From: Thelocarpon superellum
Lineage: Eukaryota
NCBI GenBank assembly: GCA_026025795.1
Contig: JAPEUG010000001.1
Coordinates: forward strand, 62,001 to 126,000
Direction of reading: 5' to 3'
Length of the DNA stretch: 64,000 nt
Part shown: piece by piece, positions 1 to 64,000 of the stretch
Layout: each line of letters starts with the position of its first letter
How positions within the stretch are numbered: the first letter of the stretch is position 1
The notes under the pieces: model-generated
The model's input: only the letters and a program-made list of their open reading frames with translations
Told to the model about the DNA's origin: nothing
The model's database searches: none
Position numbers and translations under genes: made by a program

Positions 1-1952
1 TGTACTAGTTGAATAGTGTAGCCACAAAGGAGTCCTTTGAGTCTAGGACCTGCCCTTTGCTGTCTATGGCACAGCTGGTCAACTGCTTGACTCTATATGT
101 AGGGATGTGATGTCCCCCAAATGCCATTACCTGTGGGGCAGGCTTGTCACAGTCACATAGCTGCAGCTCCTTAGCTAGCAGATGTGACACAAAGTTTTGT
201 TCCACTCTAGAATCAATCAGTGCTGTAGCTGTGACTGTCCTGTTGTCTTGCAGGATCTTAATTAGGACAACCAATTATCTTGTGTCAGTCTCAGAATAGT
301 GACTTAGTAGCACCAACACAATGTCTACTAAGCCCCTACTTTTGGGTTGTGTGCTAGCTTCTCTTGCTTCTTACTACAGCAGTCTTTCTCCTTATGGCCC
401 TTGTAGCTGCACTAGTTGCATTTGCTACTAAACCTCTTTGACATTGTATAGGTCAAACTGCTGCTATGGTCCTAGGGCTTAGTTGATGTGGATGAGGTGT
501 TTGATGTTGACAGGGTGGATGTGTGGTTCCATGTACAGCTTCCTCCTGTTGACTGGTTTGGCAGGGATTGGCCTAACCATGATGTTGATCAACTGCTTCT
601 ACACAGCTGTAGTGCTGATCTGTGGCCCTGTTCAGGCCCTGAGCCTAGCCCTAGGGCCCTGCTTGCAGCCTAAGGGTTTAGGAGTTGCTGAACCTTGGAT
701 GCCTCTACTATTAGGCTCTCTCAATTGGTAGGGTGTTTGTCCTTAGTGTCAAGTTCTTGTTGTATCTCTAGTAGTAAGCTAGCCCATAGCACTCTAACAC
801 AAGCTGTGTTGTCAATAGGGTCTATGAGGTCCTCTAGTGATTCCAGGTAGGATACAAAGTGAAATAGGTCCTGTCCTGGCTTCTGCTTTGCTCTGTAGTA
901 TGACTGTGCTGCACTGTCAGCTTGGGTGTTACTAGGGTTGATCAAAAGTTGGAAGAAGTCCTTGACTTCCTTCCAGGTTGTCAGTGGTGTGGCCCCTGCT
1001 TGCTTGTATACAAACTGGTTAACTATACCAGGTCCTAGCCAGTTGCTTGTGAGGGTAAGCTGGTCCTCATCTGTCTTATAGGTGTATGGCTTGGTTTGTA
1101 GAAGGTGTTTGACACAGTAGACCTAGTATTGCTACTTGTTGTAGGTGTGACTGTTGTAGTAGGGCAGATTACCCACATCCCTGTCCTTCTCCTCTCTGTG
1201 TTGCTTCTGTGTAGTGCCTAAGGATGTGGATGAGTCAGGTGAATGGGGTTGTTGTTGAGAAGCATTCCTAGCTGTCTGCTCAAGTGCAGTGTCAAGCTGT
1301 GTTTCTCTAGAGGTCTCATTGGTGGTTTCTCTAGGTGTGGTGTCTGTTACACAGCTCTGCCACCTAGCAATCTCTTGCTCTAGTTTTTGAATATCAGCTT
1401 CCTCCTTGAGGACATGCAGCTGTTCTTTGAGGGTCTGCTTGTGTTGTAGGTAGGATATCATGGCTGTAGGTGGTGTAGGGGCTTCTGTGCTTGTTGAGGC
1501 CTGCTGGATCTCATAGTCCTGTTGGCTGTCTGCTAAGATCTCAGTGTTGGTGTTGATGTTGTTGATCCTGGTCTTGGTGTTGGCTCTGCTTGACCCCTGC
1601 ATAGCTTCTAGGTAGGATGTTGCTTGAGTCTCCACTATGGTGCCTGTCTAACTGGTTCTAGCTAGCACTCTGCTAGGTATCTGAGTGTTCAAAACTGTGA
1701 CAACAAAGGCCTACAGCTAGGTGGAAACAGTAGATGTAGTCAATGGAGTTGGCTCTGTAGCTCCTAGGGCTCACAGACCTATAACTAGCCTCCTTGTGTT
1801 ACTTGAGTTAAATGCTGGGGCTCTGCTAGCTTGTAGTGGGACTTGGTTTATATACAGTGTGCTAGGTCATGTGCTGTATCATGTGACTATCACATGGCTG
1901 TCATGTGATCACTCTTATCCTCATGGCAAGGTGTGGAGCTCCTAGCCTCACA
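1..1952 (-). mobile_element. Degenerate Ty3/Gypsy LTR retrotransposon (5' LTR, gag, zinc knuckle, aspartic protease), truncated by the window edge
   Basis: Minus strand shows gag-like fragments (1132..1635, 721..945), a CX2CX4HX4C knuckle 'C N * C S Y K G H K E K D C' at 379..420, and a retropepsin-like 'ALIDSRVEQNFVS' (decayed DSGA) in 5..274. Many in-frame stops. The probable gag ATG reads ATA at ~1636-1638. Confidence 0.85.
1696..1952 (-). repeat. Putative 5' LTR (257 bp) of the Gypsy element
   Basis: Bounded by inverted termini TGTGA (1696) and TCACA (1952), with a TATATAAA box on the minus strand at ~1846-1853, just upstream of gag. The second LTR would lie outside the window, so it cannot be confirmed here. 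Confidence 0.7.
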
Positions 1953-2939
1953 CTACCCTATACAAGCCACCTACTGTAGCTGTTGGATGTCAGTTGCTTC
2001 CAGCCCTACAAGCACTACTACACCTGTGCTGTTGACAATGCTGCACAACATGGCAATGAAGCTATTAACAAGGTGCAATTCCTGTCAATCCTGCTACACA
2101 TTTGCTAGCAAGCTTTCACTAAATCAAATGTGAAGTTGGCCTTCTAGAAGACAGGTATTGTGCTATACAATCTAGATGTTATACTATAGCAATTGAACAA
2201 AGCCTCACAACCTGCTACACCTCTGATTGATAATAATGACAACAATAACAATGGCCCTTCTACCCTACTACTCTAGACCCCTACAACACTATAGTAGATC
2301 AAACAACACACAGAGGCCTTGCTACTAGCTGTGGAACCTGTCAACAATGTCCCTCACCTTCTAGAGGCATTGCTGAAGCTTGTACAGAGTGCTAAGCAGT
2401 TGATGTCACACACAATACTGATGGAATTAGAGCTAGACAACCTCTACTAGTTGATCAAGGAACAGGTGCAATGTTCCACACATTGCTAGACTGTTCTACA
2501 GCATGGAGGGTTGCTCTGTGTTGAGGAAGTGTAGGAGCTCATTTAACAGAAAGAGCTGGAACATGAGGAAGAGGTTGTACAATGGCAGAACTGGGAAGGT
2601 CAACACTAGCAATAACAGGATCTCAAGCTATAGGTGTCAATCACAAAGGACAAGTGCAAGAAGTGTTAGCTAGAGGTCAAGGCAGTGAAGGAAGAGGCCT
2701 TGAATAGCCAACAAGTGAGTTAGACAATAGGGATGGAAGCAATATCAGAGGCTACAGATGATGAAGAAGTGGCCTAATTGGATCAAAACAACTTTGAATC
2801 AAGTTACTAGTCTATAGACCCTTCTCTCCTAGCTATCTAATGTATCTACTTTGCAATTGTGTTGTCAATCTGATCTGTAGGCCTCCTGACCCTGATTCTG
2901 TACAGAATTGGTGGTTGTACAGAATTGACCATAGCTACT
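1953..2939 (+). pseudogene. 3' part of a pogo/Fot1 (DDE_1) DNA transposase relic with right terminal repeat
   Basis: From 1953 it translates as LPYTSHLL*LLDVSCFQPYKHYY (decayed PPHTSHLLQPLDV motif), then FTKSNVKLAF*KTGIVLYNLDVIL (AFxxTGIxPxNP motif) and an 'LQHGG' coiled-coil tail. A TIR-like end has the direct repeat TGTACAGAATTG at 2899-2910 and 2916-2927. Confidence 0.8.
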
Positions 2940-2962
2940 CCTACTACTACTACTACTAGTAG

Positions 2963-3053
2963 TGTAGGAGCGCGCACGTGATCTGGTCACGTGCCCACTC
3001 CTATCACTATCCCAGACTACGCGTAGATTAGCAATTCAGCTCTGGTTCCTACA
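2963..3053. mobile_element. 91-bp mini-element (tiny solo LTR or MITE), copy 1
   Basis: TGTAGGA...TCCTACA inverted termini. It differs at 5 of 91 positions from the copy at 42692..42782. No TSD is visible because it sits in CTA/TAG low-complexity DNA. Confidence 0.75.
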
Positions 3054-3343
3054 TTACTACTACTAAAAGTAGTAATAGTATTACTCGTACAAATATGAAC
3101 GTACTAGTAGCATGTTAGTGCTCGTACAGTGGAGTGCTCGTACAGTTACTCGCACCAGAAGTCGTTGGATCTGCCGGGAGCTTGACCCATCCTCTATGCT
3201 CAATCAAGCCAAGCGGCGCCCAGGCGGTCAGCTTTTCTGGCAAGTTCCCCACCACCAGAATTGTCGGGAAGAATTTCAGGTCCAAATGTTACCGCGGACC
3301 AGGACAGAGCAAACCTCCCCCCACGACCTCCAGCAACATCAAG

Positions 3344-5374
3344 ATGGGGGTGGGACGTCGCATGAAAAAACAAGGCCCGCCGCCGGATCTGGGCAAAGCT
3401 CACTTGGGCCCCAAACGTAAGTTCGTCGAGCCGGATGGTGATCGAGGAGGCAAGAAGCGGAGGACGTCGGCGGCGGGACCGAAGGCTGGTGCCAGGACAA
3501 AGAACAATCGGAGTGGGAATGGAATCACATCGAAGTCGGAGTCGCTCGAGCAGAAACCTTCTAAGCCCTTTCATGCCAACGGCAACGCCGTTCCGGTGCA
3601 GAACACACGTCCTGTTGGAACGAAGAGGAGGGCGCCACGTCCCCTGATCGAGCCCGACGAGTCGGAGTTGGAGTTGATAGATGATGAGGTTGAGGAGGGA
3701 GAGGAGGGAGAGGAAGGAGATGGCGCAGATGAGAATGGCTTCCTGGACTCAGACTCCTCAGTAGTCGACTCGGATGAAGAACGACGAGCCATCTTCTCGG
3801 AAGACGAGGACGAATCGGACGCGGAAGAGAAGCTGAGCGCAGCCAACATCGCCGGACTCAGTCGAAAACTGGACGAGCAACTGCAAGAAGAGCAAGACCA
3901 AGCACAAGCGGAGCTGGAGGAGGCCGCGCTTCAGACCAATATCGCAGGAGATGGCGATGAGCGGACGAGCGACGTGGACGACGACGACGACGAGACCCGC
4001 CCGGCCACACGACTAGCCCCCGATCTACAGATGCTGCGGACCCGGCTGACGGACACGGTGCGCATCCTCGACGACTTCTCGCAGCGAGCGGAAGCCGGGC
4101 GATCACGAGCAAGCTACACGGCGCAGCTCCAGCGCGACGTGTGCGCCTACTACGGCTACTCGGCCTTCCTGGCCGAGAAGCTCCTCAACCTGTTTCCGCC
4201 GCGCGAAGCCTTTGCCTTTTTCGAAGCCAACGAGACCGCGCGACCCGTCGTGATCCGCACCAACACGCTCAAGACGCACCGACGCGACCTAGCGCAGTCG
4301 CTGATCAACCGAGGCGTGACACTGGAGCCCGTGGGCAAATGGTCCAAAGTCGGACTGCAGGTGTTCGAGAGCCAGGTCCCGCTGGGCGCCACGCCCGAAT
4401 ACCTCGCGGGACACTACATCCTGCAAGCGGCCTCATCCTTTCTGCCCGTCATGGCGCTGGCGCCGCAAGAGCACGAGCGCATTCTCGACATGGCAGCGGC
4501 GCCGGGCGGCAAAACGACCTACATGGCGGCGCTGATGAAAAACACAGGGGTGATATTCGCCAACGACGCGAGCAAGACGCGCGCCAAGGGGCTGATCGGG
4601 AACATCCACCGACTGGGGGCGAAGAACACGATCGTAAGCAACCACGACGCGCGGCTGTTCCCCAGCATAATCGGGGGCTTTGACCGCGTGCTGCTCGACG
4701 CGCCATGCTCCGGCACAGGCGTGATCAGCAAAGACTCGAGCGTCAAGACGAACAAGAACGCGCGGGACTTCCTCCTCCTCCCGCACCGACAGCGCCAGCT
4801 GCTACTCAGCGCCATTGACAGCGTGGACCACGCGAGCCGCAGCGGCGGCTACGTCGTCTACTCGACGTGCAGCGTGAGCGTGGAGGAGAACGAGAGCGTG
4901 GTATCGTACGCGCTGCGCAAGCGGCCCAACGTCCGCCTGGTCGAGACGGGCCTGCCGTTTGGAAGAGAGGGGTTCACGAATTACATGGGGAAGAGGTTCG
5001 ACGCCAGGATGAAGTACACCAGGCGCTTTTACCCCCACGTGCATAACGTCGATGGCTTCTTCGTCGCCAAGTTGCGCAAGGTCGCGCCGACGCCCGCGCC
5101 GACGAGTGCGGCGGCGGCGACGGGTGCGGGGACCGAGGAAGTCGGCGTGGCGGAGGTGGGTGGCAAGAAGCGCGGGAACGCTTCCACGCACGACAGAGAG
5201 GGAGAGGGAGACGGAGATGGAAGTGGAGATGGCGGGCCGGGCTGGAACGACGCAGAAGACAAGGTCTACATTGCCAGAGCCAGACGTGCCGCGTTGCGGA
5301 AGAAGGGGGTCGATCCGCGGGCTGTGCGGCTGACGTCTTCTGCGAGTGAGATACGGTCGGCTGGAGGAAAGTAG
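3344..5374 (+). CDS. NOP2: 25S rRNA cytosine-C5 methyltransferase Nop2 (intronless)
   Basis: MGVGRRMKKQGPP start, acidic N-terminus, GATPEYLAGHYILQ, ILDMAAAPGGKT, FDRVLLDAPCSGTG, VYSTCS..EENE and PHVHNVDGFFVAKL motifs. Confidence 0.95.
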   Translation: MGVGRRMKKQGPPPDLGKAHLGPKRKFVEPDGDRGGKKRRTSAAGPKAGARTKNNRSGNGITSKSESLEQKPSKPFHANGNAVPVQNTRPVGTKRRAPRPLIEPDESELELIDDEVEEGEEGEEGDGADENGFLDSDSSVVDSDEERRAIFSEDEDESDAEEKLSAANIAGLSRKLDEQLQEEQDQAQAELEEAALQTNIAGDGDERTSDVDDDDDETRPATRLAPDLQMLRTRLTDTVRILDDFSQRAEAGRSRASYTAQLQRDVCAYYGYSAFLAEKLLNLFPPREAFAFFEANETARPVVIRTNTLKTHRRDLAQSLINRGVTLEPVGKWSKVGLQVFESQVPLGATPEYLAGHYILQAASSFLPVMALAPQEHERILDMAAAPGGKTTYMAALMKNTGVIFANDASKTRAKGLIGNIHRLGAKNTIVSNHDARLFPSIIGGFDRVLLDAPCSGTGVISKDSSVKTNKNARDFLLLPHRQRQLLLSAIDSVDHASRSGGYVVYSTCSVSVEENESVVSYALRKRPNVRLVETGLPFGREGFTNYMGKRFDARMKYTRRFYPHVHNVDGFFVAKLRKVAPTPAPTSAAAATGAGTEEVGVAEVGGKKRGNASTHDREGEGDGDGSGDGGPGWNDAEDKVYIARARRAALRKKGVDPRAVRLTSSASEIRSAGGK

Positions 5375-5602
5375 AGCCGAGAACTCTCTGGTCTCTTTCC
5401 CTTGTATATAGCTATCTGGAGGTATCCTGGTCGCCCATCGGCCCATCGCCGTCGTCGTCGTCGTCATCATGGCTATCATCTCAATATGTCCCAGAAATGA
5501 AACGAGGGGGGAAAGGAGGAAGGTCCAATGAAGTCTGTCCTGTAACGGGGCAGGGTGAGAAGACAAAAGAGAGAAGACAATGTTCCGAGAAATGTGTCAA
5601 GA

Positions 5603-8600
5603 TCAGCACGCCCGATATATCTTCACCACGCCCAGCACGTCCCGACGGCACACAGGACAAGTGGAGAGACGCTTGGCGCATGCCAGGCACGCACAGACGT
5701 GTCCACAATCGTAGAAAAGACTGTCCATCTCGCCCTCGTAGCAGATCTGGCACAATTGCACCTCGTCGTCCGACACCTCATAGTGCATCACCCCGCGGCC
5801 GTGCCGTCGTCCGTCCTTGAAGCCTCCAATGTACGTGTTGCCCGTCCGACTGTAGATCATCTTCCCCTGTCCCTCCGGCACGTCCTTGGCCCATTCGCCC
5901 GAGTACTGGTCGCCGTTCTCAAACGTCATGCTTCCCTGTCCGTGGCGAAAGCCCGCTCGGAACAGCCCGTCGTATTGCCTTCCATCAGGATAGATCATCC
6001 TCCCATGGCCGTGCGGTCGGCCGTGCAGACACGAGACCCGTCGATACCCACCTCCGAGGCGATTGGCAGTCTCCTCCTTCGCCTTCTCTTTCTGGATCGA
6101 CGCGGGAAAGGGGTCGAGTTCGTGTCGGCAGAGATACCAGGCGTACTGCGGGAACGAGGTAAAGTGTCCCGCGGCCTCAAGTTTCTCCCGACTGTCTTAT
6201 CGTCAGCAATGGTCGCAACAACTGATCACCGAGCAGACAAGTACTGACTCGCACAGCCGATCTTCAACCACGATGATCTCGACATCCTGGTCGTGCACCA
6301 CGTCCTGCTCCGACACGCCGCTGATGATTTGAAAGGGCTCTTCCTTCCACAGCATGCACAGATCGTGGCATTTCTCGCCACGTGCAGCCGCAGGGGCAAC
6401 CCATGCCTTGTCTTTATCCAGTATCTCATACACCGCCTCCTCGACCTTCTGCCCGATCAACACCCGACGGAACCCGTATCCGCTCAACTGTTGTGTCTTG
6501 GGCCGGAACAGTTTGATGAAGATGTAGTTGTATCTCCTGTTCGACCGAATGGTACGGGTTGGGTGCTCGGGAAGCCCGCCGAGAAGCTGATTCATCGAGT
6601 CTGATGCACCCGTCGATGGCTGTTCGTCGGGATGACTCGACTCACCGAGGACCATTCGCCTCAGCTGTTCCGATGCCGCTCGTCGGACCTGAATTTGGGC
6701 AAGAGGTAAGAACTCCATCGAGCTCGTTGCGGAGCCGGTCGCGGATCCTTCATCTTGGACGGTAACGCTGTTTTCTTCCCGGTGACTCGCACCTTCCACC
6801 GATTGCATCACCTCAAAAGGTCGCCCATCCGTAGACTCCTCGTTGATTGCTGACCTCTCTGGGCGGTGGGACGACGACGACGACGGAAACTCGGCCTCCA
6901 AACCAGAGAGGACCGTCGTCTCAGTGTCTTCCTCTCCTCGTCCCCAGTGCGGAAGGTCGCCTGATGGATTGTCAGTCCAAGCCTATGACCATCACCCTCA
7001 AGCCTTACCGATGGGGACCACATGGAGTAGAAGCAGTCCCTCCTTGGCTTGCTTCACCGTCAAGCCTTCGGGGCATGGTGACGGTCTGCTACGAAAGTGC
7101 GGCGTCAGGTCGGCGCTCCACAACTGGCATTGCGCCGGGCTCTCGATCCCCTCGATCTTTGACGCCAGCGCCGCTTGAATATCCGGGAGACGGACATCAG
7201 CGGGAACGGAAATCGTGAAAAAGTCCTGGTTCGCCACACCACGCTGCCGAAGGTCGTAAACGTCGAGGAACCCTCTTCCCGCATACCGTGCGACGGCTTT
7301 CGAGGATATCACCTGGAGCTGGACCATCCCATCTATGCCTTTGGTGAGTGGAGTTGGGGGCCGCGTCGTCCAAGTCGGCGACTCCATGGTTTGAAGCGTA
7401 TCCGAGCCAAGCTCCCGCACCACATCGTTTCGCAGATAGATTAAGACGTGCGGCACTGCTTCCGTTCCTTTCCCTCGACTGCCCGACGCCACTCCCCGAT
7501 GTGCCTCGAACACTTCTTTCCGAGTCAACCAACGCGCTCGGTAGGATCCGTGATCTTCCATGTTGCCAAGCCACCGTTGTGGCTGGCCAGGGGTCCCATG
7601 CGCGGCGATGTGATAGAAGTGACCGGAGCGTAGGTCGCCTTCGTGCATGACCATACCATGAAGACTGTATCCAGCCTCAACTTCCTGCTCTGGAACCCAC
7701 GGCCGCAGATCAAGGTCCTCGTTAATATGAATTTCATCGACAATCTTCCGCCATCGCCGGATACTGACGTCAAATTCTTGCCGGTCCAGCTCGATCTGCA
7801 GCACTTTGGGTGGCCTTTCGATGACCGTGTTTGCCTTGTCGTCAAGCGCCTTGGTCAGGGCGGTCTGCACATCTTTAGAAGACGTAATGATAAGGCGAAA
7901 GCTTGGCCGTTTCCAGGCGCACAAGAGGGCTTGGCCGTCGTCCGTCTCATCCTTCGACACTCGCCTCGTGCGGCCATCAAACAGGTCTTCCATTTGAGCC
8001 ACAATACCCCGGTCCCTGATCTCGCGCTCGAGGGTGCGTCTCAGGATCTCCCAGCACTCCACGACCTCGGTATCGGATCCAAAGTCTACACCCCGCTGCA
8101 TCAGATAGCCAATGACCGGCTGAACGGAGACGGGAGACCGGACGGAAGTTCGGTCGAGATCGTGAAAGAGCTGCTGCAGGATCAAGACCATCCACTTTGG
8201 ACGTTCCGCGGGGAAGTCGCTCGATTCACGGATGGGAATGCTGTTGATGAGATTCCGAAAGGGGGGAAGCGATGCCCAGGTGGACAGGGCGGCGACGAGA
8301 TACGCCCGCCCAGGTGTGCTGCTCTCGAGCGCGCGGACGCCTGCTTTGAAAGTGCCCTTGTCGCGGTCATCTTCCCACAGGCACGCAGTATCGTCTTTGA
8401 TCAGGCGGATGTAGGCCGTGAAGGCGAGGGTATCGTTGCTGACCAACGCTCGTCGTTGACCTCGAAATCGCTTGAAAGCCTGTCGATGGGGGCCGTAGAA
8501 CCTGGTCCATCCCTGGTCTGGAGCTGAAGTGGAAAAGCGATGATGATTGCCCCGGCTAACGTGCACTCGTGGCTCATCAGGGTTGTACATGACTACGCCG

Positions 8601-9984
8601 AACTGGGCAGCTATGCCCCAATACCCCTCAATTTCCCCAGCCTTGAATGGTTCGGGTGGCGTAAGATCCGAGGTTAGGGGATCGACCGGCAGACCTTCAC
8701 GATCTTGCGTCTCGTCAGGGGTATGAGGAGGCATGTCAGGTGGCCGTTCCCCGGGAGAGCGGCCCCGGCCGTCGGATTCGTCTGTTGTGGAGGAGGACGG
8801 TGCCACCTTTGGGGGAGCGCAAGTCGCCCGGGGGGTTAGAGGCTTAGCACATTGCAAGTAAACGCTCATGTGATCGGTCTCGTTGCCTCGGGGAAAGAAT
8901 TTGATAGTCCAATCCCAGTCGCCAATGCGCACGCGGGGGGAGGTCATGAGAGTGGCCTTGGCCGGCTTGTCACGGGTATGGCAGAGATGTGACACGCGCC
9001 AGTGGATTCGGCCCGTCGGCCCTGGGACGTGTTCCGGGTCATCCAGGTCCTCGAAGAAGAGCCGCTCAAAGTGTGCGTCTGTCGTGGCCGGTCAGCCTGC
9101 ACATGGGGCACACGTGAGTCAAGATACGTACGATCTTTGGCCCAGCACTCGGGCTGCGTCTCAATTTCTTGCAGCTCCTCGGCGTCCGGGACGGAGACGT
9201 CCTCGACATGCCGCTCGTCCGAGGACCATTCTTCTTCCGAGTCGGAGGAGCTCGTGCTCTCATCGGGCCGGCGATCTCCCTCTGAGTCGTCTCCGTCCGA
9301 TGCTTCTTCCACCGAGACCGATTGTGGCCGTGCGTGCGGGCTCGCCATGTCCTGTGGCGATGCCTCGTGGATGCTGTCGAGGAATAGGAGGTCGCTCACG
9401 GCGATCTCTGTTGTGGCCACGGCCACCGTTGCTGGCTCGGCTGGTTCGCTCCGCGGGGATAGGGCCTCGGATCGGACCTCCGCCGTGCTCTCAAGGACAC
9501 TACCCGGGTTAAGAAAGGACTCGAAATCAAACCCATCAAGCACGTCGTCTCGACCGAAGCCGAAGTCGAGTGAGATGAGCGGCGACAACTGCTCTGGACC
9601 CAGCGTGGACTGGGTCGCCCAGATCTGGCTAGGAGTTCCGTCGTTGTCGACTCCGTCCTCCTGCCGCATCAGATCCTCGGCGGCAGTGTTGGATCGGGGC
9701 GCCTCTCTCGACGGGGGTCTATGCGGGGGGTGTTGGGACGGCTCGGCCATGTGCGAACCTGCCCGGACTTCTATCGGCGATGAGGCAGCGCCAAGTTCGA
9801 GCAAGGAGAAGGGTGTGGTGTCGACGAGAGGTAGGGAGGATGAGAAGTCGGTAGAGGGGCCGTGATGATGGGGTGGGAACTGGGTGGTGGGACTCAGGTG
9901 TGCGGGGTGGGGAGATGGGGGTCTTGGTCCGAACAAGGACGGCGGTGGATCAATACCGGAGGAGGAGCTTGCAGGGAGGTCCAT
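5603..9984 (-). CDS. USP7/Ubp15-like multidomain protein: MATH + probably inactive USP + MORN repeats + C-terminal RING (spliced)
   Basis: gccgccATGG start at 9984 and an intron at 9079..9131. MATH motif 'WTIKFFPRGN..HMSVYL..DQGWTRF', USP His box 'YSLHGMVMHEGDLRSGHFY', MORN repeats 'YDGLFRAGFRHGQGSMTFENGDQYSGEW', RING 'CQIC..CGHVCACLACAKRLSTCPVCR'. Downstream exon junctions are approximate. Confidence 0.85.
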
Positions 9985-10990
9985 GGCGGCGAGGCTCGAA
10001 GCAGGCAGCGTCGGAGCTCTCTAGAGTCCATAGACGTCCGGCCCGCAGTGATGAGCACGTCCCTGGTCCAAGCCCGTGGGACCACCTCAGCCACCGGAAC
10101 GGGGATGGACCATCATCGGAACCAGGACAGTTGATGGCCGCAGCGAATGCAACGAAGGGAGAGACAGGTCTCAACCGACGAACAATAGCCTGCGCCACAA
10201 CTCTGCCATCGAACAGCAGGACACTTATTGTGCGTGGAGGCACTCCGTGCTACTTTGACTACCTATGCTGATGATGAAGACTACCCTAGATCGCCCAACA
10301 AGTAGACAGGAGAGCCCCCAGTAGCTGTGCCGGGTGCTGGCGATGACGATGGTCAGTCCGAGCCCCGGGGGCTGCGCAGGCTATTGTCTACCGATTGGAA
10401 GGTTTCCGTTGGACAAGCTTCTCCAGCTCGGGGCACCTTGGAGGCACCCCCGCCTAACGTGAAGCGTCCTAGGGGGCCTCGGCTTTATGTTTGCCTGACC
10501 GCAACCTGGGATCGCAGGCGAGGTGAGTCTAAGGCGCACTGGGTTAGAGGGCGGCTAGTTGCGCTCGTTCTACAGGTGACTCTTCACTACCACTTCTGGG
10601 ATCGAGGCGTCAGCTTATTCAGGCCTCAGGATTGACTCATCGACTCACCACCCGGGCGGCCTCGGCTTTTATGCTGGGGCGGGCGTGGAAGCGTGCCGTT
10701 GCGGATCACGGACCACAAAACGCAAAGAATCTACTGGGATGATGATGATGACTCGGGGGTATGACACAATTCCAATTCCAATTCATATTCTACAGTCCCT
10801 CTAGACTCCCTGCCGGGTGTCGACGTCATGCAACCTAAGCGGAGACTACCAAGCTCAAACATCAAGGGCAGGCGGTCGACCGGCGCTGAGCGCTGAGCGA
10901 GACGTGCACATCTCTCGCAGCGGGGACGATCATGTTCGCCCGCGGCCCAAGTCGCCGCACCAGAGTCGTCCTTCCTCTCTACCGTCATGC

Positions 10991-13900
10991 CTAGGTGGCC
11001 GGGGCCGCTGCGTTGCGCGCCTCGATCCACTGCTGGACCTCGCCCTGGTGGAAGGCCAACATGTCACTCATGCCATCTTTAGGAGAGCGGATGATGTGGC
11101 CGAACTTCCGTTTCAGCGCTTTGCGCCCGGGCGCGAAGATCAGATGGTTCTGGTTGACAAAGACCAGTGAATTCTGCGTCAGTCGTCAGCCAACAACGAG
11201 CGCAGGGCGCAGGGCGGACGTGCCGCCAAGGCTGGGCATCCTACCCGCTTGTACCAGTCAGCGAAGAAGGTATCCATGTCCTTCCGGACCGAATGCAAGG
11301 ACGCATGGTTCACGAAGTTGATCGCTCCCTTGAGCGTCGACGCGCAGTCTGCGCCTCGCCGTCAGTACAGGCTCGCGAGAAGCGAGAAGCGAGAGGCGCC
11401 GCGTCGACCCACCACATGTGTTGAGGAAGTGGATGGCTGCCGAGTGTGCCTGCCCCACGCCCAGGACGAACAGCTTCTTGGCCGAATTGACCCTGACAGA
11501 AAAGGTTTAGCGTCTGGCTTTCTTGGCCTCCCTCTGCCAGCCAGGCTAACTGACTCGATGTAATTCTCCCACAGATAGCCCACCAGCTCTTTGGTCAGCC
11601 GAACGCTCAGTGGTTCCTCTTCCTCGCTTGACCCCTGATTATCCTGCATCTGCCTCAGTCCGAGTCCAGCACGAGCACATGGCTACTCACCTCGAGCTGG
11701 CTCACAAACTGGGGTACGTTGACATCAATCACCCCATATCCTGCGTCTGCCGCCCACTTGAGGTAAAATTTCAAGTGGTCATGCTATCCGCAATCAGGAG
11801 AGCCTTCAAGCGATGGCAACGGTCCATGGTACGTACCAGCCACGTGTTGTGGAGCACCAACTGGTTGGTGCGGGGATCCGAGACGCCCAACACGTCCGGC
11901 CTGCCGGATCTCGTTAGAGCTGGATGTCATGCGATCAGGAGCCTCCACTGAAGCTTACGGGTCATGGAAGACCAGGATCAATGTCTCCGCGCTGGCGAAA
12001 TTTTGGCTAGGATGCGGCGTCAGCCTGATCGGCTTCCTCTCCCAGATGCGCCGGGGCCTCACGTTGCGAGCACCTGGTTGTCGAAGCTCCGTGAGACGCC
12101 GTCTCGCAAGATCAGCAGGTTGATCATCGTATGGTTCTTGTAGAGCTCAACGCTCTGGTATTGCCGGATGACGTCTGGTTGAATCAGTGAGATGTAACGG
12201 AGTGCGAGACGGGGAGCAGGCCGCCGACCCGTCACATACCGTGCATTCTCTCGCCTTTCTGACCCTCGTTTGCTGGAGAACGTGATTAGCAACGTGCCAC
12301 GCCCCCGTGTCCTGTCATCCGCGTCCACTCACTCCACGCCAGATCGCCACACCGGAGGCACGCCCAGTATCGTGACTGGCGCCCCATAACTTTCTGCACG
12401 TCATCGGCTGCCACGTCACTGGCCACGAGGTGCCCCAGGCGATCCGGGGGCTCCCCCATCAACGTACGCGTTACGGCCAAGGCGGAGATGGAGATGGAGT
12501 GCAGGTTGTACCCTCCCTATACACCGGTCGTGGGTGAGTCTCACACACGCCCGGGGGGGTCGAGGGACGAAGAGGCTCTCCACATACCTCCAGGCACACG
12601 ACGACTTTGCCCTGGGCAAGCGACATCATGCCAAAGGTCATCTGTGCGTAACAGGCCGGCGAGACATGACAGCCACCCAGCTCGTCGCCCTCGGCAGCAT
12701 CAAATCCAGCCGACACTGAGACGAATTAGAAGGGTTGCCTTCCGTGTCCACGTCTCGGCAATGGCCTACCAATGACGAGGTCCGGATCGAACTCGGCAGC
12801 AATGGGCATGACGACCTTCTGGAAGGCATACATGTAATCGGCGTCCGTCATGCCTTTCTCCGTCCACGGAATATTGACGTTCCTGCCGGACATCAGTCTC
12901 GATGAGCACAAGCAATCCTGGGGGTCCCCTTCCATACTTTCCCACACCAGCACCCGCGCCGCAGTGCAAGTGGTCCCCGTTATTCCCACGGGGATAAAAG
13001 GCTCCGTTCTGGTGCACGTGGACGGAGATGTAGAGGATGTTGGGGTCCTCGTAGAAGGTATCTTGTGTGCCATTGCCTATCAATTCTTCATCAGCCTTAT
13101 GATGCATCGCGGACTGCCGAGGATCATACCGTGGTGCACGTCCCTACACTCGTTAGCGGGTGCGCATCGTGTCACGGAGATACCAGACTCACCAGTCGAA
13201 GATCAAAATCTTGCGGCAGGTGCTCGGGAATCGCTTCTGGCAGACTCTCGCGGCGACGCACACGTTATTGAAGATGCAGAAGCCTTGTGCCTCGTGAGGA
13301 ACCGCATGGTGGCCGGGTGGACGGATCACGGCCACCGCGTTCTTCACCCGGCCCTGCACTACGGCGCAACAGCTCTCGATCGCCCCGCCGACGGAGAGTT
13401 TGGAGCAGTAAAAGGTCATGTCGTTGTAATAGATGGAGTCGCCTGCTTCAATCAAGGCCATACGCTCGTTGGGCTTCATCCCTGCGCCGATGGTTAGCCA
13501 TCACGACATGCGCCGCGTGTGCGACCTCGCCATTGAAAAGGGACCGTACCGGCAGTACGCTTGACAAATGCGTAATGATCTGGCGTGTGCACCATCAGGA
13601 TCTCCGCTTTGTCCGCCAGCCGCGCGTTGATCGGAAACAGAATCTTGGACGCGGAGGCGGTGGATGTGCCGTTTCCGCTCACCAGGCCCGCCTCACACAA
13701 GATCTGGTAGATTGCATACACTCGCTGCGGCTCCTCGGGGTGAGCATCGTCGTCGATCGGAATGGCATGCCAACGGAAGCGGGCATCGTAGCAAAGGCCG
13801 GTGCGGAGGGACGACACGGCCAACGGATCGTTGGATGGGTCGATGTCCACCGGACGCGGGATATGCAGGGGAACGTCCTGGTCGGATGTCGGACCCGACT

Positions 13901-14108
13901 GCGGACGCGGAGAGTGGGCGCCGAGGCTACCCTCGTATCCTTTGCCCACGCCCACCTGGTCGGAGGGACCATCAAGCGTTTGTTCCATCAAAGGGACCGA
14001 AATGGTCGGCGGCCAAGACTCGAGAGCTCGGCCACTGTCAAGCAGGGTGTTCAGCCGCTCGTTGAGGAGCGTTGGTGCGCTCTCAAAACTATCAACTTCC
14101 ATCTTCAT
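10991..14108 (-). CDS. HDA1: Class II histone deacetylase Hda1/Clr3 with C-terminal Arb2 domain (many introns)
   Basis: [63 protein letters not shown], and an Arb2-like tail ending [11 protein letters not shown] at 10991. The start codon is uncertain. Confidence 0.92.
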
Positions 14109-15482
14109 CGCTCCGCCGTCGAGGCGAATCCGCTAGTCGAGGGCCTGCAGGTGCCTAGAGCAATCGCGGGAGAGGGCTGTCGCGCGTGGGAAGAGCTTGG
14201 TGATGCGTTTGATGTCAGAAAAGGAGATGGGGTGGACGAATCGCGGATCGACGGATGAGGTCTCCAAGCGCGTGGCAAGGTCGTGCACGACCGCTCTCGC
14301 ACCGCGAAGACGCCCCTCGGCCCGCTATGGTTGCAAGGAGCTGTATGAGAACGCTACAATCCTTCGAGGTGGATCAAACTCCCTTCTCTCCACCTCGCCA
14401 ACGCGCACGGCTCGGTTTCACGTCGCTGCTGCTGGGTTGGCAGAGCTCGCTGAGGTCGCGTCCACGGGGTTTCCGCAACGAATCTCCAGTCACGGGGCCC
14501 AGGGCCACATGAAAGAGAAAAGAATGCCTTAGATCGCAAGCCCCCGCCTTGCACCGCCAAAGAATAGGGGACGATTCTGGTCAACAAGCGAACGTGACCG
14601 CGGTGGGCTAAGCAGCTTCCGGCGCGAGAAACAAAAGCGGACCAAGTGATTGAGACGCGGCCACCCGGTTCCCACGGCGAGCGAGAAAATCAACATCACA
14701 GGACGTGCAAGCAGCGCAGGAGGGGATATGGGCGACGCAGTGGGATTGTCCGCGATTCCGCCGTGCCTGGCTGTGGCTCGTTGCGCGGCAGAGCCACAGC
14801 GGTGGGCGTGCGTGCTGCCCGTGCTTCACGGCGACGGGCGAGGGTCAACGCGGGGTAGACATGATGCGAGGAGTCAAGGATGCACCGAATGGTCCGCCGT
14901 GAGATGCTGCGTACAACGCTGGTCGTACAGGCTGCAAACAGAGATGGAAGCGCGGTGTTGATCGACCAACGCGTGATCAGGCCCGAGAACCGCGACTAGA
15001 TCTAATGTTAGTAAGTCTGGCGGTCCGCGGTTGATGGCGAGTTATCGCCACAAGCGAGAGGCGACTTAATTAACCGTTGGGACCTGCCGGATGCTTTCGC
15101 TGTACGCAAATCAACGCCTGCCGTGCCCCCATGGTTGCGAGGTGGTTGCGGTTGAAGGTCAGCACCGGGGTGCCTACTTCATTCGCCTCACCATCTCGTC
15201 GACGACTGGGCCGGTCGTCGCATACTTGTGCCACACAGCGCATCAGAATCTCGACTCGTTTGCATCCAGGTGCCACGACCATCGCTCCATTTTCTCTACG
15301 AGACGACCTCTATCGATGACATTTTAGGCTAAGGAAATGGCCAGACTCGGGCCGTACTTGCTGCCTCTTGATTTGCTTGTTCCGTGGGTCCATTCGCATG
15401 CCTGCGGGCGCCGCGTCAGGCAGCCCAGGCGGCGTCTTCTCTGGCGCACGTCCATCACAATCGCACCACGGTTACGTAGCGA

Positions 15483-16818
<1,336 letters not shown>

Positions 16819-17304
16819 GTTTCGAGCTGTTGCCGTGGATCCGTCTGGGTGTTCAACAGAGGTCAGGTCTAAGCGGACTGACTTGGATCTTGACGTCTGG
16901 ATCTGAACAGAAGATAATGATTTCGGTTTCTGCAAGGTTGCGGTGTTTGCAGAAGCTGCTGCCAGAGACGACTTGGCTCAACGGTTGTTGGGCGGGGCGG
17001 CTTTAATAGCCCCGCTACTCCCCCACTCGCTTGTCCGAGTACCACCCTTGCATCGTGCGACTTGTTAGGAATTTCCGCCCTTGGCTCTCTGCCCGTTGAC
17101 CGTTTTTACTTCGTAACTCGTCCTCTTCGCCCTGTCCCACGCTAGGCGTAGGACTACTCATACCCCCGAGTGTCAAGCTCAACCTCCACGGATTGATTGT
17201 CCGCTGCCAGTCGTGTTCGTAGTGTGAGCGGTCGCTCCTCTGAACGCACCCGCCGGCCCCCACCACGTGCAGTCCCACGTCATTGTCACCATGACGACTG
17301 ACCA

Positions 17305-17337
17305 AGAACCACTACTACTAGTAGTAGTAGTGGTTCT
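17305..17337. repeat. Perfect 16-bp inverted repeat built on CTA/TAG triplets
   Basis: AGAACCACTACTACTA-G-TAGTAGTAGTGGTTCT, upstream of the GAPDH start. Confidence 0.85.
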
Positions 17338-18188
17338 ACTAGTAGTGGTTGTACTAGTAGTACTAGATGTAATCACGGTGCTGCTCAAGACGCATTTTCA
17401 CGTTGCATACCCATCCCCGTCCGCCCTCTACAGGAGGAGCACAAGTCAGCCGCTGAACTACAAGGCGCACCTGATATTCTGGTTCTTTGCGAAAACGCCG
17501 CTGCTGCAGTCTGCTGAACTGTAAGGAACACACGATAACTCGGTCTTTTGCGTTTCTGTCGCTGCGGCAGTGACGGACAGCGATGCCGATGAAGTCGCCG
17601 TAGAAACGTACGAGAGGCGAAGGACTGTAGCCGGAAGTTTTCGGAACTTCATGCTGTCAACATTCCCTCGTGACTTGGGGGATCGCCACATGCTGCCGGT
17701 CCTTGTTCCTTTCAAAGCCATGCGGCTGAGGACCAGGAAGACTGGGTCAGATGCGGAGCTTGTGGATGAATAATTCCTGTTGCGTTGACTCATTCTCCCT
17801 TCATCTTGCATGGGATCGTTCAATTGCAAGCAGCAGCTTGCTAGGATCAGGCCATCCGCCGTGTCCCATGCGCACCAAGGCGTTAGTCAGCCTTTTGGGG
17901 CTTTGCAGCCAGATTCGCGCGAGCTCTGAGCCAATCATGGACGAGAAATAAGAATTGGGGCGAGTGCTCGGCGCCGGGAGATTTTAGCGCATCACGAGTT
18001 TCGGAGCAGAACAAATCTAACATACACCAGCGATAGCTACGTGCGAACGTGAACCACCTAGACGAGGCAGGGTCCGGCCATTCTCCGTCCGTCGTGCGTT
18101 CGTCCATCAGCGTTGCGATCGTCGGCGCTGCTACGGCATCAATTGCTCCATCTCCTGCAGTCCGCACCCTGCTGCTGCTGCTCCGACC

Positions 18189-18901
18189 ATGCTGCGCTCG
18201 TCCGTGGCCCGATCAGGCCATACCAGCGCGACGTCTCTCCTGACCCGCCGGGCCCTTCCGGCATCGCGATCAACGTTGGCGACGTGTCTCTATACCGCGC
18301 CACGGGATCAGCAATCGAAGCGTGGAGCACATGCCATCTCCAATCCGACGTTAGCCAACATCGAGAAGCGATGGGAGTTGATGCCACCGCAGGAGCAGGC
18401 CGATCTCTGGATGCAATTACGAGACCGGATGAAGGCGCCGTGGGCTGAGATGACGCTGCAGGAGAAGAAAGCGGGTACGTTCAGCCTCCCTCTGCCTGTA
18501 TCCGATCGCATGACGCACCGGTCTGGCCATGTCTAACGCGTCCTCGCGTCCAGCTTACTGGATTGCTTTCGGGCCTCATGGCCCCCGCGCCCTTCCTTCT
18601 CCCGGCGAAGGCTGGACCATCTTCTCGTACACCATGATCGGAATGGCGGCGGCCTTTGTGCTCATGTGGGGCGTACGATCGGCCGCGAGACCGGCGCCGT
18701 CGACGATGAACAAGGAATGGCAGGAACAGACGAACGAGTACCTCAAGGTATGTATCATCCCTCTCCTCCCTCGCTCATCATGCCATCGCCTTACATACAT
18801 TCCATCACCAGTCGCAACGAGCCGAGCCGATCACGGGCATCTCATCCGAAGGCTACGAGGGCAAAGGCCAGGTTCAGAGCAAGCCAAAGGGCAAAGAATA
18901 G
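18189..18901 (+). CDS. COX5: Cytochrome c oxidase subunit 5 (COX4 family), mitochondrial precursor, two introns
   Basis: Arg/Ser-rich presequence, then AHAISNPTLANIEKRWE, EKKA|AYWIAFGPHGPR, TMNKEWQE and EPITGISSEGYEGKGQVQS. Confidence 0.95.
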
Positions 18902-19315
18902 GCCATCAACCGACGGGGATGCTGGCGGTGTCGACGGCGTGGTTCGCTCCTCGCTCTCGCCATTGTCAAGCAGGATGAGGTGGAGAGTGGGAAGAAGAAC
19001 GGGAAGAGGAGCGGGAGGAGGAGATGGTAGCGATGGAGGTGAAAGAAGTGTATTACAACCAGATAGATTATCACTACCTGCTCACAAATGCATACCTGCG
19101 GCTTTCGTTTCTGAAAAGTCCAAGTGCCCTCTGCAAAGATTGTGATTCCGGAAAGTAGCCTATGCAAGGATACAACATGCTTTGCTTTCGATCTCTACTC
19201 ACGGTCCCTCATTCTATGTCCTACACCGCTGACATGCCCCATGATTTCACGGTACAGTAGTCCCACCAGCTCCTCCATGATCTCGTTCTGTCTCATCCGT
19301 CCCACCCCGATGTAC

Positions 19316-21262
19316 TCAGGAAGATCCCGAAGCCGTGGCTTTCTGTCGATACTGCTCGAAATTGCGGATTCGAGGGGGTCGTGGCTCGCCACCGCCATGA
19401 TCGCCGCTCCCTGGCTCGCCTCCCTCCTTTCTTGGTCGCCTTTTCGCCTCCCATTCTTCTTCTTCTGCGGCGATCATCGAGTGGAAGGTGGGTTGTTGCC
19501 CTCGAGCCAGGTAGATAGGCGCTTGTTTCTTCTGTGCGACAGCTTCGGTGATGAGAATGTACTTGATTGACGAGCCTGCGGTGAGGTCATGTTAGTCGGA
19601 GTCTAGTGGGGAGGCAGGAAGATTAGAACGCCATGTACCAGGTGCTTCAAACATGGCGTCACCTAAGAGCCGCTCCAGCACTGTTCGTAATCCTCGAGCG
19701 CCGTTGCCCATCCCTAGCGCCGTCCGAGCGATCTGCCTCAAGGCCGCGCTGGTACATCGGAGCTCCACACTGGACAACTGAAACAGCTGTTCGTACTGCC
19801 GCATCAGGCTGTTGCGGGGCTCGGTCAACACCCGCACTAACGCCTCCTCATCGAGAGATGCGAGGGCAGTGGTGACGGGGATTCGTCCCACCAGCTCCGG
19901 GATCATGCCATATCGTCGTAGGTCATCTGGCTCGACCAGGTCCAGCGCGTTCCGTGGCGAGGTCGCGGAGCCCTCAGCATTATCGGTGAAGAAGGGTAGA
20001 TGTGTTTGGAAGAGCTGTTCTTCGCCGTCGATGGTGGTGTTAGTTGGGTCTGCATTGGATGCGCGCACCGGCTGCCCGAAACCGATGCTGCCGCGAGAGA
20101 CGCGGTCCATGACGATCTTGTGCAACCCAACAAAGGCTCCGGTGAAGATGAAGAGAATGTTATCCGTCCGCACGTTGTATATCTCATTCTTGCCATGGCC
20201 CGTTGCGCCGGTTGGCGTGCTGCCCATTCCTCCTCCGGGGGCGGTTCCGTGGCCCGTAGGCGGTGACGATCGGCCCGCACCGCGCTCTTGTTTCGCGTTG
20301 ACCTGCAAGGTGGTGCCTTCGATAATCTTCAACAGCGCCTGTTGCACGCCTTCTCCACTCACGTCTTTGCCGTGGTTGACTTTCGCGGTGGCAATTTTGT
20401 CGACCTCATCGAGGCAGATGATGCCTCGCTCAGCCCGTGCAACGTCGTGATTGGCCGCAGCCAGCAGACGCTGCACGCAAACATCGGCATCCTCACCAAT
20501 ATAGCCAGCTTGGGTGAACGGAGTGCAGTCGGACATGCTGAAGGGGACCTCGAGCACGCGCGCCAACGTTCTAGACTATCAGTTAGCCCCTTGTGTACGT
20601 GAATCCCACGCCGACGTACGTACTTGGCCATGAGCGTCTTGCCGACCCCTGAAGGACCCAGCATCAGGATGTTGGACTTTTCGATTGTCAGAGGCATGTA
20701 GTCCATCAGCGGTGCTGGAATCACCGGGTCCTGGGTGGCTGGTCTCCGTGAAGCCTGGGCCTGCACGGTTCGCTGCTGTCCCGGGAACTCATCTGCTAGG
20801 ACTGTTGGATCAGGAACGGTACCATATCTAGATACGTTCATGCTCACCCTCGACCGGATGCCGCTGGCCCATCTCCCTCCGGGCCTGCTGCTGAAGCAAT
20901 TGCTCCTCTTCCTCATCACGTCGTTGGAGCTCTTGGATGCGTTGATAGTGATTATATACGGCGACGCTCAGGACTTTCTTGGCCCGCTCTTGCCCGACGA
21001 CGAATAAGTCCAGGTGCTGTTTCAGCGCTTTCGGTGTCAGTCTTGGTGCGCCGAAGATGGACGCATCGCCGAGCGGGCCGGACGTGGGGAGGCCAGGCTC
21101 ATAAGAGCCGGTGTACGGCTGGCTGGTGAAGTCGGACCGATGGAAATCTGACGTCGGGGGAGCAGATGTTACAGCGGAGGAATGAAGACCGCGGTAGATG
21201 GATGACAGGGCGAGGTAAGATAACCGTGCCTGGTGGGACACGGTCGTGGAGGTGCTAAGCAT
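19316..21262 (-). CDS. MCX1: Mitochondrial ClpX AAA+ unfoldase (spliced)
   Basis: [35 protein letters not shown] (Walker A), [39 protein letters not shown] and GARGLR. Confidence 0.93.
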
Positions 21263-21514
21263 GGCCGGGAGGACCAAGATGGGCCGGTTGCGACCGCTTG
21301 ACTCACCTCAGGCCGAAGATGGCTGGATGGTGGATAGAGGCATTGAGATATCAGAGTATCTGGCTGCTGCGGCACAGGGCGGAAGTTACTAGCCAATCAA
21401 GGCCGCGTTTGGAGCCTCATGAGATTCACGCCCAGGTGGCAAGTGGCGGCGGGGTAGCTTACACAATAGCCTATGAGCGTGGTATGAGCATTTTGCTCGT
21501 TAGCTGAAGGGCCC

Positions 21515-21583
21515 CGTTGGCTATAGTTAGATGGTAATGCTACCCCCACTAGGCGTAGCATTACCACCTAACTAACGCCTACG
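21515..21583. repeat. Long imperfect inverted repeat / hairpin in the divergent MCX1-GLC3 intergenic region
   Basis: TAGTTAGATGGTAATGCTAC (21524-21543) pairs with GTAGCATTACCACCTAACTA (21555-21574) with one mismatch. The loop is 11 nt, with an imperfect outer extension. Confidence 0.8.
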
Positions 21584-22168
21584 ACAACTCACACAGTGCC
21601 ACCACCGTAAGCGACGAAACAGGCTCGGCAAGGTTCAAGCGACCCAGACCGCCTGCAACGCCGGCTGTCCCTTACGCCGCACAATCCACCTAGAATTGGG
21701 AAGAGAAGGGTGTTGCCATACCATTGCGGGCCTCGATTCAAAGGGTCCGGACGCTCCAGTTGGTTCATGGAGCGAGAAGGCACTCCGAGCGCCGGTTTGA
21801 AGCGAAGTTAAGTATGTCCTTCGGTCGGCGTTCCTCTGAGGTGCTTGTGCTCGTACTTGCACGCCCGTACATTGGACTCGCCTCATGCATCGTGACGTTA
21901 CCCTAGAGCTTTGTTAAAGGTTAAATTTGGAGCCCAAGTGGGCTGAGAAGTAGAGGGGAATCAGCCCCGCAGCTTGGAAATGTTGTAACTCTCCCCATTC
22001 TCACACCTCTGCAAGCGGAGGCCTCCGACGAGCAACCATCTCGATCTTGCTCAATTGACGGCCAAGAGCACTTGGTCGCATGCCGCCGCACGAGATTCCC
22101 ATCTTAACGTACCCCGAACCGACACGAGCCGGGCAGACATCATAGACACCATCTACACCGACTCCGTC

Positions 22169-24598
22169 ATGGCCGCGGGAACGGGTGCGAATCAGGGTCC
22201 GGCCGATGGCACCGGTAAAATCCACGCCTTTTAATGTTGGCCTGGCTCACGCGCGGTAGGCGTGGTCCAGTTGGATCCTTGGCTGTCGCCCTTCAAGGAT
22301 GCCCTACGGAAGAGATACGCCAAAGCGCAGGACTGGATCAAGACCATCAACAAGACCGAGGGGGGGTTGGACAAATTCAGTCGAGTCAGGCTTGCATCTG
22401 ACTGCGGTGATGGGCATCGATGCTAACACGACCAAAGGGATATGAGAAGTACGGGTTCAATGTCGATGGCAGTGGAAACATCACCTATCGAGAATGGGCG
22501 CCCAATGCCACGCAAGCCTTCCTCATTGGAGACTTCAGTACCGTCACTCCTGTCGCTCTGTGCCTCCGGGGAGCTGACCATGTCCCAGATGAATGGAATC
22601 GAGAGGCGACCCCACTGACGAAGAATGAATTCGGGGTGTGGGAGACTATGCTCCCGTCCAAAGACGGGCAGCCGGCGATCCCGCACAACACCAAGATCAA
22701 GGTGCGCTGCGGTGCGATCTCTATTTGTGCTGCGAAGCCTCACCTGACCGGGTGTATAGATTTCCATGATCATCCCGTCCGGGGAACGAATCGAGCGCAT
22801 CCCTGCGTGGATCACCCGTGTGATCCAGGATCAGTCAGTGTCAAGCGTCTACGACGGCGTCTTTTGGCACCCACCGGCTGCGGAACGATACGTGTTCAAG
22901 CACCCACGGCCCGCTAAGCCGCTCAGTGCGCGCATCTATGAAGCGCATGTGGGCATCTCGACCCCTGAGCTGCGTATTGGCACGTACAAGGAGTTCACCA
23001 CGAACCTCCTGCCGCGCATCAAGCACTTGGGCTACAACGTGATTCAGCTTATGGCTGTCATGGAGCATGCTTACTATGCCAGCTTTGGCTATCAGATCAC
23101 GAATTTCTTCGCCGCCAGCAGTCGCTATGGCACGCCCGACGACCTGCGTGAACTCGTCGACACGGCGCATGGGATGGGCATCGTCGTTCTCCTGGATGTC
23201 GTGCACAGTCACGCGTCCAAGAACTCGCTCGACGGCCTCAACATGCTCGATGGCTCCGATCATCTCTATTTCCACGAGGGCGCTCGCGGCCGGCATGAGC
23301 TGTGGGACAGCCGGCTGTTCAATTACGGGCATCACGAAGTCCTCCGCTTCCTGCTCAGCAACCTGCGATTCTGGCTCAATGAGTATTGTTTCGATGGCTT
23401 TCGCTTCGACGGGGTGACGAGCATGCTCTACAATCACCACGGCATCGGCACGTGAGTTGCGACTGGTGGGCCCAGGTGGCGAGGCGCGGGCACTGATGGG
23501 CGTACAGCGGCTTCTCCGGCGGCTATCATGAATACTTCGGTCCAGGCGTCGACGAGGAGGGTGTCGTCTACCTCATGCTGGCCAATGAGATGCTGCATTC
23601 CCTCGTCCCGAGCTGCATCACCATCGCCGAGGACGTCTCGGGCATGCCGGCCTTATGTCTCCCTTTGTCGCTCGGCGGTATCGGCTTCGACTACCGCCTG
23701 GCCATGGCCATCCCCGACATGTGGATCAAGACGCTCAAGGAGAAGACGGACGATCAGTGGGACATGAATGCGCTCTGCTTCACCCTCACCAACCGACGAC
23801 ATGGCGAAAAGACGATTGCATATGCGGAGAGCCACGATCAGGCGTATATCTCTCCCTCCTCCTCAGACGGACGGCGCTGACGCGCGACGTATAGGTTGGT
23901 TGGGGACAAGTCGCTCCTCATGTGGCTGATTGACAAGGAGATCTATACGCACATGTCCATCCTCACCGAGCTGACGCCGATCATCGAGCGTGGCTTGGGC
24001 TTGCACAAGCTCATCCGCTTGGTCACGCACGGCCTCGGCGGCGAGGGATATCTCAATTTCGAGGGCAACGAATTTGGACACCCCGAGTGGCTGGATTTTC
24101 CCCGCGAGGGCAACAACAATAGCTACTGGTACGCCCGACGACAGTTTAACTTGATCGACGACAAGGACCTCCGCTATAAGTTCCTCAACGAGTTCGACGC
24201 CAAGATGCAGTGGACGGAAGAGCAATACGGCTGGCTCCACTCGCCGCCCGCGTATGTCAGCCTCAAGAACGAGGCGGACAAGGTCATCGTCTTTGAGCGG
24301 GCGGGGCTCCTCTGGATCTTCAACTTTCATCCGTCCCAGAGCTTCGCGGATTATCGGGTGGGGGTCGAACGGAGCGGCACCTATAAGATCGTGCTCAACA
24401 GCGACAGCCCGGCGTATGGCGGCTTTGGCCGGATCGACGAGAACACGCGCTTCTTCACGACGGCGCTCGAGTGGAACGGACGGAAGAACTTTGTTCAAGT
24501 CTACATTCCCACACGGACCGCAATCGTGAGTGATCCTGCCGGCCGCTCCGCCAGACAAGCCGTACTGAACCCGCCTTTAGGTCCTGGGGCTGGAGTGA
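22169..24598 (+). CDS. GLC3: 1,4-alpha-glucan (glycogen) branching enzyme, GH13 (spliced)
   Basis: [60 protein letters not shown] and [14 protein letters not shown]. Confidence 0.96.
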
Positions 24599-25186
24599 CG
24601 CGTGAGGGAGCCTACGGGCGGCCGCGCGGATGTGAAAGAATCGATAAACAGTGCATGAGTTCCCTTCTGTAGATACACGTAGACGACCGGGTATGGCGTG
24701 GCCGTACGGTGGTCGGAGACCAGAGCCAACAACCCAAGAAACATGATCGAAGAAGATGACGTTCAGCTTGTGGCGGAGCGGCGCTGCAATTGGTCGAGCG
24801 ACTGAGTTCGAGAGGTTCTTGTACCTGCCTGGATCTTGTGCCAAACCCTCTGGGTCGTGCCCACACGGGGGTGGCAGGTCACGGCGACTGCTCCCTAGGG
24901 GGGGGCTCGTACTCGTACCAACAGCCTCACCCTCACCGCCAATGAAGTCAGCCCTACGGATGTTGGAAAGCGCCCCCAATTACTCGGCCTTGGCACGCAT
25001 CAGACCGGAAGATTTGACGTGGCTGACACGATAACTCATGGCATCTCCCGTGGCATCGCATCGTGATGTCAGCAAGAGCGGCCGTGGAGTTCCCCCCACT
25101 CCCAGTGTAACCACCTCCTCCACTCGCTCGTAGCGTGAAGGGTGAGGGCAATCGTGAGCCTGGGGAGCTCGCCCGTGCCCGACACA

Positions 25187-26561
25187 ATGCTTTCCCTGAC
25201 CCATCGTGACGATGATCCGATGCGCGAGCTGATTCCACCTTTGTGGGTTTGCTCTCTCGGCTTGGTCGGGGTTGTGTCGCTGCTCCTGTCCCCCGGACGA
25301 ACCCGCTTCTTCCTCTTCCTTCCCATCACCACGGCTATTGTCCTTTATACACCTTATATCCGGACAGCGACGCACTTGCAAGACTACTCGACCGGCTGCA
25401 ACATCGCCCATTGCTTCCTCTTATGGGTGGATCGACTACTCTTGTCCGATGCCGAACGTGACTTTTATCATGTTCGCGGCCCCTCGGCGCGTGATCCCGC
25501 TTCGCCGCTCTCTCCGCCGCCCTTCGACAGCTGGACGGCCAAGCTTCGGTGGAGTGGCGGCCTGTGGGTGCAGATGCGTGGCGTGGGGTGGTCCTGGCAG
25601 GTCAACGGCGTGCCGCCCGCGCTACCGGCCACCTATCCAAGATGGTACGGTGGTGATGTGAGCCGGGACCCCGAACCGTGCTGATAAAGGGCCAGGCGGT
25701 TCGTGGCCCGAAACATCGCCTATGGGCTCTTCGTCGTGTATGTTCCAATGGACGTCTTACAGACCATCTTCCAGCGGTCACTGCCCGGGAAAGCTGCGCG
25801 TGCCGGGGCCTTCCTTGAATTACCGTTCGTGACTCAGGCAGTCTACACCTGGGCTTACTTCATCTTCACTTACTTGGGCTTGGAAGCCTCCTACTCGCTC
25901 GGCATCGTGCTGTCGGTCGCGAGTGGCCTCTGCACTCCCGAGGACTGTCCGCCACTCTGGGGACCCCTGAGCGAAATTTACACCTTGAGTCGAGCATGGG
26001 GGTAGGAAGTGGATGCTCCCTACTTCCCGTCAGACGCTGACATTTACGGAAACAGACGTTTCTGGCACGGATTGTTGCGTAGGGTCAGTCTGCGTCACTT
26101 CTTCCCCGTCCGGGCCACCATCAGTCGTCGCTGACCGACGTTGGCCGCGCTCACAGATTGCAAGCTCGTACAGCAGGACCGTTGCCTATCGGTTGTTGGG
26201 ATGTCGGAAAGGCTCGGCGCTGTCACGACTCACGCAGATTTGGGTAGGGTTTGCCGTTAGCGGAGCGGTGCATTGCTTCGGTGCGTACACACTGGTGCGC
26301 CACGATATGGGCCAGGCCAAGTTCTTCCTGATCCAACCTTGCGGGATCATGTTGGAGGAAGTGGTCATCATGGTCGGCGGGCGGCTTGGTATCCAGGGTG
26401 GAGCTCGCATCCGCTGTCTGGGCTACCTCTGGGTGATCGCATGGTTCACCTGGTGGACGCGAGAGGTGATGGATGGATTGGCCGCTGCGAAGATCTGGAG
26501 TGACGAAGTTGTCCCACCTAGCGGTGCTGGCGACTGGCTGTTCAGGCAATTGAGCCTATGA
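25187..26561 (+). CDS. MBOAT_2 membrane-bound O-acyltransferase (TRI7/wax-synthase-like), spliced
   Basis: Multiple hydrophobic helices, RGVGWSWQV, PPLWGPL..TLSRAWG|RFWH, FAVSGAVH, FFLIQPCGIMLEE and LGYLWVIAWF. The start codon is uncertain. Confidence 0.8.
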
Positions 26562-27008
26562 CATGTGACTTGCCAAGTAGGGTGCATCTGACGTTCACGT
26601 TGCGACTCAGACCCAAATCCGAATAGCTTCTCGGACAGAATCCTGTGTGGCCCAAGTGCGTGGCGAAGAGGCTGCTCAAATGCCACCACCGGTATCACCA
26701 ACGGCGTTGATCAAGATGAGGAATATCTGCGGCCGCTTTTGACACAAATATGCGGATTCGTCTCCTGTACTCTGGTTGGATTTGCCGGCGGCCGTGGTGA
26801 GCGTTCCTCGTACGGTGTGACTGACGAGTACTCGCACTCTAGTGCCAAGACGAAAGCTAGCCGCAGCCAATTAGGCCCGACAACCGTGGTCCTTCTTTTC
26901 TGTCCCGACCGAGCCCGATCGCAGCTCAACCCACGACTCGCTCTTTCCCCATCAACCCTCCTTCATCCACTCCATTTCCATCTCACTCGCTCCTTAGCGT
27001 TCATCAAG

Positions 27009-28984
<1,976 letters not shown>

Positions 28985-29771
28985 TTGGATCGCCTCGACT
29001 CCTCATCTTCTCTCCTTTGCAGTCAGAGAGTCAGTCAGTCAATCAATGTAGTGTAGTCTCTACTTCGTCGTCAAGCACCCTCGGTAGCTACGTGGAGGGT
29101 GGCGGTGTGATGTGATGGTGATGGTGGTGGTGATAGACGGGGAGTGGAAGTGAGGTAGTCCAATACAATCAGGCACGAAGTGAGCTGTCACAATTGGAGG
29201 ATTGGGTTGAGAAGTGAGTTGAAGCATTATTTGAGCACTGAGGAGAGGGGAGAGAGGGAAGGAGGGAGGAGAGCAAGCTAGAGACGGGATCCCTAGACTC
29301 CAAGTTCTAGTCCGGCCCCTCCGTCCGGCGATATTCAGGAGGCCTCCCATTCCCTTTCCTCCATTCGTCATCTCCGCTCTCCCATCTGTCCCTCTCGTGC
29401 TCCATGTTGGGTCTTTCCGTCCTTCGCCCTTGTTCTTCCTCCTGATTATATCGCCGTATCATCACCATCGGCTCATCGCCCTACCCTCCTTCGGGGTTCT
29501 TCAGGCATCTGTTCCCCCGTCTCCAGTCACCGTCCGGGTCAATCGGGTCGGTTCTTCTTACTACCTATCTACTTGAACGCTCTAGTAATACAGTGAACGG
29601 AAAGGATCGTACCCTCCCCCTTCCCCGCACATCATCCGGCTCCACCCCTGCTTTCATTCTGTCGCCCGTGACCCCTCCCCTCCCTCGCATCTTCTCCCTC
29701 CCTCGTATACCTCTTCTTCCCTATCCCCCCGTCCCCCCGTCCCCCATCCCCCTCAGAGGGGCCAGCACCCG

Positions 29772-32700
29772 CTACCCGCTTGTCGGAGCAGGCGAGGGCT
29801 CCACCAACGCTGCGGCCGTTACCGGCCCCAGCTCCCCTACCGCCTCGCGGCGGAAGCGCTCCCAGAACTGCGTCGGCGTGAAATACTCGACAAGGTTATC
29901 GTTATACGGAAGTCTTGCCGGGGGGGTGGGGTCCACTATGATAAAGTGGCGACGGTAGCGGACGTGCAGCAGGCACAGCTGGGGGAAGATGTTCATCATC
30001 CAGTCGTTGTCGTCCATGCTGTTATCCCGGATCTCCAGGTCCGAGTTGTCCCATTGGATGGGGCTCTCCTCGGTTGGGACCATACGGTTCTCGTGATCCA
30101 GTAGAGGGGACGTGTTGCCCGGCTCGCACATGTACTCTCCCACGAGCGCCACGAAGTTGACCCGCCTGCCTCGTACCATCTGTCAGTTCGTGGCGTCCGG
30201 AGTAGAGGACTCCGTGAGGAGGGGACGGGGTTACGTACGCTTCGAGGAGGGCGGGGGGATCGGCCGAATGCTCCGTTGCCACATGCAAGGCCCACGCCGC
30301 CAGATTCGGTCGCCCGTACACCTTCCAGGACTGCGGTCCCTGCTCGCGGAGCACCACCCGGAGCCAGCGGACAATGTCCCGGGCCGTCACCGGGTCCTCA
30401 AGGACCAGGTTCGGCGTGATGAGGACCATGCCTCCCGATGGCAGAAGCAAGTTGCAGTGGAAGCCCAAGTAGTCTTTCTCATCGGTCACGTCGAGCCCGC
30501 GGGGCACAGCTTCGGTCCGCACGCCGAATTCAAGGATCTTGATCTTTTTCTTCGCCAGCGCGTGGCGGAAACCAATCTGGAGGTGGAACCTATGAAAGCT
30601 CGGATGGACCTGTTACACCTGTCAGTCTTGACGGGTGGGGCAGGTGCGAAAGGGAGAATCGTACCAAGACCACACCCGCATCATGTTCGCGCGCGAATGC
30701 GGTCAGACTGACGTCTTCGTGAGATACAACGCTGTTGGCCCCACGCTCCCAGAGGTATTCACGGTAGACCTCCTCCTCATTGGAGAGTTCCCAGGGGCAC
30801 ATGATGATGAAGTTGTCCGTTCGCTCGCTCTCGCTCGATGGGACGGAGAGCAAGCTCTCATATTGTGTGCTGCGGGCACCGCGGTAAGCTTGCACGAGCG
30901 TGTTGTTCGAAGACAGGACACTTTGATTCATTGAGCTCCACGACCACGTCGGCCGCGTAGTGTCCGTCGAGGGGCCACGGAGCTGCCAATAAAACCTCAC
31001 ATCTTCATCGACGCGGACGAATTCATCACCGGGGTGCTGAAAGTCCTTCATCTTTCGCGGGTAGATCAACAGCGTGAAATCCGGGTCGCGCAGAACAGCC
31101 ACGGCATCGTTTAAGCCGAGGGATAGAGCCAAAGCGTCGACCTTATCAGACAGGACCATGTCGGTACGGAGGTTCTGGGACTTGACTTTCCCATCCGCAG
31201 CCAGATCGGGCCACTCCTGCATGAGGTCAGACGCAGCGAATCCTCATAGACACGCCAGCTTACATCGGAGTGGGAGAGGTTGACGTAGCGGGCCATTTGG
31301 GGATCCTTCAGGTAGACACGGTCTCCCTCCTTGAAACGAGCATCGAACTTTGCGACGATCGGATGGTCGACTTTGGGTTGCATGACGATCCGACCCACAT
31401 CGAGCTCCTCTTCGCCCACTAAGATGTGCATGCCGTACGTCACGTCGGAAGGGATGCCCATTTTCGTCTCGTGGGTCGAAAGCTCGCGTTGCGGGTGAGT
31501 AGGAGTGGATGGCTGCGACACAAATCCCGACTTGTGTCGCTCAAGATATGTGGCCAACGAGATGGTTTTTTTGATGGGCTGGACCTCGGAGGCTGGACTT
31601 GGAACTTGGTTGTTTTGCCCGGTGACCACTTGCAACGTGGGCCGCGGAGCGTGAATGATCTCAGCCGAGGCGACGGGGTGTGTGGACACTTCCCCCGCAT
31701 GTCCGAGTGATGTCGGCGATTTTGCTTCTTCCTCTGCACGTGTCGCTGGCTGTTTTGCCAACCGACCAGGCCCCGGCGCCACTTTCATGCTCTCTGTTGG
31801 ACGCTTTGATGCCGCCTTCGAGCCCACATCTTTGACTCTCCTTCCGTCCATGGTGAACAACGCCAGCTGCGTGAGATCGGGCGCTGGTTCTTCGCGACCC
31901 TTCAACTCGTATCGACGCATCTCCGCAAGCGTCTTGAAAAAGGGTCCAGCAGAGGATGGGTTGGAGCTGAGCCGACGAGTCCGCAGCTTGGAGGGGGGCT
32001 TCACGACCCGCGACGGACCACGACCTATCGCCCCCATGATCCCACTCCGTCGAGCCCCGGGAGGCCCCATCCGAGCCGGGGGAAGGATCGGTGAGCGACG
32101 CGCGGGATGCGGACGCTGGTGTGACACGTTGGATCGAGATCCCACGTTCTTCGGCACCACTCCTCCCTGTGGAGGCCCGGTGGCTGTTTCCCGCATTCGA
32201 TCTGTCTTCTCTACAGCCGCGGGCGTTTTTGCCGCACCCGTTCTCTGCGATGGCTTTGTTGTCGACCCTTCGTCTCCCGGCACTTTTGTTGTCCCTGTGG
32301 AGGCGCGTCGGCCATCGGCCGCGCCCGTGCGGGCTTGTCCCGGATGTTTCTTCGGCGATTGTGCCGTCGTTGCGCTGGTGGGAGGACGGACCTCGCGGTT
32401 CGGCTGGTCGTCGGCGTGGCTCGAATGGCGGCGATGGCGGGGCGCCGAAACCCGAGGCTCGCGCTCATCGACCACACCATCGAGCGTATCCAGCAGACCA
32501 AGCGCGCTCCGCTTGGCTTCCCGACGAAGTTTGCGCTGATCTCGCGCCAGCTCGGCCGCGGCGACGGCGTCATGGAAGTCCTGCAGCTCGAAGGGGAGGG
32601 CGAGTCCTTGAGCAATCTGGGCTTTTTGCTCTTCCCAATCATGCAAGAGAGTCTCCTCGGGGAAGGACTCGCGGGGTTCCCACGTCGATCGATCCAGCGG

Positions 32701-32916
32701 ATATCCCTCCCATTTCACCAAGTAACGAGGTGAGGTGGAGCCGATGGCGGTGGATTCGGTTAAGATGGACTCGACCACGTACTCGTCGGCCGGCTCGCTC
32801 GATACGGACGACGTGACGGAGATGTCGTCCTCCTCATGATCATGGGCATCTTCGCGGCACGGGTTCGGGTCACGCATGGGTACGAAGAGGGGTGATGACG
32901 CTCTGCCGCCTGCCAT
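29772..32916 (-). CDS. Chromodomain protein (Chp1/CDP-2-like), spliced
   Basis: N-terminal chromodomain EYVVESIL..RYLVKWEGYPLDRSTWEP with aromatic-cage residues, then a coiled-coil/basic linker and a conserved-looking C-terminal part over ORFs 30590..31222, 30022..30522 and 29772..30179. The family assignment is inference. Confidence 0.8.
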
Positions 32917-34413
32917 GATCGCTCGACTCAACGTGGGCGGCGGGGACGCGGAAGATGAACGGATGTTGGATGACGCGGCGCCGAGCGTGCCCCAGCAGCG
33001 CGATGGATGTGATCGCTGACCAGATCAGCAGCAGACGACTTGGAACGGCTCACCCGAGGTCCTGATGAAGGTTGAAAGCCACGTGTGGAGATCTTGTGAC
33101 ACGGCAGCGGATTCGAGGGGTAGGCTCATGTCCGACGTATGAGCTGGAAGAGGTGAAGAAGCAGAAGGCTTGTCGATGTCGTGAGATTTATAAGCCCACG
33201 AGCAGTGTTGTGGGACGACGACTCAGCGATGACCGAGAACCAAACTGAACACGGCACGATGCGGTTTGGATAGCACCGTTCACACAGGACACGACGAGAG
33301 CATAATCACGACGGGTGGACAGCACCCTACTCCACCACACGCCCATTCCAACGTGGCAGGGAGAAGGGGCAGCAAACGAGCACACAGCAGGTGCGAACGG
33401 TGACCATCTACATCAGACGACGGGGCCGACTGAAGACAGCCATCACCGTCAGGCGTTCCTGCAGTCACGATTGCCAGACCGGCACCCTGTCACCACTCAA
33501 ACCACTTCAGGCTTGATCATTGCGATCCCGATGGAGCCGTGTTCTGAGGAACCTTCAGCCAGGCTGCAGCCATGCCGGGCGGCGACCTCTTTGGATTCGG
33601 TTCTGCGTCTATCTTGGCTTATGTCCTCGGATACATTGGGGCGTAGGAGATCCTCCGCCGGGTGATGGGACCCACCGGCTCGATCACTGGGTTAGTGGAG
33701 GAGGACATGGCCGTTGTAGACCACCATTAGATAGGAATCGTAGGTGAAGGTAGTGTCCCACCTCAAGCTCGTTGTTGGCCCCAGCCAGGGCGATTGTTTC
33801 GGCCCCGCTCACTTACCCTGCGAGCGCTCCTGCTTACGTGACCGGCAAAGACCTTATCCATCGCTGTGGGCTACTCGCCGCTCGCCGCTCGCTGCTCGCT
33901 GTTCGTTGCCTGGCGAGCACCGTTTCGGATTTTAGAGCGAGGGTCATGTGTCCGCCGGCGACTGGACTCCCCTCCCGCTATGATTAGATAGGGCCCATGT
34001 TGACTCTGCACCCGCACCAAATTCCCATCACGCATTCCATCAGGGCCAGGTACAGCACACGCCCACTTGGCGGTTGGTGCGTCTAAAGTTCATCGGCCGG
34101 CACGTTCCTCCGTTTGTTGTGTACAAAGGTAGCCGATCCCAGTAGTCCCGTTCGGCGTCCCGCCACAGCTCATCGCTGTCTACGTGGTATCTGAGCATCT
34201 CGCATCCCGCATGTCACGGCCCCTCCCCCCCTGTCCAGCACTTTCTCAAACCTCCATCACGACTCTCCCCACGCCGACCCCACGCTGACCTCACCAACCC
34301 ACCAGCCTGCTCGCACCTCATCACGCTGTTATCCTGTGCCGTGCGCTCGCGCCACACCGTCGCCATCACTTTGTGCCCGTTCCGTGATCCTGTTCAACTC
34401 GCTCACAGCGATC

Positions 34414-35306
<893 letters not shown>

Positions 35307-35709
35307 GCGGCGTCGGATCTGTCGCGGATCGAACTTTCACTGCGCATAATTTGAGGCGGTGGATGGGGCTCGGGAGCCGGTCCGACCTGAGTCAGCCAGG
35401 GGCGGGTAGAGTGGATGGCCGTCTTCCGATCAGGCGTCTTTCGTCCTCAGCCCGGTTACGTGTGTCATGGGTTTTGTTCTTCCACACCTCCTGCCTTCCT
35501 CGGTCATCCGGTGCCCTCGATCTTTAGCAATCTCCATTGAACCCTTAGACGGGGCGTCGATCGGACCGTGAGATGACGACACATGTAGGCCGCCTGCTCG
35601 GTCGGGAGCTTCGCGGGTAATATACAATGCCTGAGCCCAGCATCTCTCCATCCTATCTTCCTTCCCTGTCCGTTCCAGGTCCACATCCCGTGCCCTCCGA
35701 CCTCTTTCC

Positions 35710-36352
35710 TCACGTGAGGTTTTGCGAGTAGATTTGACGCTCGCGGAGGTGGACGGGAGTCACATTCGACGGCGTGCCTGGGATGACCTTTTCCAATCTC
35801 TATGGTCCTTCGCATCAGCTCACATGGCTCTGGCGCGGAGCGTCTTCACTTACCAGATTGTCAAACACGCACTTGTTCAGCGGCCGCTCGAACCGCCGGC
35901 AGTGCCAGAGCTGTTGGTTGTTGTTTTCGAGACACTCCCAATGTTTTCGGAATTCTTCCAGACAGTGCTTGTTGACGTCTTCTAACCTGCCTCGCCCGAT
36001 GCATCGTCAGTATCAGGACCTCCATGGCGCGGCAGGGCGGCGTACACGCTGGCCGCACATCTCGTGACTTTCCGCCCCTCCTTTAGGCAGTCAATCTCGC
36101 CCGTGCCGTTGGCCTGCGTCTTGCAGACCATGTAGTCGTCATTGTACGCTTTGCATCGGGCCCCGATGAAGTACGCCGCGCTCAAGAGCGGGGCCGAACT
36201 GGCTCCGATCTCTCGCACCTTAGGAATGGAGTCGGGAAGCGGCGTCGTATCCACGAGGACCTGCTGGTTGAAGCTGTCCGCACCGGTCAGCGTCGGTTCG
36301 GTCCGAGGCCACTCGGCCGCGATCCGACGTACCGTGGCTGCCGTGTCGACAT
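35710..36352 (-). CDS. NDUFA8: Complex I 20.8-kDa subunit (NDUFA8 family), spliced
   Basis: MSTRQPR|FNQQVLVDTTPLP, EIGASSAPLLSAAYFIGARC..YMVC..CLKEGRKVTRC (twin CX9C), ending LEKVIPG..VHLRERQIY. Confidence 0.92.
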
Positions 36353-36811
36353 GGTGAGTTCCCTAGCCCGACACACTCGTCAATCGGGCCGTCGCGGATG
36401 TTGGACAGGCTGGGTCAAACCGCTCCAGCGTGAGGGTTGACTTTGACGGCGGCGAGTCGGGTCGGGATGCGCGCTATGCCCCGCCGTAGAAAGTTCTCCA
36501 CGGACCTCGACGACCAGCTGAACAATCATCATTCATCAATCATCACGGGGAGCTCCAGCCGCCCGTTCGACACCAAGAAACTTGATGACGCGGCGCCCCT
36601 TTGCGCCCTCGTCTGATCCTGGAAGTCTTGGTTGCTGGCTTGCACTTTCACCAACGTGAGTGCCGCCGTCCCCATCGTCACGCGCCAGGCCCGGTCCTCT
36701 GCACGCGTCGACCAGCCGCGTCCACGGCACCCATCTTCCTCCCCATGCTCTCGCCTTCGCGCCGCCTCTTGCTCTGAGCTGCAGGGTCACGACTCCACTC
36801 CTTCCACCATC

Positions 36812-38230
36812 ATGGCTCTCTTCGGCTCCAGCACGCCACAGGCGCCCAACCTCTTTGGCGCTCCGAACAACCAGCCGCCACAAGCTACCGGCAGCAGTCT
36901 CTTCGGCGCCTCCACCCAGCGTCCTGCTGCCAGCACAAGCACTGGATTGTTTGGCGCACCCGCCCAGGCTCAGTCCACCGCCCAGCAGGGCTCATCGCTC
37001 TTTGGAGGCACGACACAGCCCCAGCAACACGCCGCATCGCTCTTTGGGGGCACGACACAACCCCAGCAGCAAGCCGCATCGCTCTTTGGATCCACAACTC
37101 AACCCCAGCAACAAACCCAAGCGTCGCCGGGCAGCTCCCTCTTTCAGAACCCGGGGGCGTCTCAGCAGAAGCCCAATCCCTTTGGGGCCTCCACACTGCC
37201 CCAACAGGGGACCGGCTTGTTTGGCGCCTCTGTCTCGCAGCCGCAGCCCGCCACGGGCGTCAGCTCGAGCGGGGTTCAATCCTTTCAGTCGTCGCGTATG
37301 GGTGCCGCACCGTTGTGGCAGCCCGGCAGCGGCATCAGCCCTCGTTCGTTGCCATGGTCCCCCCAAGCTGCAACCTGCCACTGACATCTTTCCAGGTCAG
37401 AAATCCGTCCCTGAGCAGATCCAGACCGTGACGGAGAAATGGCGACCCCAGGGCGCGGACTGCGTCTTTGAACACTACTTCTACAACCACGTGGGGGAGC
37501 ATCGGGCTCCGTACTATCGTCCTCCGCCGGAGGAGGACGAGAAGAAGTGGGAGGCGGCCCTGGCCAAGAAACCTGGTCCGGGCTACATCCCCGTGCGGGC
37601 GGTCGGCTATGCCGATCTCGCCGCGCGCTTGAGTCAACAGGCCCAATATCTCAAAGGATACAACGCACGCATGCACGAGATCAACGACAGCCTCACGGCC
37701 ATGTTGCAACGACATGACCTGGTCGTCTCGATCCGCGCCGCGGACGCGCGGCGCCGACATCAGACCCTGTCGCAACGGTGCACCGTCCTCGCCACCAAGG
37801 TGCAGGTGCTCAAGAATCGGGGGTACGCTATGAGCGGCGAAGAGGAAGAGCTCAAGAAGAAGTTGCGGGGCTTGGAAAAGATGGTGCTGGACCCGGCGCT
37901 GGAAGGACGGTCCGAAGGCATCTGGGCCCGTATGTTCGCCGTTCGGGAGCGTGCCGAGGCTTTACAGCGGGAGATGGACAAATCGGCCCATGGCATGACC
38001 AAGGCCCCGACGGAGACAATTGACGATGAGCTTGTGCAAAAAGCGAGCAAGGTGAGTGCCGTTGTCTTACTCCCCACTGGATTTCGCGGCTCACTCCACC
38101 TCAGATTCTGGACGACTTTGCCAGCCAACTTCATCATCTACGAAAAGAGCTCGAGCAGATTCATGTCGACTTGGCGTCGTGGGAGCAGACGTCAAGAACG
38201 TCAATGGGCGGCACTCTACGTGGACGATAA
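36812..38230 (+). CDS. NUP57: FG nucleoporin Nup57/Nup54 (spliced)
   Basis: SLFG/GLFG repeats, then QKSVPEQIQTV..W..C.F..YFYN, a Nup54-type domain (WEAAL..PGPGYIPV..G) and a coiled-coil tail. Confidence 0.9.
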
Positions 38231-38420
38231 GTCTCAGGCGCTCCTCGTACGTTCTAGCATCGTGTACCATTAGAAATGAGAGGAGCTGTGCCATGACCCA
38301 TGACTTGAATACGGCTGGCCCTCAAGAGTGTGGTATTCATGTCCTTTGACGATCCTCTCTGACGTATCGTACACACGCGTCCCCGCCTATCCCATGCTCC
38401 CTCCTCTTTCCCTCGTCTCT

Positions 38421-38742
38421 TCAGACCAGCCGCTTGATGTAGTCGATCGCGAAGGGAGCTGGACGTGGCCATGAATCAGCTTGCTCTGTGATGGAAAGAT
38501 GTGATTTGGGGGGGACCAACAAAGGTACAATAGCAGACTTCCGATCGCCACTCGTTGTACCGTGATGAGCGCTTCTTCCTCTTGGGCCTGCACCGTCTTG
38601 GTCTCAGGACGCGTCCTCCGTTGGCAGCATCACAGCTTTTCTCGTACCTTGATCTCGGCCTTGCTCGGCGCGGGTGGTGCTACAGATCAACGTCAGCGTA
38701 GTTCATGTGCTCCAGAGATATTCACTTACGTCCTCCGAACAT
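38421..38742 (-). CDS. TOM5: Mitochondrial outer-membrane translocase subunit Tom5 (4 exons, not recovered as a complete ORF in the track)
   Basis: Spliced by eye it reads MFGGPPPAPSKAEIKAQEEEALITVQRVAIGSLLLYLSPFAIDYIKRLV*, matching the fungal Tom5 pattern MFGG..P..E...LYLSPF.ID. Confidence 0.88.
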
Positions 38743-39039
38743 GTTTGCGGTGGTTTGGAAGTCTCCAAGTGCTTGATCGAGTCAGGTGTGAAGGATGTGA
38801 GCTTCACTCGAGCTGGTAGAAACTAATGCTGACTAATCAAGCCTCCAACGACGTCTTTCTCCTGGACGGCACGTGACATGGAATATCCACGACCTGAGGA
38901 TGGACCACATCTGTTGACCGTCTGTATCAGCCAGCTTCAGAATTCACGGGATTCGACTCTCCACCTTTCCCCGCATCTGGCTTGGTGATCCCATCTCGAT
39001 CTCGACGCCGGGACCCACCCCCCTTCGCCCTCCTTCATC

Positions 39040-40523
39040 ATGTCGTCCGCTTCAGGCTCCCTCCCCGGAACCCCTCTATCAGAGGCAGATCACGACGCTC
39101 GGGATGTCAGCCATTCCCCGTCGGAAGAACGCGAGGTCGCTCCGCGCGACGTCGAGGACTTTGACGATGACGACGAAAATCTGTCAGATTCTGACCTCTC
39201 CGACGTGGACGAAGCCCAGTTCGAGGACTTTGATCCCGCCAACGTCGCCATCGAGGACCGGCCGGCCATCGCTGTGGATGAGACGAATGTGGCCCTTCTG
39301 GGCGTGCACAAGCGTAAACGACCCGCAGGAGCGGCGGACGACGACGGCAGCAAGAAGAAGAAGAAAGAGGGCACACGCGAGAAGCCGAAGAAGAACCGGA
39401 AGAAGAAGGACGAGGATGACTTGAGTGGTGGAGAAGAAGTCAGTGGGAAGCGGGAGCGGCCGAAGAAGGCGGCGGGCGAACGGCGAGAGAAGGCCAAGCC
39501 GAGAGAGCGCACGCCGGAGAACGAGTCGGAACTGACTCCGGAAGAACGTGAGTGGCGCGCGTCTGGCGGCTTGAATGGTGGCTCACGGCCGAACAGGGAG
39601 ACGACGAGCTTTGGATCGAGCCATGGATGTCGCCTTGCGAAATCCAAACAAAGGACGACGACGACAGGATGGGGTGGTACGTTCCATCGGCCGTGACGTC
39701 GTTGACGATGCTGACGGTTTGGTAGAGCTTGGAGGACGACGCTGATGCCATCATCGACAATCTACGACAGCGCATGATCGGAGCGGCCGAGGCGGATAAC
39801 GAATCTCGCAAGGCGGGATTGGCGGCGCACCAAAAGCTCAAGCTTCTGCCAGAGGTGGTGGCTCTCCTCAACCGCACCAATCTCCAACACGCCATTGTCG
39901 ATCCCGAGGCCAATCTGATGGAATCGGTGCGATTCTTCCTCGAGCCCTTGTCGGATGGGAGCCTGCCGGCGTACAACATCCAGCGCGATCTCTTCGCGGC
40001 GTTGGCCAAGCTCCCCATCAACCACGAGACGCTGGTGGCCAGTGGCCTCGGCAAGGTCGCGCTGTTCTACACCAAGAGCAAGCGACCCGAGGTGGGGATC
40101 AAGCGACAGGCGGAGCGATTGCTGGGCGAATGGAGTCGACCGATCTTGAAGCGGACGGATGACTATCGCAAGCGGCAGATGGTGTCTGCTGAATATGATC
40201 CCACGTACGTGTTGTGTTGCCCTGCGGTCTCCCGCGTCACGCCGTCTCTACTGACACGATATGATCTCTGCAGGAAACTGCCCGTCCGCTCCGGCGCGTC
40301 GCAACGCACGCCGGCTCAAGAGCGCGAAGCCGCCCTGGCCCTGCCGGTGCGCAACCCGAACCGGGCGCAAATGCAAACGGGCGTCAGCAGCTACAAGATT
40401 GTGCCGAAGAGCGTGGTCAGCAATTCTGGGGCGTTTGCACGGCCCATGGGCGCCAGTGGCGATGATAAGTTTCGACGCATGAAGGCCCGGCAGATGGGCA
40501 AGGCTGTGGGGGGAAAGAAGTAG
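39040..40523 (+). CDS. IWS1: Transcription elongation factor Iws1/Spn1 (spliced)
   Basis: Acidic/basic N-terminus and a TFIIS-N-like domain KLKLLPEV..FFLEPLSDGSLPAYNIQ..SGLGKV..EWSRPILKR. Confidence 0.93.
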
Positions 40524-40837
40524 GGCACGGGACGAGGGGAAGTGTGTTCCTGGTCTTTCCTACACCTCCTCTATACCTCTATACCCTTTCTCAACTTCTA
40601 TTCCTCCTCCATGGCCATCAAGGGTTGTTAGTTCTGGTCAACGACAGGCGGCATACATATCGTGGGCGAGGATGCAAGGGAACAAGCGAGCATGGCATGA
40701 CAAGGCCTAAACATGATTTCTGGGCCGAGGCGTTTCGAGAGATAGAATCGAGACCGAAGTGGCAAGTGTGAAAGTTGAGAAGATCTAGGATGCAACCCCC
40801 CCCCCCGCGTCTCTCTCTTTCTTCCTGCACTCCTCCC

Positions 40838-41490
40838 CTATTTCGGTCCTTGTAGGAGCGGTTCGAACAGGGTACGATTGAGCAAGCGTAAATCACCGAC
40901 CGGGACGCCCTAAGGGAAAAGAGAGAAGCGTGAGAACGAAGGAAAGAAAGGAAGCAAGGAAAGAACAAGCTCACCACGACCAAAATGATGCGTTCAACCA
41001 GCCAATATCCCGTATGATCCGGCTTTCGATCGAACAAGTCGACATAATAGCCCTTGGTGTTGACGGTAAGGTTACCAAGGAACAAGTCAGCCGAGACTGC
41101 CGTCTTGACATAGACCGGGCCGGTGGTGGTGGTGTTCGCCCCCTGACTCCCTTCATCCGCCCAAAGTAGTGTCTGCGTGGAATGCTGATGGATGGTGCTC
41201 AAATCATCCACGATGCCATGCAAGCGGTCCTCGAAGGCGTCGCGGCCGTCGACGACGTCGCCGAAGAAGTTGACGCTCACGTTCGGCGATACCACATCGG
41301 CCAGCTGCGAGAACTGCTTGTCGTCCACCGCGCGCGCGTATGCCTGGCTTGCCGACCGCACGTCTGTGTACGTTTGCGCGTCCAGCGTGGACGAGGTGTG
41401 CGCGATATCTGTCTGGTTGGCTGTGAGTCCTGCCGCTTGGCCCACGAGCAGGAGCGCCAGGACGCTGCTGATGGAGGACTGGTACTTCAT
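40838..41490 (-). CDS. Small secreted SnoaL/NTF2-like protein (one intron)
   Basis: Signal peptide MKYQSSISSVLALLLVGQAAG, then YARAVDDKQF..L, GRDAF, TIHQ and GYYVDLFDR..W...R (SnoaL_4 pattern). A TATATAA box lies on the minus strand at ~41739-41745. Confidence 0.75.
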
Positions 41491-41535
41491 TTTGGGTTGG
41501 TGGAGGTCCTGTTTCTTGTCTTTCCTCTCTCTTTT

Positions 41536-41575
41536 GTTTCGTTTCGTTTCGTTTCCTTTCGTTTCCTTTCGTTTT
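41536..41575. repeat. (GTTTC)n-type pentanucleotide microsatellite upstream of the SnoaL-like gene
   Basis: gtttc gtttc gtttc gtttc ctttc gtttc ctttc gtttt. Confidence 0.85.
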
Positions 41576-42691
41576 CACCTGTCCCAGCGGTGTTGGTGGC
41601 CTCGTCTGATGGTGGCGGTGGAGATGGAGATGAAGAGAACGGGGGGTGATGTGTGCGAATGAGATCCGCAACCGTCAATGGATTCTATCCTGGTCTTGTG
41701 CAATGGAAGAGAGCGTGGGGCATCTCCACCGACTACTCTTATATAGATGGAGCCCGTCGGACTCTACGTAAAAGGGAGCATCAACCACATTGCACGGAAG
41801 AGAGCTGTGCAATGCACAGACACCTTGCATAATGACAGACTAGACGGCAGGTATATCGTAGATCCTGTTGATGGAGGAGACCTTGGCATTTGCACAATGC
41901 GAATAAGTAAGCTGATTATATCTTAGAAGTGTGCCCCTCATGTCCAGGTAGACGGGCGAGACGACAGAGGTGGCGACGGCACCCCATTGATGGGTATTCT
42001 GGGCTCCGGCGAGGTTCTTCAGGTCTGCCTCACTGGACAAAAGCGTTGGAAGGAAGTTCGGGACTCGTGGGTACGGTAGGTGGTAAGCTCCCCCTGACCC
42101 GTCTTGGTACATAGGTGAACGCATGCGTGGCCGGGATGAGTTGGCGGTCCGCTACAGGGCGTCGCCGCGGCGGGGATGAGTTCGGAGATCCCGTAGGGTG
42201 AGTGTGGAGCGCTCCTTCATGGCAATGACGGTATAGTTGACGTGACTTACCTCATCCTTACGTCCGTACGGTAAGCGAACAGATAAACGACAATGCGAGT
42301 ATTGTTCGCGCGAGGAATGAGGAATGCTCCCAACACCGCACAAATCATGGATGGATCGAAGCTGACGGTATCAGTCATGCTATAGTCGCATCGACTCACG
42401 GGCCGGCAAACGACTGTCCACTTCGTCTGGCCATGCCATGCACGCCTTTGAAATCGAGGTGTACCATGAACGTACTGGACTTCTCAAGGATTCTTGATAA
42501 ATGGGGAAATCGTAGAGCTGGAGAGGGAGGGGAGCGATATAGGTAACGGAGACATTTGGCCGTGGAGAAAACGCGGTATAGTCAGTGGCCATGGCATACA
42601 TTGCTTTCGTGCGGATACTTATGCCACACCCAGCGAAATGATCAGCCGAGCCAGCCAGGCGAATCATGCCAAGCCGGATCGTAGCTAAAGG

Positions 42692-42782
42692 TGTAGGACC
42701 GCGCATGTGATCTGGTCACGTGCCCACTCCTATGACTATCCCAGACTACGCGTAGGTTAGCAATTCAGCTCTGATTCCTACA
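42692..42782. mobile_element. 91-bp mini-element, copy 2, with 4-bp target-site duplication
   Basis: TGTAGGA...TCCTACA termini flanked by AAGG at 42688-42691 and 42783-42786. Near-identical to 2963..3053. Confidence 0.8.
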
Positions 42783-42939
42783 AAGGTAACATAACATATC
42801 ATGTTGACATTGGCTTTGCCCCTCCTCAACCAACCCCCCCGCTCGACATCCTCCCACGCCGTGACACCTCGACCGGCCAAGCACTTTGACAACAACGCCG
42901 AATCATCCCTCTCAGTCTACGACCCATCAAAGCGCTCCT

Positions 42940-44070
42940 ATGCTCTCCTCCCTGCCGTTGATCCAACCTCGCGATGCACACACTCTCTGGTACACGTCGA
43001 GCAGCAGCAGCGGGACGGCATGGCCTCATAACAGCGGATCCGGGGGCGATCTGAGCCAGGGGAACCAGACGCACGGCGGGCTCGTCGGCGGCGACGCCTT
43101 CATCGCGGGGGGAGCCCACGACCACACAGGCGGCAACGCCCGAACGTCCTTCAACGCCTCGTCATCCGGCCCTCACAACACCGCCCGCAGCTCCGCGACT
43201 CTCAACAACCCCCTCGCGGCCCTTCGCGCGCAGGAAAACTTCATCGCGGCGCGCAAGACGCACATTGCCCGCTTTGGTGCGTGCTGGATCCGGCCGCCCG
43301 GCGTGGGCAAGACGTATCAGGCGGCCATGGACGAGGAGGCCGAGCGGGAAGAGGCCGCGAGGTTGGCGGAGCGCGAGCTGGCCATGATGGAGGAGGAAGC
43401 TGCCGACGAGGAGGGCATGGGCGAAGATGAGGAGGGCGAGTGGGAGGATGAAGACGGCGAGATGGCCGATGGTGCGACTGGCCCAGGCCCGGGCGCGGCC
43501 GTCGTTCGCGGCGTGCCCACCGCGACGAATATGCGTGTGGCTGGACCGGGAGCCGGACGAGAGGGAAGGATGACGGCCGAAGTCGTCGAGGGAATGGAGG
43601 AGGCTGATGAGGACGAGGGTGAAGAGATGGGCGAGCGCGATCTCGACGACGAGGTGCCCGAGGCCGAGGACGGCGGGTACGAACATACCGACACGGAGCT
43701 TGAAGACGACGACGAGGATGGGGATGAGGATGAGGGTGAGGGTGAGGATGAGGACGACAGCGAGGAGATGAGCATGCAACATGACAGCGCACCCGTCACT
43801 CTCACGCCACCCGCTGCCCCCACGCTCGGGACGGCGGCCAGGACACAACGAACAAGTACATCCGCGCAAAGTTATGACGGCGCGACCGACTTGGGTCTGG
43901 GAGGGGAGACAGAGGGCGAGGAATCAGGAATGGTGTTTTCGTCGCCGCTGGGTTTCGGCATGGGTTCCATCGTCGGAGGGGACCGGGGAAGCGGAGGAAG
44001 CGGGGTGGTGCGCCCCAGCACGAGCGATGTATCTGCTTCGCGCCGAGGGGGACGGCTGAGACGGTCATGA
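42940..44070 (+). CDS. APC15: Anaphase-promoting complex subunit Apc15/Mnd2-like protein
   Basis: MLSSLPLIQPRD..LWY, RKTHIARFGACWIRPPGVGKT, RDLDDEVPEA and YEHTDTE, with an acidic tail. Confidence 0.82.
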   Translation: MLSSLPLIQPRDAHTLWYTSSSSSGTAWPHNSGSGGDLSQGNQTHGGLVGGDAFIAGGAHDHTGGNARTSFNASSSGPHNTARSSATLNNPLAALRAQENFIAARKTHIARFGACWIRPPGVGKTYQAAMDEEAEREEAARLAERELAMMEEEAADEEGMGEDEEGEWEDEDGEMADGATGPGPGAAVVRGVPTATNMRVAGPGAGREGRMTAEVVEGMEEADEDEGEEMGERDLDDEVPEAEDGGYEHTDTELEDDDEDGDEDEGEGEDEDDSEEMSMQHDSAPVTLTPPAAPTLGTAARTQRTSTSAQSYDGATDLGLGGETEGEESGMVFSSPLGFGMGSIVGGDRGSGGSGVVRPSTSDVSASRRGGRLRRS

Positions 44071-44268
44071 GCTTCGTACATCATCCCGTAAAAGCGTAGG
44101 AGTATAAGAGAGGATTCGTTGTCTCCTGGCTTTGATCGAGTGACGCACTCGATGGTCGTCTGCAATATGATACATGGAAAGCCAATCTCCATCCCTTTCC
44201 TTGGTGCGGTCCCACACTCTACCCAGCTCGAAGCACCAATGCGTGCACAGCCCAAGTGATGACAGCTG

Positions 44269-45197
44269 TCAAAATAACCAAACCCACGTAAACAGCACAA
44301 TGACCGCGAGTAAGAAGCCAAGCCACACTCTCCACCCGACGCCCGTTCGTTTCGCCATGCGTAACATACGGTTCATGGTCCCTCGTAACCGTACCCGGGT
44401 CCCTTCGAATGACTCGTTCATGCTTTCCGCCAGGCTTGAGGACGAGCGGATCTCGGCGCCAATTGCTACTGTCATCTGTTTGCAAACGTTGTTAGTGAGG
44501 ATTGGGTAACGGTGGTGGAGGTGGAGGTGAAGGAGGAGCTCAAGTGGAAGCCGAGCAGTAGGTGAAGAGGGAAAGCGAATCGCACATCTTTGAATTGTCG
44601 CACTTTGTCACTCAACACCGATATCTGCTCATCATTCTGCGACTCCAAGGATGAGAGGACAGCGTCAGAGTACTGGCCCCTATATGAATCAAACAGTCCC
44701 ACACGTCAGTATCACACTAACCTCATGCCCCGTCGAGTCAGTTGAAACATACCTCGTATTCGGCGTTGCAGATCGAAAGGCCGGGCCTCCCCCCTCTAAA
44801 CCCCCATCGATGCCCCCGTTCGCGCTAGATCCACTTGCACCATACAACGATGGACTTCCACTGCCGGAATGATATCCCCCGTGGGCCCCAGCCGCAGGGC
44901 CCCCGTAACCCGACGGAGACGAACTAGCACCTCTTGTGCGATCGCCCGTGTATGACTCGAAGAGCGCACTTCGTGGATCCCGGTTGTGGAGGTTCGAGGT
45001 AGGGAATCTGCTTGTGTCAGCAGGCACGACATCATGCTCGACGTATGAGACGTGCCAAGGAGAGAGGGCGGTGCAACAAGACGGACTCCACGACAGGGTC
45101 GAGCGAGGGGGAGGTTGCAGCCCACGTGGACTGGGTCTGGACATGCAAAGCATAACGGAGATAATAACGGAAGGGATGGGGCCTACCTAGAGGCCAT
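44269..45197 (-). CDS. BET1: ER-Golgi SNARE Bet1 (spliced)
   Basis: MASR|FP..RDPRSALFESY, FRSATPNTR|GQYSDAVLSSLESQNDE, TVAIGAEIR..MNESF..LRGTMNRML and a C-terminal TM helix. First intron at 45008..45186. Confidence 0.9.
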
Positions 45198-46059
45198 GGT
45201 GGATCTCCCTCTCGCTGAGAGAGGTTGATGTCGCTTCACGCAAATATGGCTTGTTCGGACCGCATACTCCTCCCGTGGGGTTGCAAAGATGAACTGTGTA
45301 GCCATTTAGCTAGTAAATCTACCATAACCACACATCACGAACCTATCGAAGAGATGCATACCTTGCCAAGGGCCAAACGCGGTCGAGGCTTCTCTCAACT
45401 CGAGCTCGGTGGATGACCGTGGAAGGCCAGCTTTCGTAGCTTGGTGGCTCGTCGGGGTCCAACGTGGCTTAGTCACGCGACTTCAGTGGCGTAACGCGAC
45501 TTTGGCAACGGCGGACAACTTTCTTTGGAGCTGCGATCTACATCCATCTCATAGAGTGAATCGAATGGCTTTGACTTCCGACAGTGTTTGGTCCTTAGAG
45601 AGACCAACAGGTGCCCCGGTCGTGTTTGATGAGATCTTACAGTCCTGGGGGTGGTTTTCAGGCGTTGTGTGGACTTTGGTCCGGGAAATCATAGAGCTGT
45701 AGACGGGGAAAATTCCACTCGGACAAACCGACCGATATAGGACCGAAACACGACAATGTATCACGCTGCTGCTCCCGCAGATGGTAGACGCACGGACATG
45801 TATTTCATATCATAAATTCTTCGGACTTCAGTTAATCATTGCTTCATGCTTCCCCAGCCTTTCCTTCCGTGCTTTCCTTTTCCGCGCTCAACCTCAGAGT
45901 CCCTCGCCCATGGACAGTGTCTATTAGACACCAGCAACTCAGATGGTCCTTTGTACCGACTGATTCCGCGTGACGTGCGCCCGTCAAAGGTCATGAGTGC
46001 ATGAGAATGCCGATGCTCGTGTCAAGGACGTGGACAAGGGGCCATATCTGTGCTCCCTC

Positions 46060-46561
46060 CTACTCTTGCATGGCGTCCTCATCATGCTCTTCAAAGTCCT
46101 CATCATCGTCCTCGTCCTCATCCAGATCATCGCCCGCATTTTCAGCCGCCTTGGCGAAGTCGATGGTCTTGCCTCGCGTGCGCTTGCCGTCATTGATGAT
46201 GTTGCTCTGGTCGATCTCCGTCATGTCCTCTTCTTCCTCGTCGCCTATCAATCACCGTTAGTGTCAAGCCATCAGGCCGGCGCGTGGGCGAGAAGGTGCA
46301 TCTACCTGGATTGGCCGCCTATGGATCGCGTCACATTAGCTCCTCGGCGCTGGGTGCATCACACGTCGGTCATCGTCAATCGAATCCACTCACCACTTCT
46401 TCCTCTTCCTCTTCCGCACCCGTCTCCTCGTCCGAGCTCTCCTCTTCCTCCTCTAGGTGCGCCTCGTGGGCCGCCTTGCCCTTGCCCTTAGCCTCGGTGG
46501 GATCCTGCGCCATTTGCATCTCCGTGTCGTGCACCGCCTGCACGCCGTTGTGGTCCGCCAT
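46060..46561 (-). CDS. CHZ1: Histone H2A.Z chaperone Chz1 (spliced)
   Basis: KGKGKA, acidic tracts and the CHZ motif EIDQSNII..KRTRGKTIDFAKAAE. A 13-nt middle exon lies at 46306..46318. Confidence 0.9.
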
Positions 46562-47438
46562 TGTGATGAAAAGGTGGATGGAGGAGATGCGGTGACACAA
46601 GGCGTGACCACGGTCTTGGATGAGATGCGATGGGCCAACAAAGGTGGGGGACGACGGGGGCCGCGAACCGAGTGGACCCAAGCTTCCAGCGCTGAGCGAA
46701 GGACAGCAAAGATCGATGGGCGAGAGTTGGAGGAAAGGGACGGATGTGGACGGGAGCAGTTGGAGCAAGTCGGACACGGATGGCAAGAAGTCCTTCCTAG
46801 CCGTGATGATCGAATTGAATGGTCTGGGACTGCTGTACACGACGAGGAACAACGAGTGACCAGCAGTGACTGTCACGAAGGTTATCACCGTTCGCGGCGC
46901 TGTTGGCGGGTCAACACCGACTCACGCTCGCCTACACCTGACGCCAGATGGGGCGAGTTTGCGCAGCGAATTCGCTTAACTTTTGGTCGATCACGTGTGG
47001 CGGCGGGAAAGGTTCACGTCTCGCCTACCACATCTACAGATATGTTAACTCAACTGCGTAGCACCTCGTTAACCGAGTTCGTACTCGTGGTGCTGCAAAG
47101 AACGATCGTCTGATACGGCGGCCGAGAAGGTCGCCAGACGCCTTTCTATGTCCTCCTGAAGCCCATGGTGCATTGATGGTCCACTCCACTATATACAAAG
47201 AAGGACTGAGGAGCGGAGTCGCGGGGGGGAGCAGGTAGCAAAGGCAGCACCAAAGCGAGACATTTCGAGGATGCAGATCAATGCAAAGCGAACTCTTTTT
47301 CTGGGGGGTTCCCGTGGCTCTTTTGGCGTCGCGAAACGCTTGCGGGTCGAGAAAAGGCTGCGCCATGAGTGTGGAGTGATGGAGATGGGGATATTCGCAG
47401 TACTGATACAAGCAGGGCTTCACACGCATCACCGTCGC

Positions 47439-48461
47439 TCAGTTGGCCGCGGCAGTCACGACGGGTAGAGTTCCGTGGACGCCATGGCCGATCATCTCGA
47501 TGGGCGCGCGGCGGATGATGCCACCCGTGGCTGGCAGCGTGGTGGAGTGCATCAAGAAGATATCCACCTCGCGCGCCGCTTGTCGGCCCTCGTTAATGCC
47601 CCTGCGCGGAAGCGATGAGTGAGGGAGTGGGAGAGGGCCATGTGAGTGACTCACCACACGATGAGCGACTGCCCTCGACGGCAATCGCCGGCGGCAAAGA
47701 CGCCCGGGAGCGACGTCTTGTACATGCCCGGCGGTGTCTTGATGTTCTTTCGTCCGTCTTTTTCGATCTCATTCCCGAGGAGACGGTCTTCCGGCCCAAG
47801 GAAGCCCATGGAAAGCAGGACGAGATCGGCGGGGAAGAACTGCTCGCTCCCCTCGACCTGCTTCATGTCCCAGCCCCCGCTTGCACTTTTCGTCCACTCG
47901 ACGCGCACCGTGTTGATGCCCTTCACCTTGCCCGTGCCATCGTCCACAAAGTCCTTGGACATGACGCAGTACTCGCGCGGGTCCTTGCCGAGATGGTTCT
48001 TCACCTCGCTGTGGCCGTAGTCGACCCGGTAGATCCGTGGCCATGTGGGCCACGGGTTGTCCGCCGCACGAGTGGGCGGCGGCTGGGGCAGCAGCTCGAA
48101 ATTGGTGACCGACGTCGCCCCGTGGCGCACCGACGTGCCAATGCAGTCATTGCCCGTATCGCCACCACCAATCACCACCACATCTTTCCCCTTGGCCGAA
48201 ATGTACGTCTCGTCCTTGAGCCGCGAGTCGAGCAAGGACTTGGTGTTGCGATGGAGGAACTGCATGGCAAAGTGGATGCCGTCGAGGTTGCGATTCGGGA
48301 TGGGGAGGTCACGCGCCACCGTCGCCCCCGTGGCGATGACGACGGCGTCGTGCTCGGCCCGGAGCTCGGCCAAGCTTCGATCCTCGCCCACCTGCACCCC
48401 CGTCACGAACGTCACCCCTTCGGCCGCCATGAAATCCACCCGGCGCTGCACCACGTTCTTG

Positions 48462-48493
<32 letters not shown>

Positions 48494-51400
48494 GAGTCCG
48501 CCGATGCGGTCCGCCCGCTCGAACACCGTCACGCTATGCCCCGCCCGGTTGAGTTGATCGGCCGCGGCCAGGCCGGCCGGACCCGAGCCGATGATGGCGA
48601 CGGTCTTGCCCGTGCGCTGGGCCGGCGGCGTCGGCACCATCCAGCCCATCTCGAAGCCCCGGTCGATGATGGCGCACTCGATGGACTTGATGCCGACCGG
48701 GTCTTCGATGATCCCAAGCGTGCACGCCCCCTCGCACGGTGCCGGACAGACTCGCCCCGTCTATGATTGGATGTCAGCCGGCGTGCAGAATGGGAGAAGG
48801 GTGTGAGCACGAACGAATTCGGGAAAGTTGTTGGTGAGGAGCAGGCGATTCAGCGCGTCGCGCCACTGGTTCTGGAACACCAGCTCATTCCACTTCGGGA
48901 TGATGTTGCTGATGGGACAGCCCGTGTCTGACTGACAGAATGGGATGCCGCAGTCCATGCACCGTGCGGCCTGGTACTTGATCTCATCCTCATTCAGTCG
49001 GCTCGACAGCTCTTGCCAATCACGCGTCCGGGTCTTGACATTGCGATACTTCTCGCTACGTCGGGCATATTTCATGAAACCCTTCGTCTTGTCCAGCACC
49101 AGGGCCGAGCGTTTCTTCTCTGCCTGTGCGTCACCAACGCTCTCCTCGATGTCCGTCGTGCCCTTATCCTGTTCGTCTTTGCCCTCCTTCTTGATCGACT
49201 TCTCGTGCGGCTCGCGCACCTCCGACCCGGGAAGTAGCGGCAATGGGTATGCGGCCTTCTTGGCCGCCTCTGCCTCGACCGCTTGTTCCGCCAGCACGCG
49301 CTTGTAGTCGGTCGGTAGCACCTTGACGAAGCGCGGGAGCGCGCGGTGGAAGTCCTGCAGGACCCGCGCGGCCAATTCGGAGCCGGTGTAGTGGTGATGA
49401 TCCTCGATCAGGCCGCGCACAAAGGCAATCTCCGCTGGCTCGTCGACCGCCGAAAGCTCGACCATCTCCATGTTGACCTTGGTCTCGAAGTCTTGCGTCA
49501 TGTCGAGCACGTAGGCGATGCCACCGGACATGCCGGCCGCGAAGTTGCGTCCCGTTGAGCCGAGGATCAGCACGCGTCCTCCCGTCATGTACTCGCACCC
49601 GTGGTCGCCCACGCCCTCGACGACCGCCGTCGCGCCCGAGTTCCGCACCGCAAACCGCTCCGCCGCCACGCCTCGGAAGAAGCAGGTTCCGCTGGTGGCA
49701 CCGTACAAACAGACATTGCCGACCAGCACATTCTCCTCCGCCTTATACACGGCCGCTCGAGGAGGGTAGATGAGCAAGCGGCCCCCCGAGAGCCCCTTCC
49801 CCACGTAATCATTGGCATCGCCTTCAAGCTCCAGCGTGACGCCCGGAGCGAGGAAGGCACCGAAGGATTGACCTGCTGAGCCCCGGAGATTGACGTGGAT
49901 TGTATCATGCGGGAGTCCCGCCTCGCCGAATTTCTTGCTGATCTTGTAGGAAAGGGAGGCCCCGATGGTGCGATCGGTGTTGATGACATCCGCCTCGATC
50001 CGACTCGGAAGGCCTTTCTCGAGCGACAACTCCGATTCGGCGATCAGCTTGTTGTCGAGACGCACGTGCAGCTTGTGATCTTGCTTGCGCACGTTATATG
50101 TCGCCACCCCCGGTCGCAGTGTGTGAGCCGGTGTCAGGATCAGCGACAAGTCGACGTTCTCCGTCTTGGCGGTGCGCAGGTCTTCGCGTACACGGAGCGC
50201 CTCTGAATGACCCACCATCTCGTTGATGGTCCGATAACCCAGCTTGGCCATGATCGCCCTCATTTCATTCGAGATGTAATAGAAGAAGTTGATGACATGC
50301 TCTGGAGTCCCCTGAAACTTTGCTCGCAGTGCAGGGTCTTGACTTGCGATGCCCACTGGACACGTGCTGTGAGAGACGTCAGCGTTGGAAGGATGAAGTG
50401 AGATGAAGCGGTGCGTGTGAAAAACGCGGTGCAACTGATCGGGATTGAACCAGGGCAAGAACACCATGTACGCGACAGTGCGTCGAAGCGAGCCGGGACG
50501 AAAGGAAGCGGTATATGGACAGAGTCACGTAGTCGACGGAAAGAGTCGATCAATATAGTGGATGATAACATTGCAAAGAGAGTGTGGTATTCGTACTGCA
50601 ATAGTGCATTGGACGAGTGCGAGGGAATGGACCATGAGACGAGATGGTACGTACTTGAGATGGCAATTCTGCGTGATCAATCGGTTGGCTAGCTGGAACT
50701 GACCCCCGCTGACCTCGATTGCCCGATACTGGCCAGATTCGACGTCGTCGACTTTGAATGGTCGGGCGTCATGGCTGTAGTGCTGCTTCTGGAGGGTCAT
50801 TCTCTTTCGAGGCAGGAGCAGATGGTGCTGGAATTTGGCCGATCCTTTGCCGAAATATACGACGTCCTGAGCCACGTACGGTCCAGTGCTGCCCAAGCTT
50901 AGTGGGACCCACGCTTCATCGACCTCCGTGACCGAGATCCCACAGCTCAAGGCGAGATCCTTGGCATCCTTCACAATCTGCTTGTGCTGTGGTGTCATCT
51001 GAAAGAATCGGTAGGCGTTGCGCGACTTCACATAGGCTCCGTCGCTGTCGACCAGGCCGGCTATGACGGCTAGACGCACGTCCTCGTCCGCCTCCATGTA
51101 GACGCGAGGAATGCCGCCGCTCTTATCGTTGAGCAGACCAAGGTCTCGGAGGCCTCGCAAAACGGGATTCCAGGAGAAGCCAGACCCTCGGGCTGGGCAC
51201 ACAATCGACCATGTGAAGACATCCACTTTGGTGATATGCCCACCTCTCATGACGGTCCCAGACGGATGCCCTCGACTTTCTGACAACGCCAATTCACGCG
51301 TTCCATCAGGTCTGCCGCTGTTGAGTCGATCAACGTACCGCTGCAGCCAGACTTGAGTCTCGCGATCCGATCCTGCAATGCTAGTCGAGCCAACGCAACC

Positions 51401-53123
51401 ATCGCCAAGCCATAGCCCTAGGAAGTATGGATCGACAGGAAACGGGGAATGGACGGGGTTGACAGCGTATCCGAAGGTCAGAGGAGCTCGATAGAGCTTC
51501 AGATGACTGCGCTTCACCACCTTTGAACACATTGCCTCGTACTCCTGCACTGTCATCGAGAACTCGTCGCTGTCCCGTACCACCCAGGGGTCGATCAGGC
51601 GATGACTTTCACTAACGAGGATCGAATGGGCAAGCTGTGCCTGTGCAGCAGTCTTGAAGTTCCGGGATATCTTCCGTACACCAAGACACACGCAGCCATG
51701 ACCGTCCAACGATGTGCGGACTGTAGCGAATCGATCAACGGCGGTCGTGTCGAGATTGATTCGCCATGAATCAATCGCCGGCGTTAGTTCATTGTCTTCC
51801 ATGTTGTCATCGTCAAGTGTTGCCAGAGTTGGTGTGAGCGGTGGCGAAGTCATGGGGGATCCCGCAACGATCTGCACGTTGCCAGACTCATCACCACTAT
51901 CGCTAAGTGGAGGAGAGCTTGGTAAAATGTGGGATGACGGGAGCCAACCTTTTGGAAGGAAAGGCCGCTGCGTATCGGTCCTTGGCTGCGAGCGTGGGAT
52001 CTCGAATTCCAGAAAAGGCTCAGAGCCAATGTCAAAGATCTCACCCGAGAAGTCGACCTCGTCGCTCGAGTTGGTCGTTGGATTGACTGACTCGTTCAAG
52101 TCGACGGCGTCGTTCGAGTCGACAGGGTCATCGTTCGAGGCGATCGCATGATGCAAAACACCCACCTCAGCCACTCGATGCAGGTCGTCGTCCCTCGCAG
52201 GATGCATTGTCTCTAGAACAAATGCAGGGTGATTCCTCAGCTCTCGATCACTAATGATCTTCAGATACTGATCGACGCGATCCGAATGATCTTCGTGACC
52301 ACGATGATAGTGCTGGTCAAGGACGGCATCGACATGCTCCTGGGTAACTCCAAGCTCGGGGGAGTCATCGCCATCGACAAGATCGCGATAGAATGCATCA
52401 CTCCGGATGTCCAGAGAGAGATCGACAGCTTCCTTCCCGGCATGCTCTCGACGGCATCGAGTGAACCAGGTGACAGTCCTACCGGTGATGGAGGGCGTCG
52501 TCCCAGTCATGATGAGGGTGAGGCGGTGGTCAGGAGTGCACTGGAACGAGACCCGTTGGCGCGAGTCGAAGTCGTGATAGGTAATCTCCTTCAACGGTCC
52601 ACTCGCGGGCGGCGACGCACCGATGCAGAGCGTCGGACGACTGCCGGCATCGTACAGGTAATCGCCAATCTCCACCTCGTCCACGCGCTTCTCCCCGGTC
52701 GTGGTGCGAACCAGCGTGGAGGAAGCCAGGCATTTTCTCATCATGATGCACCCCATGGCAATGAGGGGGGTCGTTGCAAACCCCCACTCTTCGGCGCCCA
52801 GGAGACAGGCGATGGCGACGTCGCGACCCGTGCGGAGTTGGCCGTCTGTCTGCACGACGACCCGACCGCGGAGGTCGTTGAGCACCAACGTCTGGTGCGT
52901 CTCAGCCAATCCAAGCTCCCAGGGGAGCCCCGCGTACTTGATGCCGGTCCAGCGAGACGCCCCCGTGCCACCGTCATGTCCCGAGATCAAGATATGGTCG
53001 GCCTTGGCTTTGGCCACTCCAGCCGCCACGATCCCAACGCCCGTCTCAGACACCAGCTTGACAGAGACGCGCGAACGCGGGTTGGCGCACTTGAGGTCGT
53101 AGATCAGCTGCTTCAGATCCTCG

Positions 53124-53158
<35 letters not shown>

Positions 53159-56100
53159 GAGACCGACGCCAGGGGTCGAGTGGCGCGTGCGGGCGATGGG
53201 CTTGGACACCTTGTGCCCGGGCAGCTCGCCACCCTCGCCGGGCTTCGCGCCCTGGGCCATCTTGATCTGAAGCTCGTCCGCGTCGGCCAGGTAGTTGGAC
53301 GTCACACCAAAACGACCCGAGGCAACCTGCTTAATGGCGGACCGCATCGTGTCCCCGTTGTCCATGGGCAGACTCCGCTCGGGGTCTTCACCACCCTCGC
53401 CCGTGTTGGACTTGCCGCCGAGGCGGTTCATGGCCACGGCCAGGGTGGAGTGGGACTCCATCGAGATGGACCCGTACGACATGGCTCCGGTGCAGAAGCG
53501 TCGCACAATCTCCGTCCATGGCTCGACCTGGTCGATGGGCACGGGGATGCGGTCCTCAAAGTTGAAGTCGAGCAGGCCGCGCAGGGTGCAGGCCTTGATC
53601 TGTTCGTACTCGGAGAGGGCGTAGGCCTCGTAGGACTTGTCATTCTTCGTGCGCACCGCGTCCTGCAGGTTGGCGATGCTGACGGGATCGTTGATGTGCG
53701 CCTCGCCGCCGTCGCGCCAGTGATACTCGCCCGACTCGGCCAGACCCGGAATGGAGATGATGGGGCGCGAGGGGAAGCCCTTTTCGTGAAAGGCAAACGC
53801 ATCTTCGGCGATGAACTCAAAGGTCAAGCCGCGAATGCGCGTCGCCGTCCCGGTAAAGCATCGGTCGACGACGCTGTCGTCGACCCCGAGGGCCTCGAAG
53901 ATCTGCGCGCCTTTGTAGCTCTGCAGGGTGGAGATGCCCATCTTGCTCATGACCTTGAGGATGCCTCCGTCGCACGAGTACTTGTAGTTCTCGATCACGG
54001 CCTGGTCGGAGAGCGGCTTGCGGATGAGGTTCTCGTGATTCATCTTCAAGATGCACTCCATGGCGAGATAGGGGCAGATGGCGTCGGCGCCGTAGCCCAA
54101 CAACACGCACATGTGGTGCACCTCCCGCGCCTCGGCGGTCTCGAGGACGAGGGCGGCCTGGGATCGCCACTTGTTGCGCACTAGATGGTGGTGCACCAGG
54201 CCACAGGCCAAGAGCGTCGATACGGGCACGCGATCGGGCCCGGTCGCCCGGTCCGACAGGATCAGGATCCGGTCGTTCTGGGCGATGGCTTCCGTGGCCG
54301 CCTCGCAGATGCGATCCAGAGCTTTGATGTAGCCGGGGACGCCATCGTCCTTGGCAAAGGTGATGTCGATCGTCTTGACCGTCCAATCGGCATGGAGTGT
54401 GGTAATCTGCTGGAGCGCCTTGAATTCCTCCAAGGCGAGCACGGGCGACGGCAGCAACAGTCGGTGGCACTGCGACGCGTCCATCTCGAGCAGGTTGCCC
54501 TGCGGGCCGACGTAGCACTCGAGGGACATGACGATGGCCTCGCGGATGGGATCGATGGGAGGGTTGGTGACCTGGGCAAAGAGCTGTCGGAAATACTCAT
54601 ACAGCAGACGCGGCTGTTGTGCCAGACATGCGAGCGGTGCGTCGTTGCCCATGGAGCCGAGCGCTTCCTTGGAGTCCGAGGCCTATGGGATGGTCAGCGG
54701 ACCGCGGGTGAGGTACGGGAGAAGAGGGCGATGGACGGGACATACCATGGGGCCCAGGAGCAAGCTGACTTGTTCAAGGGTGTAGCCAAACGCTTTGAGG
54801 CGCGGGTCCACTTGCAGGCGCGTCCCATCCAGCACGCTATCGAGCCGCACGCCATCGTCGCGGAGTTGCTGGTAGATCTCTGGCAGCGACAGGAGCTCCT
54901 TTTCGAGCCACGATCGGAAGTCCTGGCGATGGGCCACGGTCTCCTTAAGCTCCTTGTCGTCCACGATGCGACCCACGAGCGTATCAACGAGAAGCATCTT
55001 GCCGGGCTGCAAGCGGCCTTTGAGGACGATGGATTCGGGGTTCAACAGGATAGTGCCGACCTCGGAGGCGCAGATGATGCGGTCGTCGTCAGTGACATAA
55101 TATCGGCAGGGCCGCAGTCCATTTCGGTCAAGGTTGGCGCCACAGTAGCGGCCGTCGGCGAAGGTGAAGAGTGCCGGCCCATCCCAGGGCTCCATCATAC
55201 AGGCGGCCCACTCGTAGAAGGCCGCCTTGGCCGGGTCCATGGTGGGATTGTCTTGCCAGGCCTCGGGCACCATCATCATGACGGCTTCGGGGAGCGAGAG
55301 CACGCCGTTGATGACGAGCAGCTCGAGGACGTTATCGAAGGCCGCGGAATCGGATCCGCCATCCTCGACGATGGGATAGAGCTGATCGAGCTCCTCGGCG
55401 AAGAGGTGGGATCTCAGAACGCCTTCACGCGCGCGCATCCAGTTCTTGTTGCCCCGCAAGGTGTTGATCTCACCTGGTCACGGGTCAATGAGACGGCAGT
55501 CGGAAGAGGTGTGACGCGCGGGTCACGACTCACCGTTATGTGCGGCCCACCGCAGCGGCTGCGCGCGATCCCAGCTGGGGAAAGTATTAGTAGAAAATCG
55601 CGAGTGAACAAGCGCAAAGTGACCTTCATAGTCTACTGAAACCAAGTCGTGATAGTATTGATACACTTGAACCGGCGCCAGCTGTCCCTTGTACACGATG
55701 TTTTTGTTGCTGAGCGAGCAGAGATAGAACCAATTGTGGAGACCGATGGTGTGGGTGGCACGCTTGCGTAAGACGTAGAGCTGGCGCTCGAAATGCTTCT
55801 CGTCAAACGGTGCCCCCTCAGGTTGCTGTGGCTCGCGACCGAGCCCGTAGGCAGACTTGAGCACCACGAAGGGCTGGAGGATGAGAGGCTCGCGCGACAG
55901 AGCGGCGGGGCCGAGTAGGGTCGAATCACGGGGTACCTCACGCCAGCCCAATACCCGTAGGTCGAGTGAGTCGGCGATCTCCTCAAAGGTCTGCTGTGAC
56001 TCCTGGAGGGTCTCGGGCTCGGGCTTGAAGAAGAGGTTGCCCGCGGCGTACTGGCCCTGCGGCGGGAGGCGGATGTCGTTCTCACGCGCAAAGTTCTTGA

Positions 56101-56541
56101 TGAAGAACTTGTGAGGGATGGAGGTCATGACGCCGGCCCCGTCACCGTCGCGGGCATCGGACCCAACGGCGCCACGATGGGTCATATTGCAGAGCAGATT
56201 CCGAGCTGAGGCACAAACAGATGAGCTAGGGGGGAGCCGGGGGTGGTGGGGCCGGTGCTCGCTACTCACCATCGCTCACAATCTTATGGCTCGCCTTGCC
56301 CTTGATATGGCTGTATTGCCCGGTCAGCAAGCGATGCCACCGTGATGACGAGCGTGAGCACTCACGCAGCGAAGCCGACGCCACAGGCGTCCTTCTCGAG
56401 GGCGGGGTCATAGAGGGCTTGCTTAACCGGGAGAGCGCCGGCCCAGGACCGGTTCTCCTCGGTGTTCTGGTACTCGTAAATGGAGGTGGGTTCCTCAGGC
56501 TGGATGGCTTGCTCGATGAACTCATTCACGCAGGGAGGCAT
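47439..56541 (-). CDS. GLT1: NADH-dependent glutamate synthase (GOGAT), intein-containing, spliced
   Basis: EKDACGVGF (Ntn Cys), [46 protein letters not shown][intein]CHLN|TCPVG (3Fe-4S), GXGXG repeats, RCMDCG, GSGPAG, IGGGDTG and [10 protein letters not shown]. Confidence 0.97.
50367..50654 (-). other. 288-nt spliceosomal intron of GLT1
   Basis: GTACGT donor, GCTGAC branch point and CAG acceptor. Its removal restores [15 protein letters not shown]. Confidence 0.88.
50666..52732 (-). mobile_element. GLT1 intein with LAGLIDADG homing endonuclease (689 aa)
   Basis: In-frame insertion between CIMMRK and CHLN. Starts CLASSTLV (block A), with TPDH (block B), LGLWLGDG (block C) and IAGLVDSDG (block E). 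Ends RLITQN followed by Cys+1. No stops or frameshifts. Confidence 0.95.
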
Positions 56542-58066
56542 TCTGGCAGCGACAGGCGTGCGGGGCCCGCGAGACGTCTGGGGCAGCAAAGGGGGGAAGC
56601 AAGGAAAGTCGGGAGGGAGGGGGAGACGAGGAGGAGAGAAAAAGATAAGGACTCCAAATGAGCTAGTGGGGAAGCTGACGAGATGGGGCAAGTCTAGACT
56701 CGAGTAACCGCGCCCAGGGTCTGCGGACTGCTGCTCGAGCACCGTGAGTTTAACCTTAGCCACCAAAAGATAGAGGTCTGGGAGAGCTAGAGGGCAAGAT
56801 GGAGATTCGCTTAGGTACAAGGATCGGTCTGTCTGCGCTTTTTGCTCGCCGTGGCTCGCCGTGGCCCAGAGAATGCCACCGGATCCACTCAGATCGGGCA
56901 GGGCTCGCACGCGGGGTGCAGGCCGGGTGCAGGCGGAACCCCAGCACTTCCGTTCCCGACATCGGATAGTCCCACCAACCACGACGTTGTGGGCGAGGAT
57001 CGATGACGCTTAGCGTGCTGATAGGCCCCTCGCCGTCGCCTCGCCTGCGTCGAGGCCCTCGTTAGCCCAGCTATGAGGCTCCTTGGCTCCGTGGCTCCCA
57101 CGCCCTCGTTGCTCGTTGACACACCCGGCGTGGACTCGGTGCGGAGGACATGACGCAGAGTGGGATGGAGTGCAGGGAGCGAGAGGTTTTCTGTCATGAT
57201 TGTGGCCGTGGTCGTGGTCATACCGTATAGCGTGCTACGGGGACCAGGCATCCAATCGGGTCCGCCCCATGGATGCGTTTGGGGAACCCCGGGTTGCACC
57301 CCCCAGCTCACGCCCAGCCCTAATAGAGAGGCTCGCTTGGACCGTCGTCACAGACAATGCCTGGCCAGGACTCATCACTTAAGGCGGGAGCGTGGATTAG
57401 GAGCAACGCTTGACAGACGCACATGCCCCTCCTCAGCACCTCACTAACACGCGTCCCGGCGACGCTGTGCTTGCGCGATCCTCGTGGAGGCATCAATCAA
57501 GGGGGAGGATCCTGGCCGCTCTCATCTCAGCCCGTGCTTATTGTCAGTCGGATGGTTGACCAACTTTTCGCTTGTGTGTTTGGTTGTGCTGAGGGGTACG
57601 CACAGAATCTGACTTGTGGCGTGCTGCTCGGCGGTGGGTGGGCGCGCTCCTCCCACCGGTCGCTCTCCAACGAGTCTCGTAACTATGGGGTGGTAGGCAC
57701 CAGCGTTCGCGAAGCTCCCACTGCCCCACCACACGCTGTTACGACAGCAACCAGGCTACCGCCCCATCACCCGAGCCCCACCTCACCGCAGTCACAGCTA
57801 CGGCTAAATGTTAAAGGAATGGTGAAGACGCTCCAGCCCAATCGCATCCAGATCACACCACATCTTTCTCGTAAAATCGCCCTCTGTCGCGGTCATCCGC
57901 AGCGTATGACCTGGGTGGACTCAGCGCGTGGTGCGGTCCAGACGTCGTGACAAATGGCAATAGATCAACCGGGATAATAACAGCGAGGGCGAAGGAAGCG
58001 GTGACGTGTGGTAGAGAGCGGGTGGTGGAAGTCGGTAGAAGGCACTAGAGGCGTCAAGTCAACCAT

Positions 58067-58081
58067 CGAAATTTCCAGAAC
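58067..58081 (+). promoter_or_regulatory. Perfect three-unit heat-shock element
   Basis: cGAAa tTTCc aGAAc, ~210 bp upstream of the HSP70 ATG. Confidence 0.8.
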
Positions 58082-58291
58082 CCCACCCACCCGAGTACTT
58101 AGTTGCCCACACAACAACTCGACGATCGTCTTTAACTCTCACTCAACGCTTTTCCTCACAACTTACAACGTGCAACTTGCAGCGGCTGGAACTCTCACCG
58201 TTGCTGCGATTGACCAGGCCCTGCTAGAGCTGGTTTTCACGCAAATTCTACGCTCAAAGCAATCCTCACTTCTCTTCATCTCCTCACTGCT

Positions 58292-60277
58292 ATGGCGCCC
58301 GCTATCGGTATCGATTTGGGCACCACCTATTCGTGCGTCGGTGTCTTTCGCGATGATCGGATTGAAATCATTGCCAATGACCAGGGCAATCGCACCACCC
58401 CATCCTTTGTTGCCTTCACCGATACCGAGCGTCTCATCGGTGATTCGGCCAAGAATCAAGTTGCCATGAACCCCTCCAACACCGTCTTCGACGCCAAGCG
58501 CCTGATCGGGCGGAAGTTCAGCGACGCCGAGGTCCAGGCCGACATGAAGCATTTTCCCTTCAAGGTGATCGATAAGGGCGGCAAGCCCGTCATCCAGGTC
58601 GAGTTCAAGGGCGAGACCAAGACCTTCACGCCCGAAGAGATTTCGTCCATGGTCCTGACCAAGATGCGCGAGACGGCCGAAGCCTACCTCGGTGGCACGG
58701 TGAACAACGCCGTCGTCACGGTCCCCGCCTACTTCAACGACTCGCAACGCCAAGCTACCAAGGACGCTGGTCTCATCGCCGGCCTGAACGTGCTCCGCAT
58801 CATCAACGAGCCCACCGCGGCCGCCATCGCCTACGGTCTCGACAAAAAGGCCGAGGGAGAGCGCAACGTGCTCATCTTCGATCTGGGTGGCGGTACCTTT
58901 GATGTTTCGCTCCTGACCATCGAGGAGGGCATCTTCGAGGTCAAGTCGACGGCCGGCGACACGCATCTGGGTGGTGAAGACTTTGACAATCGTCTTGTCA
59001 ACCACTTCGTCAACGAGTTCAAGCGGAAGCACAAGAAGGATCTTACCAGCAACTCGCGCGCTCTTCGTCGGCTGCGCACGGCCTGCGAGCGTGCTAAGCG
59101 CACCCTGTCGTCGTCGGCTCAGACGTCCATCGAGATCGATTCACTGTACGAGGGCATTGATTTCTACACCTCCATCACTCGTGCGCGCTTTGAGGAACTC
59201 TGCCAAGACCTCTTCCGTTCCACCATGGAGCCGGTAGAGCGAGTGCTCCGCGACGCCAAGATCGACAAGTCGTCGGTGCACGAGATCGTCCTGGTTGGTG
59301 GATCCACGCGTATTCCCAAGATCCAGAAGCTCGTGTCGGACTTCTTCAACGGCAAGGAGCCCAACCGTTCAATCAACCCCGACGAGGCAGTGGCATACGG
59401 TGCTGCCGTGCAAGCCGCCATCCTCTCGGGGGACACCTCATCAAAGTCGACCAACGAAATCCTCCTCCTCGATGTCGCTCCCCTGTCGCTCGGTATCGAG
59501 ACGGCTGGTGGGGTCATGACGTCGCTCATCAAGCGCAACACGACCATCCCAACGAAAAAGTCCGAGGTCTTCTCCACCTTCGCCGACAACCAGCCGGGCG
59601 TCTTGATCCAGGTCTTCGAGGGTGAGCGTGCCCGGACCAAGGACAACAACCTGCTGGGCAAATTCGAGCTCACGGGTATCCCCCCGGCGCCGCGTGGCGT
59701 GCCCCAGATTGAGGTGACGTTCGACGTGGACGCCAACGGCATCATGAACGTGTCGGCGTTGGAGAAGGGCACGGGCAAGACCAACAAGATCGTCATCACC
59801 AACGACAAGGGCCGTCTGTCCAAGGACGAGATCGAGCGGATGCTGGCGGAGGCCGAGAAGTACAAGGAAGAGGACGAGGCGGAAGCGTCGCGCATCTCTG
59901 CCAAGAACGCACTCGAGTCTTACGCCTACTCGCTCAAGAACACGCTGGCTGACCCCAAGGTCGACGAGAAGCTGGACGCGAGCGACAAGGAATCGTTGGA
60001 GAAGGAGATCAAGAAGACAATCGACTGGATCGACGAGAGCCAGCAAGCCACCAAGGAGGAGTACGAATCGCAACAGAAGGAGCTCGAGTCGGTCGCCAAC
60101 CCGATCATGATGAAGTTCTACGGGGCCGGCGGCGAAGGTGGCGGAATGCCCGGTGGTATGGGCGGCATGCCCGGCGGTGGGCCCGGTGGATTCCCCGGCG
60201 GTGGGCCTGGTGGGTTCCCCGGCGGTGCTGCCGGCGGCGAGGACGAGAGTGGACCAACGGTCGAGGAGGTGGACTAA
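58292..60277 (+). CDS. HSP70: Cytosolic Hsp70 (SSA type), intronless
   Basis: [40 protein letters not shown] repeats and C-terminal GPTVEEVD. Confidence 0.98.
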
Positions 60278-60831
60278 GCGATTCTCCCCGCTCTCCCATC
60301 GTCATTGTCCACCCACCCCGTCACGATCAAGCCCGTCCATCTCTCTCCTTCGACTGGATCTCCTACCCTCGACCCTTCTCGGCTCGCACACAAAAAACTC
60401 TTTACCTATCCTCCTCCCGCACGCTCCGTCCTCTTTCGAATGCACGCCTGGACACCGCCCGCTGGAACCTCTCACGTTCGACGATGTTTGGGATTGATGT
60501 AAGGATGGGTGGATGGATGTATGGATGGATGGATGACACGGCTTCCTTTTCCTTTCCATTGAATGCTCTTCACACCTTGCGCTTCCAAGGCGGACGATGT
60601 GGTGCGTTTTCTCAATCGATCACATCGATCAGTTCAGATCAAATCAAACTGTCGGTCCGTCACTTAGTCACAGTCGTGAGTTACGAGCAGTCGGGTAGCT
60701 TAGATGATGCACTACAGAGAGTAATGAAATGACCATGAAATGAAACAAATCAGACCTCAATTGCTGTATAGACATCGTAGAATACATGACCTGATTGCCG
60801 CTTAATATTGCCGACTACCGATCAATCACTC

Positions 60832-63760
60832 TCAGTCGTACTCGTACTCGTCGTCCATGCCCTCTCCCCCTTCTCCCTCGCCGTTCACATCCCCCAACAG
60901 CCTGCGCTCTGCCACCTCCCTAATCTTGGCCTGCAGCAAGACGCAGCCAAAGCGATCCGCGACCTTTTCGGCCGCCTCCAGCATCTTGCCGGACGCGTCG
61001 CGCATGAGCCGGACGATTTCCAACGCCTTCATCCCGTGCTCGTCGCCGCCCTCGCGACATTCCGTCGCTAGCATCTGCAGCAGAATCTTGTCAATCTCGA
61101 CTTCGCGCCGCGTCAGCTCGCGCTGCTGCGTCTGCGTGATGGTCGACGTGAGCGCCGTGTCACTTTGGAGCGCGTGGCTTAGCGATTGTAGCGCGTATGC
61201 CCCTTCGAGCCCAGCGCGTGGGGTCGTTTGGTTTTGGACAGTGGCATCTGGGTCCGCGTTGGACGCAGCCTGCTGGGGCCCGTGCAGAGGAATCTTGAAG
61301 CCGAATTCGCTGAGGAGTGGCCGTGGGAAATATGGCGACGTATCTCCGCCCTTGAGGATGATGCAGTGGAATTTCTCTTGCGCGACGGCCACCGGCCAGT
61401 AGCTTTCGGTCTTGCGGCCGTCGACGAGCCGGTCGAGTTTCGTGGTGTCCAGGATCGGCATCCACCGTGCTTGGCCCGGTGTGCGCCAGTGAAGCAGGAT
61501 GAGGAGCACGCCCGTGCTGTCGTAGACACAAGGGTCCCCATTGTCCGAGAAGAAGACTGATCGCAGTTTCCCCCCCGGTGGCAGGGCAACGAGGTCCTCG
61601 CTCTGGCACACCTCGTCCCGCTTGACATTCTCAATCGTGTACGTCAGTTGCGTGGATCCGTCAGCGCCCACCGGCCCGTTGCCCATCGTCAAGACGTAGT
61701 CTCGCCATGAAGCACACGTCACTGTCGGCGAGTTCTTCTGCCGATACACCCGAAACGGCACCCCAAAGAGCGTGAAGGTTCGGACATAATTTGTAGAGGT
61801 ACTGACGACCGCAAAGGAGTCGCTCAGCGAGATTGCTAGAATAGTCAGCGGATGGACGATTACCGGATCGTAGACTCCTTACCAACAATCCGTTCACCTG
61901 ACGGAATCGCTGTCGCCCAGTCGGCCCGCGTCGACCACGTCTCGTGGGGCCGGTAGTGAACTTCGCCGTCCTCAGAGTTGGCAAACATCGTCCCATGCTC
62001 AGCTAGACATCCTTATTAGCCTTCTTCTCGCTACAAGCCATAGGTCGCATACTCAAGCAAGCCATGTCAAACGCATGATCATCCCGAAAGTGAAAGTCTC
62101 GGTAGAGTCCTCGATCGTAAAATTCCACCGTCACCGTGTAGTGTTCGTCTTGATCCACCGTCCACACGGCACCGATCAGATTTAAACCTGTGCAGGATTA
62201 GTATGATCCCTATACACGACTCAGCCAGAAACACCTACACAGATACCTCCGGTTTCCTCTCCAAGGCGTACTACCCGGTTGGAAGGGGTGATGGATTTGT
62301 GGCTGCCACGCGCCATATGTCGCCCGCCGTTTACCTCCCGCATGGTCCAGGTCATCCAGGTCACCAGTCGTCCGCTTTCCGTTCCCATTGATTCCGTTGG
62401 TGTATCCGGCACCATCGTCGTCGCTTACGAACCCATCGTCATCTTCGTCATCCTCATTCATCAGGTCGGGACCCAGGATATCGTCGATGGAGTCAGGTGT
62501 GCCTCGTCGTGGCCGTGGACGGCCGACTACCTTGTCTCCATGGATGGTGGGTGGCCGCGGACGTGCCGAACCATCTTCTTGCGGGTCATGGATGAAAGGC
62601 GCGGGCTGGAGGCTCTTCTCCAGCAGCGAAGCACGCTCTGTGGGGACGAAACCAGGGAAAATGAAGAGCTCGCCGTCCGTATTGGTAAAGGATAAGATGT
62701 TCTCGCTCGGATGCCAGGCCAGCGACATGACTTTGGGGTAATCATATCTGTGCGCTAATGAGCATCACAATGAGATTGTTGCCAAAGCACCTACCGGGCA
62801 ACAATGGTCTGCGTCTTGGTCTCCCACAGCAGCACCTTGCGATCGTTACCAGCGCTGGCCAAGAGGGCCCCATTCGGAGACCAGGCCACCGCTGTGATAT
62901 CGCCCATATGGCCCGTGGCAAACGCACGCTGCCACGCCCAGTCGGATCTCGACATGACCTGAATGTCTATCCGGTGTCAATGCGGATCCTGGGGGTGGGA
63001 TGACATAGTTCATACCTCGGGTCGACGTGGGTGCGGCAAATGCGCGGCCATCGGGGTGCCAGACCACGCGTGAGCTGATCTCGATATCGGTATCCAGGCT
63101 CCGAATGAGCCCATCCACCTTCTGGACGAGCTCCGGCTCGTCCTTGGTCACGTCGTAGACGTAGACCACGCCATCCGAGCCGGACGCGGCGAGATAGATA
63201 CCATTGGGATGGAAGGAGAGGTGCTTCGCAGGCTTGGGCAAGTCGCGGATGTACTTCACCTCCCTCATGTCCTGTGTGTTGACCATTTTGATGACAAGCT
63301 CACTGGACGACGTTAGTCCATGCGGCGGGCCGAGGGTGTGACGGGGCAGCTTACTCGCTGGCGACGGCAGCCCAGAGACCGTCGGGCGACAGGGCGACAT
63401 CCCGGACGGGGAGGGTACATCGTATGAGCACTTTGTCTAGCGAATTCGTCTCAAGAGAATAGAGGCACACCGTGCCATCTTCGGAGCCGGTGATGAAGAA
63501 GGCGTTGGTGGCAACGATGGCAGTGTTCGATTCCTGGGAGTCGTCTACGTTGACGGGTTCGCCATCGGAGCCGGTAGTGTAAATTCGGATGGCATTGTTT
63601 GATCCCGCCGTGATCAATCGTCGTCCATTCGGGGTATATGCGAGGTAGGTCAAGCCCGGTGTGTCTGCAGGCCCAAAGCTTAGCGGAGCTTCGGTGGATT
63701 TCGTTCGGGCATCTTACGAGCCGGCCGCCCTCTCAGCCGTTGCTGCGTGACCGTCGTCAT
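60832..63760 (-). CDS. CTF4: Replisome/chromosome-segregation WD40 protein Ctf4/Mcl1/SepB (spliced)
   Basis: N-terminal WD40 repeats, HHPFQPGSTPWRGNRRYL, VEFYDR and YWPVAV..HCIILKGG..PYFPRP, with a helical tail. Confidence 0.93.
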
Positions 63761-64000
63761 AGCACGAGCAGGGGAGTCTCTACTGGAGGATAATGGGTCT
63801 AAAAGAGGCACCGTGACAGCAAAAGCATTGGTGTCGGTCAATGCGTGGTGGGGATGGACGACCAAGAGCCGGGGGGACGCGCCGCAAAGCAGTTTCGCGT
63901 GCCTACGCGACTGGACTCTGCGGACTGACGGAGAGAGGCCGGTCACTACGGTGCGCGACAGGGCGCATGGCACGCGCTAAGGACAGTAGCTGTGCGGCCC

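Follow-up and report, generated by a model that had tools for sequence, protein, structure and literature searches.

Does the long insertion in the glutamate synthase gene GLT1 of this fungus represent an intein that still carries a working homing endonuclease, and was it inherited or recently acquired? We analyzed a stretch of 64,000 nucleotides (the window), in which a 689-codon insert of 2067 nt lies on the minus strand at 50666-52732, between CIMMRK and CHL, and reads stop-free from Cys1 to a terminal Asn; the coordinates given in the initial annotation were exact. A GLT1 from Chaenotheca that is free of the intein (P0386) matches the host up to residue 1189/1190, and the match restarts at 1193, beyond a small stretch of exon and an intron. 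Matches to allelic inteins within the 64-kb window were confined to this locus. The whole is very probably best explained as a member of the fungal GLT1 site-a family, a canonical bifunctional intein of class 1 that is old and mostly inherited. Its parts and surroundings are as follows.

50666..52732, minus strand: GLT1 site-a intein, 689 aa (P0001); sequence, alignment and predicted structure
52448..52732, minus strand: Hint N-terminal part, aa 1-95, with Cys1, block B Thr66/His69 and Cys93; 0/36 conserved columns deviate, structure match
52166..52438, minus strand: insertion of four helices, aa 99-189, characteristic of the clade of GLT1/CHS2 inteins; alignment, model of moderate confidence
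51758..52165, minus strand: acidic Ser/Pro-rich linker, aa 190-325, mostly disordered; alignment and predicted structure
51443..51757, minus strand: Cys-rich subdomain, aa 326-430, with C347/C349/C402; conservation in allelic inteins
50768..51442, minus strand: double LAGLIDADG homing endonuclease domain, aa 431-655, with D444 (51401-51403), K537, D564 (51041-51043) and K643
50666..50767, minus strand: Hint C-terminal part, aa 656-689, ending Gln688-Asn689
50655..50665, minus strand: 11 nt opening the C-extein: codons for Cys+1, His and Leu, then two bases of the Asn codon
50367..50654, minus strand: predicted spliceosomal intron, 288 nt, GTACGT ... CTGAC ... CAG; excision restores the conserved host reading
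52733..56541, minus strand: GLT1 N-extein, several exons; over 649 aa, 92% identical to the GLT1 of Sclerophora and of Chaenotheca
47445..50665, minus strand: GLT1 C-extein, several exons, end approximate

The residues expected of a splicing element, as the initial annotation had listed them, are all present: C1, T66 and H69 (in the block B motif TPDH, 66-69), N689 and C+1. Both LAGLIDADG motifs, LGLWLGDG and IAGLVDSDG, likewise retain their acidic residues (D444 and D564), and the intein agrees with the GLT1 intein family at Cys1, T66, D68, H69, N689, K537, D564 and K643. The penultimate residue is Gln688 rather than His. A penultimate His is common in class 1 inteins and is not obligatory; among 37 allelic inteins the position holds His in 17, Gln in six and Ala in five, the published Debaryomyces and Meyerozyma clusters having Ala, and because it varies across the family, Gln688 does not bar membership in class 1. 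Three cysteines (C93, C349 and C402) occur in 37/37 allelic inteins and C347 in 36/37, and together the four form a candidate zinc site.

Profile searches returned the domains anticipated for such an element, Hom_end (E 2e-3), LAGLIDADG_3 (E 4e-4) and Hint_2 (E 0.26), but all of these Pfam matches are weak and fall below the gathering scores, and no NCBIfam profile matched the intein. The predicted structure, in contrast, matches inteins clearly. In the model (pLDDT 76, below 50 at 179-223 and 242-325), both ends build the Hint fold, aligning with the Prp8 intein 6mx6 over 139 residues when the whole model (1..689) is compared (Z 20.7, rmsd 1.8), and residues 421-648 align with PI-PfuI 1dq3 over 176 residues (Z 16.1, rmsd 3.2). 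The nuclease domain also matches I-DmoI (Z 13.6). When the model is compared as a whole, PI-SceI gives the closest fit (Foldseek E 1e-15), and the nuclease region also matches it by sequence (E 1e-3). A search of the Atlas returned generic LAGLIDADG/intein clusters only, under 0.9, and gave no convincing look-alike for the four-helix insertion.

Judged from the families to which it belongs, the element would act as follows. The GLT1 pre-mRNA would shed its spliceosomal introns and yield, upon translation, a precursor of some 2800 aa. From this the intein would excise itself through an N-S shift at Cys1 with the aid of Thr66/His69 in block B, an attack from Cys+1 and cyclisation of Asn689, so that the ligated exteins would regain CIMMRK-CHLNTCP. 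In GLT1, Cys+1 serves as a ligand of the 3Fe-4S cluster, and splicing would therefore be required for glutamate synthase function. The released protein would be a PI-SceI-like double-LAGLIDADG nuclease that cleaves intein-free GLT1 alleles where the intein inserts, and repair would then copy the intein into them. The element itself is very probably old and mostly inherited in this lineage, with many losses among relatives. Its nuclease has been retained, which points to ongoing homing into empty alleles, either within populations or between close ones.

By its sequence, the element is a new allele of an already described GLT1 intein family. Its insertion site is a known one. The search for relatives uncovered 29 GLT1 precursors among 65 matches and the identical junction in 28 of these 29, the remaining one being without the N part. 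The 28 include the D. hansenii and M. guilliermondii clusters (published inteins of 607 aa and 553 aa), and the supplement to PMC5784728 gives an identical insertion point for the GLT1 intein of F. fujikuroi. Identity is 48% to the Debaryomyces intein cluster, 44% to the Meyerozyma cluster and 60% at best to any of the 29 allelic inteins, and the window intein is thus no near-copy of a described allele. The family is far more widespread than the few scattered ascomycetes to which GLT1 inteins had initially been assigned, as those 29 precursors show, which makes one more allele less novel. PMC5784728 tallies five GLT1 and four CHS inteins, and our searches found 37 site-a alleles. A scan of metagenomes added at least four fungal loci among the 80 loci listed, namely one GLT1 locus (L001) and three CHS2 inteins (L002-L004) that are 35-45% identical to the Sclerophora GLT1 intein; the loci listed included no Lipomyces DNA. 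A literature search on inteins in Lichinomycetes found no paper, though the Sclerophora precursor is in NCBI. The allele itself is accordingly a modest gain, adding a Lichinomycetes-like host and one more putative homing endonuclease to a family on record since 2006.

Three other explanations of the locus were weighed. It is extremely improbable that the insert is removed at the RNA level or is an assembly artefact: GT..AG ends are absent at all nine registers checked, the insert has the full Hint fold with its splicing residues, and its junction recurs in 28 other precursors. A contig of sequencing run X1 spans the N-junction without a single difference, and two runs of a second study, X2 (242 and 256 nt) and X5 (212 nt), contain intein pieces that match the window exactly (0 differences). 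No intein-skipping joint was found among 15 of the 75 joints listed, although such contigs show presence, not absence. A second reading, in which the intein still splices while its nuclease is dead or decaying, as in an element that has reached fixation and entered the loss phase of the cycle of homing, is unlikely but deserves more weight. The terminal branch of the window in the intein tree exceeds that of its sister (0.45 vs 0.26 for Sclerophora); the disordered linker, the family's most variable region and the least GC-biased of the parts, is enlarged and is the longest in the compared set of inteins; the sequence departs from the family consensus at 11 positions, including one otherwise invariant nuclease column (F627 vs L); and the intron 11 nt from the site alters the local target in this lineage. 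The long branch, the expanded linker and F627 are compatible with early relaxation. Against decay, the frame of 689 codons is open, both Asp and both conserved Lys are kept, and the ratio of intein to extein branch length resembles that of other pairs. The window deviates at 4/92 conserved nuclease columns, where the median of the 36 other alleles is 7 and only 6/36 have fewer deviations. The nuclease thus looks undecayed. The comparison with L001, the only allelic DNA, is saturated (pS 0.77-1.0), and dN/dS is therefore uninformative on recent selection.

Recent horizontal entry from a lower-GC fungus is improbable, and horizontal acquisition, which had been entertained as possible, finds no support in the phylogenetic position of the element. 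In its favor, the intein is indeed less GC3-biased than its exteins, as initially observed: GC3s is 0.62 (416/670) against 0.845 (528/625) in the N-extein exon beside it (Fisher p 5e-20), and the C-extein exon that follows has 0.76. The closest relatives by extein (Thelocarpon, Sarcosagium and Chaenotheca) are empty. A similar gap in GC3 is found in the L003 CHS2 intein (0.68 vs 0.87-0.91), it is reversed in the low-GC locus L001 (0.51 vs 0.48), and several long reading frames in the window have GC3 of 0.64-0.68; low GC3 is thus no evidence of foreign origin, and we rejected it as proof of transfer. The best allelic identity, at 60%, is also low for a recent arrival. In the intein tree the window is nested among GLT1-a inteins with the Sclerophora intein as its sister (SH-aLRT 97), and in the extein tree both hosts lie in one Lichinomycetes-like clade (support 98). 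A direct adjacency of window and Sclerophora exteins arose only when empty relatives were left out; with them, the window pairs with Thelocarpon. Intein and extein distances covary across 30 sequences (rho 0.78, 0/2000 permutations as high), none of whose pairs has an intein distance too small for its extein distance, and the window ratios outside the yeasts are 3.4-6.4, with no low outlier. Such host-tracking distances bear on the long-standing question of how a homing nuclease can persist through prolonged vertical inheritance. Occupancy of the site is patchy: among the 120 nearest GLT1 clusters, 10 have an intein and 106 are empty, with two gene-model gaps and two reading into an intron at the site; no empty allele was seen from the species of the window. 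With the nearest exteins empty, inheritance requires several losses, and there may have been an older transfer among Lichinomycetes-like fungi. The window intein was nonetheless apparently inherited rather than newly acquired.

Introns crowd the insertion site. The predicted GT-AG intron of the window, 288 nt long, splits the C-extein from 11 nt after the intein, and introns of relatives lie at eight different offsets, from -1 to +16, mostly deduced from protein read-through. "Intein-primed intron gain" has been proposed (PMC3749507 and PMC10710043), and the crowded positions make it testable on one gene across many genomes.

Relatives of the GLT1 intein also stand alone. Among NCBI gene models from Lipomyces, we found 16 stand-alone copies, of which 15 have Gly at position 1 and seven have the terminal Asn, while D444/K537/D564/K643 are kept in 16/16. 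Within one strain the copies are spread over different contigs, and a single Lipomyces cluster is therefore improbable. The tree suggests that this clade derives horizontally from Pezizomycotina; we do not claim such an origin, because the AU test did not reject grouping the clade with the yeast inteins (p 0.157). The copies would be diverged nucleases with probably different targets, and would represent another way in nature, besides HO/WHO, for an intein to become a free-standing nuclease. In the intein tree, the CHS2 inteins form a separate subclade with inserts in SNF5, a Sel1-repeat protein, kinesin-5 and GLT1 site-b. The literature searched contained nothing on introns crowding the site, stand-alone Lipomyces copies, or SNF5, Sel1 and second-GLT1-site hosts, although the primary GLT1 papers by Butler, Goodwin and Poulter (cited in PMC1635734 and PMC5056185) may comment on introns next to the site or on Cys+1 in CHS2.

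A wider reading, which we put forward tentatively and hold at somewhat less than even confidence, is that of an old, mostly inherited and still-active nuclease lineage with three undescribed genomic marks: a hotspot of intron gain, the escape in Lipomyces and the new hosts of the sister subclade. If so, the cut site would be an intron-gain hotspot, its introns taking at least eight offsets in a span of 17 nt with an enrichment in occupied alleles. Recurrent breakage and repair would there create or displace introns, that of the window at +11 included, instead of introns simply shielding empty alleles. Lipomyces would harbor dispersed, multi-copy, non-splicing but catalytically intact endonucleases, an independent HO/WHO-like origin. 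The sister subclade would have invaded SNF5, a Sel1-repeat protein, kinesin-5, CHS2 and a second GLT1 site, at target positions without a native Cys, where Cys+1 substitutes a host residue.

Among known systems, the closest are the GLT1 (GLTi-a) inteins described in PMC1635734, PMC5784728 and PMC5056185 from Debaryomyces hansenii, Meyerozyma (Pichia) guilliermondii, Podospora anserina, Phaeosphaeria nodorum and Fusarium fujikuroi. They share with the window the host gene, the site (R/K before C-H-L-N), the architecture and a LAGLIDADG nuclease; they are 553-682 aa long against 689 aa, and the window differs in its Lichinomycetes-like host lineage, penultimate Gln and intron 11 nt downstream. 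The CHS2 inteins of Podospora and others occupy a non-allelic host and fall in a common clade with the GLT1 inteins, in agreement with PMC5784728. PI-SceI (VDE, the VMA1 intein of S. cerevisiae) is about 13-20% identical and has a different host and target, and the window carries features beyond it: the helical insertion, the long acidic linker and the four conserved Cys. HO and WHO are stand-alone, intein-derived, non-splicing LAGLIDADG genes, according to the available portions of PMC7282813 and bioRxiv 10.64898/2026.08.13.744650, which make no mention of GLT1 or Lipomyces. The window element is unlike them in being embedded in GLT1 with its splicing residues kept. The Lipomyces copies resemble HO/WHO in standing alone and in keeping nuclease residues with splicing residues lost, but differ in their descent from GLT1 inteins, in mostly ending at the intein end without a C-terminal zinc-finger extension, and in being scattered over scaffolds rather than forming one cluster.

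The features on which the analysis of the glutamate synthase locus rests are listed below.

About 47445-56541, minus strand: fungal NADH glutamate synthase gene (GLT1), placed by sequence matches
50666-52732, minus strand: intein insert of 689 open codons, Cys1 to Asn689, between CIMMRK and CHL, by translation
50654-50367, minus strand: GT-AG intron of 288 nt, starting 11 nt after the intein, whose removal restores CHLNTCPVG

The insert is as the initial annotation described it, with 689 codons, exact CIMMRK/CHL junctions, Cys1 and a terminal Asn. Compared with the window, the host match of an intein-less Chaenotheca protein (P0386) stops at residue 1189/1190 and restarts at 1193, and none of the nine registers checked offers GT..AG ends for the insert. 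Sequencing run X1, which may be the source, spans the N-junction with no differences from the window; three intein pieces of 212-256 nt in X2 and X5, which come from another study, show no differences either. The first C-extein residue, Cys+1, is presumably a ligand of the GLT1 3Fe-4S cluster. Long reading frames at 15527-16420 (minus), 19595-20575 (minus) and 58214-60274 (plus) appear to be ordinary fungal neighbors, which by their motifs look like GAPDH, a ClpX-like ATPase and an Hsp70.

Identification as an intein with a LAGLIDADG nuclease was correct, given junctions at the known GLT1 site and structural matches to Hint and LAGLIDADG domains; the HMM search proposed as a check did return Pfam matches, but below gathering thresholds, and PDB sequence matches are to PI-SceI at E about 1e-3. 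An AlphaFold2 model built on a 57-row alignment (mean pLDDT 76, both ends and the nuclease region mostly >90) places a four-helix insertion at residues 99-189 and predicts that the linker is disordered at 179-223 and 242-325. The top ten Foldseek matches of this model are all PI-SceI chains (E 1e-15 to 4e-13), and in VIA-align the Prp8 intein scores Z 20.7 (139 residues aligned at rmsd 1.8) and the nuclease domain of PI-PfuI Z 16.1 (176 aligned at rmsd 3.2). Across 37 inteins at this site (site-a), T66, D68, H69, K537, D564, K643 and N689 are invariant, and D444 is present in 33, with three rows left uninspected and one carrying Glu, as published for M. guilliermondii. Cysteines 93, 347, 349 and 402, nearly invariant in the same set, form a candidate zinc site.

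By established knowledge of such elements, the GLT1 intein would undergo class 1 protein splicing and its nuclease would home in the manner of PI-SceI. The main rival, that the window nuclease is decaying, we consider unlikely: 4/92 nuclease columns deviate (the median of the other 36 site-a inteins is 7). Of the conserved N-terminal Hint columns, 0/36 deviate. A nuclease that has not decayed despite long vertical descent would imply that empty alleles have remained accessible to it; for the GLT1 intein of P. guilliermondii, polymorphism within the species is described (PMC1508164).

GLT1 inteins are listed in D. hansenii, P. guilliermondii, P. anserina and P. nodorum (PMC1635734), and also in C. 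carpophila (PMC5056185) and F. fujikuroi, with a total given as five GLT1 and four CHS inteins (PMC5784728). Of the 65 proteins found in a search for longer relatives, 29 are GLT1 precursors, and 28 of these have both junctions at the same site; they include the clusters to which the already published inteins of D. hansenii (607 aa) and M. guilliermondii (553 aa) belong. The window intein aligns with these at 48% and 44% identity and is near-identical to none of the 29 alleles (best 60%, P0115; Sclerophora amabilis 57%). It is a new member of a known family. Reading in three precursors (P0029, P0030, P0032) stops at one shared place within the intein, as if at an intra-intein intron, whereas the intein of the window has no such interruption. 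Two Meyerozyma clusters (P0137, P0140) differ by 0.009 changes per site in the extein and 0.52 in the intein, a ratio of 55 versus 3-9 in other close pairs, which may reflect allele replacement or fast decay. The site-a intein of Diaporthe citri GLT1 (P0143) groups with a CHS2-like subclade and apart from the remaining GLT1-a inteins, which may point to a chimeric gene model or to an exchange from one host gene to another. A stand-alone Hint plus LAGLIDADG family of 441-447 aa (P0222, P0226, P0235, P0240, P0246), used only as outgroup, has the same Cys pattern as the GLT1/CHS2 intein clade.

Horizontal acquisition, which had been suggested earlier, found no support. Over its N-extein the window shares 92% identity with GLT1 of Sclerophora and of Chaenotheca. 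An extein tree of 36 rows makes it the sister of Thelocarpon (SH-aLRT 98) within a 10-row clade (98), here assigned the class label Lichinomycetes-like, that also encloses Sclerophora. The window intein pairs with that of Sclerophora (97) in a 65-row intein tree, so that comparison of the two trees gives no sign of recent transfer. Intein and extein distances correlate across 30 occupied alleles (Spearman 0.78; 0/2000 permutations as high), among which the window's distance ratios include no low outlier. The intein is indeed less GC3-biased than its exteins (GC3s 0.62 vs 0.845 and 0.76 in flanking exons), but we reject this gap as evidence of transfer, since a similar one occurs at a metagenomic CHS2-intein locus, L003 (0.68 vs 0.87-0.91), it is reversed at a metagenomic GLT1-intein locus, L001 (0.51 vs 0.48), and other long reading frames of the window lie at 0.64-0.68. 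Of the 120 GLT1 clusters nearest to the window, 10 carry the intein and 106 are empty; in two, Piccolia and Caeruleum, the gene model has a gap at the site, and two read into an intron there. Because the exteins nearest the window are empty, an old transfer within the Lichinomycetes-like class is possible; the simplest reading is old residence with many losses. NCBI GLT1 models of Piccolia (P0393) and Caeruleum (P0399) omit the intein-site residues and may hide an intein or intron.

The intron beside the window intein has counterparts. Excluding 50 NCBI gene models, five yeast sequences and one partial protein from 139 GLT1 cluster representatives leaves 83 frames, which, judging from internal starts and read-through tails, appear to behave as unspliced reading frames. 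Host reading is lost at the intein site in 16/83, versus two breaks over residues 1200-2075 (875 codons), where one further frame ends at a contig end and six read through a conserved last intron. Across 24 proteins, codon-compatible GT donors lie at -1, 0, +6, +7, +9, +11 and +14 nt, with three further frames at +16, placing spliceosomal introns at eight offsets, mostly from protein read-through; DNA confirms +11 (window, 50367-50654, minus) and +9 (L001, 7786 onward).

Frames with a putative intron at the site, by read-through: P0126-P0130, P0134-P0136, P0462, P0465-P0467, P0471, P0473, P0478, P0495, P0019, P0021, P0183

Breaks occur in 8/18 occupied versus 8/65 apparently empty alleles (Fisher p 0.005), a contrast weakened because rows are related, two lack an occupancy call, and 14 of the 16 broken frames end at the site and so cannot reveal later introns. 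Introns near PRP8 intein sites are known (PMC1508164; PMC3749507), and those found next to inteins in Anaeramoeba have been interpreted as shields (PMC10710043). Our literature search found no report of introns at the GLT1 intein site, nor of so many offsets at any intein site, and this crowding is offered as a family-level lead.

The CHS2-like subclade (9 rows, support 98 in the 65-row tree) extends to hosts known from metagenomic or run-derived proteins. Both junctions are seen in SNF5 (P0144), where the insert interrupts the match to solved Snf5 at residue 394, Met in that chain and Cys in P0144, and in a Sel1-repeat protein (P0186, P0187, P0496). The 4Fe-4S region of GLT1 has another insertion site, whose two sides are seen in different proteins (P0252, P0031, P0499), and 0/162 stored sequences with an intact motif have Cys there; kinesin-5 shows the C-junction only (P0190; P0497 in the same group). 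Inserts of this subclade have Cys+1 at the position of another residue in the homologs checked, as in CHS2 (L003), where the Candida enzyme has Val. No paper on SNF5, Sel1-repeat, kinesin-5 or second-GLT1-site inteins of this subclade was found in the literature search.

Extein-less Lipomyces proteins make up 19 of the 113 relatives found, in five species.

Lipomyces stand-alone derivatives, as protein models: P0003-P0016, P0022-P0025, P0027, P0181, P0182, P0323-P0326

In the 16 full-length proteins (partial or truncated P0012, P0022-P0025 and P0027 excluded), position 1 is Gly in 15, and block B His and terminal Asn are kept in 11 and 7, while all 16 retain D444, K537, D564 and K643. About half of the listed derivatives lack the helical insertion. 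A C-terminal relic of the GLT1 C-extein persists in P0010, P0015 and P0323. The copies form a single clade (100) within GLT1-a inteins, whose grouping with yeast inteins an AU test does not reject (p 0.157), and by locus-tag prefixes (V1506, POJ06) one strain's copies are spread over four contigs or scaffolds. They appear to be dispersed, multi-copy stand-alone GLT1-intein derivatives, putatively nucleases. In Dissoconium aciculare, P0026 seems to have arisen separately as a stand-alone form; it and P0028, P0188, P0191, P0199, P0201, P0208, P0232 and P0248 are fungal proteins that lack Cys1 and apparently derive from this intein clade, either standing alone or fused. The adjacent intron and the family-level leads, which have sequence support and include the Lipomyces copies and the new host proteins, are of more interest than the window allele alone. 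Our literature search found no description of such Lipomyces derivatives, and the papers on HO and WHO, published intein-derived elements, mention neither GLT1 nor Lipomyces (PMC7282813; bioRxiv 10.64898/2026.08.13.744650). The Lipomyces copies resemble HO and WHO in that they stand alone, have mostly lost Cys1 and often the terminal Asn, and have kept the residues of the nuclease.
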